A stretch of 61,154 nt of DNA, filler included, from Ionaspis alba (lineage: Eukaryota), in the NCBI GenBank assembly GCA_964255285.1. It is 3 parts of 3 records of this genome, joined end to end, with 100 filler letters (N's around TTAATTAATTAA, not from the genome) between each part and the next. Parts side by side here need not be neighbours in the genome. Positions count along the whole stretch, not along the records: positions 1 to 20,325 come from CAXUUL010000247.1; 2 more parts are not named here. One strand, written 5' to 3'. A model generated the notes under the pieces. The model saw only the letters and a program-made list of their open reading frames with translations, was not told the DNA's origin and did no database searches. The translations under genes and the position numbers were made by a program. This document shows, piece by piece, positions 1 to 61,154 of the stretch (positions within the stretch are counted from its first letter, which is position 1; each line of letters opens with the position of its first letter).

Positions 1-855
1 ATACAGGTTCTGGCGAACTCTGTCGTGGCGTCTATCCTTATCTTACTACACTATCAGCAGCTTCTGGCTCGAGCAAAGATTGGCGATGCTGGTCCTGGAT
101 GTTGGCCATTCGGCGAGGATCTCCTGGTTGTGGGCATTGTGAGGTATGTTCGTGTAGACTACAACGAACTGTGGCTTGGGACCCTGAGCTGAAAGTGGCC
201 AGCAACTACGCTGCCGTAGCCGCAGATACATTCTCTTCCGAACTTGGAATACTCTCTAAAAGCAAGCCACGCCTTATTACATCGTGGAAACTACGACAGG
301 TACCACCAGGAACGAATGGCGGCGTATCATTGATAGGCACTCTGGCAGGCTTCTTTGGAGCCTTTATCATAGCGGCAACCTCGGCGGTGCTCCTGCCTTT
401 CTGTCCAATTGGTCGAGTTTCCAGGTTCGGAGTCATGCTTGGCGAGAACCAGCCTGGGCTAAAAGGCGGCATTGGATGGGGAGTCCAAGAGAAACTCTTC
501 TGGACGGCTGCTATAACAATCTGGGGAGGTCTAGGCAGCGTGTTGGATAGCTTCTTAGGCGGATGGCTTCAGGCCAGTGTTGTAGATTCGCGGACTGGCA
601 AAGTCATTGAGGGTACAGGAGGGGCAAAGGTATACTCAATTTTAATCCTTGAATACCAGAGGACTCGTACTAATCATAACAATTCAGGTCCCGATATTTC
701 CGCCGCATGATAAGAAGGATGATGGTAATTCTAGTCGAAAAATAGAATCAGGATTTGGTCTCCTTGATAATAATGGAGTCAACTTGGCAATGGCTGTCAT
801 GATGAGCATTGGTGGCATGGGAGTTGCCCAATACCTTTGGAGTGTACCTAAATAG
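1..855 (+). CDS. DUF92/TMEM19-family integral membrane protein (5'-truncated, 3 visible exons)
   Basis: Family motifs QVLANS, AAVAADTFSSELG, VPPGTNGGVS, LDSFLGGWLQ and LDNNGVN are joined across GT-AG introns at ~144-202 and ~630-688. Stop TAG at 853-855. Confidence 0.85.
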
Positions 856-1212
856 TAATCTACATAATGAAAGTCATGAATGATATGATCTGTATCTTGG
901 CACCTGAAAAGAAGTAAAATCTGCTCACGTCTCAGGTCAAGAGTCCTTCGTAGGTACGAAAACGCCCGACCATAGAGGGTCTTATAATGAACGAGCAGCG
1001 ATTGAAACACTTCGAAGCCTGGTGCAGCCACTACGGAGAAGAAGCCTAAACCGCATTTCCTGTTGGGGGAGGAGGGAAAGGGGAAATATAGTATGTCCGT
1101 CAGGACTTGCCTTCGCGATATACAAACGACGAGCTTGAATTTTTTAATGTTTGGCTTATTACACGTGAAGGCTTCCTCGTTAAACCATAATCATTGTCTA
1201 TTCATCACTGTA

Positions 1213-2628
1213 CTATATGTGGGGCAGGTATACGGACCAATCGGCGGATACGAAGACATTTGCCTCGAGAGACCTCAGCTCAACGAATGCCCCCACGATC
1301 AGGTACAGTCGCGCAGCGCCATACAACAGGGCCACTGGCAGGATGCTCCAAAATTCCCACGGAAGCAGGAACGAATCGAAATCATGGGGCTTCTCTTTTG
1401 GCTGTTGCTGATCCTGCTTCTGCTGCTTATCCTGGTCTACTGAGGCCCTTGTGTCCGACTGCCTGAACTTCCGTGAGCCCAACAGCCACAAACTCAGCCG
1501 ACGCCAGCGGCCCAGCCGATACCACGACGCCATTGTTTCTAGTAGCCAGAACAGTGCGGTAACGGCGAACAGTGCGACACTGCAGACGCGCCAGAGGAGC
1601 TTCTCAGCGGTCGAGGGGAAAGAAAAGTTCCAACCGGTGATATGGATGGCGGTGAAGACCAGTGTGGCCAGGCACAGGAAATATTCTTGCGCGCCGTACG
1701 GGTTCGTCGGAAAACGATCGTTCGGAATACATTTTAACGGACGCTCCGGCGGAATAACAGGCATCTTCATAAACGGCTGCACATTCATTGCCCATCCAGG
1801 CATATTGGCATCGACAAAGTCGAGCGGCGTCTGGCGCCAAGGTTTGCCCTCGGTTATTTGCTGAATACTTGACCGAGTATAGAGTTTAATTGGGGTCCGG
1901 ACATTGGCCGGCTTGTGTAGCCATGCGAAGGCAGTCATGAGCGAGCATACAACAATGGCTAGCGTGCTCAATTCCAGGGTCGTGATAGGTAGCCGTCGTG
2001 CGGCGCGGCCGATACATTGCAGGGCGAGGTATGCGATCTGAAAGGCCGAAATAGCTTTGGTCAGGCGGTCCTGCTTCGATTTATCCCAGATTTCTTGGGG
2101 TGTGACGGTTGGATAATCGATATGGCCGTTGGACACTAGCCAGTGTAGCTGCTTCGCGTTGAGCGGGAATAGAGGCGGCGGGGGCGCCATCGTGCTGTCC
2201 GCCGAAGCCTGGAGGACGAAACCACCCATGTCTGCGAAGAAGGCCATACGCATGCTCCAGTGTTTATTTCCTAACTTTTGGAACTGTTGGACAGACTGTC
2301 TCGCACGGCTCCACTGGCCTGCAGCATAAGTAAGCACAATCTCGGGTGCAAATATGGCAAGCCCCATCCACTTGACGTTGCGGAGGGCCAAGGCGATGGC
2401 GGTATCGTGGGGCGAAGGGACGTTGAGGCAGAGCAAGGTGTATGTGCATATGAAGATAGTAGTTAGGCACGTCCAGAGAATATCCCACGTTCCTCGAATA
2501 TTGGGTGTCTGAATCCATCCGTTAATACGGCAGTCTGAGATGATTGTAGTCCCGAGAAAGTCCAAAAGACCACACTGGGCTTGAGTACTCCCATTGAAAG
2601 AGCCTTGTGAAACTTTATTAAAAGACAT
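1213..2628 (-). CDS. Fungal multi-pass membrane protein of unknown function
   Basis: Intronless 471-aa ORF with several hydrophobic segments. Carries the motifs RGTWDILWTCLTTIFICT, APE, AFFADMGGF, DKSK.D and LPITTLEL, typical of a widespread uncharacterised Pezizomycotina membrane family. Confidence 0.8.
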   Translation of the reverse strand: MSFNKVSQGSFNGSTQAQCGLLDFLGTTIISDCRINGWIQTPNIRGTWDILWTCLTTIFICTYTLLCLNVPSPHDTAIALALRNVKWMGLAIFAPEIVLTYAAGQWSRARQSVQQFQKLGNKHWSMRMAFFADMGGFVLQASADSTMAPPPPLFPLNAKQLHWLVSNGHIDYPTVTPQEIWDKSKQDRLTKAISAFQIAYLALQCIGRAARRLPITTLELSTLAIVVCSLMTAFAWLHKPANVRTPIKLYTRSSIQQITEGKPWRQTPLDFVDANMPGWAMNVQPFMKMPVIPPERPLKCIPNDRFPTNPYGAQEYFLCLATLVFTAIHITGWNFSFPSTAEKLLWRVCSVALFAVTALFWLLETMASWYRLGRWRRLSLWLLGSRKFRQSDTRASVDQDKQQKQDQQQPKEKPHDFDSFLLPWEFWSILPVALLYGAARLYLIVGAFVELRSLEANVFVSADWSVYLPHI

Positions 2629-3209
2629 AAGGCCGGGGTTGGTAGAGAAATGATAAACAGAGTCGTTTGCCGGTCGACATCACTTTGCAACTATATAGCT
2701 ACAAAATACATTCGCGTCGAACCGTTAATTATAACATATTTGAAATACTTGTTTTGGTATTTTTGCCATTGAGGCTGCGAAAAGGACTCATGGATGACTT
2801 CAGAATATGCATAGATGATAAGAAAATGAGACGTGTTCACAAGCATCATCAAGTAGCGGGCGCTTAAGAGCGGGTTATTGGGAAAGGGGTTATCTTTGGG
2901 TAGATAGATCGGCTTCAAGATCGATTGCTGCATGAGTGTGCCTATGGCTGCATTGAGGTGGAGGGGATCTTCTTGGGTCAGGATTTCTACCGGCGGTTAG
3001 TCTATCTTTAAGCAAGCTTTGATTGGAGTACCCTAAGCGCTCAGGTCCACCTCGAAACATAAGTTGAACTGAACCTAAGATATCATTTTGGAGGCCTGGG
3101 GGAACGTTTTGTCTTTACATTGTTGTATCTTGCTCAGTCGGTCGGACTGTCTTAAGAGAATAGTCGAATTATTGCTTTCGTGCAGAATCTCACCTCCTTG
3201 GCTTGTACC

Positions 3210-4451
3210 ATGGTTATTGCTAGTTTGCTGCAGTCCACAGCAAGAGCCTTGCTACTATCGGCCATAGCTTACGCTGCCTTCATCAGTTTGCTCGCGATAC
3301 CACTTTTCCAAAACCATGCCATCTACCTCCACAGTGTGGTTTTGACGTGGTTTCAAGATCTCAATTTTCCCGAGCAATGGGGCTTCCTCCCTAATCAGGT
3401 CACGCCTTTCTTCCTCCGCACAACAGACGGCGAGACTCTACACGCGTGGCACATCTTACCTCTAGAGCTCTATCGGAAGCACGAGACGGCTCTTTCCGCC
3501 GAGCCAGCAGGTCTGGTGCAGAACGTCGTAGACCGTCTGAGTTTCAAACTGCTGCGCGATGACCCGGAGAGCCTCCTGGTTCTTTACTTTCATGGCGCTG
3601 CCGGCACACTGGGCTCGGGATGGCGTCCGCCCAGCTACCGAGCGATGTACGCAAACGCCCCAGATCGCATTCACACCATCGCTATCGACTACCGCGGCTT
3701 CGGCAACAGCACCGGTGCGCCGAGCGAAAAAGGCCTCCTAACGGACGCGCTCACACTAGCGAGATGGGCTATGGATGAGGTCGGCATTCCGCCGGAACGC
3801 ATCGTGCTCTTTGCCCAGTCTATCGGCACGGCTGTTGCTGTCTCGCTGGCGCACCATCTCGCCATGCCGCCGCCGCCATCAGCAGAGCCAAAAGAGGAAC
3901 TGCTGCCGCGGCAGAAACCAATCTTCTTCCGTGGCATAGTCCTCGTGGCGTCCTTTGCGGACATCGAGCTACTTACAGCGACATATAGCATTGCAGGCAT
4001 CATCCCGCTGCTATCTCCTGTCGCGCGCTTCCCGGGACTGCTTGCTTATTTGAACTCGTTTATCATAAGCAAGTGGCCCACGAAGCAGCGGCTCGCGGAA
4101 TTCGTGCGACATTGCGAGCAGGCTAGCAAACCCTACGACATCACCATCATTCACGCCCAGGATGACTGGGATATACCCTGGGTGCACAGTGAAACCCTTT
4201 TCTGGCATGCCATAGAGGCAAGTGTGTCCAAGAACGGACACGAAAGCTTCGACGAGATCCGGAAACGCGTGAATAACGAGTCCGAGAAACAGTCTGGTGC
4301 CGGTAGTTGGATTAAGGAGCGGCGGACGCGGCGCGGTCTGCTCCGCCAGGACATCGTAAAGTATGGCCTGCACGATCGAATCATGTCGTATCCGATTGTC
4401 AGTCTTGCCGTTTGGAGGGCCTTCCAATCCTCTACGCAGAAAGTAGAATAG
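3210..4451 (+). CDS. ABHD12/BEM46-like alpha/beta hydrolase with N-terminal membrane anchor
   Basis: Motifs YFHGAAG, DYRGFGNSTGAPSEKGL, nucleophile elbow AQSIG, HAQDD and a C-terminal His (GLHDRI). First ATG at 3210. Confidence 0.85.
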   Translation: MVIASLLQSTARALLLSAIAYAAFISLLAIPLFQNHAIYLHSVVLTWFQDLNFPEQWGFLPNQVTPFFLRTTDGETLHAWHILPLELYRKHETALSAEPAGLVQNVVDRLSFKLLRDDPESLLVLYFHGAAGTLGSGWRPPSYRAMYANAPDRIHTIAIDYRGFGNSTGAPSEKGLLTDALTLARWAMDEVGIPPERIVLFAQSIGTAVAVSLAHHLAMPPPPSAEPKEELLPRQKPIFFRGIVLVASFADIELLTATYSIAGIIPLLSPVARFPGLLAYLNSFIISKWPTKQRLAEFVRHCEQASKPYDITIIHAQDDWDIPWVHSETLFWHAIEASVSKNGHESFDEIRKRVNNESEKQSGAGSWIKERRTRRGLLRQDIVKYGLHDRIMSYPIVSLAVWRAFQSSTQKVE

Positions 4452-4639
4452 AGAAATATATAGAATTGGTTATATAGAAAGCGTCGAATGGCTTTACAGA
4501 AATCAATAAGGGTGGATATTTGTATTCTGTTACTCCCTTTGTATCTGATGTGTCCGAGAGATAGCACTAGTCAATCTGTCCGCTTCCTCTTCGCTAAAAC
4601 ATATTGCCTTTATCTTGACATTCCCTCCAACGACTACCG

Positions 4640-5350
4640 ACCTTGAAGCTTTCGAGCTATCTCAGGATTGGTGAACCAGGCCTTTTAGAAACAGATGATG
4701 CTCGCTCACGCTGGACCTAAAACGAGGGCTTGAGGTATAAGTCTGGCACCCTAAGCGAGAGTCGCCATTTATCGATATCGTGAAATGCAGTTACGTGTCT
4801 GTACAGGTCAACCAATTTTACAAGGTCAAGTCCGCTCATATACAATGGAGAGACCTCAGGAGTTAGGTGCCTATGCTTGGCTGCCAGATAAGTTCGTGCT
4901 TCTGATACGCAGCTTACCCGAAAACCACGCGAACCTAGAGCAGCATCACCGAGCTCGGGGCAGATTTTACTGATCTTGGCGATGTGGTCGATCTCGACGC
5001 GGGACAAGGGCTCGATGACCTAGAGGCCCTCTTAGCTTGGTGCATCTATCTTCCGAGATCATACAGGCAGGGGGGCTTACCTTGACCAGGTTCTTCCTCC
5101 AGTTATCAGCCATATGCGGACAAAACTTACCGTACCTGCTAGCCACAGGAACAAGAATCCGAGCAGNNNNNNNNNNNNNNNNNNNNNNNNNNNNNNNNNN
5201 NNNNNNNNNNNNNNNNNNNNNNNNNNNNNNNNNNNNNNNNNNNNNNNNNNNNNNNNNNNNNNNNNNATATGCGGACAAAACTTACCGTACCTGCTAGCCA
5301 CAGGAACAAGAATCCGAGCAGGTTCTGGTCGAGCCAGATACGTGTGTTAC
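4640..5350 (-). pseudogene. Possible degenerate multi-exon gene remnant
   Basis: Several GTAAGC/GTAAGT donors and CTAG acceptors on the minus strand flank short coding-like pieces (VIEPLSRVEIDHIAKI, AWFTNPEIARKLQGR). No complete model could be built, and the region spans a gap. Confidence 0.2.
5112..5321. other. Assembly gap flanked by an exact 55-bp duplication (unmerged contig overlap)
   Basis: 5112-5166 is identical to 5267-5321 on either side of a 100-N gap. Confidence 0.9.
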
Positions 5351-5359
5351 CATCCTGAC

Positions 5360-6154
5360 CTACGGGACAATGCCCAGATACTTACACGGCGCATACAACC
5401 ACCGAGCAAAGTGCCACAGCAGCGCTCTCAAAAGCTGTGGCGGCGCACTCGGCTCGAACTTGATGTCCTTCCTTGTTGCCACGACCGCAACGCCCATCCA
5501 CGCATACGATCTTGACTGTGCAATTTCAATCATTCCCGCCGCTAGATCAAGATAACTCACGAATGGCGAGCCTTCCGCCATCTCATCCACACTCAACTTA
5601 TACCCCTTCTGCACATCCTCTGTCAACGCCGACGGCTGCACAAAAGTCACATCCAACCACGATTTATGTAGTCGCAGATTCTCTTCTGCAAGCCCAAGGT
5701 CCGCATATACGTGCGACATGCCATGAGCGGCAATCCACCTGCCCACCGCTGGCAATTTGGCCGACATGATTGGGTTCAATGACCCAGAACTCAGGAAGAT
5801 CAGCTTTGGTGGTTTGTAACTGGTTTCCTTGTCTCTGATATGGCAAAGGGCTGCTATAACCGAGTTTGCGCTATCTTGGGCAATGCGGATGCCAGGGATG
5901 TTCTCGTTGCTGCCGAGGACGCAAAATGCGGCGTCGACGTCTGGCACGAGGGCGGATGCTAGGAGGCGAATGTCCGAAAGGGAACCCTCGAAGACTTTCA
6001 CGTTCGGTTTATTCTTCAGGGCAGGTCTCTGCGTTAAGAGCTTGGCTTTGGAGCGGACATAGGCGTTGATCTTTGTGTTTGGAGCTTGGACGAGGAGGTC
6101 CACTAGGGCACCGCCGGTTTTGCCTGTGGCACCTAGGATTGCGTACGTGGGCAT
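5360..6154 (-). CDS. NAD(P)-binding oxidoreductase, AflX/OrdB (MdpK/AvfA-related) family
   Basis: MPTYAILGATGKTG Rossmann start, AYVRSKAKL, KVFEGSLSD, PKLIFLSS, YADLGLAEENLR and VSYLDLAAGMIEIA all follow the AflX/OrdB pattern. ATG at 6152-6154. Confidence 0.8.
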   Translation of the reverse strand: MPTYAILGATGKTGGALVDLLVQAPNTKINAYVRSKAKLLTQRPALKNKPNVKVFEGSLSDIRLLASALVPDVDAAFCVLGSNENIPGIRIAQDSANSVIAALCHIRDKETSYKPPKLIFLSSGSLNPIMSAKLPAVGRWIAAHGMSHVYADLGLAEENLRLHKSWLDVTFVQPSALTEDVQKGYKLSVDEMAEGSPFVSYLDLAAGMIEIAQSRSYAWMGVAVVATRKDIKFEPSAPPQLLRALLWHFARWLYAPCKYLGIVP

Positions 6155-6845
6155 TGTGCTAGATGTAGATGATGTATCACTAGAAGAGTCCAATGTTTTG
6201 CTCTACAACAAAAAACTCAAGTCAACGCTGAAAAGCTTCGCATTATCACAGCTCCGTCAGTCCGAGGATTTAGGTACCTGACTCCTCTCCTAATCCTCCA
6301 ATCTTTGTCAATATGCTTCTCTGTCCCTGCTTACTTACCTTGCCTGCGATGGCAAGAAGTATTCAACAGTGATACGGAAACTCAATGTCATTTTTCATCA
6401 CCATGAGTCTGGCTGGTTCCGGCAAGCGGAGCGGCCCATGTTGGTCTTCAGCCACGGCTATGCCGTGCTTGGTTAGCCTCGGTCTTAATAGTGAGCAGTT
6501 TGTGAGCAGGTAGAAATGTGTTGGATTTATATGTAAAGATAGCTTCGATTTTTATTGGCGCTGTCTATGTGGTCTAGAGGTTCCTACATACATACAGTAT
6601 CTTTTACAGCGTCCTTTGCCTGCGAATGGCGGACGAAGACCAGCCAACTTCGACGTTTCCTTGTTTTGACTACGATCCTATCAGCACTGAGCTTCCTCTT
6701 CTAAGTCATGCCATGATTGTATGTTTGTGATAGTACAAGTAGAGAAGGTATACGAGCTCCATCCAACAGTCGTTGTTGCTCGCGGCGCCGTGCTGATATA
6801 GGACAAGCACTGCGTATGCTCAATCCTTCCTGCTGCGTCATCCCT

Positions 6846-9800
6846 TTACATCTGTTTCTTCGAAGGATCTCCTTCGCGGCCCAGAAAGCCAATGGACTTG
6901 ACACCAAAGGTAAACCCATCTTCCAATCTCCCCAAGATGCCGCCCTGGATAAGTGCGTCGAAATGCTCCATTGCCAGATGTTGTGCCTGCTCGAGCTTAT
7001 CCACGCTCTCGTAGAGGTAACCAAGTTTCGAAATTGCTTCCCGAGTACGTATATGGGAGGTGCTATGACGTTCGATATGTCGATGCACGATATCCTTGAG
7101 GAGTTCCTCGGACTCGTCCACTCTTTTCAACCAGAACCAAGCCTGTGCCAGGCTCTGTTGGCCAGACAGGAGAATGAAGTCTGACTTGTCGTTGGTGACT
7201 GCACGTCTAATGTTGATGATTGCCCAAGAAAGTTTTTCTTGCTTTACAAAATTGAGCTGTTCGCGTGATATCTGGGCGAGGTTGTATAAGATTGTGGTCA
7301 CCCACGTGCTCTGAGGGCCGTTGATCTGTCGATGACCCTCGAGCGAGGTTTCCAAGTGGTCTTGTGCTTCTGCCAGCAGATCCCTGTGCCAGCTTTCTTC
7401 TCGATGAGCCCGATTCGCCCATGCTTTGTATATCAACGATTCTGCCAAAGTCGTCCTCAGATTCATCTAAAACTCGTTCTTTGAATTCTCGACATCGCTC
7501 CTCTTCGTGGCATCTGCCAAGAGCATTCGGAGGATGGGTATCGCCTCCTCATACTGACCGTTCCGAGCTAAAGCATGTGCCAACTCATACATTGGTTCTA
7601 CGACGCCCTCATCGTCAATTCCAAACATTTTCCGTCTGCGCTCCACGATCGACCTGAGCAACGGTATTGCTACCGAATATCTGAATATGCGCGAGAATGC
7701 GAGTGCTATCCTGAACATGCGAGCTAAGATATCTAGCTCGTCATGTGGACAATTCTGCTGCACTTTTTCTAACTCTGCCTGTTCGTTCTCAATTTCTTCC
7801 TCTGCGGCTTCCACTATTGTTTTGTAAGTCATTGGGTCGCTTGCTTGGCTATCCCAGTAATCATCGTATTTTTCTTCCTCGCGTGTGATCAGTTTGAGAG
7901 CCACCGGATCTATAACCTGCTCCACGTCTTTCGTCAGTCTTTTATGCTCAAAAGCACGAATATAGTTACCAATCCTCATGTTGTGCAGGGTTAGTTCTAT
8001 GTGTATTCTCCTACGTATATGAGGTCTATTCGACCCTCCAGTCTCATCTTGTAAGAGGTCATGAAGCTCACGAATGACCTGCTGCAGGCGAGAAGTTGAC
8101 TTCACAGCAGACGGACTGAGGTCGATTTGAGTAATGTCGACGAGCCGTGTCCTTATGTGATCCGTAATGATGTCTTCCTGGAGAGCATATTCCTTATAGA
8201 ATGCATATATATTGGCAGAGGCGTTCAAAGGTGGAATAGGCATATTGATGCCTTTGAGTTCATAGTAAGACGCTATTCGGGCTTGTCTCAAGCTTTCTGC
8301 TTCTTGAGAGAGTCTTTGGTCGTGCTTGGTCATGGTCTTCAACATAACATTGACCTCTTTAATCCGGATGTCGAATAACTCGCGCACCCCTGGACGAGTT
8401 CTTTTGTACAACGGCGACAGTGGATGACTGCTCAAGTGATGCCATGCTTGGATATACATGTCGTCGGGGTAATATGTTAAGGCACAGGATTGAACGGCCG
8501 GCGGTATAGTAGCAATAAGGCTGGCTTCTAGGAGATGGCATACTTTCCAGTCTTTAGCATGTTTTCCCTCCTGAGTGGTTTCGTCGTAGTCTGCAGTTTC
8601 AGGACGGAAGAGGGTGGCTTTGATAGACTTGATCGTCTCTAATGCGATTTCGAGAAATCCGTTGTACGTGTGCAAGACTAGAGATGTCCTTCTAGTGTTT
8701 GAAAAGACGCTGGGAAAGAGCTGCCAGTAATTCACATACCGATCCAGGCAGAGTAGGAAATCGGATCTTCGGTAAGCAGAGGCCATAGTCAGGTAATTGG
8801 TGAAATCGGAGTCAGCGAAACGAGACACCTGTTCCTTATACGGACGGCTAGTTGAGTTCCTTCCTGCCTGTTCCATCATGACATAATAACGGTCATAGTA
8901 GAGGCTTGCCATTGCAAGGTCTAAACTCGCTGTAAACCGCGGTTGGCAGATATGCTTGTTGGCAAGAAAACTTCGTGTAACGAGAGTCAAAATAGGGTTT
9001 ACTTCGAGATAATGATGATCCGATTCATCTATGGTAACGAAGGCGGCCAAATCATGTTGTAAAAGGCACTTCATCTGGCAGCAAGAAGGGAGAAGATATT
9101 TCTGGCAGTCTTGTGCGCAAAGGCGAAAACGACAACCCTCAGGCTGCTCAGAGATCCAATGCTGAAGTAAGTCGGAAAAAGGCGAAGTTCGGTCGAAAAG
9201 CTGCCAGATAATTTCACAAAACACATTCAAATCATTGTCACAGAGTAATTCGCGTGCTCGTTCGAAGCACACAAACATCTCAAGGTAAGTGTTGTGGTCG
9301 GCCAATAGACGACCCCAGAACGCCGTGATAGAAATGCTTAATCGAAAACGAAAGCCGCTTTCCGGAGAACCGAATGCTGTCTCAGAGCTCCAGTAGTCTA
9401 GTTTGACATCCAGTGAGTTGGAAAGAGGAGTGTTTTGCCTGAGCTTGGAACTGGGCGTTTGCTCTACGACTTGCGTCTTCAGCCCAGAAGAACGCACTGG
9501 CACTGGTGTATCATTTGTAGAGCTTTTGAAATTCCCTTGATCTTGTACATGTGAGTCCACCATTGGGTTTTGAGGCTCGAAGATTCTGATCAACTGTCTT
9601 ATCGAGCGATATGCTTCTCCGTTATACACCAACTCGTGCTCAATATGAATAGGCTTGTAGTCGAGAAGGGCATCAAGGTAATCGCGTATTGAGGCAAGTG
9701 GATTCAGAGAGAAATGACGAGTAAGGTCGGTAATTATGATCTTGATAGCCAGAGGGTTTCCGCACATCATCGATATCAATTGCTCAAAATCCTGGGAGTT

Positions 9801-11738
9801 GGACTTCATTTCGTTCTCAACGCGCTTGGCATGATTTGAAGTGTGTAGCAGTTGAAGGGCGATACTGAGAGCGTTGCTGTGCTGTATGGGCTTCAACACA
9901 AAAGTGGCCTGCTTGATTCCGTCAAGCCACGAGACCTCAGATCGAGAAGCCCAGATAGCTGGACATTGGCGTAATCTGGCTAAGAACCTGCGGATCTGTG
10001 TTCTCTGTACTCCACTGTCCTCTTCAGTTGACCATTGAATTGATTCAAGGTTGTCCAGGATAAGAAGCGTGGGGCTGGAGTTCAAATCCTGTGCAATTGA
10101 GCTTGTTCTTGAAAGATCTGGCGGGAAACCGGCAGAGAGACAAAGCTCAGTCAAGAAACTGGTAAAGGTCAATGGCGAGAGACGTGGATCATCCAATGTC
10201 AAGTAAATGACCCGACTGCAGAAGCCCGTCGCCGGCCACCACGCTGCAAGATGCTTGAGCAGAGCAGTCTTGCCAATTCCAGGGCTTCCCTTTAGCAGGA
10301 TCTTCAGTGGCATTGGAGGCGCCAACCAGTTCTCAAGCCTAAGGATGTCGTCTTCCCGCCCTTGCAAAACAAAATCCGGTGGAATGTTAGCCAGGATCGA
10401 TGGCCGCTGCGGTGAAATGTCGAGATCTGATTCTGAAAAATGAGATATAGTGCTCTCGCTGCAGTGAATGATTGGAATAATGTAGTCTTCGAGCCGAAGC
10501 TGGGTGCCATAGTTTGTACTTCGAAGTGGAGAGTTGCAGAGAGCCGAACGCGCCTGAGACGCGGCTCCAACTGCTGAAGCACTATGGCCAAGTAGACTTT
10601 CGTAGAAGGAGCTCATAAAAAGCTCCGCAGTATGCGATAGCACATTATACGACATGCCAACAGCATTTCTGACTCCAGCTTCAATAAGCATACGAGCCAC
10701 GTTGGAAGCGCTATGAGCACCAGCAGCTGAGCGGCAAGCATTGATTACAACAGTATCGATACCGTAGCCAGCTATGAGGTTCGCAAGTCGTCTGGCACTT
10801 ATCTTCTCTGCTCGAACATTATTCCTGGAACTATCGAGCTCTATAAACACGAGCTGAGCTCTATAATTATTTTTTAGCAAGATCACATAGGAGGTCTGGC
10901 TTGGTCCTTACCCATTTTCATCAGCTTCACCATGCATATCAAGGTGGAGGACATCAAAAAAGCCGCTAGGATGCTCTCCAAGAATACGAACCAAAGCTTC
11001 AAGTGTTCCTGGCCGAACGATTTGAAGACGAGCTGTCCTGTCCGTCGATTCATCCACTGTCTTGATTGCTGAAGCAATAGAGCGAGTTATCAGGCGATGA
11101 GGAATATCTCTTATGGACGGCCGCGCAGTCACTGCTACCACATTTCGACCATGGTCTCTCTTTTCAAAGGCTGACATCTTGTGGTCCGTGGCCCTCCGCT
11201 GAATCGTCCTCAGACTAGCGTGCACCCGGACGACGTGAATGCTTCTTGGCTCAAAGGAGTATGTCGTGACGACTTCGCTCCATAGCGTTTGGTTCTCCAG
11301 TATCTCCCAAGTTAGTCGCCCCAACCACGATGTTGTATCGCCTCCGTCCCCATCATGGGCATCATGAATTTCAATGAGGAGATGATCTTGTTGCGAGTAT
11401 GGGTGGTAGATACTCGACAGAAAGACCTCGGTGATCAGTCCTTCTCCAAATTCGTGCAGTCCGCGTTGAATGGCATCAGCCCGTGAGCTTGCAAAAGGAT
11501 CTCGAACAGGATAATGTTCGAAATACCATCGTAGAGCCGCATGTCTTTCGTCGCTCCCGCTTTCCACCGTCTTTGGGGACAGCACACATATTCTGCTGCC
11601 TCGGTCGGAAACAATGAGGACTTTTCGACCTCGACTAGTATTGCCTGCATGATCTCCATCCTGTAGGCGACTTTGACGAAGCCTGTCCTCTAGCAAGTCT
11701 GCATCGCTTGGTGGTCGAATCTGTAATCTGAAAAGCAT
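6846..11738 (-). CDS. NLR-like protein: N-terminal CHAT (caspase-like) protease + NB-ARC/STAND ATPase + TPR repeats; in-frame stop at 7467-7469
   Basis: Exon 1 is 11738-10912, followed by a 51-nt intron at 10911-10861 (GTAAG..GCTAA..TAG) and exon 2 from 10860. CHAT dyad motifs VLHLDMHG and VVINACRS, Walker A GSPGIGKT, Walker B LLILDNLE and GNPLA are present. TPR-like helices (ELAHALARNGQYEEAIPIL; KLGYLYESVDKLEQA) continue in the same frame after the TAG to 6846. Confidence 0.85.
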
Positions 11739-12343
11739 GAGGGGAAGACCTCATCTCAAGAGGCAATATTTGGATCTGGCTACATGGTGTCCCAAATGGA
11801 CAAACCAAAGGGGCCTCAAGAGAGAGGGCACCTGTTGGACCATTTGCTTAAGGTATCCATTGCATAGTATCAGCACACTTCCTCTGATTGGTTAAAGGAA
11901 AGAGTGGTTGGAGGATGCCGCCCCCACACGGGTGGTAATTTGAACGATACGCCACGTTAAGGGAAACGCCGCTAAAATAGCTTGACTCAAGCCGGTACGG
12001 GACTTTGAGCTTTAGTGACCGATCCGCAATTTTCCACTAATGTACGTAGTGGTCTATACCGTAATATAAGGTATTTACATCATGTACGTACTCTAGACGG
12101 AGCAACTAAGATACAGAAAACTTCCATTTCCTACAGTCAATTCGTGATCGATTTGTACTTTTTTGAATGCTCTAGCTCATATTGCAATTCATATTAACCC
12201 GCCCCGGCCCGAATCTGTCGTTCATGTTACATTGTTTGTGTAAAGAGTTAGAGAGATCATAGAAGACAAAAATCTCATACAGTGCAGAAGTACGGCTTCT
12301 ACTGCCAGTCACCACTTGTCAACTGTCTACCAGGTTGTAAGCC
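11739..12343. promoter_or_regulatory. Putative bidirectional promoter between the CHAT-NLR and gasdermin genes
   Basis: 605-bp spacer between divergent ATGs. Contains a reverse CCAAT (TGATTGG, ~11885) and two TGTACGTA copies (~12041, ~12083). Confidence 0.5.
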
Positions 12344-13222
12344 ATGGGTCGAGATAGAGCTTTCTGGCTTTTGGATCCACTACAGACCATATCTACAACA
12401 AAAGATCCCACCGCATGGCTTGGGCGTATTGTGCTTGATTACCGAACTCCACTCGCAGCATACACTCCGAGGGGCAACTTCACCAACTCGGTTTCGGAGT
12501 TGAACCAGTCTGTATTCCTCAACTTCTCCAATGTCATCAACCATATCACATCCGACTCCTTTAAAGTATCACTTCTCAACTTGTTCGGCGTCTCCTACGA
12601 GGACTACAAATCCCAGGCACATTCGTTCCAAATAGCTCGGGCCCAGAGTTTGAGGATCGTCCAAGACAGAGACGTTCTTACGAAGGTGCTCGAACAGGTG
12701 GAGGTTAGGGCTGATTTGGAACAGTGGCGTTTCAGCACGTTCCGGCCCGTCTATTTCATTGTTGGTGTGCTTGTAGCCAAAGATATCCGATACAGCACAA
12801 AAAGTGCAAACAAGCAAGGCGTTGGTGGTGATATTGACCCTGTTTCAATAGCGGGTCTTGCGGCAGGAGTCCCAATGCCTCTATCAGCTTCCGTTGGTGA
12901 GCACCACATGCAAAGCCGTAATGACAGCGTGGAGTCTGTTGCGCGAGGGAATCGAGTGTTCGCAATTGAGTACCGAGTATTGAAAAAGCGACTCTTCTCC
13001 GGTCGCCCGCATATCGAGGCACACGGTCCAAAGGGGGATCGAGCTTTTGGTCTCGGCGAGAGTGATGATCAATCAGGCCAAGAAGGCGAAGTGGTGGCCC
13101 AAGAACAAATAGAGCTTGACCCCGAGTCCTTCGTCGAAGCTGTAGAGGAGGAGGAGGAAGACGAGGAGGAGAAAAAAAGGTGCTTCATTCTTGATCTTGA
13201 TGCGGAAGACTCTAGTACCTAA
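12344..13222 (+). CDS. Fungal gasdermin-like pore-forming protein (RCD-1/HET-Q1 family)
   Basis: Intronless 292-aa ORF with LGRIV...P near the N-terminus and alternating beta-strand segments. Also has PVYFIVGVLVAK, a Gly-rich hairpin (GVGGDIDP..GVPMPLSASVG), VFAIEYRVL and a ~57-aa acidic tail. Size and its position next to a protease gene fit the family. Confidence 0.8.
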   Translation: MGRDRAFWLLDPLQTISTTKDPTAWLGRIVLDYRTPLAAYTPRGNFTNSVSELNQSVFLNFSNVINHITSDSFKVSLLNLFGVSYEDYKSQAHSFQIARAQSLRIVQDRDVLTKVLEQVEVRADLEQWRFSTFRPVYFIVGVLVAKDIRYSTKSANKQGVGGDIDPVSIAGLAAGVPMPLSASVGEHHMQSRNDSVESVARGNRVFAIEYRVLKKRLFSGRPHIEAHGPKGDRAFGLGESDDQSGQEGEVVAQEQIELDPESFVEAVEEEEEDEEEKKRCFILDLDAEDSST

Positions 13223-14017
13223 TTAGGGCCACCGACGAAACGAAGATCTCTTGTGGACACCTTACATAAATAAAGAATTCTAGATCGGCTTGCGACAACA
13301 ATGTCTATATACTAGTAACATTTTGCTGGTTCTTGAAAACACACGAAACCTCTAAATTACCTTATTTAGACAGAGTTCATATAAGGTAGGTACCTGAGAC
13401 AGCATTCAGGGTTCCGAGGTCATGTATGGTACGGTATGTCAGTGGCTGATGGACAGTCTTTCACTAGTGCAATACGGGTGCCCCGTCGTTCCGTAGGTAC
13501 CTTAGACGTGCCCAAGCCTGACTAGAGGATTTGTCTACCGAAATGGTACAGGGATCCGTGCGGCGGGACTCGCACAACACGGGTTCCCAGATCAAGTACA
13601 TTACACTACTAATTGCGGAATTATGGAACAAGTGCATTATAAGATACATTACCTCGCAGATTGCTGCATCCGTTCATATACGCATAATCATACAAGAATA
13701 CTCCAACAAAGACACAATAGAGGTTCTATCACTGCTGTCAGGCTGTGCGGGCACTTCAAGGCTAATCTTCCACATCCCTGCTCGATCTTTGGGGGCCTTC
13801 TCCAGCTCCAGTGCCGGAAGTAGACGCAGATACGGCGGTGCAGCACTTGACAACCCCTGGCAAAAGGATTGTTTCAGAGTGCAGGTGAAGGAATGGAAAC
13901 AGTTCCTTTTCCAGCATCTATATACATCCTTTCCCAAGTCTTGCTCTGCTCTCTCGTTACTTGTTTATTCGTGCAATCATACTTGTCGCATCCAAGAACA
14001 TATCGAGCAAACTCACC

Positions 14018-16385
14018 ATGAAAGTATTACTTGCCTTGCTTTTGCTTCTTCCCTTCTCGTTAGCAGTGGCTCCAAAAGTTGTTGGGCTTACTATCAAACG
14101 CGACTTGGATATCCATAGACAGTCTCGATTACTGGAACGTAGTGTTCTGCAATCTAACGTGGCCAACGCCGTTCAACTCAACTTCTACTATGTCGACGTC
14201 ACTATTGGAACACCACCCCAACCTCTCGCCATGGTCATTGATACTGGAAGCAGCACGACTTGGGCGCCAAGTTCGAACTCGGGATCTGCGTGTGGCGCCA
14301 ACGGCCAGCTGTGCCCTATTGGTACCTGTGAGTAAACATTTCTTGCGAAGCCACTATGCAAGACAATATGCATACTTGTTATATCACGGGTCCAGGCCGC
14401 TAGCCTGACGAACTATGGATTGGAAGGCCGACAAGGTCTTTGACCTTGTTCCACATTCTTGACACAGACAGATCGTTTTGCTTGTCCAGTTTCCTTCTTC
14501 CCTATACCCTAAACAGCGGGCGGAGACCAGTTGCCTTTCGTCTCTCTTTTCTTGTGACAAACAAGCCAAGGGAGAAGCTGGTCCACGAGGCAAAATGGAC
14601 TTGTGCCCAAAATGTCACTAAATGTTTTGTTTGTGGTTTGGACAGAGTCTCTATATGGTTGTTGTTGCACTGTAGATTGCTAATTTTCTCGCTTCATGCA
14701 TTGAAATAATCGATTTAATATCTATTTAGTCAATGAGTTGGCCTCCACCTCATATCAGCCGGAAACACCTGATTTCTCCGCGAAGTACGCCGAAGCCTTG
14801 GAAGTGCGGGGAAATTACTTTACAGACAGTCTGTCCGTCGCAGGGCTCTCTGTGAATCCATTGGTCATAGGTCTGGGCACGAAAGCAGTAACTCCGCCAG
14901 GCACATATTTCAACGGTATCATGGGCCTTGGTCCAGATAATTTGCAAGCAAACATCTCGGTTCATTGTGAAGCGCAGGCCTTGGATGCTTGCAAAGGGCA
15001 GCCTAGTTCGTGTTGGTAGAACGCCTTTAATCCGTGTATTCGCCCTGGAATCCTCGATCAATTGGTCAGACAGAAGTCTATCAATTCTAGAGCATACAGT
15101 CTTTGGTTGAATAATCTTCGTAAGTGGTCCCATTCTCTCGCATTGGTCTCTCCATCTAGCACACGACAGAACGCCCAGCAATCCGGTCGAACCCTGTGGC
15201 TGCTTCCCAGTTCGTTTTCCTCTAGATAAACTAATCGTATAGCCTTGATGACACATAGAATCTATGGAAGGGACAATATTATTCGGAGGCATCGATACCG
15301 CGAAATTCGCTCCTCCACTCTTGTCAGTCCCTTTACAGCCAGATGATGTTACAGGACTTTTCAGGACCATGACAATCGCTTTGGTCGGTATATCAGCTGG
15401 CCTTATTGGCTCACCACCCACCCAACAGTTCCCGATCGTGGACGCAATTCCTGTAATTTTGGATAGTGGCACGGCGAGATTAGTGTGTCATTCGAGCGTC
15501 TACTAAGAATGCTACTGACATGAGCCCAGATTCTTCCAGAGTATTTGGCATCAGATATTCGAAGCTATGTCGGGGCTTCAATACAACCCGGCTTTGCACT
15601 CCCATTTATTCCATGTTATCAAGCAACAGCAGCCTACAGCCTCACATTCTACCTCGGTGGTCCGGACGGCCCAACAATCGAAGTCCCTATGAGCGAGCTG
15701 GTGATCCCTCGCTATCTCCCTGATGGCACACAGCCACGGTTTGCCAACGGAGCGATAGCTTGCGAATTTGGCGTGGTGGGAACGACCCTAGGTACTTATT
15801 ATCTCGGCGACACCTTCCTTCGCTCAGCCTATGTGGTAAGACCAATCCTTTCCCTGCACCCTTTACCTCCTCCTCCTCCCTCGGTTAAGGATCTATGGAA
15901 AACTTCGCTAATGCTTCCTCTTCCCTTCTTAGGTCTATGACCTCGACAACCTTCAGATCTCCCTTGCCCAAACTATCTGGAACCAGCCGCTCTCCAATAT
16001 CGTGGAAATCAACCCCGACGCACATGGCGTCCCAAACGCAAAGAGTCTTGCCACGGCAGCCACGGCACGGGCGAGTTATACGGGGATTCCAAGCTACCAG
16101 GGAGCTGCCATCATTGCCACGAGCTATAGTTTGTCGGCGCCTGCTGCAGGGAGCATTAGGGCTACGGCAACGGACTATTCGGCCTCAGTGTCGCCTCCAG
16201 CCCCTACGTTTTCAGCAGTGGCGCCGACGTCGACGTCGACATCAGGCTTGCCGTCAGAAACAAGAAAGCCTGCTGTATCTAACGGCGGGGTGTCCGGGCG
16301 AGGACTTGCAAGGCTCGTGGGAGCCAATATATTACTTGGCGCTCTGTCGTTGATTACAATAATAGGGCAATTGGTAGTAATATAA
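14018..16385 (+). CDS. Secreted, probably GPI-anchored aspartic protease (A1, yapsin/OpsB-like), 6 exons
   Basis: Signal peptide MKVLLALLLLL. Catalytic DTGSS and DSGT, plus INSRAYSLWLN, ILFGGID and LGDTFLRSAYVVYDLDN. Ser/Thr-rich stalk and hydrophobic tail. Exons 14018-14327, 14730-14959, 15020-15119, 15259-15482, 15530-15835, 15933-16385. Confidence 0.9.
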
Positions 16386-16920
16386 TTAGGGTTTATTTTA
16401 TATGGTAGGATCTGTGCGGAGTGGTGCTTTGAGATCTCAGTAATTCGATATCTTTTTTTCTATAGGAGACCTGTCAGTGCTCTCATATATTGAGGCTTGA
16501 GACCCAGGCCAGTACACTACTAGAACTGCGCCGTCCACTCTACTTCAACAATAGACCGTCATCTTGAGCATGACTAGATGGTACAAAGTTGACCGCTCCC
16601 ACGGCAATACATGGGCGAAGCTGTGGTACTTCAGACCATTCGCATAAAAATATCCAAAAATTGTTTGCGTTGCGCAACCGGTAGCTATTTCGCACAACCC
16701 TCAAACGGCGCTCACTTTATTCCCAAACAGGGGTAAGGCCGGGGCACATTTCTCCCATCTTGGCACAACTTTACCCTTGACGAATGACGATACTACTTTC
16801 AAGAACTCCATTTCCCAAAAGCAGCATCGGCCATCTCACTAGCGTCATTTGTAGAGATCACCCACCTCCACGCCCCCATCAAACCTGCAAAGTGAATCGC
16901 CAATAGCAACCAACCCTCGC

Positions 16921-17854
16921 ATGGCTGCTGTTCCCTCTACAGCCAGCACGATGCTGCGCGTGTGCGCTCGCCAGCGGTTACCAACCCTTCAAATCACCTC
17001 GATAGCGGCACAACGGCGAGGCAAAGCCGATGTACGAGCATCATTTGACAGTCCCTTCAAGAGTACCAACGAAAGTCGCACGACAAAGATTCCGAACTTT
17101 GGCAATTATATGAGCAAGAGAGGGGAAACTTCGAATAAGGTGTTTCAGTATTTCATGGTTGGAACGATGGGCGCATTGGCTGCTATGGGGGCGAAAGCTA
17201 CTGTTCAAGGTGGGTACCTCGAGACATCGAGTCAGGAGTGATGTCAATTGAGCTGCCTGAGCCCCACGAGGGCTCCATCTTTGAACATGGGTTGATGATA
17301 CGTGTTTACAGATTTCCTCGTCAACATGGCAGCGTCTGCCGATGTGCTAGCACAGGCAAAGGTGGAGATTGACTTGGCAGCCATACCAGAGGGCAAGAAT
17401 GTATGAAGTACCGGCTATTATATCTTGTCACTAGCCGGCTGATGGTCTCTAGGTCATCATCAAATGGCGAGGGAAACCAGTGTTTATCCGCCACCGTACG
17501 CCCGATGAGATCAAGGATGCTGAGAACACAAAATGGGAAACCCTGCGGGATCCCCAGCCAGATTCAGATCGTGTCAAGAAGCCAGACTGGCTAATCATGG
17601 TTGGTATGGAATATTAGCACCCAGTCTTTTCCGGAGTCAATTTGCCTTCTTACTAACAGCGTTACTCTTTAGGTGTCTGCACTCATCTCGGATGTGTACC
17701 AATAGGAGAATCAGGTGACTTTGGAGGATGGTTCTGCCCCTGCCACGGATCCCACTACGATATTTCAGGACGAGCAAGGAAGGGACCTGCACCATTGAAC
17801 CTCGAGATTCCAGCATACGACTTCCCAGAAGATGACAAGGTAGTCATAGGATGA
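16921..17854 (+). CDS. RIP1: Cytochrome bc1 Rieske iron-sulfur subunit, 4 exons
   Basis: Mitochondrial presequence, [37 protein letters not shown] and GPAPLNLE. Confidence 0.97.
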
Positions 17855-18175
17855 GTTGCATTCTTGTTTTCTTTTTGCATGTAAGAATTGGTGATGAGGA
17901 GGTTCATGGCTGTATCATAGAACCCTAGAGGCAGGCTGACTACAAATTAAACACTTGTTTCTATATCTCTGTTACTACTGCCATGCTCTCTTATATCCGT
18001 TATGGCAGGTCCCGCTTACAATGGGAGCTCAGGGTTTGCTAATCCCTAGCTAAGACGCGAGCGCTACGCGAAGTCCATGCCACTTACAGCATCGTGTCTT
18101 TTGTCACAGGAAATCATCCAATTCCTCCATAACCACCCAAGCTCTTCCACTGCAAAAGTCAGAAAGATCGCTAAC

Positions 18176-19139
18176 ATGGCACTTCCCATTTATCCCCGGA
18201 TTCCACTCTCTACACCCCAGCCGTTACCAATTAACCTTACTAGCTCCTCACCACCATCAGCTCAGGATCCACAATCGCCTCAACAGAGACTCCCTCATCC
18301 AGCAGAGTCCCCCACACCGTCTACACCTCTCGACCGCAAGCCACCAATTCCCTACACTCCATCCACCAATGCTCGCCAAAAGGAAAGCCTCCCGTATCTT
18401 CTCCCAGCCTTTTCGACGCCAGTATCTGCTCAACCTCAGTCATCAAGCTATGCTCAGCACCAAACCCCAGTCCATCACACAGCCTTCTCCCCAAGCTCCA
18501 TCCGAAGCCCTCCCGCATCTCACACGCATCCTCCGACTCCCAGGCAAATCAACGCCGTCCCCATATCCTTCACAACCTTCCTCGAGCACCCCACTCTTCC
18601 CCTCGACCATCTCTTCCTTCCGCCGGACCCTTCAGCGCCTTACGCCTTCATCTATCGTCGGCCTGGAACCGCAGGAGTGGAAGTGCCATGGATTAAGAAG
18701 GAGTTTGCGCCTATCGAATCACATGTGTACCAGCCTCAGCTCACAGCGAATGGACTCTTGGGGCCGGTTGACGTGGTCCACACCAAATGGAGTACAAGGG
18801 CTGGTACTACCGGCTTTTCCAGAGTCGAGGGATTGGAAGATCCTTTTGTAGAACATCCTACTTTCACTGCTTCCATGGCTCACAGTATCGGGGATTGCTG
18901 TGTTGAATCGGTAAGGACTAATCTGAAGAGCAGAGATGTTGCGCCTGGGTGGTTCTGGTGCAGGAATCATTGGACTGGGATGTTTTGTGCGCGTTGGGTC
19001 AGAATAAAGGGATTTCCTTGTCTGGAGTGTGTAGTAAGTTCTTCTTCCCCTTTTTCTAGCACCACGAGTAAGTGGGAATAATAAAAAGCTGACAGCAGCG
19101 CAGGCCCAAGGATATTCGCAAATAGGAGATACTCGCTGA
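18176..19139 (+). CDS. Pro/Ser-rich hypothetical protein with a C-terminal Cys4 motif
   Basis: Long ORF. An intron at 19034-19103 (GTAAGT..GCTGAC..CAG) gives the ending WCRNHWTGMFCARWVRIKGFPCLECVAQGYSQIGDTR*. Confidence 0.5.
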
Positions 19140-19714
19140 GTAAGGAGCTTAGAAAGAATTAATGGAGCACAGATTGTGTGGAGTCATCTTGACCGAGACG
19201 ATGATAGTAAGAAGTTTTGTAATGCTAATCGGGGTGGCAGTTCACTGGTACAGAGCTGCTGGGCTACAAGGCGTCTAATGGTCAATTTGAAACAAAAATT
19301 CGCAGGAGTTGCGTCAGGCTGATAGCGAGGGTGATTGAAGCAGCATACAGACTCTAGCAGCTATATTCGACATACGAACGAGAAAGCAGCTTGACGGTTT
19401 ACAACGACCTCAATTTCTTGTTAGAAGTTAAGACCTATTTGATAATACTTGATGGAATATGATAAGCCAGTAAGAAAAATGACTCGGGAATGCCGATATG
19501 GCTTTCTCTGCTCAACCACCAAAGTCCACTCATCCATCTCACAGACTCCCCACGGCTCAGACTCCTCAAGCGTTCATGACCTGGACGGTCTAGTTACTCG
19601 TTGCGGAAGGTGGGCTGCCTTCTTCCGATATCCCGCAATATCGCAGCGTCTGTGCCGCCAGGTCTTACTGATCGTCCACTATTCGTACATGAGTTCTGAT
19701 CTCCCATAGCCGTA

Positions 19715-20325
19715 TCACCCCTCCTCGTCCCGCTCTAAGAATCCTGGATCAACCTCAACCTTCCTTTCGAACTTCCTCCACCACTCCTGGAAGCTTTTTA
19801 ATGGTATAACCTCACTCCCACTTCCTCCTTCCGCGAAGCTGGCCAAGAAATTGAAAGCATTCTTTATGATCTTTTGCGCCAAGACTTTGGTAGTAGGTGG
19901 GCGTTTGACAATCGCAAGAGCTGTCGAAGACTCCTCGGAAGTTGTCGAGGCTGCCTTTAGGCTGTCCAATTGTGCAGCTATTCCTGCTGCAGGCTCAATA
20001 GATATTCCTACCGTGATATCCCCTCCTGCTGTCCCGGCCCCATTGACCACTCCTACGTCCTCTCCTGCATCCATATCAACCTCTGTAATACCTTCTCCTC
20101 CAGCCCCTGTTGTATTCAAGCCATTCACTTGGAAGATCGCACTCTGTTTCTGCGTCCCTATGGCGCCTAACAGCTTGAACTCGGTGCTCCCAGGGAATTG
20201 AATGTAGACGGCAGCTGCGGCATCGGCAGGGAGCTCATTTCCCGGAAGTAGAAAGACAACGATGTGGCTAAAGTGTGGGAAGGAAGAGAAAGTATGGGCG
20301 AATTGGGTTGGGCTGAGGGTTTGTA
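19715..20325 (-). CDS. OPI10: Hikeshi/OPI10 (DUF775) protein, 5' end lost in the gap
   Basis: HIVVFLLPG, FKLLGAI..QKQSAIF, KVLAQKIIKNAFNFLASF and FQEWWRKFERKVEVDPGFLE. Confidence 0.9.
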
Positions 20326-20425
20326 NNNNNNNNNNNNNNNNNNNNNNNNNNNNNNNNNNNNNNNNNNNNTTAATTAATTAANNNNNNNNNNNNNNNNNNN
20401 NNNNNNNNNNNNNNNNNNNNNNNNN
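20326..20425. other. Scaffolding gap with artificial TTAATTAATTAA linker
   Basis: A 12-mer with stops in all six frames sits in the middle of the Ns. The same structure occurs at 40741-40840. Confidence 0.9.
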
Positions 20426-20435
20426 CCCGAAAGGA

Positions 20436-22969
20436 TTAGGCATCTAATCTTCCGATTCCGTCACCTCCAACTTCCTCTTTTCCTCCCTTCCTCCGACCGC
20501 CCTTCCTTGGACTGGTCGGCTTCTCTTCTCTCTCTCCTTTCATACTCAAAAACTCGTCCTTACCAGATCTTGCATCTTCGCTGGTCTTGGCCCAGCCGCG
20601 TCTCTTTTCACCCACCCAATTACCCCAACTGGATAGATAGGCGCCCGCCTTGACTCCGGCAGCCCCCACAGCTGCCTGCGCATGACTGAGATCTGGAGCA
20701 CGCGCCCGAAGACTCGCCGTGTCGAAGCCTCTTCCGGGTGTCGAAGGGGTCGTTTGCGTAGAATCGGTGGCAAAGTCAGATGGTGATGGTAGCGTGCCAG
20801 ATCCCCCTGAGGAGAAGGCTGGCGTGGTGGGCGTCATACCGGTCATCAAGCCGCCCTTTCCATCGCCGGCGAGGCTTCCTGCCCTTGCCTCCCCATACTT
20901 CTTCCGCTGAGCCTCGATATCGGCCCAGAGGTTATTAAAGGCACTGGTCATTCTCTTCTGTCCAGCCTCAAGGTGCCGGTTCACAACTTCTCGACTCACG
21001 GCCAGCCGCTCGTCAAGGTGCAGGTCTTGTATCTGCTGTGCTAGCCGCCGATTGATATCTTCGATGCTGAGGCCCCCAGCAGTCGGATGTCGCGGCTCCA
21101 CAATATCAAACAAATGGTTTTCCGTGCAACGGTCCCAGAGGTTGAAATTCCCAGTTTTTTTCCAAGCCTCGATAAAATTCTCGTTGAAATCCATAGACGG
21201 ATCGCCGTCGATATCCGAGAAGGCGGTAAGGGACCGTTTGTGCAATGGGACTGCATAGAGGTATTTGTGATACTTTGCAGCGGCTAGAAGTGCGAGTACG
21301 TATTCCTCAAATTGGAGGCGGATGAACTCTTCAGAGCCCATGTACCCATGTGTCGTGGGTCGGCTAGGGTTAGACGCATCCCATGTCTGGGCAACGGTAC
21401 CGGCAAGAAAGTCGATCCAGCGACGGTCAGCCGGGGATAGAGCTAACGCTTGACGAAGAGAAGCAGACGTTACGCTTATGCTTGATTCGTCCAACTAAGA
21501 GACTTCTGTCAGCGGGAGTGCTCAATGTAGAGCCATGAGCGACATGATGAGAGGCTCACATTGATGAGAATATCGCTATAGCGATCCTTCTGTTGGAGAA
21601 GGAGTGAGTTGGTTGAGCCGACTATATACGATCTAGTGCCATAGTCTGCTAGAATATCAAGCTGCTGGAGAGGAGTGTATGGACCGAAAAGGCTCCCCTG
21701 GGAAGGTAGTGAGATTCTCTTCTAATTTATTTTACGGGTCATTGCAGATGTACCTTCCCGAATATTTGCAATGGTAGGCCCATATATGTAAGCACTGAAA
21801 GTCTGTAAGCGTTTGGCCATCGAACGATAGACTAGCCCTTACAGGAACTCCGTTCACTCGTCTTCAATGAAGTTGGCATAGACATGTTTCTCTCGTAGCT
21901 GTCAAGCTCCGGGTCTGCACAGTCCTCGAGTCTCCGTAATAACCCTGGTATCAGAGAAATCAACGCGAACTGCATCATACAAAGTCTCTCGCATCGAGAT
22001 CCGAAAAACAACATCTTTGGTAAGATCAGCAGGTCTTCTAGCCACCCGAGAGTTGAAAGCACTACCTTTGGTTGTAGTAAACAGCATTTAAACAATACTA
22101 ATGTCTGGTGTTTAAATTCATGAAGAAACTCCCTCAATGATAGTCCTGGAGTGGTCTGTCAGCATCGGCCAATTCGAAACGATATAGTTTAGCAGCTCAC
22201 CGAGATACTGATCTCTCTCTTCTTCTCCCTCCAATCCATGAGCAAGACTCTCCTGAAATTCCTGTTGATATTAGTTTCATTCAAGTAACGATTGATTTAT
22301 CACTCACCGACCTTCAAGATCTCCACGTCCGTAAAATCTCTTCAACTCCCCGTGTCAGCCCCTGCCTTCAATAACCCATTCAACGATCCTTCGGTGCTTT
22401 TCTATCCAGCATGGACAGCATACCTTTGTATGAACCATGCTCGTGTAACACTCAGCAGTTTCTCCCGTACTGCTCCGAATGACCCAGGATTACCGGCAAT
22501 CACGACGAGTGACTTCTGAACTGTACTTCTAGTAACGTCTTCTGGACGGTGCAGGAGCTCTTTGGCGTCCAGCTGCCGTGTGCAAGATATACCGAATAAT
22601 GAGCTCGCTCGATGGGAGGACGTTTCGTGGCGACGAAGGGTAAAGTAGGAGAAGTCTTCTGTGGTGCTGCATTGGCCGTCAGCAAGCCGATTCGGGCATA
22701 GACTTGCGGTATAGGACCATTGGAGGGGAAGGAAGGATAATCATACGTATGAGCACCATCCGAAAGGGCCATAAATGGAAGAAAGCTCCAGTCATTGTCG
22801 GCAGCTGGATCGGTACCAGGTGGAACACCAAACCATCTCTCTATCTCCGGTCCTCTGATGAAGTTTCAGCGAATTGTAAGGCCGGACTTTGGAGGATGAG
22901 GGAAACACACCTGGCATGATGGAATCCGACGACGCAGACGATGGGTGTGTATGCGGCTTTAGAGGCCAT
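20436..22969 (-). CDS. AVL9: Late secretory pathway protein Avl9 (DENN-like), multi-exon
   Basis: Start MASKAAYTPIVCVVGFHHAR, then PFMALSDGAH, LFGISCTRQLD, FKHQTLVLFKCCLLQPK, FGPYTPLQQLD and GSEEFIRLQFEEY. Confidence 0.9.
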
Positions 22970-23564
22970 TCTGCCCGAGGGCTTTGGATCAATTGCGAGA
23001 TTTTCCTATGGGAAGATGTGGCGGATGGAATTCACCCATTCTTCCTTCCAAAGATTCGCAGATACAACTTGAGTAGGAGTGTAACTGGGTAGAGTCACAA
23101 TTCCGGAGCGGATCTGTTCCTGGATATTGGTTGTTACATACATACACTAGATCAGAGCGAGTAGGCTTCCGAGTAAATTCAAAAATTCAATGATAGAGAG
23201 CTCGTGATTCTCCACGTTGCTTTGAAGGTTTCTCCTGGTTCTTTCTCGATTTCCTAATAATTTCTATATTGCTTCTATATACGGGTTGAAGTTATGACGA
23301 AGAATCGAGCATTGGGATTATCTTTTTCATGGTATTCGCTCCTTTCTCCGTGGCTTGGGGTTTCATTGACGGGGAAACCTCAAAAGCGGAGTAGAGCTGG
23401 GGTAGCTTCAACCACAAGAGAGGCTACGTGAATTCATGGGCCAACTGCTATCCTGCATAGGCTCCAAATCTCGCCCGACACAAACAAAGTTAACCCGAGG
23501 TCTTGAGCGCTCTATAGGGAATCGCGAAAAGGGACGACGTGTTCTAGCGACCATCAAGATCCAG

Positions 23565-25108
<1,544 letters not shown>

Positions 25109-27918
25109 CCTGACGGAGGGTCAGGGCGATCTGGACAAGACTCTGTCAAGAGGCTCGTGGTGTGGCTGATTTTGACAGTCAGGAGTTGGCGAAGATGGTG
25201 TTGGCTTGCCTTAGACTTGGTGATGATCGGTGACAGAATCTGTTTGTTTTTTGGACGCAGTTAGGCAATGATAGACCAGGTGCCTGAGAAGTCTAATAGG
25301 CGGGAGCGCTAAGGAAAGGTGGGATGCGATGATCTCCTGTTGCTCCTCCACGGCACGATTATCGGATTCCAGGAATTTTATCAAACTCGTGTTTCCCCAA
25401 CTTCTTTACGGTCTGGGATGGGATGCCTCTGTCCGCACAAGCACCGATTTGCCGTTGAGATCCTCTTGGAGACGCTGGAAAAACTGTTTGGATAGTTGAA
25501 CGGTCCTCGTTGTTTGCTGGATCCTGTGCTGACCTTCCTTCTCTCCTCCGCCTTGTTTTTAGGGCCCCTTGTACCGACGTCATGTTTTGGTGATTGGCTC
25601 TGCAATTCCCTCAGGATGTAACCTTGGTATTCTGGGAGTGATTCTGCACTCGACCCAGTTCGTCGACCCTAATAAAGGTATGTCTACATCCAGACTAACG
25701 TGGAGGAGAGTTATCACAATAATCTAATATCGCCTACCTTCCATTCCTTTCTCTTCTATCCTGCGAGATGAGGCTGCTAAATTCTGAGCAAATCCATTTG
25801 CGACCCTGGATCGTGGAAAGATGCTTAACTGGTGTCTGTCGCTTTCGTCATGCATTGAATTTCAACTCAATCCGAAGTAGTGGAAAATCTTATTCTCTGT
25901 GTTGTCTCGTTGGTGAAACTGACCAGCGTTGCCTGCCAGTTAGTTATTGTACCCGGAAGCCGGCTCTATTACTGAAGATATCACACTATTGATACTGTTC
26001 AAATTGGCTGGAGGAAGTGCGCAATTGATGAGGTTCTTCAGATACGGATCTTCATTGATGGAGATACACCTCATACGTGAACTCTTTACTGCAGCACAGA
26101 ATGCTGTCAAAGTGATGTAGGTTATACAAATGCGCTAGCCAACGGAGGATGGGTGATCGAGAAGGTACGTTGGTGAATACAGTCATCAGCAAGATCCGAT
26201 ATGCCCGTGGGAATCAAGTGGGTTTCCACCTCGCTATACTGCCTCAAAGTATTGGTCGGCGAGGAGCATTTATATTATAGAGCGTATTGTTATCTAAACA
26301 ATCAGCGGACTCGCAGCCTCGTCGAAAGGACATCGTAATTGTCTGAGGTACACGAGAAAGAGTGTGAACGAATGAAAACACCTCGATTCGATCATGCTTT
26401 GCTACAAAATAAAGAGGACAGGAAGTAACAAAGGGTATGGTATACGAGGGATGTCTTGCGATGAGAACCAGTCATCCTGGACAGCATCTGGTTTTTGTAT
26501 AGAAGGTAATGGATATTCACAATGACACTAGTGTCTACAACGGAGTAGCACCAATAGTATGCTTAGTTTGATACATTTATCCTGAAATGGGTTGGTCCGG
26601 GAAAGGAGGGCGAGGCTGCGAGCAACCGGTCGATGTCCGGGGGAATTAGGAGGTTCTCAGGGGATCTTGGGACCTTGTTGGCCCTAAAGGAATGCTGCTC
26701 GCACTTTACTCCAGTTGGTTGGGAGCGGGGGAAGCCCTCGCTCGGCCTTGTGGTACCATTATTGTCCCTATTCCCTACTATTCCCTAACAATAATGATCA
26801 CGCCCGCTCTGTGCTTCAAGTACTCAAACCGTTTTGCTGTGCTTCTTTGCTCTGCTGCTCTTTCTGCATTGCCACTAAAATTCCCCCTCCCGCCACTGTT
26901 CCATTCTCCATCAGTACAGCTCGACTAAGATACAATCCTGCGACACAGTCGCAGCTGGATTGCTTGACGTCCACTGCCATACATCGGGACGAGTCTCCCC
27001 GACGCTTTGAGCTGATAGGATCAAGGGTGAAAACGTAACGATAGCTCAGCGTGCACAGACACGATCCGTCGGAGTAGAAGGGGTGAGGCGGTCGCGTGGG
27101 AATTCCAGGGTCGGATCTGTCTGCATCGTCGAGATTCTAATTCACGCATCCGCTTCCAGACAACAACCAGTCTCGAGACTCCCCACGACTCGCTTTTGCC
27201 CACTCCTCGGTCCGCTCACCAACCTCGTCCTAGCTGCGATTCGGTTGACCACGCATATATCGCTACCGCGCCGATAACCCTCGATCGTTACTTACCCTGC
27301 CTACCTACCTATCTGTTTCCAGTGACGCAGTGCTGAGTCAGTGAGACCTCACCTCCCCCATTCCACACGGCCCTCAGTGCCGGTCTCTCTCTGCATCGCT
27401 ATCTGCACGAGCTTCGAGTGCTTCCTGCAAGCACGCCTCCGGGAACGACCCTGACGCCCCATCGTATCGACTGGCTCGAGTGTGCCACTACACCTCTCGA
27501 CTCCGACCTCCTTTGCTCATTCCTCCCATTCTCGTCATAAGGCGCAGAACAGTGGCCCCCATCGCTCCATCTGAATCGTTGCCACCAATTGTCGAATCTG
27601 ACTCAATTGCGTATGGCTTTTCGCCCGCGCTGTCTTATCGCTCTATAGGTGCACTTTGCAACGGCTGAGCTGCGATGAGCACAGACCTGGCCAAACCTTT
27701 ATTTCTGCCAGTGTCGCTGAGACTCTCCCAAGGAACGGAGCGCCATTGATCTCTCCATCGTCCGAAGTCGAAGACAGTCCAGTGGTCCTTACGGACATAT
27801 CGTCAGTGGGAAAGGGCTTTGGGCAATCCAAGAGTTGTAGGAATCGAGTTGACGGAGCAAGCAAGAGGAGGTTGGGGAGGATAAATAGCTCGGCAGACCA
27901 GCTTGGAAGGCTGTGGAC

Positions 27919-29258
27919 ATGGGTGCCTGTATGAGCTCGGAAAGTGCGGAGGACGTGGAGAAGAAGAAGAGGAGCAGAGCGATAGATGCGAAGCTCGAGG
28001 AAGACTCGAGACGATTACGAAAAGAGTGCAAGATATTACTTCTCGGTACACATTAGCGACCACTTGACGCTTGATCCAATACTGACCGTGATACCAGGGT
28101 CGGGTGAGAGCGGTAAGTCGACAATCGTTAAGCAGATGAAGATTATCCACCAAAACGGATACACTCGCGAAGAGCTCTCTCTATATCGATTGACCATCTA
28201 CAAAAATGTCCTGGATTGCGCAAAAGCATTGATCGGGGCTATGAGACAGTTCGAGATTGAGCCAACGGACCCCCAGAACGAGGGTTTCTCGGAATTCTTG
28301 TTGGAATATCAGGTCGACCCAGACCCTCATAAATTGTTGGATCCACAAGTCGGACAAGCTGTGGCATCGTTATGGAAGGATCCCAGTATCGCACGGGTCA
28401 TGGATCATCAAAGCGAGTTCTATCTGATGGACTCTGCGCCGTAGTACGTTGTCCCCGCATCGATAGTGCATGATAATCCGCTAATCCTGGGCAGTTTCTT
28501 TGACGAAGTGCTCCGCATCACTGCACCAGAGTATATCCCCACTGAGGCAGACGTGCTCCGAGCTCGAACAAAAACGACTGGAATATACGAGACAAGATTC
28601 ACAATGGGTCAATTGAGTATACAGTAGGCATGGCGGCTGTTTATACGAGAGATTCGTACTGATTCGAAATTGCAGTATGTTCGACGTTGGTGGACAACGA
28701 AGTGAGCGGAAAAAGTGGATCCATTGCTTCGAGAATGTCACGTCCATTATCTTCTGCGTGGCGCTGAGTGAATACGATCAAGTGCTACTTGAAGAAAGCA
28801 ACCAGGTATGGAGTGGAGCGCGTGCATTTGATATCTAGTCATCACTCACGTCACCGGTAGAACCGTATGATGGAAAGTCTCGTACTTTTTGATTCCGTGG
28901 TCAATTCGCGCTGGTTCTCGCGAACTAGCATTATCCTCTTCCTTAACAAAGTCGACCTGTTCAAAGGAAAACTAGGTCGATCACCTCTTGGGAATTACTT
29001 TCCTGACTACTCCGGCGGAAATGACGTGAATAGGGCAGCCAAGTATCTTCTCTGGCGGTTCAATCAGGTCAACAGAGCACACTTGAATTTATATCCTCAG
29101 TAAGCCTCGTTTCTCCCCATGTAATATTGCCTTTCGTGCAACTAACCCATCCTCTTAGCCTTACGCAGGCCACCGACACATCCAATATTCGCCTCGTCTT
29201 CGCCGCAGTCAAGGACACTATTTTGCACAATGCACTGGCGGAGTCCGGGATCCTGTGA
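27919..29258 (+). CDS. ganB: Heterotrimeric G protein alpha subunit, group III (GanB/GpaB/GNA-3 type)
   Basis: MGACMS myristoylation start, [31 protein letters not shown] and TQATDT, joined across short introns. Confidence 0.93.
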
Positions 29259-30225
29259 CAATGACCGGACGGTTCTGTGAACTACGGTGGCAGCCTTTCA
29301 TCGCTTTGTGTATAGCTGAAGTGTAATTGTAAGCTCGGAGGTTCCCAGGACCTAGTTGGTGCAGGATACTCCTCACTGTGGAACAGCAATCTACGGTAAT
29401 GGCATGGCGTTTTCAACTTGGATGATGTCAACAGGAGGTTGCTCTGTTTTGATTCTTCTCCCTTTTCTTTTTTCTTCTTCTTGGAATATGGCTCGGGGCA
29501 GATGAGGGGATAGGAAAAGTTTCTGCGCAATGTTTGATTTCGAGGTATTCCTACACCACAGTTGTGGATCCATGAGCCTGCCAGCTCTCAGCATGTCCCG
29601 AATAGTCGTCCTTACTCACTGCTCGGTAATGCAGACCTGCTGGTCTTTCGATGCCGACAATCCTTCATTAGCCATTAGCTCTTCTGTTGACGGGAACAGG
29701 GGACGCTGGGAGACAATTGGTCTCAGGATCTGAGTTCTGTGGGCTCTATAAATTTTGGCTGGCAGAAGCGAGATCGGCTTTGCGCAACGCTTGGCTCCGT
29801 CGTACACTTGGGCGATATGAGATCTCACTGCCCCCATGGGGATTTTGTTCTATATGCGCAATGCAGTTGTGGCGCCCTGATTCCCAGTGTCTCCTACTGG
29901 TGTCAGATGGTGAAGTTTGTTATTCTTCAAATGTGGTAACGAACGAATCAAGAGCTTTCGTGTCTATACCCGAATTGGTGCTATCATAACTTACCCAGCA
30001 AGTGCACACATGGGTAGGCCAGATTGGGAATTGACTCCTGGTTATTGCAGAGCTTAAGGCCTCCAACCATCCGTTTCAAATATACAACGATAACCCGAAG
30101 AAGTAAAAATGGTATAAGCCACATTCAATGAACCTTGGTAGGGAGATTTGACCTCTTTTCCCGTGCTGTTGGAGTTTATATCTGATTCCCCGTGCCGTAA
30201 GAATATGTGATACGTGCGCTTTCGG

Positions 30226-30742
30226 CTGGAGCTTGTCGCAGTTGGTGGTGTGGGGTGAGAGTGGGGTGAAGTCCTCGAGTCTGGCTAACTTTGACCCCGC
30301 CATTCATTGGTCGAGTGATTGTGGACATAAATATGCCCAGATTTCCCTTAATTGATTTTTCAATCAGTGAGATGATACAGGCATACCTGAATGCCTCCTT
30401 GACCATCACTATCGCTGAGATGTGCGGCTGTGGTCCTCTGCACCATCTCCACCAGAACCATGTGCCAACTTTCCCGCTCAGGATCTTGTTGCCGCTTAGC
30501 TGGAACCAACATCGACGATAACTATGACTTAGTGGTGTTTTGTGACCTCCAGGATCAGCCCCGCAAGCTGTGGGAGCCAGATCCCCCCCGGGGCATTCAA
30601 GGGAAGCTCCTCCAGCAGCTCAATAACGACTACCTGTTTGCTTCCCCTGGAGCAAGCTGGCCTCAAGGCCGAGCTCCTCCAAAAGGCCGCGAGGATCCTC
30701 CCCCAAGTCGCTCAAAAAGCTAATCCATAGCTCTCGCCCCGC
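30226..30742. promoter_or_regulatory. Cluster of CreA/Mig1 consensus (SYGGRG) sites and one STRE upstream of glycogen phosphorylase
   Basis: CTGGAG at 30226, GTGGGG at 30250 and 30261, CCCCGC at 30295, 30559 and 30737, and CCCCT at 30644. These motifs are short, so function is inferred only. Confidence 0.4.
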
Positions 30743-30926
30743 CTCGCTCGGATCTCAACGTTTTTCTTTGTGTGCTGCAATAATCATCTACACCGCATCG
30801 TCCTCCTACAGCTTTCGAACCTTCACATTCTTCCCAATCAACCTCAATCATTTCAGATATTCTTTTTCCGTTCTGTCTCTCTTGGTGCTCAAGCTAGACG
30901 GCATAGATTGAGAAGGTTTGGGCGTC

Positions 30927-33900
30927 ATGGCTACTAAAGTCCGCGAACGCAAGCCTTCCACCAGCGCCCCCATCACAGATCTCAAAGGGCCTGTTGGTCC
31001 CAGCTTCTCCAAACCCAGGCACAGGCGGACAGCTACCGGCTTCGGTCCCAAAGAAATCAAAAGTGTAGAAGCTGCAATTCCCGAAGGCCAGAGAGAGGCG
31101 TAAGTGCCAGATTCCCTCAATTATCTTTTCTCCTGCTTGCGGACCGTCTCAACAACCTGACCCCCAACACCAGCCCGTTCGGTCACGAACAAGCTCTTAT
31201 GCATAATTGTGCTTTGAAGTCATGTCATTTATTACTGCCTGAGCTGTTGCTAATATCTTGCAGATGGAGAAAATTTGTTAGTGGCCCCAACGCATATGCT
31301 CCGAAAAAGTCCAATTGAGCCTCTGTAAAAGAATCTGACAACGTGCAACAGTCTGCCAAAGGCTTCACAACCAAGGAGGAGTTCGAGGTCAGAATATCTA
31401 CAACCACGAGTTGGGCTGAAGCTGACCCCATAATCAGTCCGAGACTGTACGCCACATCGAGACTACACTCGCTCGGTCCCTCTTCAACTGTGACGAGCTG
31501 TGAGCCTAGACTCTACTCCTTGGTTCAACTCATCTTTCCTGACACCTGTGCCGTTAGTGCGGCCTATTCCGGAGCTTCCCTCGCTTTCCGGGACCGATTG
31601 GTAATAGAATGGAACAAAACACAACAGCGTCAGACTTTTGCCGATCAGAAGCGTGTCTACTGTGGGTAGCAATCTGTACGCTGGCTCAGCGGATCACTAA
31701 TTGGAGACCACAGATCTCTCACTCGAGTTCTTGATGGGCAGGGCTCTAGACAATGCCATGCTCAACGTTGGATTGAAGGACGTTGCCAAAGGTGGGGTGT
31801 TGCTAGGTTGGCTTACTATGAATGCTAACGACCTGCACTCTAGCCGGTCTGGCCGATCTTGGCTTTCGAACTGAGGATGTAATCACCCAGGAGCACGACG
31901 CCGCTCTCGGCAATGGTGGCCTCGGGCGTCTTGCTGCTTGTTTCCTCGACAGTCTAGCTTCCCTGAATTATCCGGCTTGGGGATACGGTCTCCGCTATCG
32001 CTATGGTATCTTCAAGCAGGAAATTGTGGACGGCTATCAAGTAGAAATCCCTGACTACTGGTTGGACTTCAATCCGTGGGAATTCCCCCGTCACGACATA
32101 ACGGTCGACATTCAATTTTATGGCCACGTCAACCGATATACGTAAGCTACTTTACTCCGAATCTGCAACAGATGGTCACTCACAAATCCTTAGCGACGAT
32201 GACGGGAAGAGTATGATGGTTTGGGAGGGAGGTGAAGTGGTTGATGCCGTCGCTTATGATGTTCCGATTCCTGGTTATGCGACACCCACCACCAACAATC
32301 TTCGTCTCTGGTCGAGCAAGGCGGCTAAAGGGGAGTTTGACTTTCAAAAGTTCAATTCTGGCGAGTACGAGAGCTCTGTCGCGGACCAGCAGAGAGCTGA
32401 AACCATCTCTGCCGTGTTGTATCCCAACGACAGCTTGGAACGTGGAAAGGAGCTCCGCTTGAAGCAGCAGTACTTCTGGTGCGCTGCATCTCTATATGAT
32501 ATCGTCCGGCGATTTAAGAAGACGCAAAGAGCATGGTCGAGCTTCCCAGATCAGGTCGCTATCCAGTTGAATGATACTCATCCGACCTTGGCTATTGTCG
32601 AGTTGCAGCGAATTCTGGTTGATCTCGAGGGCCTCGGGTGGGAAGAAGCCTGGAGCATTGTCACTAATACCTTTGGCTACACCAACCATACTGTTCTACC
32701 AGAGGCTCTTGAGAAGTGGTCGGTGCCGCTGGTCCAGAACCTACTTCCTCGCCATCTTCAGATTATCTACGAGGTCAATATGCGATTCTTGCAGTCCGTC
32801 GAGAAGAAGTTTCCCAAGGATTACGAAATGCTTTCGAGAGTATCGATTATTGAGGAATCACAACCGAAAATGGTCCGTATGGCATATTTGGCTATCATCG
32901 GTTCCCACAAAGTCAACGGGGTGGCAGAACTACACTCTGACTTGATCAAAACCACGATCTTCAAGGACTTTGTCAAGATCTATGGTCCTGACAAATTCAC
33001 CAATGTCACGAACGGAATTACTCCTCGCCGTTGGTTGCATCAGGCGAATCCCCGACTGTCAGATTTGATTGCTTCAAAAGTCGGGGGCGACGAGTTCCTG
33101 AAAGATCTGACACTGTTGAACAAATTGGAACACTACGTTGACAACAAAGATTTCAAGAAGGAATGGCAGGAAATCAAATTCGCCAACAAAGTGCGTTTAG
33201 CCGAACACATAAAGGAGGCGACGGGAGTCAAAGTCAATCCCAAAGCTCTTTTCGACATTCAGGTCAAGCGTATACACGAGTACAAGAGACAGCAACTCAA
33301 CATCTTCGGTGTCATCCATCGTTACCTCACCATCAAGGCTATGAGTGCAGAGGAACGCAAGAAGCTGGCTCCTCGTGTGTCGATTTTCGGCGGCAAGGCG
33401 GCTCCTGGGTACTGGATGGCCAAGACCATAATTCACCTAGTCAACAGTGTCGGTAAGGTCGTCAACAACGACAAGGATGTTGGCGATCTCCTGAAAGTCA
33501 TCTTCTTGGAGGACTACAACGTGAGCAAGGCCGAAATCATCTGCCCTGCTTCGGACATCAGCGAGCACATATCTACTGCTGGTACCGAAGCCAGCGGTAC
33601 CAGCAACATGAAGTTTGTGCTTAACGGTGGATTGATCATTGGTACCTGTGATGGCGCAAACGTACGCCCATATCCCTTTTCCTTTTTCCTGTGTGCATTT
33701 TACTGTTGACTAACATCCTTTAGATCGAAATCACCCGCGAGATTGGGGATTCCAACATTTTTCTCTTTGGAAACCTCGCCGAAGACGTCGAGGATCTTCG
33801 CCACGCCCATAACTACGGCTCTCACACTATCGACCCCGATCTCCAAAAGGTCTTCGAAGCTATTCAAGCAAATACCTTTGGTGACGCCAATCAATTCTCA

Positions 33901-34131
33901 GCTCTAGTCGGCGCTATCACCGATCATGGCGATTACTACCTTGTCAGTGATGACTTCAATAGCTATATCAAGACGCATGCACTCGTCGACGAGGCATACA
34001 AGGATCAGGATGCATGGATAAGCAAGTGTATCACCAGTGTCAGCCGAATGGGCTTCTTCAGTAGTGATCGGTGTATCATGGAATATGCTGATAGCATATG
34101 GAACGTGGAGCCGTTGCCACCCAAGGCATGA
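30927..34131 (+). CDS. GPH1: Glycogen phosphorylase, multi-exon
   Basis: HRRTATG regulatory motif, [37 protein letters not shown], the PLP-binding motif [10 protein letters not shown] and FSSDR. Confidence 0.98.
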
Positions 34132-35069
34132 TTTGTTGGAAGGGTACATGGTGAGCAGGCAGATGTAGGTTTTGGTGGCGGCATGGAAAAGTCTAGATTG
34201 TGATCACTGTCATCATGCTTTGCGGTAGTTCTGGCTAGTCAGTCTGACGCAATAAAGAGCTTCCAGAGAAAGATGGTCGTGTGGCTTTTGGGAGCGTTTT
34301 GTGTGGTGCCTGCTTCATTTGTGACATCGGCCCATTCTTCATATCATTCGAGGAATCAGCAAACCATTGCCTCGTCAGGCTCCTGTCATATTTAGAATAA
34401 GATTTCTCAGTGTCAAACATTATCACCGTCACTGAAGAAGAGATTAACCCTCTCGATCACCGAAGCCAGGCTATGACATTCAGCGAATCAAGGACGTAAC
34501 TTTAGGTCAGCGAGACTTCCCTTCCCGAATTTGTTGCAAATCGTCCCAAATCGACGTCACGCTACTACATATACAAAAATATTTCGTGTGTGCAATGTAG
34601 ACTACAGCTTCCACTGCTCATGCGGTGTTCATTGAACACCGTATCCGTCCCTCTCCACTCAACAGTCAAAGCTCTCAGTTTCCGAATACGATTCCATGTT
34701 TTTTGGCTTCCGCTTTGTTGTACGTCACCATTGAACAACACCAGTCTCAATGCTGCCATGATACCGCAGCTGCAAACCACCTGTGCATCTGTTTGGTCAC
34801 TGCTCGGGATGCAGGTTTTCAAGAAGGGCACATTCTGATCGTTATGTTCATAGCCTCCAATAATGCTTCAGGTAGGACTAGACTAAATGCGTTGATGAGT
34901 TGCCAGGCAAGACAGTCGCTACAGCGAAGTGTTTTGTATAGTAGCTGTTCCATACTCATAACGCCTCCGTGCTTCTAAGGCATCTAGTAGCTCTAGCATG
35001 CGTCTATGTTCCCTATCTAGTCTCTAGTAGGTGACTCACGTCGATAAATTAATCAGCTCAAGTCGTAGG

Positions 35070-36016
35070 CTAAAGCTGTGGGTGAGAGCTGCGGTCCGTA
35101 GTGCTCTCCTTGAAAAAACGAGGGAAAACAGTCCTCAATTCCTCGAGATTGCGAATCTGATACCTCGAGGCGGCTGTGCTTGGCTCTGGCTCATCGGGCT
35201 GGAGGAGATGTGCGGTAGTCCATCCTCGGGCTTGAGCTTCTTTGCAGTTCGCATATGAGTCATCTACGTAACACCATTAATGCTCTTACTCAAAACCGAT
35301 CCGATACTCGAGCGTGACATACCGACAAAGTAGCATTCCTCCACAGAAGTGATGTTAGCTTCGGCTTCGGCCTTGTCATACATCGCAGCGTGTGGTTTGC
35401 AGATGATCCTTGGCTGGCTGTAGTCGCAGTAGGTGATGCCTTCAAACATATCATCGATACCCAACAACCTCACGACTCGTTCGCCGTGCGTTACATGAGC
35501 GTTGGTGAATAGCCAAAGCTTGACCTTGCTCCTATCGATGTCTTCAAGTAGCTTCCTTAATTGCGGATCGGGTGTGATGAGGCCGTCCAAGGGGAGAGCA
35601 TCGTCGACCTTCCGGTTGTATTCTAAGGCATCGACTTTATGATGTCGTACTAAGCCTTCAATCGCAAGTCCGTAGTCCTGATAGTACTTCATGTGCAACA
35701 TTCTTGCATCATCATAGGAAAGAGAAAGATGATCGGTAAAGAACTGATCTGTGTGCACTTAGCTATGGCGAGACGTAGTGCTTGCATAAATATCTCCACC
35801 TATAAGGACCTGCATCAGCTCGAATACCCGTTTGCCTGTGGTGATCATCGTAAGTTAGACGACGATGACAACGAGATTGGCAATTGTGCCTACTCTTAGG
35901 GTAGAGCTGCTTAGGGGTCAGTACGGTCCACCACTGGCTCAAGAGAGTGATGCACTTACACAATTGTCGATGTCAAAGAATAAGACGGGTCTTCGATCAG
36001 ATGATGATTGAGCCAT
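35070..36016 (-). CDS. HAD-family pyrimidine 5'-nucleotidase (Sdt1/Phm8-like)
   Basis: FFDIDNCLY motif I (split by an intron), YGLAIEGL, LFTNA, CKP and FVDDS. Confidence 0.9.
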
Positions 36017-36329
36017 GGTGACGATGTACTTCCTGAGTCAGGAAAGAAAGTCTGATTAGATTAATTACTGAATTTATGTGAAAGTCTATGACGAATAAGT
36101 GAGAGGAGCCGGTGGGCTTTATACCACAGCTAGCATGGGAAGACCGCATCTCTGATAGTCTTTTCGACTTTTGTATAATCCCGATTGTACCAAAGCTACT
36201 ACACTGTGAGGTTTAAGCTCATCACGTGCACACAATATATATTCCTAGACGCCTACAAAGTATATAGATACTCCATACATGTGGCTAAAACGGCTTGCGA
36301 GTCTCATGTAGCGGCGCTATATAATCTGA

Positions 36330-37673
36330 TCACTTTGTAATCCTTTTCGATCGCCGCGTGGCTTGAACATCCTCTGTGGATCGGTCACTCTCGTTCCCAG
36401 AAGATGTGCCCAGGTTACTAGCTGCTGCTGGCGCGTGATGTTTCGCCGCTGGAACAAGCACAGAAAGGCGGGAAGCATCCGGAGCTGTAAGGGGGGTCAT
36501 CTGCGAGTCCCTTAAAGAGGATCCAACCTTGGACCTTTTCCGGCCTTCGTTGATGCTGCTGCTACTACTCCCGCGACGACTTCGCCAAGCTGTGGGCCGT
36601 TCCTCCATATCTAGATTGGATGGAGTGCTGCTCCGTGATGAATTGCGCGAATGAGACTCTGATCTTCTGACAGACAGCCTTTGCTTTGCGTCTTTCTCAG
36701 TGAAATGTCGAGGGTGAGTCTTCTCCAGGTCGTCCTCTCGCGACATGGGACGAATGGGTCGCCTCCAACCCCTCCATCCAGTCCACCAAAGCCATTTCCC
36801 TTGCTCTCTCGCCCTCTGCCGTGCTTGTTGTCTCAACCGCTGCAGAAGAATTGCGCGCCTTTCATTCTCCTTCTCCCAATATTCGCTTCTATACAACTCC
36901 CAATTCTCCCGGAAGTCCGGCGAGAAGGGCTTTGGAAGGAGTAGTAACTTGATATGATCGCCACCTGGGGCGAGATCCTCCTCGCGAATCCAGTCCTCAT
37001 GTCCCTGCTTAGCAATGTGATGACTCTCCCTTTCCAAGGAGGCATCCACATAGTGATAGGACGACCCTTGAGCCGCGAAAAACGATGAGTAGGGGAAGAG
37101 AAAAGCAAGATGATCGAAAATCTCCTTCCACCAGCGTCCCTTTAGGACCACAATCTTACAGTTCATTGTCCTCAGACCTCGATTGGTGACTCCGACGTAG
37201 CGTCGAGGCCACCTCACACCACGTTCCCACTGCCCAGTCCCCCAAACCAGAATTCCTGTAACAACGCCTCCCATGAGGGCAACCTTCTCCGTCATTTCCA
37301 CGACCCAGTAGACCGACCCTCCAATGCCACTGCCATCCTCTCGCGGATGGAGGAACAAAGCATAAAAGAAGTAAGCCACCCAAATGATGAGTAGCAGGAG
37401 AAAGAATGTATTTTGCCGGCGACGTGCTCGGAGAGTTAGGTATTGTGAACGTAACGACGCTTCGAGAATGAGTAGGTTCAGGTATATCTGGGGAGGCGAG
37501 GATGGGAGGCTTGCCAAAGGATCAGAGGTATGAGACCCGGTGGCTGCAGAGGTTCGAGCAGCCGCCTCATCAGAAAGTGGTGCTGGTGAAGGGGACCTCG
37601 AGGTGATGGAGGGAACTGAGGTGCCTGGAGGAGCAGCACCTTTAACAATCTGATCGAGCTTCGATCCAGACAT
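36330..37673 (-). CDS. SPO7: Nem1-Spo7 phosphatase regulatory subunit
   Basis: SPPQIYLNLLILEASLRSQY, two to three TM segments, NRGLR..N and KLLLLPKPFSPDFRENWELYRSEYW. Confidence 0.9.
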   Translation of the reverse strand: MSGSKLDQIVKGAAPPGTSVPSITSRSPSPAPLSDEAAARTSAATGSHTSDPLASLPSSPPQIYLNLLILEASLRSQYLTLRARRRQNTFFLLLLIIWVAYFFYALFLHPREDGSGIGGSVYWVVEMTEKVALMGGVVTGILVWGTGQWERGVRWPRRYVGVTNRGLRTMNCKIVVLKGRWWKEIFDHLAFLFPYSSFFAAQGSSYHYVDASLERESHHIAKQGHEDWIREEDLAPGGDHIKLLLLPKPFSPDFRENWELYRSEYWEKENERRAILLQRLRQQARQRAREQGKWLWWTGWRGWRRPIRPMSREDDLEKTHPRHFTEKDAKQRLSVRRSESHSRNSSRSSTPSNLDMEERPTAWRSRRGSSSSSINEGRKRSKVGSSLRDSQMTPLTAPDASRLSVLVPAAKHHAPAAASNLGTSSGNESDRSTEDVQATRRSKRITK

Positions 37674-38276
37674 CTCAGGTTACTAGGTTTGGATAGTATG
37701 TCATCGCATGGTTGAATGCAACCGGGGCACTCCGCCAAAACCTATCTTTCACTTGATGAGGAGCTCCTGGGCAAGGGAGATTTTGTGGCAGCGCAACATG
37801 TCTCGAATAAATGTTCCCATATTCAAGGAGACACTCACAGCACGAGAGTCGGCGGTGGAGTTCAGCCGAAGGACGGAGATAACAGAGACAACCCGCGAGT
37901 TGTCGTCATCCCTTCAACTGCTTGCCTCTCTCTTATTCTCATAAGGTAGTTACTGTCATTCCCGTCTGCTTTCACCTGTCTTCTCATATCCTGCATGCGA
38001 ACCGATCGTCTCCTTATAGTTGTACACTCCCTCCCTATACCTTTCCAGCAGCAACCCGCGAGCACAATCGCCGCGTCGTCGTCCCGTACACAACCCTTGT
38101 ACACTTCACGCCACTTGAAGGCACCCAATTTATACCACAACCTGACCACAACTCGCCGCGGGGCCATTTTGCAGCAAAGCTCATCGAAATTTATCGCTGA
38201 TAGGAATTGGCAATCGCTGTCCACACCATACATACATTATTCAAGCCTGCAAATCCTCAAGGCTAATCGCTCTACA

Positions 38277-39980
38277 ATGGCGACGGCTACCTCTACCAGC
38301 AACGATGATTACAGATCAAAAGGACAGCAAAGCCCATTAGCATCTCAGCGCGCAAAGCAAGGAAGTCAACCTACCGAGGGAAATCGTACGGCCAAGTTTA
38401 ATGGATACTTTCCACTGGGATATAAAGCTGGATTTAGTCAATGGGTATGCGGCTAGACGTGATCAATGAGAGGGAGCAACGGCATCTAATTAGCACAATA
38501 GTGGGCAAATGTTCCAGCGGCGTCTGCGGAACATGCTGTGTTGTCCTATGTCCCATATCTCAAGCGTCCACCGACACAGACCCAGACTGGGTCTACAATT
38601 CCGTCCGAGAGTGGTTCCACGACACCAGTGCCAGATACTAGCCTTGAACGAACTTCCTCTGTGACTACTAATACAACAAACGACCCTTATGGTCCCCGAC
38701 AATGGGACTCAACTCTTGTCAAGCTCAGCGGCAAGAATCGCGCACTGAATGAATTCTCAGTCGAGCGAACCGGTGAAGAAGCGGATCAGAACTTGGTCAT
38801 GCTCCACGGGTACGGAGCAGGTCTCGGCTTCTTCTACAAAAACTTTGAGGGACTAAGTCGAGCCACTGGTTGGAAGATATATGCCTTAGATCTATTGGGC
38901 ATGGGACGGAGCACCAGGCCACCTTTCAAGGTCCATGCTAAAGATAGACAAACCAGTATTACTGAGGCTGAGAATTGGTTCATTGATGCTCTCGAAGAAT
39001 GGCGTGTCCAGCGAAAGATTGATCGGTTCACCTTACTTGGTCACAGCCTTGGTGGCTATATGGCCGTGGCGTATGCACTTAAATATCCCGGTCACCTCAA
39101 CAAGCTTATTTTGGCATCTCCGGTAGGCATACCTGAGGATCCATACGCCGTGAATGCTGAGATGCCTGACCCCTCGGGATCCACGCTTACCAACGAATTC
39201 AGCCAGGACCAAGATGAAACAGTCAAGGGGTCCAATCCAAACCTTCCAGAAAATGCTAAAACCGGGGATAACAACAATTTTCTGAATGCGAGGTCAAAAT
39301 CAGACTCTGCAGCCCTGAAGGCGGGAAGCAAGAATGCGCCTTCGGCACCCCGCAAGCCACTCCCGAAGTGGCTCACCTATCTTTGGGATGCTAATATTTC
39401 TCCCTTCAGTCTCGTACGTTGGTCGGGTCCCCTAGGTCCTCGCTTCGTCTCCGGCTGGACCTCGCGACGGTTCTCCCATCTACCTCCCGAGGAAGCTCAG
39501 GCTCTCCATACATATGCCTATTCATTGTTCAGACAGCGTGGCAGCGGTGAATACGCTCTAGCATACATCCTCGCTCCTGGTGCTTTCGCGCGTAGTCCGC
39601 TCATCCGGCGAATCCATGGTGTCGGAAGGCAAATGATCACGACTTCCGGAGCTACCACATCGAGCGTTGCTACTGCAGAGCAACGAAAAGAGACGGGTAT
39701 TCCAATCGTCCTAATGTATGGCGAGAACGACTGGATGGATATTGCTGGCGGATATGCCGCAGAGGCGAAGTTGAAGGCAGAAAAGGAGCGAGTATTGAAG
39801 ACAGCTACAGAGGAGGAGATGAGGAACGAGCGAGGAGAGGCCAAGGTCGTTGTGATCAAGAAAGCAGGACACCATGTTTATTTGGACGGCTGGGAAGAAT
39901 TCAATGAGGTCATGCTGAAGGAAATGAAGGAAGTGCGAGAAAAGCATCTGGAGGAACCCAATAATCAACGACATGCATGA
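38277..39980 (+). CDS. ABHD4/ABHD5 (CGI-58)/Cld1/Ict1-family alpha/beta hydrolase-acyltransferase
   Basis: HGYGAGLG, DLLGMGRS.RP, GHSLGG, LASPVG, YGENDWMD and the HX4D motif HHVYLD. Intron at ~38445-38501. The true start may lie further upstream. Confidence 0.88.
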
Positions 39981-40740
39981 TTGATTGCGGCTGATTGGTC
40001 CTGGCGTACGGAGTCAGTGAATGCGACTGGAAGCGAGGACTATCGAAGGAAAGTCCATCCGGTACCTTGTTCAGGATTATTCGACCGATGCTAGTGGTGC
40101 AGACCAGCTGAAGGCCATAATGGTTAGAAAACGGCCGATTTCAGCTGTTGGTCTAGAATTATTTTATTGATTTCAAGAGAGCGAAAGTGTAATATCAAAC
40201 GAACTATGAGAGTTCGATGTCAGAATCTATGTGTAATCTTCACGGGTTGGCGCCTCTTCGCAGAAACAAGGATGTTCCATCCGTGAGTTAGATATCCTTG
40301 TGTAACTCAGGGGTAACCCTAACCCTAACGAGCCCTACAACTCGGGGATATGAGAAGAAAACCAGAAGGATGGCTTGAGTGAGTTGAGAGTGCTTTTATA
40401 TGTAACCAAAGCAATCATAGCATATAGCGAATGTTTACCTTCCCAATTCCTGTAGCTAAAATAGCTTGTCGAGAGAGTCTGCGGTCTTCCATACGAGTTG
40501 GGTCCTAGGACATATGGGAGAGAGAAACATGGGTGTCCCCAAGATGAAAGAGAACAGAGTTAAAGAGAGTGGTCCGCTTATTTTGACGTAGATGGCCGGA
40601 GATCGGTCTTACTCGAGCAAATTGACGATGAGCACGAGAGAGACACAATGAAGAACTGTATGCTGCATTGTATTTTGAAGACTAAACTATCGAGATTTAT
40701 GAGAAGAGTTCTATACGGCCGGAGCAATGGCAAGACAGAG

Positions 40741-40840
40741 NNNNNNNNNNNNNNNNNNNNNNNNNNNNNNNNNNNNNNNNNNNNTTAATTAATTAANNNN
40801 NNNNNNNNNNNNNNNNNNNNNNNNNNNNNNNNNNNNNNNN
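40741..40840. other. Scaffolding gap with artificial TTAATTAATTAA linker
   Basis: Same linker as at 20326-20425. Confidence 0.9.
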
Positions 40841-41284
40841 ACATTAGAACGCGGCTGGTAAGCTTCAAATTGACTTCCACAGTTCGGAAGAAGTCGGAGG
40901 CGGGGCTGGAGTCGCTACAATTGACTCTGGATGGTATAGTTTACGGCTTCGTGCTAAAACAACTATACTCGGATGGCAGATCGATAGTGCCGACAAGTTG
41001 CTCATATCGAGGTACTGGACCTCATAAGTGGAAATGAAGTCGTGACAGAAACCCCATTAAAGCTCAATTTTATCTGGTATCGGAGGAAAGCAAGCTATGT
41101 AACACATGCCCACGCATCGATCCCCAACATATCAAAACAAACAACCAGCAATCTCCCCCTCAAAGTCTAAGTAGCCAGCAGTCCAAGCCTTCCACAGAAA
41201 CCACCACAGCCCCCTCGAAAACTAAATCGAAAAAGCCGCAATAGCCTCTCCACCCCCTCACCGACCAACACGCTTTCACCAGAC

Positions 41285-41912
41285 CTAGTTGTTAGTCTTC
41301 TCCTTCACAACCTCCTTCGTCTGCTCCTTCTTCTGGCTCAAATAAGTGCTCAACCAAGCCAACGTATCGCTCGTAACCACCAAGCCCGTAGTAATCATCG
41401 CCTTGCCGCCGGCAACCACGCCGTCACCCCCACACTTATTGTACTCGGACGAATAAGTCTTGAAAACATAATCCTTACCCTCGAACGCCATGCGCACGGG
41501 CGCGAAGGCAAAGTCCAAGACGGTGCCCTTGATCTTCTGCGCGTCTTCCTTCACGATCGGGAACTTCTGGTCCACTTTCGTGAGGCTGCTGTCGGCCATC
41601 TCGTCCGCTTTCTCGACATAGGGTTTCACGTAGCCGTAGGGACCTTGGGCGTAGGGGAGGACGGGCGCGACGAAGGATTTGTAGCCGGTTTCGGCGACGT
41701 CGAGGGATTTTTGGCCGTAGGGGTTGGATTTGAAGGTTGAGATGGAGTCGGAGACGACGGGGTAGGATTTCAGATGCTGGGGTGATTGTTAGCGAGGTGT
41801 TGATGGTTGGGTGGGTGGTGGAGTGAGAGGAGCTTACGGAGATGAATTGAGAGGATGGCTTCTCGCCATTGACGACTGGTGAGCTCATGTTGGATTCTTC
41901 TGCGTGAGGCAT
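41285..41912 (-). CDS. CAP20: Perilipin-like lipid-droplet protein (CAP20/MPL1 family), 2 exons
   Basis: SQFISHLKSYPVVSDSISTFKSNPYGQKS and PYVEKADEMADSSLTKVDQKFPIVKE. Intron 41777-41837. Confidence 0.85.
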
Positions 41913-42996
41913 AGAGGTGATTGTTCTTGGAGTTCTGTGTTGGGATGGCAAGGTCAGATGAACAGCTCTACCAAGGTTCAGGTAACAAGATGATGGTGGT
42001 ACTGACTCAGATGATCTTGTAGATGATTGAAAGAGTTCTCGTGATTGAATCTGAAGTCGGATTCTATGCGAGTGTGGAATGAAAAGGATGATCAAAGGAA
42101 AGAATCAAGGTGACGGGAAGCTGTTGAGATAGGGAACTCGCGACCCAAGAAAAGCATGTGAAGAACCAAAAAAGTCCAACCGCCTGGGATCCCTGTTTTT
42201 CCCTCTACTCGTAATGATGCACCAGCAGATTGTGAAGATTTCCTACCTGCTACCGGCGCACAGAAGCGCTCTTACGAGATAGCGGCCGGACCACCAAATC
42301 ACAACAAGGCTTTCACGAGCTCGTTGCCCTGGGTCTGGAGATTGCAATTCACCTGCTTTCTTGTTGGGGGATGGAGGGGTGATTGCTGACATGTGAAGGT
42401 GACGAAGATTGCAGGGATGAAGATTCGATAGCGACCAACGGCCCCATGCGGCTCGTGCAAATGACAGGGGCAGGTGGCACGACCACCAAAATCTTCGCCA
42501 CATCTTGACCATGGGTGTCAACGTGGCCGAGGCGTTTTTGCGACGCCAGATAAACGCCGACGTTACAATTTTCTCCATGATCTGGAGAGGAACAACCTGC
42601 ATCACGTTGTGTCAGGTCAGTGACCTTGAATTGCTCGATTTACAGAGGCGTTGTGTCACCAGCGATCAGTGAGTTCGTGCAATAAAGCTGCCATGATTTC
42701 TGTCTCCACCCTGGCGCGACCACAGCCACAAAGGGCTTAGAGTTGCGCCACCAGACGAGGAAGTGCTTCCGTGCGCATCCTAAACGGTGTTTANNNNNNN
42801 NNNNNNNNNNNNNNNNNNNNNNNNNNNNNNNNNNNNNNNNNNNNNNNNNNNNNNNNNNNNNNNNNNNNNNNNNNNNNNNNNNNNNNNNNNNNNGCAATGC
42901 AATCTCTTTTCAGTCGGTCCCATCAGAAGTAGGAATATATCGGAACTTTAGTTTCCATCTTCAATTTCCGGAGCAGGAAATGACAAGTAATGTTTG

Positions 42997-43250
42997 TCAG
43001 CATTCATCCTCTGTATGCTCGACCAGATGGACAAGGAGAACACAGACTGGCAGCAACGAACAGCCAAACAGTAGCAGCAGACAGAAACACCTCGGAAGAA
43101 ATTTTGCCCTTGCAGTCAGTTTTGTGTCTTCCCGGACATTGATTCCGGCTTCGAGTACTCGGATGCTCTCTTCTAGCTTTTGCTCCTCCAATCGCCTTTT
43201 TCCTTCCTTTGAATCCAGTATGCCGATTCGACAAAGTAGCTGATGACAAA
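42997..43250 (-). CDS. Possible coiled-coil + transmembrane protein fragment
   Basis: One frame reads RIGILDSKEGKRRLEEQKLEESIRVLEAG followed by the hydrophobic stretch CFCLLLLFGCSLLPVCVLLV. Start and end are unclear, and it lies next to a gap. Confidence 0.25.
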
Positions 43251-43497
43251 TTGGATGTCTCTGTCTCCGACGATTGTCTACTACTGTAGTGCACAGAGGT
43301 CAAGCCTTCTGGCATAAGTATTAGGGATGTTTTGTTAGAACGATGATTTGGCTGTCCGTGCTTCTTGTTCTGCATGCGGGAATTTCACCAACGACGATTC
43401 CTTGGGAGAAGAGAAACATGTCTTCCCTTCTTACCCATTGATGAAGCGCTCATCATTCGTACCTAGAGGTTGGTGCCAATTCCAAGCTCTATCGAGG

Positions 43498-43743
43498 CCG
43501 AGGCGCAGGAGCGAAATTCGCGACACGAATAATACATATCTATCACTAAATTGAATATATTTCTGTTTTTTTGACGACCTCTTTCAATTGATAATGATAA
43601 TATAAATAAATAGAATATAACGAGATACGCAATAAGCATTCATTCGAAATTTGATGATATAAAGAAAAATATATTTTCCATAATATCTGTGTTCGTTAGA
43701 AATTCCCTCTCTATATATCGTTAATTTTGCTCGTTCGCCTCGG
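43498..43743. mobile_element. MITE-like non-autonomous element (246 bp, imperfect 26-bp TIRs, AT-rich core)
   Basis: 43498-43523 (ccgaggcgcaggagcgaaattcgcga) matches the reverse complement of 43718-43743 (ccgaggcgaacgagcaaaattaacga) at 21/26 positions. The interior is strongly AT-rich. No clear TSD. Confidence 0.5.
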
Positions 43744-44218
43744 ATCTGTCGTCATAGCCAGTCTGCAAGATACGTACGCGGCTTACCGGAAATCGACGAG
43801 TCAAACGGCAATTTAGTGGGTAAGCAACTGAGTGTCACCTGGAACTTGTGTGTATTTGGTAGCCTCAAGGGGCTCAAAACTGTTGACTTCCACGTAATTT
43901 GTGGCACAAGTCCTTTCGATTTGGCGACCAACCCAAGTGAAAATGGTCGTTTGCACATTCCAATTGCTTCTACTCATAGGCAGTGGAGATGCTGTTGACA
44001 GTATTCATCCTCTATCAATCGCTATAATCCAAGTATATCAACTCCAGCCCTTTATATTGAACTCCCCGGAATACTATTTGGAAATGAGTTCCAAAGCTTA
44101 ACGAATTGCTCCTCAAAAAAACGTCAGACCCTAACCTAACAACACGTCATAAATCTCCGGACATTATCCTTAATGACTAGCCAGTCATTGGCTTGTCAAC
44201 AACATATGCTTGAAGATC

Positions 44219-45091
44219 CTACTTGGCTCCCATCAGTGGGTCGACAAGCCTGTATGGCCGTGAGCGAGGATGCGTGGAATTATGTTCGAACTTCAAGCCT
44301 AGGACTTGTTGGGCAGCGGCAAACAAATCTTTCTCAAGACGCGAACCTTGTTTCCACAAGGTATCGTACAACCCACGACCCAAGGTTCTCAAATCCGTAT
44401 CTTCGTATACACGAACCACCCGGGTCGTAAGATCCACTCGGAATCTTTTCACCATCAAGAGTAGACCTGCCAAGAATTCGTGTTCTTTCTGCCGTGTATT
44501 GAAGGTTGCCTGCCACGCCGTTTGCGTCCTCGAATTCTCCTTCCATATTGCTGCAACAACGGCGACAAGAAAACAAACCGCGAATGTTGTGGCAAAGAAA
44601 GAGATCACAGATCCGATCAAGCCTCCTAGCAAAGACCATCCAGGGTGCCTCGGAATGTGCTCTGCTTCTCCATGAATATGGACTGAGCCCGTAGTTGTGA
44701 TACGGCGTTCTGCTGCCACCGCTCTGGCCACTTCAGCTCCGGCCGCTCTCTGTGCGACATTCTCAACATCTCCTCGAGTCACAACTTCACCTTCCCATGC
44801 TCGTAGTTGTTCTTTTATTATCTGGAGCTGTACCTCTGATTGAAGTAATCGTTCTTCTTTCATCTGGTCCCGTATCTCCAATCGATGTACTCTTTCTCTC
44901 ATGTTCACCTCATCAATTGGGATTGACACTCTTAAAAAATTCGATACGTGGTTGGTCGCATCAGACTGTTGATCGTTATCACTCATTGAGGCTGTCAAGC
45001 CTGTCTGCATATCGGAAGACTCTGTTTCGATCGAGGCGTGATTATGGTTGTTGGGAGATCTTCTTTGACTGCGGGTAGACCGAGGAGCCAT
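44219..45091 (-). CDS. Hypothetical coiled-coil protein with a central transmembrane segment
   Basis: 290-aa ATG-started ORF with a heptad-like region and the hydrophobic stretch WSLLGGLIGSVISFFATTFAVCFLVAVVAAIW. Confidence 0.6.
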   Translation of the reverse strand: MAPRSTRSQRRSPNNHNHASIETESSDMQTGLTASMSDNDQQSDATNHVSNFLRVSIPIDEVNMRERVHRLEIRDQMKEERLLQSEVQLQIIKEQLRAWEGEVVTRGDVENVAQRAAGAEVARAVAAERRITTTGSVHIHGEAEHIPRHPGWSLLGGLIGSVISFFATTFAVCFLVAVVAAIWKENSRTQTAWQATFNTRQKEHEFLAGLLLMVKRFRVDLTTRVVRVYEDTDLRTLGRGLYDTLWKQGSRLEKDLFAAAQQVLGLKFEHNSTHPRSRPYRLVDPLMGAK

Positions 45092-45704
45092 CTTGAGTGC
45101 CGTGTTGTGTAGAAATGTAACGAGGTCCGTACATGACTATATATCATATTTTTGACAGCCTGCTTAAACTCTCAAGAGACACTGGTGGTTGATTGAAGAC
45201 TGCCTAGCTGGTGGCTATCAAGGCTGAGCCCCGCAGCAAGTGTGCCTTGAGGGGCACAGATGATTGCTGTGCCTCGTGTGCCGTCTCTTCGTCCTGCAGT
45301 AGCGCCAAAACTTTCAGCTTTATGTGTATCGTGCAGGACACCAATCTTGATCAGTGTAGTATCGACCAGGTACCGCCTGCGAGTACACCAGCATTGTCAG
45401 CTTTGTACCTCGAACTCCTAGGAAAGTGCATGCTTCGCCGTCAAAATTGCTTCTTCCCAAGCCCTTAGCCTGAGAGTCGCTGTGGCGCAATGAACAACAC
45501 TCGCTTAGAGGCAGCAGACGACAAGAGAGCGCTATTATTAAATGGTCTTATCGAAGCTAGACGTCATATCCATCGATTTTTGCACAGAGACTAGTCCACA
45601 TCATCAACCGTGTCATCAAATCATAAACACATGCAAGTGCCAAGGGTATTCTCCAACGTGCCTGACATCCGCAAATCACATCCAAGCCACAACGCCAGCA
45701 CTGT

Positions 45705-47256
45705 TCAGTACCAAGGGAAGTCCGCCTCCTCCAACCTCGTGCAAGTTAGATAACCCAACCCTCCACCATCTCTCCCCAAGTCCAGCTCCAAATAGTTGCG
45801 CATCAAAGGCTTCACGATCTCCTTCGCAAGCCCTTTGACCTCATCCATCTTTCTTTCCAGCTTCTTGAGATTCTCCCGACTGTAATCCTCTGGCTTGAGT
45901 TTCTGAAACCGTTTCAGCTCCTCATGTCCCAGATAAGCCGGTCCGCCTTGACCAAGCAGCCGATAGATCCGTCCCGTGTTCACCACCGGAGGCGGAGAAG
46001 GAAGTGCTGCCGTTCTAGAGTCAGGATTCGGCGTCTTTGTAATGGGCGGCGGTGGTGGAGTGGTATTATCTGCCAGCCAGTGCCGGAAAAGAGAGACCAC
46101 CGTCCACTCCAGATAGGCGTTCGAAGGCGTAATTCGCTCGCCTCGGTGGGTAGTGAGTGTCAGGCGGAAGAGCCGGCCTTCAATCTTGGCTTTCAGATCT
46201 TCGAGCTCGTCGACTTTGTCTTCGATGAGCTCTAGCACGGAATCGGGGATGTTTCGTAGTTGGGCTGACCCGGCGGGCCATTGCCCGACGACATGGACTA
46301 AGGCTTCTGCGAAGATGACTTTTGAGCGCGCGAGGTAGCCGAGCTTGAGATAGCTCGGTGGGTATTTGGCGATCTGTTTCCAGAGCCGACTTTGGAATTG
46401 TAGCAGATGGTGATCAATACGCGGACCGACGACTTCGAGGGCATCGTACATGTCAGCTAGATTGAGGAGGCTTTTACATTGAACGTAGGCTTCTGTAATG
46501 TTGATGCCGTCCAAAGCGGGTGGGTAGTTATAGAAGATGCGGAAGAGATTGTCGTAGTCTCGGATTATTTGGTTATCTGGATTGATAGGTACATTGCTTT
46601 GAGGTATATGGATGGCGGATTGCATGGCAGATATTGATCGGAAGAAGCCGCTCGACGGCGCCGGAGGCTTGTTGCGCACTGGTGGTGGCCGTGGTGTATG
46701 ATCCCCGCCAAACAATGTAGGTTGGATCGTCTGCTGCAATGGTCAGTAATCTGCTCTTTAAAGGGTTGACTGGGTTTTAGACCTTTTGTACTAGCATAGG
46801 GACTTCATCCTCTTGAGTTCCAGCATCCAGCTCATATCTCCAGAAAGGTCTCTGCATAGGTCGAATACTAGAGCCAGGACTCCCTACTTGGCTACCCTCT
46901 TCCTCCTCTCCAATTCTCGCCAGACCCCTTTCCGACGCCTGCGTCGGGCTCTGGCCTTGGTTTTGCGCCTGTGCACGCGACCATTCTTCGCTCGTACCCG
47001 CCTCGAAGAAGCCCGAGCACTGCGCTAAGATAAGTCGATGTAGTAGATATCTCTTCTCCTGTCCGTCCGCATTTACAACTATCTCAACATCTCCAGTATG
47101 TGCGAAGTTTGGGAATTCGTTTTGGGGCGTGTAGGATGTGCCGCCATGATGAGAGCGGTTGGATCGGTGGCGGCGGGTAGTTGTGCTTCGAGTGGAGGTA
47201 GAAGGAGGTCTCCTTATGGCAAGAGCCTGGTCTGCGGCCTGAGGATGGGAGACCAT
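45705..47256 (-). CDS. Conserved fungal protein with an N-terminal BTB/POZ-like domain, 2 exons
   Basis: GDVEIVV...YLLHRLILAQCSGFFEA (BTB-like), YDNLFRIFYN and LNLADMYDAL. Intron at ~46734-46782. Confidence 0.75.
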
Positions 47257-49263
47257 GGGGCTTGAGAGGTCGTATGAGGATGCGGCGAAAGTTGTCATGA
47301 GAGCGCGATGATTTTCATGGCAGTTCTGCTGCGAAAAGCGCAAAACAAGGCAGACTCGGTCAAGGGGCCGGTATTTGGTATCTGTTCTTGCAAGGCTCTT
47401 AAGGTGTTAATGAAATCCTCAAAACAACGATGCGCTCGTCCTACGACGGAGAGAAATGCTGAAAGTGCCTGAGAGAATGTCGAGTCTGCCTTTCATCTGA
47501 TATTGACAGAGACCTCGAGTAAGGCCGCAGGACCGCAAACAGAGGGGTCCTCGGCCCAATCATGAAACTTGGGGGCGTCGCGCTAGAACAACGGTATCGA
47601 TAAAGCTGCATACGCGAGGAGAATGGTGGGTGGTGCTTTCTGCACCGCGTGCAGAGGCGTCGGGCACGAACGAGACGTGCTCGTTCATGAAAGGTTCGTG
47701 TTCTTTTGGCGTTGAGTACACGTTTGTATGTCAGATCCTTCGAACGGCGTGTTCTGCACGTTGTTCCTAAAGTGTCAAGATGAGGATATGACAAGTGCTC
47801 TATGCCGCCAATAACCGCCTCCCTGATCTGGGATCCACAGGAAAATCGAGGATAGATTGTGATTGGCTTCCATGCACCTTTCAACAATCATCCCTTTATG
47901 CGTAGAACAAGCAGCTATGTGGATAAGTATCACACACTAACTCCAACTCGATGGCTCGAGTAAGGATTCCAGAGTCGTCAGCAACATGAACCGGTCGATT
48001 TCTGTCCGTGACAAAGCAGCCTCCTTCGATGTCTGCAGATTTTTGATTCTTTTCCCACTCCATGTATATACATTAATAATCTGCATAGTTTCATTACGTA
48101 TGTCAATCGTTCTTTCGGGATTAAAGAGGATCCTCCTTCTCCTACAGTCGACTTTACTTCAGCCCAAAGATTGCAAAAATTCATCCCCGAAGATTTGTAG
48201 TCTACCTATTCCTGAGTCGTCAGAAAGGGTTAAGTACTCCCTGCGGGTCAGATCCGCAAACTGTATGACCCTCCCTAGAATCAGCCAGCGAGCTGCTGCG
48301 GACGCCTTTCTGAGACCAAATGGTGGACTCGGTCTCTGCGAGAACGATCTCCAGGTTTTGTACTGCTGTTGACCTTCGTAGGATCGCAGCTAAGGAAACG
48401 GCAAAGGCGGGTATCTGCAGGAGCTGTCACGGATCCCTAGCGCCTGGAGCAAGAATGATTCTTGTTACCTACTGGTATAGCGGAAAGTCAGTGTAGCGAA
48501 AGTCTTCTAGCCTCAGATGGGGCAAGTCGACGGCAGCGATGCATTCTTCGTCCGGGTAAAGCTCAAGAGTGATACCGCGGTTGCAGTCTCGTTCAATTCA
48601 GTGGTTACTAAAGCGTATATGTCTGCAAGTTCCTAAAATCGCAAATCTTCTTTTTCCTTTCCTTAGATACGAGCCAAGATGAAATGGCCTTGAAAATATC
48701 TGAAGCCACGCTTTGATATACAGGCATTCGAGGAACAACAGAGTGCCGTCACATCATACAACGAAATTCGAGAGGAAATCTCCCTAGTGTGCCGAGCGAC
48801 ACGTTGACGAACTTACGTAGAGTCTCGTGGACAACGCTTTGCAGAGGGAAAATTAGGTAGGCAACTATAGATCTGCTGAAGTCTTCGAACCACGTCAATT
48901 GGGGATGAGATGGATGGAAGCGCGTCTTTCATTCAATACACCATCAGTTCTATAGGAGTCTGATTTGGAATGATGTTCGCATTTCCTTACCATGGTTGAG
49001 AGCAGAAGAAGCCTTCGCAAAACCACGCTCAAGTCTTCCCAGATAGCCCCTCGTCTAACAACAAAAGCGGGATGAAATACTCCTCCAAGCTGGAAGCACC
49101 TCAGAAGTCCTTCTAAGATCAGGCCATATGCTTCTCCCACATGGCAAGTCGCAAATAATTCTCTCATCGAAGATCGGGCTCTCTCACCTCATACCGACTC
49201 GTCAAAGCCTCCCACATTGGATGACATGTCCTCGACTCATGTATGGATCCATGAGAGCCACTC

Positions 49264-50372
49264 TCATTGCAGGACCCTGTGAATAAGACCGTCGTGCACG
49301 AACTCTGTCATGACTCTCTTGAGAGGCCTGGTATCCGTATCGGCTTCATCGTATCCACGTTTCCTCGTTCCTAATGGTTCTTTGTTGCTTCCACTCCGTC
49401 GAGGTTTCACCGGTACCAGGTCCTGTGATGCTGGTACTATGGCAAGTTCATCGGCAGCATCCTCTCTTGCTCTGAGTAAAGCTCTCAGGGGTAGCTCGGG
49501 AACTTGCACTCCGGGCTTGCTCGTCCGGGGCTGCTCAGGTTGACGTAGCTCAGTAATTACTGTCTTACGTTCTTCGTTTGTCCCTTGCCAGCGGCCTTGG
49601 CGTGTTGGATGGGATGACCTACCAAGTGGTAATGGTAAGTCGACCTTATGCTTGACTTCAGGACGAGACTCAACAGTCGGTGGAATCGGAATTGGAGCCC
49701 AACGATCAGGGTACAAGTCATGTGTCTGACTTGCGGCCCCTGGGGTACGCGCGGAATAGGTATCAATGGCTCGGAACTTGTCGTCCACACCCTTCACAGC
49801 ATTTATCAATCGGCATAATGAGTTCCAATCGGATGTATCGAAGCCGTTATCGGCGGCAGCTTGGGCGATCGCTGCATTGCGGCCAGTGAGTGCTGGTTCT
49901 GGCAGTAGAATAAGTCACTAGAAGGAACAAATAATATCGTGAAGGAAGTTGAGATGGCTAACTTACGATGGTAACCAAAGTGTCTAGGTTCCTCTGAGGG
50001 AAGTGCATCCAATGTATGAGAGTAAAGACAGTCGTCTTCGTGGTAGATGCATTGACCCTTGGTCCAGAAGTAGCATTGATAAGGCAACGGCGGGCTCATA
50101 TATCCCGTATGGTAGTGAGCGTACTGACATGGCTTAGGATATGTACTGCAGCCCGAGGCACTGCATTTCCAGTGCCTGCAGGTCAGATGTTTCAATGGTA
50201 TCGATGGTGTGTACCTGGACGCCCCTTGAAAATGGTACATGCCACGAGAGTCACAGTATATATCAATTGAACCACAGTGCTTCGAGGAGGATGTCTGGTG
50301 TGATGGGCGATAGTAGTCGCTGTATGCTGGTCTGTAGAGGCTTGTACCCCCCGAAAAGATGAAGTCACCCAT
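49264..50372 (-). CDS. Tandem CCCH zinc-finger protein, 2 exons
   Basis: CRHWKCSASGCSTYPKPCQYAH and CYFWTKGQCIYHEDDCLYSH. An intron at 49899-49966 joins the two ORFs in frame. Confidence 0.7.
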
Positions 50373-51028
50373 AGTGATTGAGGCAGAGTAGAGAATAGCT
50401 TTGTTACCACGAAGTACTACATGAAATCCTCAGGCTAGGTAAACACGATGGATTCATGTTATGTTGTCTGGTGCATGTGAGGTTGACATTGACGATGGTG
50501 GAATTCGGCAATGTGTTTCTGCTTCGCTCTTGCTTCATTATAGGTAGACAAGCGAAGGCCACCGCGTAACGTCATCGACTTGGGCAAAAAACCCTAAGGT
50601 GGTATCCATTTCAGCTATGGCTGGAAGGTAATTTCAGGAATTGAGGCAACATGTAGTCCCGGATCCATTCCAAGGACAGGGCACAACAGGGAGGCGAAAT
50701 TGTGTGTTGGAAATGTGCGACTGGAGTATCAGAGGCCAAGGCCATGAACAGCGCCTTGTGACATGACTTCACCTAGAGTCTAGCAACACTACCAACAACA
50801 GGGACGGGAACGATGTTTGTTTGGTACATGAACAGTCTGAGTAGAACCATAGACAATGATGGTATCATAGGTCGTACAAGCCTCGTCATGCACATAGCAG
50901 ATCTCAGATCCAGCCACTGCAGATACTTGCGCTTTCCGAGTCCGCTCACGCACAAGTCCCAAGGCACTCCAGAGCTTCTTAACGAATCTAATGCGCTATC
51001 CCTGGTTCTCCTACTGCTTTTTGGACGG

Positions 51029-52449
51029 CTAGTAGCTTCTTGGAAGACCTAGGACTTTCTCTCCAACATAGTTGAGGATCATCTCCTGGTCTTCATCAGC
51101 TTGTTCTGGCGAGCAAAAGGATCAAGACATACTCTGCTCACAGGAGCAATGCGTGGGACAAAGCACTCTCTCATGTAACGCTCAACATGGTACTCTTGTG
51201 CGTACCCCATGCCTCCATGTGCCAGTACAGCTCTTTCACAAGCAGTAAAGCCAGCTTCCGCAGCCAAGTACTTTGCCGAGTTACAAGCAACACCAACAGC
51301 ATGTTGAGTGATCGTGCTATTCTTACCACTTGCATCATACAGCCTTGCTGCATGATAGGTCGCCAGCTTGGCGGCCTCAAGGTTCATGTAAGCATCAGCT
51401 AAAGGGTGTTGAATGCCTTGATTTTGTCCAATAGGTCTTCCAAACACAACACGCTCTTGTGCGTATTTTGACGCCTTCTCCAAAGCAATGTAGCCAAGAC
51501 CCAGAGCCTCTCCAGCAAGCAGACATCTTTCCGCATTCATACCATGCAGTACCTAGTATCTCTCAGTTAGACTGGATCACATGAATGAAATGGGGCGTAC
51601 AATCTTAAATCCCTGTCCTTCTTCGCCAATCAAAGAGTCCGCTGGTACTCGATAATTGTCAAAGAAGACTTCATTCGCATCCACAGCTCGTCCACCCATC
51701 TTCTTGATTCTTCGAAGCTCCAAGCCAGGAGCAGTCTTGTCAAAATCAATGAAGAACAAGGAGAGACCTTCAGAAGGCCTTCGGACCTCTTCTAAAGGTG
51801 TTGTCCGCGCGAGTAGGATCATCTTTGTAGCCACTTGGGCAGAAGATATCCATATCTTTTGTCCTGAAATTTTGTAGTCGATGCCTTCTCGCACCGCTCT
51901 CGTTCGGAGTCTAAGGGTGTCGAGGCCAGTATTGGGCTCAGTCACGCCAAAGCAAGCCCTCCATTCGCCATTGATTAACCTTGGTAGCATTGCTTCTCTC
52001 TGTTTTGTAGTAGCAAATTTAGCGACTGGCTGTGTAGCATAAACATTAGCATGTATAGATTGGGCACCGGCCATTCCGGCTCCGCTTTGCGATATGGTCT
52101 GTAACATCATTGTGGCTTCGGAGATGCCTAATCCAGAACCACCGAGATCTTCCGGTAGAGCGATACCAATCCATCCGTCCTTAGCTAGTGCAGCATGAAG
52201 CTCATGAGGATATTTGCCAGACTCATCGTGCTCTGCCCAGTACTCGTCCGGAAAGTTGGCACAGATCTTAGATATGGCTTCTCTGACGTCCAACTGCTCT
52301 TCTGAAAAGCCACTGAGTTCCATCGATGAACGAGGAATAGAGCGCGAAAATGGCCTGAGTGAAACAAACGAGGGGAAACCTCCTCTTCTAATTCGTGAAC
52401 CACTAAGCAATCGGCCATTTATAAGACGTGGTACTCTCGGGAAAGCCAT
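51029..52449 (-). CDS. Mitochondrial acyl-CoA dehydrogenase, 3 exons
   Basis: FGVTEPNTG, GQKIWIS, MNAER, YAQERVVFGRPIGQNQGIQH, HGGMGY and the ending LGLPRSY. Confidence 0.95.
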
Positions 52450-52708
52450 GATACTTTTGGTTCATACAGGTTTCATACTTCTATGCTATAAAGTGATAAA
52501 CACATGGAGAGCAAAAACAACAAAAATGCAATGGGAACGTCAAAACACATCAGGCAAGCGATAATGCAGAAATACTTTTGTGGAGTGGAAGGTGTTGAAA
52601 TCACCATGGCCGAATCATCAAGAGAAGAAGTGGATGCGGTTAGTGGATGTCTTGGCAGGCGGAGATCGTTCTTGCAGGGGTTCTGCTAGTGCTAGCGCGG
52701 GATTCCGC

Positions 52709-52717
52709 GTAAACAAA
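52709..52717 (+). promoter_or_regulatory. Forkhead (Fkh2/Sep1-type) site GTAAACAAA upstream of INCENP
   Basis: Exact consensus 175 bp before the ATG, directly overlapping a CGCG core. Fits a mitotic gene. Confidence 0.4.
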
Positions 52718-52883
52718 GACAACTTCAAGGACGACTTCAAATACTTCGACAAACATAGAAATCGATTAGCAACACGGCCACGGGTATCCTCGACCTAGAA
52801 TATTTCTTTCTGCCTACATAATGCGTCTGGATTAATTATCGTGTTTTCTTACAACCGCGTCCGGTTGCACCAGTGCGTTCACG

Positions 52884-55800
52884 ATGGCCGGCGTTCGGAC
52901 CAAAGTCCAAATGCCTGTGGGCTCTTCACTATGGATTGGCGAAGAGAGGCAGCAGATTGCGCAGTTCAAGGAGCAAGAAGCGGAGGACTTCGCGTTCTCA
53001 GCCAGGAATGAAGTCGAATGGCTCAACGAACACATGGCGGAGATCTTTAGCAATAATCAGCTGTATGCTAATCAATTCCTTACTGGGTGCGTAGCGCCAT
53101 GCTCACTCTGGCTAGTAATGTCACGGAGATCTTCAAGACGCCGGGGAAACTCAGAGGGAAGACCCCCCGTACAGCAAGAAAGAAGGGTCTTTTGGAGACT
53201 CGCGCAGTAAGTAGCCCATCCTATTCAAAGCTCTGATTTCTAAAATGACGGCCAGCCTCTCACGGACATATTTTCGACGAACACACTTACGACAGAAAGT
53301 CCGACACGAAGCATTCTTCCGTTCGAAAAGCCCGAGAAGCATCAAGGTCAGCAGGAGAATTGCCTGCCACAATTCGATAAGGTACCGGTTCGTGCCAGTG
53401 GAGGAAAGCTCAATGCAGATTCAGGGTATCATGGCATGTCGGAAGATGATATGGATGTTGACGAGGTTTTGCCCCAACCACCAACTATCGCGAAACAAAT
53501 ACTGTCACCGAACAAGGCTATACATGGCGATGTGTCGGCACAACACGAAAACCAAATCGAACCGTCCGCTGTGGAGCTCAGAACAACGGACGGGTCTTTT
53601 CATTTGGCACGGGAGAATTTGACAGAAAAGCTTTCTCAGGAAGAGCTCTCCAAAATGGACGTGGATACATCTGAGGAACGACAAACCAAGATTCCCGAAG
53701 CCACTAATCAATCTGAGACGATGGAAAGCACTCTTCATAGTCCCCACCAGCCCGATATAGCACGCTTCGGTGAGGACAAGGAATCCCTGCTGGGAGACGA
53801 CCATGATATAGATTCATCGCATTCCCCTTCAGAAGGATCCAGTCCCGTCAAGCCTCTGGTCCGGAAAAGCAGTCTCACTTTTGCTTCCCTACCAGCACGT
53901 GAGCCTCTTACAACGAAAAAGAGCATTGGAGCGCGGGTGTCACGAACAAGTCACCTTGACCAAGCTAAAACAAATCCTGCCGGTAGAGGTAGCTATCTAG
54001 GACGCTACACTACCGGCAAGTCACTTGGTGGCACCCGTCAGCCGGAGACAGGCAATGAAGTTGAAGCGCAGGATGGAATAGATGTGGACAAGCCTGGACT
54101 TGTTCGACAGGAGTCTGACCAGGACGGGAAGATAGCCAAATTACACAACAAATCATCTACGCAGCGCCTTCATGATCGGATCAACCTGTTGGGTCAGACG
54201 CAAACAATAAGACCCACTAAGTCGATCCCTGCGGCAGCGACGTTATCACTACAGCCTGTATATCCGGAATTGTCTAAAAGTAGTCTTGAGGAGGTTAACA
54301 CCGACCAACGCGAGGTTGCGCCATCCACAGTACCTTCGACTGCGACGCAAACTACACTTGAAGACGAGGATGATTGGATTCAGCCCCCATCGAAGCAAGT
54401 TGAACGTTCTAATCGGCCACAGCTAGCAAAAAGTCGTTCTGTCGATGTAATGGAGCACATCAGCGGTAAGGACAGTATTGGTGGAGACGAATTTGGGAAT
54501 ATTCTCAGCCAGAAGGATTCTGAGAGACAGGCGTCCCCTCTGCGTTTGATGGCGGCAGTGGACCAGCCAACTGCCAATGTTAACGAGTCGAAGATTGCTT
54601 CGTCTAGGATTCGAGCATCACCTACCAGGTCACTACCACAGGCGGATATTGGTCCTAAGAAAGCCATATCAGTCTACACTTCAGGGGAATCGAATGGCCA
54701 ATCCACGACTCCTGCAGAAATGCCACCATCAAGCTTCCATACGGACGGTCCGTTGAGCGCCTCAAAATCGAAGTTACAGTCCATAATGAAATCAGCCAGA
54801 GGGCTGTTTACAAGTAGCGCAGGTATCTCTGCACAAGCCAAGTTGGAGACACTTTCGCCTTCGTCCATGAAATTGCGTAGCCAGGGTCAAGCTACTTTGA
54901 ATGAGGACGTTTCAAACGACAGACCTGGCCCGTCGACTTTGAGTCGTATGGCATATCCTGACCTTTCAAATGGTCTTCGATCTCAGGGCGGGGACAAAAT
55001 CACCCTCGCAGACGATGGGCGAAGAACCAGGAGTTCTACCGAGAAGAACCGTCAGACTGAAGAACGCACTAACAATGGTAAAGCCGAAACAGCGTTTGAG
55101 GCAGAATCATCGGAATCCAAGTATCAGCGAGGGGAGCCAGTGGAGATCACTAATGCCAGAATTCCCATTGAGCATATCATTGGTACGACAGCAACCCAGA
55201 ACTTGATGAAACCCACGCGACAGAGTCCACGACGATTACAGAAAATCGGGGACAAAGAGGTCTCTGCGAAAGCTTCAGAATTTGGCGTAAGCACTGCAGA
55301 GCACAACGACAATCCGCAAGCTATGGCACCTCCACCCTCTCGATTACAATCTCAAACATCTCAGATACAAAAGCCGAAAGATCTGCGGCGACCCATCAAA
55401 CCTGCGAAAGAAGCGGCTCCGAAGCCCAAACCTCAACCTGTGGCCATAAGAGTGGGAACACTGTCGCAGCGAATACCCTTGACGAACTCAGCACTTTCTT
55501 CTACTCTCCAGGATTCGCTCCCTTCACAGACTAAAGAGGCAGCAGCGGTGAAGAAGGCCAGTAACGTATCATCACAAACTTCGACCTCAAGCTCTACTTT
55601 CAAGAGTTCAATATCGGCCACTTCAAAACCAAAAGCCCTCATTGCGGCTGAGCGTAAGAAAGAACAGGTGAGCAGGCATACTTAGTCATTCTGGACGCTA
55701 TACTAACTCCTCATAGGACGAAAGGGAAGCACAACGTAAGCTGGAACACAAGCGTGAGATGGAACGCAAAAGGGCTGCTCAACAAGAAGAGGCTCATAAG

Positions 55801-57032
55801 CGCGAGCAGCAACAGCGACAGGAGGTAGAGAGACAGCGTGAACGAGACCGCATAGCGGCAGCTGACGAGTCGAGGAAGCTTGCGCAGAAACAGGCGAATG
55901 AAAAGAAGCGACTCGATCAAAACAAGAAAGAGCAGCAGAGGGATACCCAGCGAGTAGCGAATGATCTTGTGAGTAAAGACTATTACATGGACTTGTATCC
56001 AGTATTAATCGTACAGGCTCATGCTATACAAAACGAACGGACTCAGCCTCAGCCTGCTTATCGATCAGACCTTGGAGCAGCTCGTCAAGTATCCAAATTC
56101 GCCGTAACCCAAGAACTTCCAAGGGTTCCTTCCAATTATGCACCAAATCCCGCTAAGCCCCCTAAGAGGGTGTTTGAGCCTGACAACGAAGACGAGCCTG
56201 CGAGGCCAGTCCGCATGCAGGGAGGACAAACCTTCCAGCAGAACGAGTCAAAGCGTCGACGAACTGAAGATGAAGAGACGTTCAACGCGCCTACACGGCC
56301 TACCATGCCTCCTCCAGTCCGACAGTCGAATGCTCGGAAGGTATGTACTTTGCTCTCACAGTATTAGTGCAGTACAGACTAACTTGGCTACAGGAGAATC
56401 CTAAGACTTCTATTTTCTCGAGCAACTACAGTACGGCGTCAGGTCCGTCTAATCACCATGCTGGACCATCATTACTGAAGACGACGACCACGAACCAAGT
56501 GTACCAACAATATCAACATCACAACCAGCCTAACCGCTCGGGTCATCCCATGGACATGGCCAAATATACCAACGGGAAGATCCCCTTCGCCGAAGCTCCG
56601 AATCCTCCACCGGCATCGCACAAGACACCTCTTACCAAACAAGGTATGGCCGGTCCCTCCAGATCTTCTCCCTTGTTCCCGAACGGCGACAACATCCAGC
56701 TCGATGAGATCCCCACCGACAGCGACGAAGAAGACTCGGAAGACGAAAAGACGAAGAAAAAGAAGAACCTTCCGGACTGGGCACTGACACCCAACCTGAA
56801 CGAGAAGCTCATGGAACAAGAGCGGCTGAACACGGATGCCTTGTTCGGACCTATTGCACCCCTGGTCATGGAGGAGATCTTTAAGGATAAGAATAGGCAT
56901 CATCGATTCAGGTCGAGGACGAGCAGTGCGAACTGGTTTGGACAGGATAGGTTGACGGAGGAGGATATTAGGAACGATAACGCGGCTAGGGAGAAGATGA
57001 GGAGGGAGGGGGGTTGGACTTTTGGGTTGTAG
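52884..57032 (+). CDS. Inner centromere protein INCENP (Pic1/Sli15 homolog), multi-exon
   Basis: N-terminal SARNEVEWLNEHMAEIF, a charged coiled coil and a C-terminal IN-box (LPDWA...LFGPIAPLVMEEIF...RFRSRTSSANW). Confidence 0.9.
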
Positions 57033-57874
57033 ATTTTGGTGGATTGGGATTTTTTGGGTTATTATTGCTGCGGAGATAGAGCTCTGGGTCTGGATTCTTC
57101 GCCTGGGCTCTGATTGGGTACGGCGTTTTGTGAGGTCTGGAATTGTTGTACAGTCCAGAAGTTGAAAAGGAGTGACTCTACGCGCATCTTTCTTGTTCCT
57201 TGACCAGAGTTCTCATGAATGGTGGGCACTTCATAGTTCGCTACTGAGTGCGGGCAAGACGAGCTGCTCTATAGCTCTGGTGGGATAGATTAGTTGGAGT
57301 CTTTCCATCTGCAAGAATCTCCTCAAACATGTCATAACTATCTAGAAAAGGCTGAACCTGCACTCTGTAAAACAAATCAAACAGAACAAAATGCTACCAC
57401 TCGCTTCCATAAAAACCTTCGATCTATCTTTGATCTTCCTCTTTCATCCACGCTCACTCAGCTTCCGACTCGCCTTCGGTTCCAACATCAGGACTCCGTC
57501 GTTGCTTCTTGCTTCTTCCAGGGTAAGTGAGTGACTCCAGCTTGAGCTAGACAAACCTGAGTAGAGCCAATCGAAGCGGCTTTCCAGGTTCGTGGTAGAC
57601 GCTGCTCTCGATACTTTTGTGCTTTCATCCAGACACAACTTTCCCATTCCCCCGCTCAACCGATTTTGTTCCACCACCTTCGAGGGTCTTTCATCTCATA
57701 GACATCAGGGACGCGTTCGAGACAGTAGAGTCCTTCAAAGCTTTCCTCACAACGTAATCAAGCCTCGAGCTTTCACTGACTGACCACAACGTCCACTAGT
57801 CACAAATCAACTCGATCAACCATTCCAGTCTCCACCAACCCAAATCTCAGTCGAAGCAGGACCTCCACTCCATC

Positions 57875-59407
57875 ATGGGAAAGCCTATTCCTCTCTTCTC
57901 ACCTCACCCCACTCACCACGCTCCAGCTCCCTCACCCACCGACACAAAGCTCGACCTCCAAACGACTCTCACCTCCTCCAAGCCTTCCAGCAACACCAAG
58001 GACGCCATCCTCATCTCTCGCACCAGGCGCCACGAATCTCTCGAAATCTCCTTCAAACGCACCATTCGCGTCCCGGACAACGATGCGAGCTCTGAGCTTC
58101 CTCCCAACCTTGGGTCCTTCCCGCTGTACTCGACGGCGGCTTGGGAGAAGAAGCTGCCGAAACAGATGGCGGGAAAAGGAGGGATGTTTTTGCCAATGTA
58201 TCGTGAGTCTTCCCCGTGAGATGATGGTGGAGTGGGCAGCTGTTGAGTGACTTCTGGCTAGAACGAGAAGCAATGTGGATTCGATTCAAGAGCGTGAACG
58301 TCTTCGCGGTGAAGATCTATATTGGCGGCATCAACGCCGTCTCAGGCGAGCCGGCCGTCGAGGACATGGCCACGAAGTTGCGAAGGTTGACGCTTATCAA
58401 GAAGGATGAATCGGTCCAGGACTATGTTGTCACTCCCGAGCAGCTGTGGCTCGATGGGATTGCTACCACGACTGGACAGGTCCGGCAGTTCGTAGCGATG
58501 CCATGGGGCTCGGGGTACTCGGTTGAAACTCAGATCACAGGCAAGGATGCAGTGGGAGGTCTTCAGTTTGAGATCACACCTGTGGTTCTGCCACTTATCC
58601 CTCACGTCTCCGGCGAGTCCGATCACTTTCAGATCTTCGTGAGGGCTTTGACCGGCAAGACGATCACCCTAGAGGTGAATTCCCAGGATACCGGACTGAC
58701 CTTGAAGACCCTCATCAAGAGAAAAGAAGGAATTGCTCACGCGGAGGCACGACTCATCTTTGCCGGGAAACAAATCAAAGACCGTGAGTCAGCAGACACT
58801 CTTCAGCATCGACATTGGCTGATGATCAAGTAGACGAGACTTTGCAAGAGCTGAAGATTCTGAAGGTGGAATTCTGGCACCTTTTTTGAAGAAATGATAC
58901 TGACAACGTCTCTAGGAAGCCACGCTCCATCTGGTGCTCCGACTCCGTGGTGGGGATGCCACTCGGACGAGATCCCTAGAGATGGGTATCGCGGCTGGGG
59001 GATTGATCAAGCAGTGCATTCTCGAAGACCCAAACCCCGCTATCTGCTGGGATCACGAACGCACCATCATTTTCAACGTTCAGATCCTCGACGCCAACGG
59101 TTTCCGACAGATCACCGGCATGGATCCTCCCGAATCTCCCATCACCGCGGCGACGTACTCTAAGCACGGCCTTCCTTTCTACAAGATCTTCGATGAGAAG
59201 TCTTCAGTTGTTGGTGACTTCGGGGAGCTCAAATCGATCAAACAGCTGGAGAAAGCTGAGGGGACGAAGAGAAAGCGTCCTGTGGAGGATGAGCCTTCGT
59301 ACAAGAATCCATTGGTGGTGCTCAATCCGGATGGATCTCGCAGGCCGTTTCGAGCTGTGTCAGAGCTAAGGGAAGATCTGCAGAAGTTGAGATCTGTTCA
59401 GTTCTGA
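57875..59407 (+). CDS. Uncharacterised conserved protein with an internal ubiquitin domain, 4 exons
   Basis: [43 protein letters not shown] and GGLQFEI, then a ubiquitin-like domain ending LRLRGG, then [12 protein letters not shown]. Exons 57875-58202, 58262-58783, 58834-58865, 58916-59407. Confidence 0.85.
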
Positions 59408-60126
59408 AGCTCCTTATGAACACTCGATCAACTTCGTGGCTAGGTGCACTGATGGTGGACAGACGCTGGCTGGCACGTCATTGGGTAGCACTAGACGAGG
59501 AAGGCCTCCTAACCTGCTTATTCGGCTCTGGATCTGGATCGTCCGTGAGGCTTGTGGGATTCGCAGCCTTCCAGCCTGTAGATGGTCTTAACATGTTGTG
59601 CCATCAACATACCTAGCGTAAGCTCTTGTACCGTAGATGGTCCTCATGGACACGGGCCACAGGCCATTGTCCAATGTGCAATAGATCTACATAAAGTGGT
59701 CGGACGGGATCATCAAGTACTGATTGCTCATAGGATAAGGTTTGTATCATAGAGCTGTTGTCTGTGCCGTGCTGCATAAGTATTGTCAACGTCGGGCTGT
59801 CATATCCAAAGACCCTTTCACAATAGTAGTGGAAGGGACTCGTGTGTGTGTGGCATAAGAACGAGGCACTTTGGACAATCTTCCCAAGTGGACCAGGATC
59901 GCGCCTTGCATAACTCTTAGCGCTGCCTTAGCGTTGCTCAAGGTGCATAAACTAAGCGCTAGCTTCCGTTGCCTGTTCCCGCATCAGACTTCGGTCCACG
60001 CGCATCGACTGGAGTAAGAAATCCACTCGTTACTTGGATCAAGGCGCCTTCCCACTGAGGCCCCAAAAGCAACCCTGGAAACCGGCACATACGCCTCTCG
60101 TGCCTTCTTAGCCTGTGCAATCAATC

Positions 60127-61154
60127 ATGGGCAGTCATATGGGAATGGCATACTACAATCAATTGCCTCCCCAGTCACATGGCTTCCCGCAGCCTCATCC
60201 ACCCCACCACCAGCAACAGCAACTCCAGCACCAGCAACAGCAGCAACAACACATGTATGGCGGAGACCCGTCCATGTCCATGTCCATGCCTCCTCCTCCA
60301 CCATCTTCCATGCACCCTGGGAATCCGCAGCAACAACACCACCGGCAGCAGCAGCAACAGCAGCAGCAACAGCAATACTATCAGGCCCAGATCCGGAACA
60401 ACAGTAAGTTTATTCCATGCATACTTTCCTATGTTCCGAGCGTGCCTGCCTTGACCTGCAGATCAACCGTACCTGTTAACCGTACCTGTTGAAAGCATAT
60501 CACATGCTGACCGAGACTTCCCTCTCTTTTTCTCTCTCTAGATCAACACATTCCCCAATCTTCCGTCTACCTGCCCTCTCAACCTACCTTCGCACAACCT
60601 CCTCTCCCACAGAACAACTTCACGCAGCCACCTCCACCACAACCAAACTACTTCCAAGCTCGCCAAACACCACCCATTCCCTCCCCAACCCACAGTCAAC
60701 ACTCCTCCTCTTCAACACCCCTAGGCCACTCCACACCCCTCGGTCATCCACCTCATCCCCCATCCATGGCCTCAGCAAGCGTAACACAACCCACCCCACA
60801 ACCTCTCCCCCAGCACTCCGCACCACCAAATCCAAATCCCCAAAGTCTCACTCCTCAAAAACCCATTCTCCAACCTCCACTCTCCCCTGCGGCTGCCTCT
60901 CTCGAAAGCCAACGCGTCTCCACCCTCCTCGAAATCAACAAAGCCCTCCTCCAGGAAATCATCCAACTTCAATTCGCCGGCCGCACCAGCGCACCTCCCT
61001 CTACCCAAGGGAAACCCGGAGCCACACCGGCTGCACCTCCCGCCGGCGGGCAGGTTGGTGCTAATGGGTCGATATGTAGTAGGGAGTATATCGAGTGCGT
61101 CCTTTCCTTCCCATCCCTTCCTCCTCTCCCTTCCTTTCCCTCCCCCTCCACCAC
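60127..61154 (+). CDS. Gln/Pro-rich protein with an SSXT-like (SS18/Snf11-type) domain, 3'-truncated
   Basis: PolyQ exon 1, then an intron at ~60404-60541. Exon 2 reads ...QRVSTLLEINKALLQEIIQLQFAGR...REYIE before a GT donor near 61095. Confidence 0.6.
60205..60376 (+). repeat. Coding CAG/CAA microsatellites (polyglutamine tracts)
   Basis: Two clusters of mixed CAG/CAA codons. Confidence 0.8.

Follow-up and report, generated by a model that had tools for sequence, protein, structure and literature searches.

A gasdermin-like gene and the gene for a large protease-containing receptor lie head to head in the genome record of Ionaspis alba, and this arrangement raises two questions: do the genes form a regulated-cell-death module, and is the module intact in this genome? 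The window that we analyzed is a stretch of 61,154 nucleotides, and the pair occupies positions 6846 to 13222 of it. Our results make it fairly probable that the two genes do form such a module, one that belongs to the het-Q1/het-Q2-like class already in the literature, with a receptor that is probably impaired here.

The gasdermin-like gene (12344..13222, plus strand) consists of 292 codons (12344-13219) and a stop codon at 13220-13222, and it needs no intron. Its product carries the motifs LGRIV, PVYFIVGVLVAK, and VFAIEYRVL, followed by an acidic tail. As a single sequence it had zero matches in the PDB, and it matched no Pfam family at E ≤ 0.1, including the gasdermin models PF04598 and PF26164; this miss is a gap of the library for fungal gasdermins and no defining trait of the protein. 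We also built a profile from an alignment of 65 family sequences (A2). Against the PDB, it retrieved RCD-1-1 (8jyz_A, E = 1.5e-7), the HET-Q1 pore (9uv9_A, 1.5e-4), and RCD-1-2 (8jyz_B, 4.2e-3), and five of the six PDB sequences found at E ≤ 10 were fungal gasdermins. The AF2 model of the protein has a pLDDT of 81, and the best 10 Foldseek matches to it are all gasdermins, namely, nine pores and one slinky-like oligomer, with RCD-1 first (3.9e-10). The predicted model thus shows the fold of a gasdermin pore-forming domain, which is what the original prediction had proposed looking for by AlphaFold and Foldseek in 12344-13222; identity in the structural alignments with RCD-1 is only 14 to 16%. 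In the ESM Atlas, the neighbors were clusters from Ascomycota (0.97) and one of bacterial gasdermins (0.94), and PF26164 is present on one neighbor cluster with a score of 0.94. Profile, model, and structural search all lead to the RCD-1/HET-Q1 family, so the gasdermin-like label first given to this ORF holds: by profile and predicted fold, the 292-residue protein is a fungal gasdermin.

The start codons of the two genes, at 12344 on the plus strand and 11738 on the minus strand, leave a divergent intergenic region of 605 bp (11739..12343), presumably a shared promoter region, and they confirm the head-to-head layout. The receptor gene spans 11738 to 7467 on the minus strand, with a single intron. 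Exon 1 (10912..11738) encodes the N-terminal half of a CHAT domain and ends in HLDMHG (His269, codon 10932-10934). The predicted intron (10861..10911, minus strand; GTAAGG...TTATAG) is 51 nt long, has GT..AG ends, and contains an in-frame TAA at 10908-10910. Exon 2 (7470..10860, minus strand) encodes the C-terminal half of the CHAT domain, a STAND NTPase, a long helical region, and the first TPR_12 match. The spliced product aligns from the catalytic His through the Cys with P0171, a fungal CHAT protein, and with P0172, a bacterial CHAT-NACHT-TPR protein, across the site of the predicted 51-nt intron. Because a TAG at 7467-7469 is in frame, without a surrounding intron, the product is 1406 amino acids long; of the approximately 1400 to 1600 residues first estimated, the lower figure stands, and a 1613-residue form would need read-through. 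The same-frame ORFs 10908-11750, 7467-10907, and 6846-7466 were also considered as one reading frame, which we rejected given the intronic TAA and the true TAG. Tandem Repeats Finder reported no tandem repeats in the receptor gene, which therefore has no highly conserved repeat cassettes; in the gasdermin gene, it reported a GAG run at 13145-13171, within the part that encodes the tail.

The motifs originally read from the large protein (HLDMHG, VVINACRS, Walker A and B, GNPLA, and C-terminal TPRs) are all present where they had been placed. The catalytic dyad, His269 (HLDMHG) and Cys318 (VVINACRS), is intact, and the codon named for the cysteine, 10734-10736, is indeed TGC. In exon 2, the Pfam CHAT model PF12770 matched at 3.2e-11 (43.6 bits, cut-off 24; profile positions 172 to 272 of 289), and the exon-1 part alone had no Pfam match. 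Exon 1 aligned with the CHAT regions of P0171 (7e-15) and P0172 (5e-15); both alignments end at HLDMHG, which is identical in the two proteins. Among 16 receptor relatives (alignment A3), the column of Cys318 (C41) and its neighbors N39 and S43 are conserved at ≥90%. The P-loop/Walker residues G190, G193, G195, K196, and D268 occur in all 16, as does P368 of the GxPL motif, whose G366 and L369 reach ≥90%. In the receptor itself, GSPGIGKT (Walker A) starts at residue 467, LLILDNLE (Walker B) at 541, and GNPLA at 643.

The NTPase had been labeled NB-ARC. A STAND NTPase with Walker A and B and GNPLA motifs is what we find, and the subclass is the part that fails: Pfam assigns NACHT (PF05729, 1.8e-8, 34.9 bits with the cut-off at 26.7, approximately 9852-10301), and NB-ARC (PF00931) has no match in the receptor at E ≤ 0.1. 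The Pfam scan for CHAT, NB-ARC, and TPR proposed at the outset accordingly recovered CHAT and TPR_12, with NACHT in the place of NB-ARC. Among 17 homologs, PF12770 is present in 16 and PF05729 in 13, with PF00931 beside PF05729 in 4. Over the NTPase, the AF2 model reaches a pLDDT of approximately 80 to 90, and Foldseek matched this part to structures of NLRP, Apaf-1, and plant NLRs, among others, at E values of about 1e-7 to 1e-6; the search does not separate NACHT from NB-ARC, since NLRP, Apaf-1, plant NLR, and general AAA+ structures score similarly. Searched as a single sequence against the PDB, the receptor matched only NLRP4F (0.031). As for the TPRs, a TPR_12 match before the TAG (approximately 7515-7724) reaches 4.9e-5 and 23.9 bits, under the cut-off of 30.1; behind the TAG, TPR_12 matches at 2e-10 (41.1 bits) and TPR_10 at 2.3e-5. 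Most of the recognizable TPRs of this genome's receptor thus lie behind the stop, and the profile of full-length relatives matches TPRs of the kinesin light chain type at 1e-27. Judged by its domains, motifs, and predicted structure, the receptor is a CHAT protease, a STAND NTPase closest to NACHT, and a TPR region in one chain, in keeping with the proposal that sensor, ATPase, and caspase-like protease are fused in a single protein.

How might the two proteins act together? In the mechanism that we favor, the gasdermin would consist of a pore-forming domain (approximately residues 1 to 235) and a short acidic tail that is presumably inhibitory. A cue perceived by the helical/TPR sensor arm would cause the NTPase to oligomerize, which would bring the CHAT domains together and activate them. 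The active protease would then cut the adjoining gasdermin within a GP-x-G-D-R-x-F-G motif, around R233/F235; the tail would depart, and the gasdermin would oligomerize into membrane pores and kill the cell. The candidate motif, G-P-K-G-D-R-A-F-G (residues 228 to 236; 13025..13051, plus strand), immediately follows the final strand of the pore domain. It stands out by column conservation in A2, in which P229 is kept in 40 of 65 sequences, G231 in 45, R233 in 35, F235 in 48, and G236 in 38. Cleavage of HET-Q1 falls after F238, inside the stretch G234-G241, and releases a C-terminal fragment of ~5 kDa (Clave et al. 2022, PMC8851545). Judging by position along the protein, F235 may be the equivalent of F238. 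The tail that would be released here (residues 237 to 292; 13052..13219, plus strand) comprises about 57 residues, or ~6 kDa, and coincides with D/E-rich columns in A2; residues 242 to 274 are a low-confidence stretch of the AF2 model, with pLDDT below 50. From these features and the published example, we infer that the adjoining CHAT protease may cleave the window gasdermin and that the acidic tail presumably holds it inactive.

The genes could instead be adjacent and uncoupled, the gasdermin being activated by another protease or without cleavage and the CHAT receptor having a different substrate. The RCD-1 entries being the best structural matches would fit this account, which we nevertheless consider improbable, since 605 bp separate the two divergent genes and the gasdermin family has retained its tail at the C terminus as well as a conserved motif at a position like that of the HET-Q1 cut. 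Moreover, in the survey of PMC8851545, 353 of 1884 fungal gasdermins lie <10 kb from a CHAT gene, gasdermin clades track protease type, and one CHAT pair was shown to process its gasdermin. The window pair, with its 605-bp gap, is a cluster in the published sense of a gasdermin gene <10 kb from an S8 or CHAT protease gene.

The survey of other genomes suggested by the original prediction also bears on coupling. Both genes share contigs in four other assemblies, where orthologs of gasdermin and receptor were found on contigs of equal size, a comparison in which adjacency itself is not in view. These contigs measure 4,622,655 (gasdermin P0001, receptor P0177), 561,362 (P0173 and P0178), 299,824 (P0175 and P0176), and 66,846 (P0002, 55% identical, and P0179, clustered with P0007, 50% identical); three of the four, at 0.3 to 4.6 Mb, show a shared contig only. 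That co-occurrence reaches down to 55%/50% identity argues against uncoupled genes. More distant homologs gave no gasdermin/receptor match on equal-sized contigs. A metagenome scan with alignment A1 found a true relative in one of eight loci (L001); in this 4.2-kb locus, the 3.3 kb downstream lack a protease gene, and the sequence extends only 153 bp upstream.

Bacterial relatives of the receptor, CHAT-NACHT-TPR proteins like P0172, were sought with a bacterial alignment (A4), which yielded 320 loci, 80 of which were examined. In these 80, a fungal gasdermin profile found no match among 1,296 ORFs. Flanking ORFs of 170 to 420 amino acids within 2 kb numbered 196, or 144 without nested ones. 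PADLOC identified a gasdermin in none of the 144, and neither did Pfam in any of the 115 left after removal of 29 already named by PADLOC, PF26164 being possibly outside the Pfam set used. These zero counts (0/1,296, 0/144, and 0/115) favor the view that the genes are uncoupled, insofar as they indicate that the receptor family can work without a gasdermin. A milder and more speculative point is that, with no gasdermin beside the nearest bacterial receptor relatives, the two genes may have come together within fungi instead of arriving as a ready-made operon. Johnson et al. in 2022 reportedly described operons in bacteria that pair a gasdermin with caspase-like (CHAT) proteases, some of which also carry NTPase and repeat domains; they differ from the present case in that the nearest bacterial relatives of the window receptor, in the 80 of 320 loci examined, have no gasdermin neighbor.

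The high novelty originally assigned to the pair does not survive a comparison with the literature. Clave et al. 2022 (PMC8851545) already lists CHAT proteins that cluster with gasdermins and have a C-terminal P-loop NTPase, and in its Fig. 6 a gasdermin is activated by an NLR-like protein that carries CHAT. For such pairs, a "contracted pyroptosis" model is put forward there and in reviews from 2023 and 2025, and the Daskalov 2023 review mentions "dozens of NLRs carrying CHAT" (PMC10197012). The first 11 "P-loop" rows of Dataset S2 (PMC8851545) comprise five of the CHAT type, all from Fusarium, and six of the S8 type. Closest among the rows examined are HET-Q2-like proteins of the Fusarium proliferatum CVL11809.1 type, with an N-terminal CHAT domain, a P-loop NTPase, a long C-terminal region, and an adjoining gasdermin. 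By eye, the Fusarium row and the window receptor have N-x-C-x-S, GMS, G-R-x-x-I-L-R-L-E, and G-x-G-K-T-A-L-L in common. They differ in that a C-terminal TPR is unlisted among those rows and the window copy is shortened by a nonsense codon. The locus is therefore a clean new example of an already described fungal pairing and no new kind of system.

Other known systems share only part of this organization. In Podospora anserina, the gasdermin Q1-6 adjoins Q2L-6, a CHAT protease with TPR repeats, whose isolated CHAT domain processes the neighboring gasdermin and gives a barrage (PMC8851545); Q2L-6 has N-terminal TPRs, a C-terminal CHAT domain, and no NTPase, whereas the order in the window is CHAT, NTPase, TPR. 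HET-Q1 of the same species is likewise a short gasdermin, comparable to the window family with its F235 in a glycine-rich motif and its acidic tail, but HET-Q2 belongs to the subtilisin-like S8 proteases and lacks sensor domains, and the het-Q genes are idiomorphs of one locus rather than neighbors in one genome. RCD-1-1 and RCD-1-2 of Neurospora crassa (PDB 8JYZ, 8JYY, and 8JYX) are the best profile and structural matches, yet RCD-1 is described as killing when two allelic variants meet. That it is described as acting through these variants and not through a neighboring protease counts against coupling. In the mammalian NLR, caspase-1, and gasdermin D pathway, three separate proteins act via CARD/PYD adaptors, while the window protease is fused into the receptor and the window gasdermin has a short tail.

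Among eukaryotes, the clusters of gasdermin and protease genes in fungi offer the simplest counterpart of the inflammasome-caspase-gasdermin pathway. Their NLR-type versions, which unite protease, switch, and sensor in a single chain, are present in the literature searched as predictions only. The same literature, the 2025 review included, contained no experimental test of an NLR-type CHAT partner of a fungal gasdermin, in agreement with the original prediction, although the TPR-CHAT protein Q2L-6 has been tested. The locus, compact and well defined, could serve as a test case: it has one intron, an unambiguous dyad, and a conserved motif as candidate cleavage site, and orthologs 80 to 90% identical differ from it by a natural nonsense change in the sensor arm. 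Such a test case would bear on how the protease is held in check by the sensor arm and on the site at which a CHAT protease cuts its partner gasdermin.

What the original prediction did not see is that the receptor is truncated by a premature TAG (7467..7469, minus strand) where four of four orthologs have Trp. P0006, P0176, P0177, and P0178 read KNEFW at this site and run on for ~206 residues through the TPR arm. The TAG is a genuine stop in frame, with no intron around it, and it is spanned by a contig derived from the reads of run X1 (6000-8331) with zero differences at a depth of ~137. Run X3 gave no contig here, and run X2 gave short low-depth pieces; one, 7456-7650, spans the stop site with one difference near an end and is uninformative on the TAG. 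Behind the stop, the cut-off 3′ part (6846..7466, minus strand) retains 206 open codons of TPR repeats in the same frame and the ancestral stop. Relative to the orthologs, the change is TGG to TAG, and it is specific to one lineage among the five sequences compared. Since the nonsense codon costs the TPR arm its final 206 residues, this module is probably impaired or altered in this genome, with its gasdermin intact. The premature stop may even mean that the module is wholly nonworking in Ionaspis alba.

A stronger version, which overlaps with our main explanation, holds that the pair is a disabled relic of the known class, inactivated by the nonsense codon and decaying. The stop, backed by read-derived contigs against Trp in four of four orthologs, removes the stretch with the strongest TPR match (TPR_12, 2e-10), as this account would expect. 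Several features speak against decay: beyond the stop, the frame still runs open and is slightly better conserved (83.0% identity to P0177 over 206 residues after the stop versus 79.5% over 1,094 before it), both genes otherwise keep their frames and catalytic residues, and the 1406-residue product loses neither the protease nor the NTPase and keeps most of its helical region. The open, conserved cut-off part and the otherwise intact frames and catalytic residues indicate that the nonsense change is recent. We regard full decay as possible but rather unlikely, and an impaired module of the published class as the better description.

The truncated allele could also be functional anew, as an auto-active or retuned receptor with het-like incompatibility toward full-length strains. 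Such a role has parallels: het-Q2 is proposed to derive from a HET-Q2-like protein that lost regulatory parts (PMC8851545), and a CHAT protein is the het determinant hetB in Aspergillus fumigatus (PMC11138114). HetB resembles the window receptor, by description only, as a large (1,327-residue) CHAT protein of a fungus for which a part in incompatibility cell death has been demonstrated, and it is not known to be linked to a gasdermin. The lineage specificity of the TAG among five sequences would also suit a new allele. An auto-active protease beside its own intact gasdermin should be lethal, however, only 206 of 1,613 residues are gone, and a lone nonsense change is more simply a defect, all of which makes a functional truncated allele highly improbable. 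There is a slim chance that the sensor-clipped receptor represents a natural intermediate toward deregulated alleles such as het-Q2, in which case the TAG and Trp forms might be an incompatibility pair or a differently tuned one, and not simply a dead form and a live one.

In the stop-to-stop ORF listing, a gasdermin-like ORF of 292 codons (12344–13219, plus strand) diverges across a 605-bp intergenic gap (11739–12343) from a large receptor gene on the minus strand, which is listed as three consecutive pieces in the same frame (10908–11750, 7467–10907, and 6846–7466). The original prediction described this pair as a gasdermin with a CHAT-NB-ARC-TPR protein, and its motifs, the gap, and the catalytic cysteine codon (10734–10736) all proved correct on sequence check.

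The 292-residue protein has no match in Pfam, and a PDB search with its single sequence returned none. A word-based search recovered 4 relatives among 2416 candidates, and a profile built from them gave 688 matches, almost all 250 to 330 residues long, at an E value of ≤1e-3 against 1.84 billion representatives (235 at ≤1e-10 and 37 at ≤1e-30). We aligned the protein with 64 near-full-length profile matches, and the profile of these 65 sequences matched in the PDB RCD-1-1 (1.5e-7), its MBP fusion (6.8e-6), the HET-Q1 pore chain (1.5e-4), RCD-1-2 (4.2e-3), and a shorter RCD-1-2 construct (0.38); the sole unrelated row stood at 0.57. The AF2 model (pLDDT 81, pTM 0.71) has two long pore-form beta-hairpins, and the first 10 Foldseek entries are gasdermins throughout, namely, 9 pores and 1 slinky-like oligomer, with the RCD-1 pore at the top (3.9e-10). 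The proposed gasdermin identity is thus borne out by both profile and fold; in the ESM Atlas, the neighbors of the protein are Ascomycota clusters.

The coding sequence of the receptor is interrupted at two places. The first is a predicted 51-nt intron (10861–10911, minus strand; GTAAGG...TTATAG) that contains the TAA at 10908–10910 and whose size keeps the reading frame. Over the stretch from HLDMHG to N-A-C, the predicted spliced product aligns with P0171, a fungal CHAT protein (a Dactylonectria hypothetical protein at NCBI), and with P0172, a bacterial CHAT-NACHT-TPR protein. Exon 1 by itself has no Pfam match and aligns to the N-terminal CHAT parts of the same two proteins (7e-15 and 5e-15, respectively). 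In the exon 2 product, Pfam finds CHAT (3.2e-11, covering the C-terminal half of the Pfam model), NACHT (1.8e-8, exceeding the cutoff), and TPR_12. The catalytic and P-loop residues are intact: among 16 relatives, the cysteine column is kept in at least 90%, no variation occurs in the Walker A and B residues or at P368 of the GxPL motif, and G366 and L369 of that motif are kept at ≥90%. The NB-ARC label given earlier lacks Pfam support, as Pfam gives NACHT instead; among the 17 homologs found, CHAT is present in 16, NACHT in 13, and NB-ARC is also listed in 4. In a fold search, the modeled NTPase part resembles NLRP, Apaf-1, and plant NLR structures to a similar degree. We class it as a STAND NTPase that comes closest to NACHT.

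The second interruption is an in-frame TAG (7467–7469, minus strand) with no intron signals around it and with residues on either side colinear with the orthologs. All four orthologous ORFs (P0006, P0176, P0177, and P0178; 80 to 85% identical) have a tryptophan at this position, followed by about 206 more residues. A read-derived contig from sequencing run X1, which is probably the source sample, spans 6000–8331 with 0 differences at a depth of ~137; it excludes an error of the consensus at the TAG and nothing beyond that. The cutoff tail still matches TPR_12 (2e-10), and since the region after the stop remains open and shares 83.0% identity with P0177, versus 79.5% for the region before it, the nonsense change is recent. 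The gene therefore encodes 1406 residues, and the ancestral form would have had 1613. Without these 206 TPR residues, sensing is most likely weakened or abolished in this genome. An auto-active receptor, as another outcome of sensor loss, is less likely because an intact gasdermin adjoins it. No tandem DNA repeats were found in the sensor arm.

Elsewhere in the receptor gene, X1 contigs differ from the window at 9268 (C>G, which would change Cys807 to Ser) and 11693 (G>A, silent at Leu16), reflecting either assembly error or strain variation. The recorded ORF of P0176, on a 299,824-base contig, begins within the NTPase domain and has 1099 residues versus 1281 to 1298 for the other three; this may reflect an upstream break in that assembly or only another start choice by the gene caller. 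The gasdermin ORFs P0173 and P0175 also begin 9 residues later.

By cluster look-ups, gasdermin and receptor orthologs are found on contigs of equal size in four other assemblies: P0001 and P0177 (4,622,655 nt), P0173 and P0178 (561,362 nt), P0175 and P0176 (299,824 nt), and P0002 (55% identity) and P0179 (of a cluster at 50% identity) (66,846 nt). The P0174/P0005 entry (20,325) is the window's own first part and is separate from these four. Equal sizes place both genes on one contig and, in the 66.8-kb case, near each other; adjacency is beyond this evidence. Among more distant homologs, no equal-size contigs were seen for the two genes.

Clear counterparts of the receptor, likewise ordered CHAT-NACHT-TPR, also occur in bacteria. 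A genome scan gave 320 loci of this kind, the majority from Chloroflexota, Cyanobacteria, Chlorobia, and Desulfobacterales MAGs, together with two Methanothrix-type archaea. We analyzed the neighbors of the best 80 of the 320, whose proteins are 25 to 29% identical to the fungal receptor and come mostly from filamentous or multicellular lineages. No gasdermin was found beside these 80 with the fungal profile (0 of 1296 ORFs, E ≤ 10), in PADLOC (0 of 144 flanking ORFs), or in Pfam (0 of 115 ORFs); therefore, bacterial members of the receptor family do not rely on a gasdermin. Neighbors of the bacterial loci vary, and some flanks carry other defense-type genes (mad2/mad3, HEC-01B, ShosA, SoFic, and CARF).

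After its last strand, the gasdermin has a conserved motif (P229 in 40/65 sequences, G231 in 45/65, R233 in 35/65, F235 in 48/65, and G236 in 38/65), followed in the AF2 model and the alignment by a D/E-rich, low-confidence tail. A CHAT protease may cut after F235 or after R233. Clan CD proteases tend to prefer basic residues. By analogy with published relatives, a cue would cause the receptor to oligomerize, proximity would activate the CHAT protease, the protease would cut the neighboring gasdermin near residue 235, and the cut gasdermin would form pores and cause death. In HET-Q1, a ~5-kDa piece is cut off after F238, within the G234–G241 stretch, and F238A stops cleavage as well as killing, according to Clave et al. 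2022 (PMC8851545). A soil-type metagenome relative (L001:154–1119; 35% identical) has a long Ser/Pro-rich tail in place of the acidic one; a SNARE-like coiled-coil ORF lies downstream (L001:1181–1576), and no protease gene is present within 3.3 kb after this relative.

The pair belongs to an already described class. Clave et al. 2022 (PMC8851545) place a CHAT gene near 353 of 1884 fungal gasdermins, report that the Q2L-6 CHAT domain processes Q1-6, tabulate CHAT and P-loop-NTPase gasdermin partners, and draw a CHAT-NLR model. Reviews from 2023 (PMC10197012) and 2025 restate these findings and say that how such receptors are regulated has yet to be worked out, and a 2026 "primitive pyroptosis" paper, as far as its accessible text goes, treats HET-Q1/HET-Q2 and bacterial pairs without a fungal CHAT-NLR. 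In Aspergillus fumigatus, the CHAT protein hetB has a role in incompatibility (PMC11138114). Full-text searches, which exclude subscription journals, yielded no experimental work on a fungal receptor of the CHAT-NTPase-repeat type together with its gasdermin. The original observation is confirmed and its reading as an inflammasome-like death module is right in kind, qualified by the described class and by the sensor arm being damaged in this genome.

Ordinary eukaryotic housekeeping genes surround the pair (glycogen phosphorylase, Spo7, Hikeshi, Avl9, an INCENP-type protein, and acyl-CoA dehydrogenase). Its immediate neighbors are an aspartyl protease of secreted type, represented by its first exon (13889–14332, plus strand; Pfam Asp, 5e-9), and an NmrA-like NAD(P)-binding protein (5363–6202, minus strand; 6.6e-18), neither with an evident tie to the module. 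Runs of 100 N's lie inside the window at 5167–5266 and 42794–42893, and runs of 44 at 20326–20369, 20382–20425, 40741–40784, and 40797–40840.
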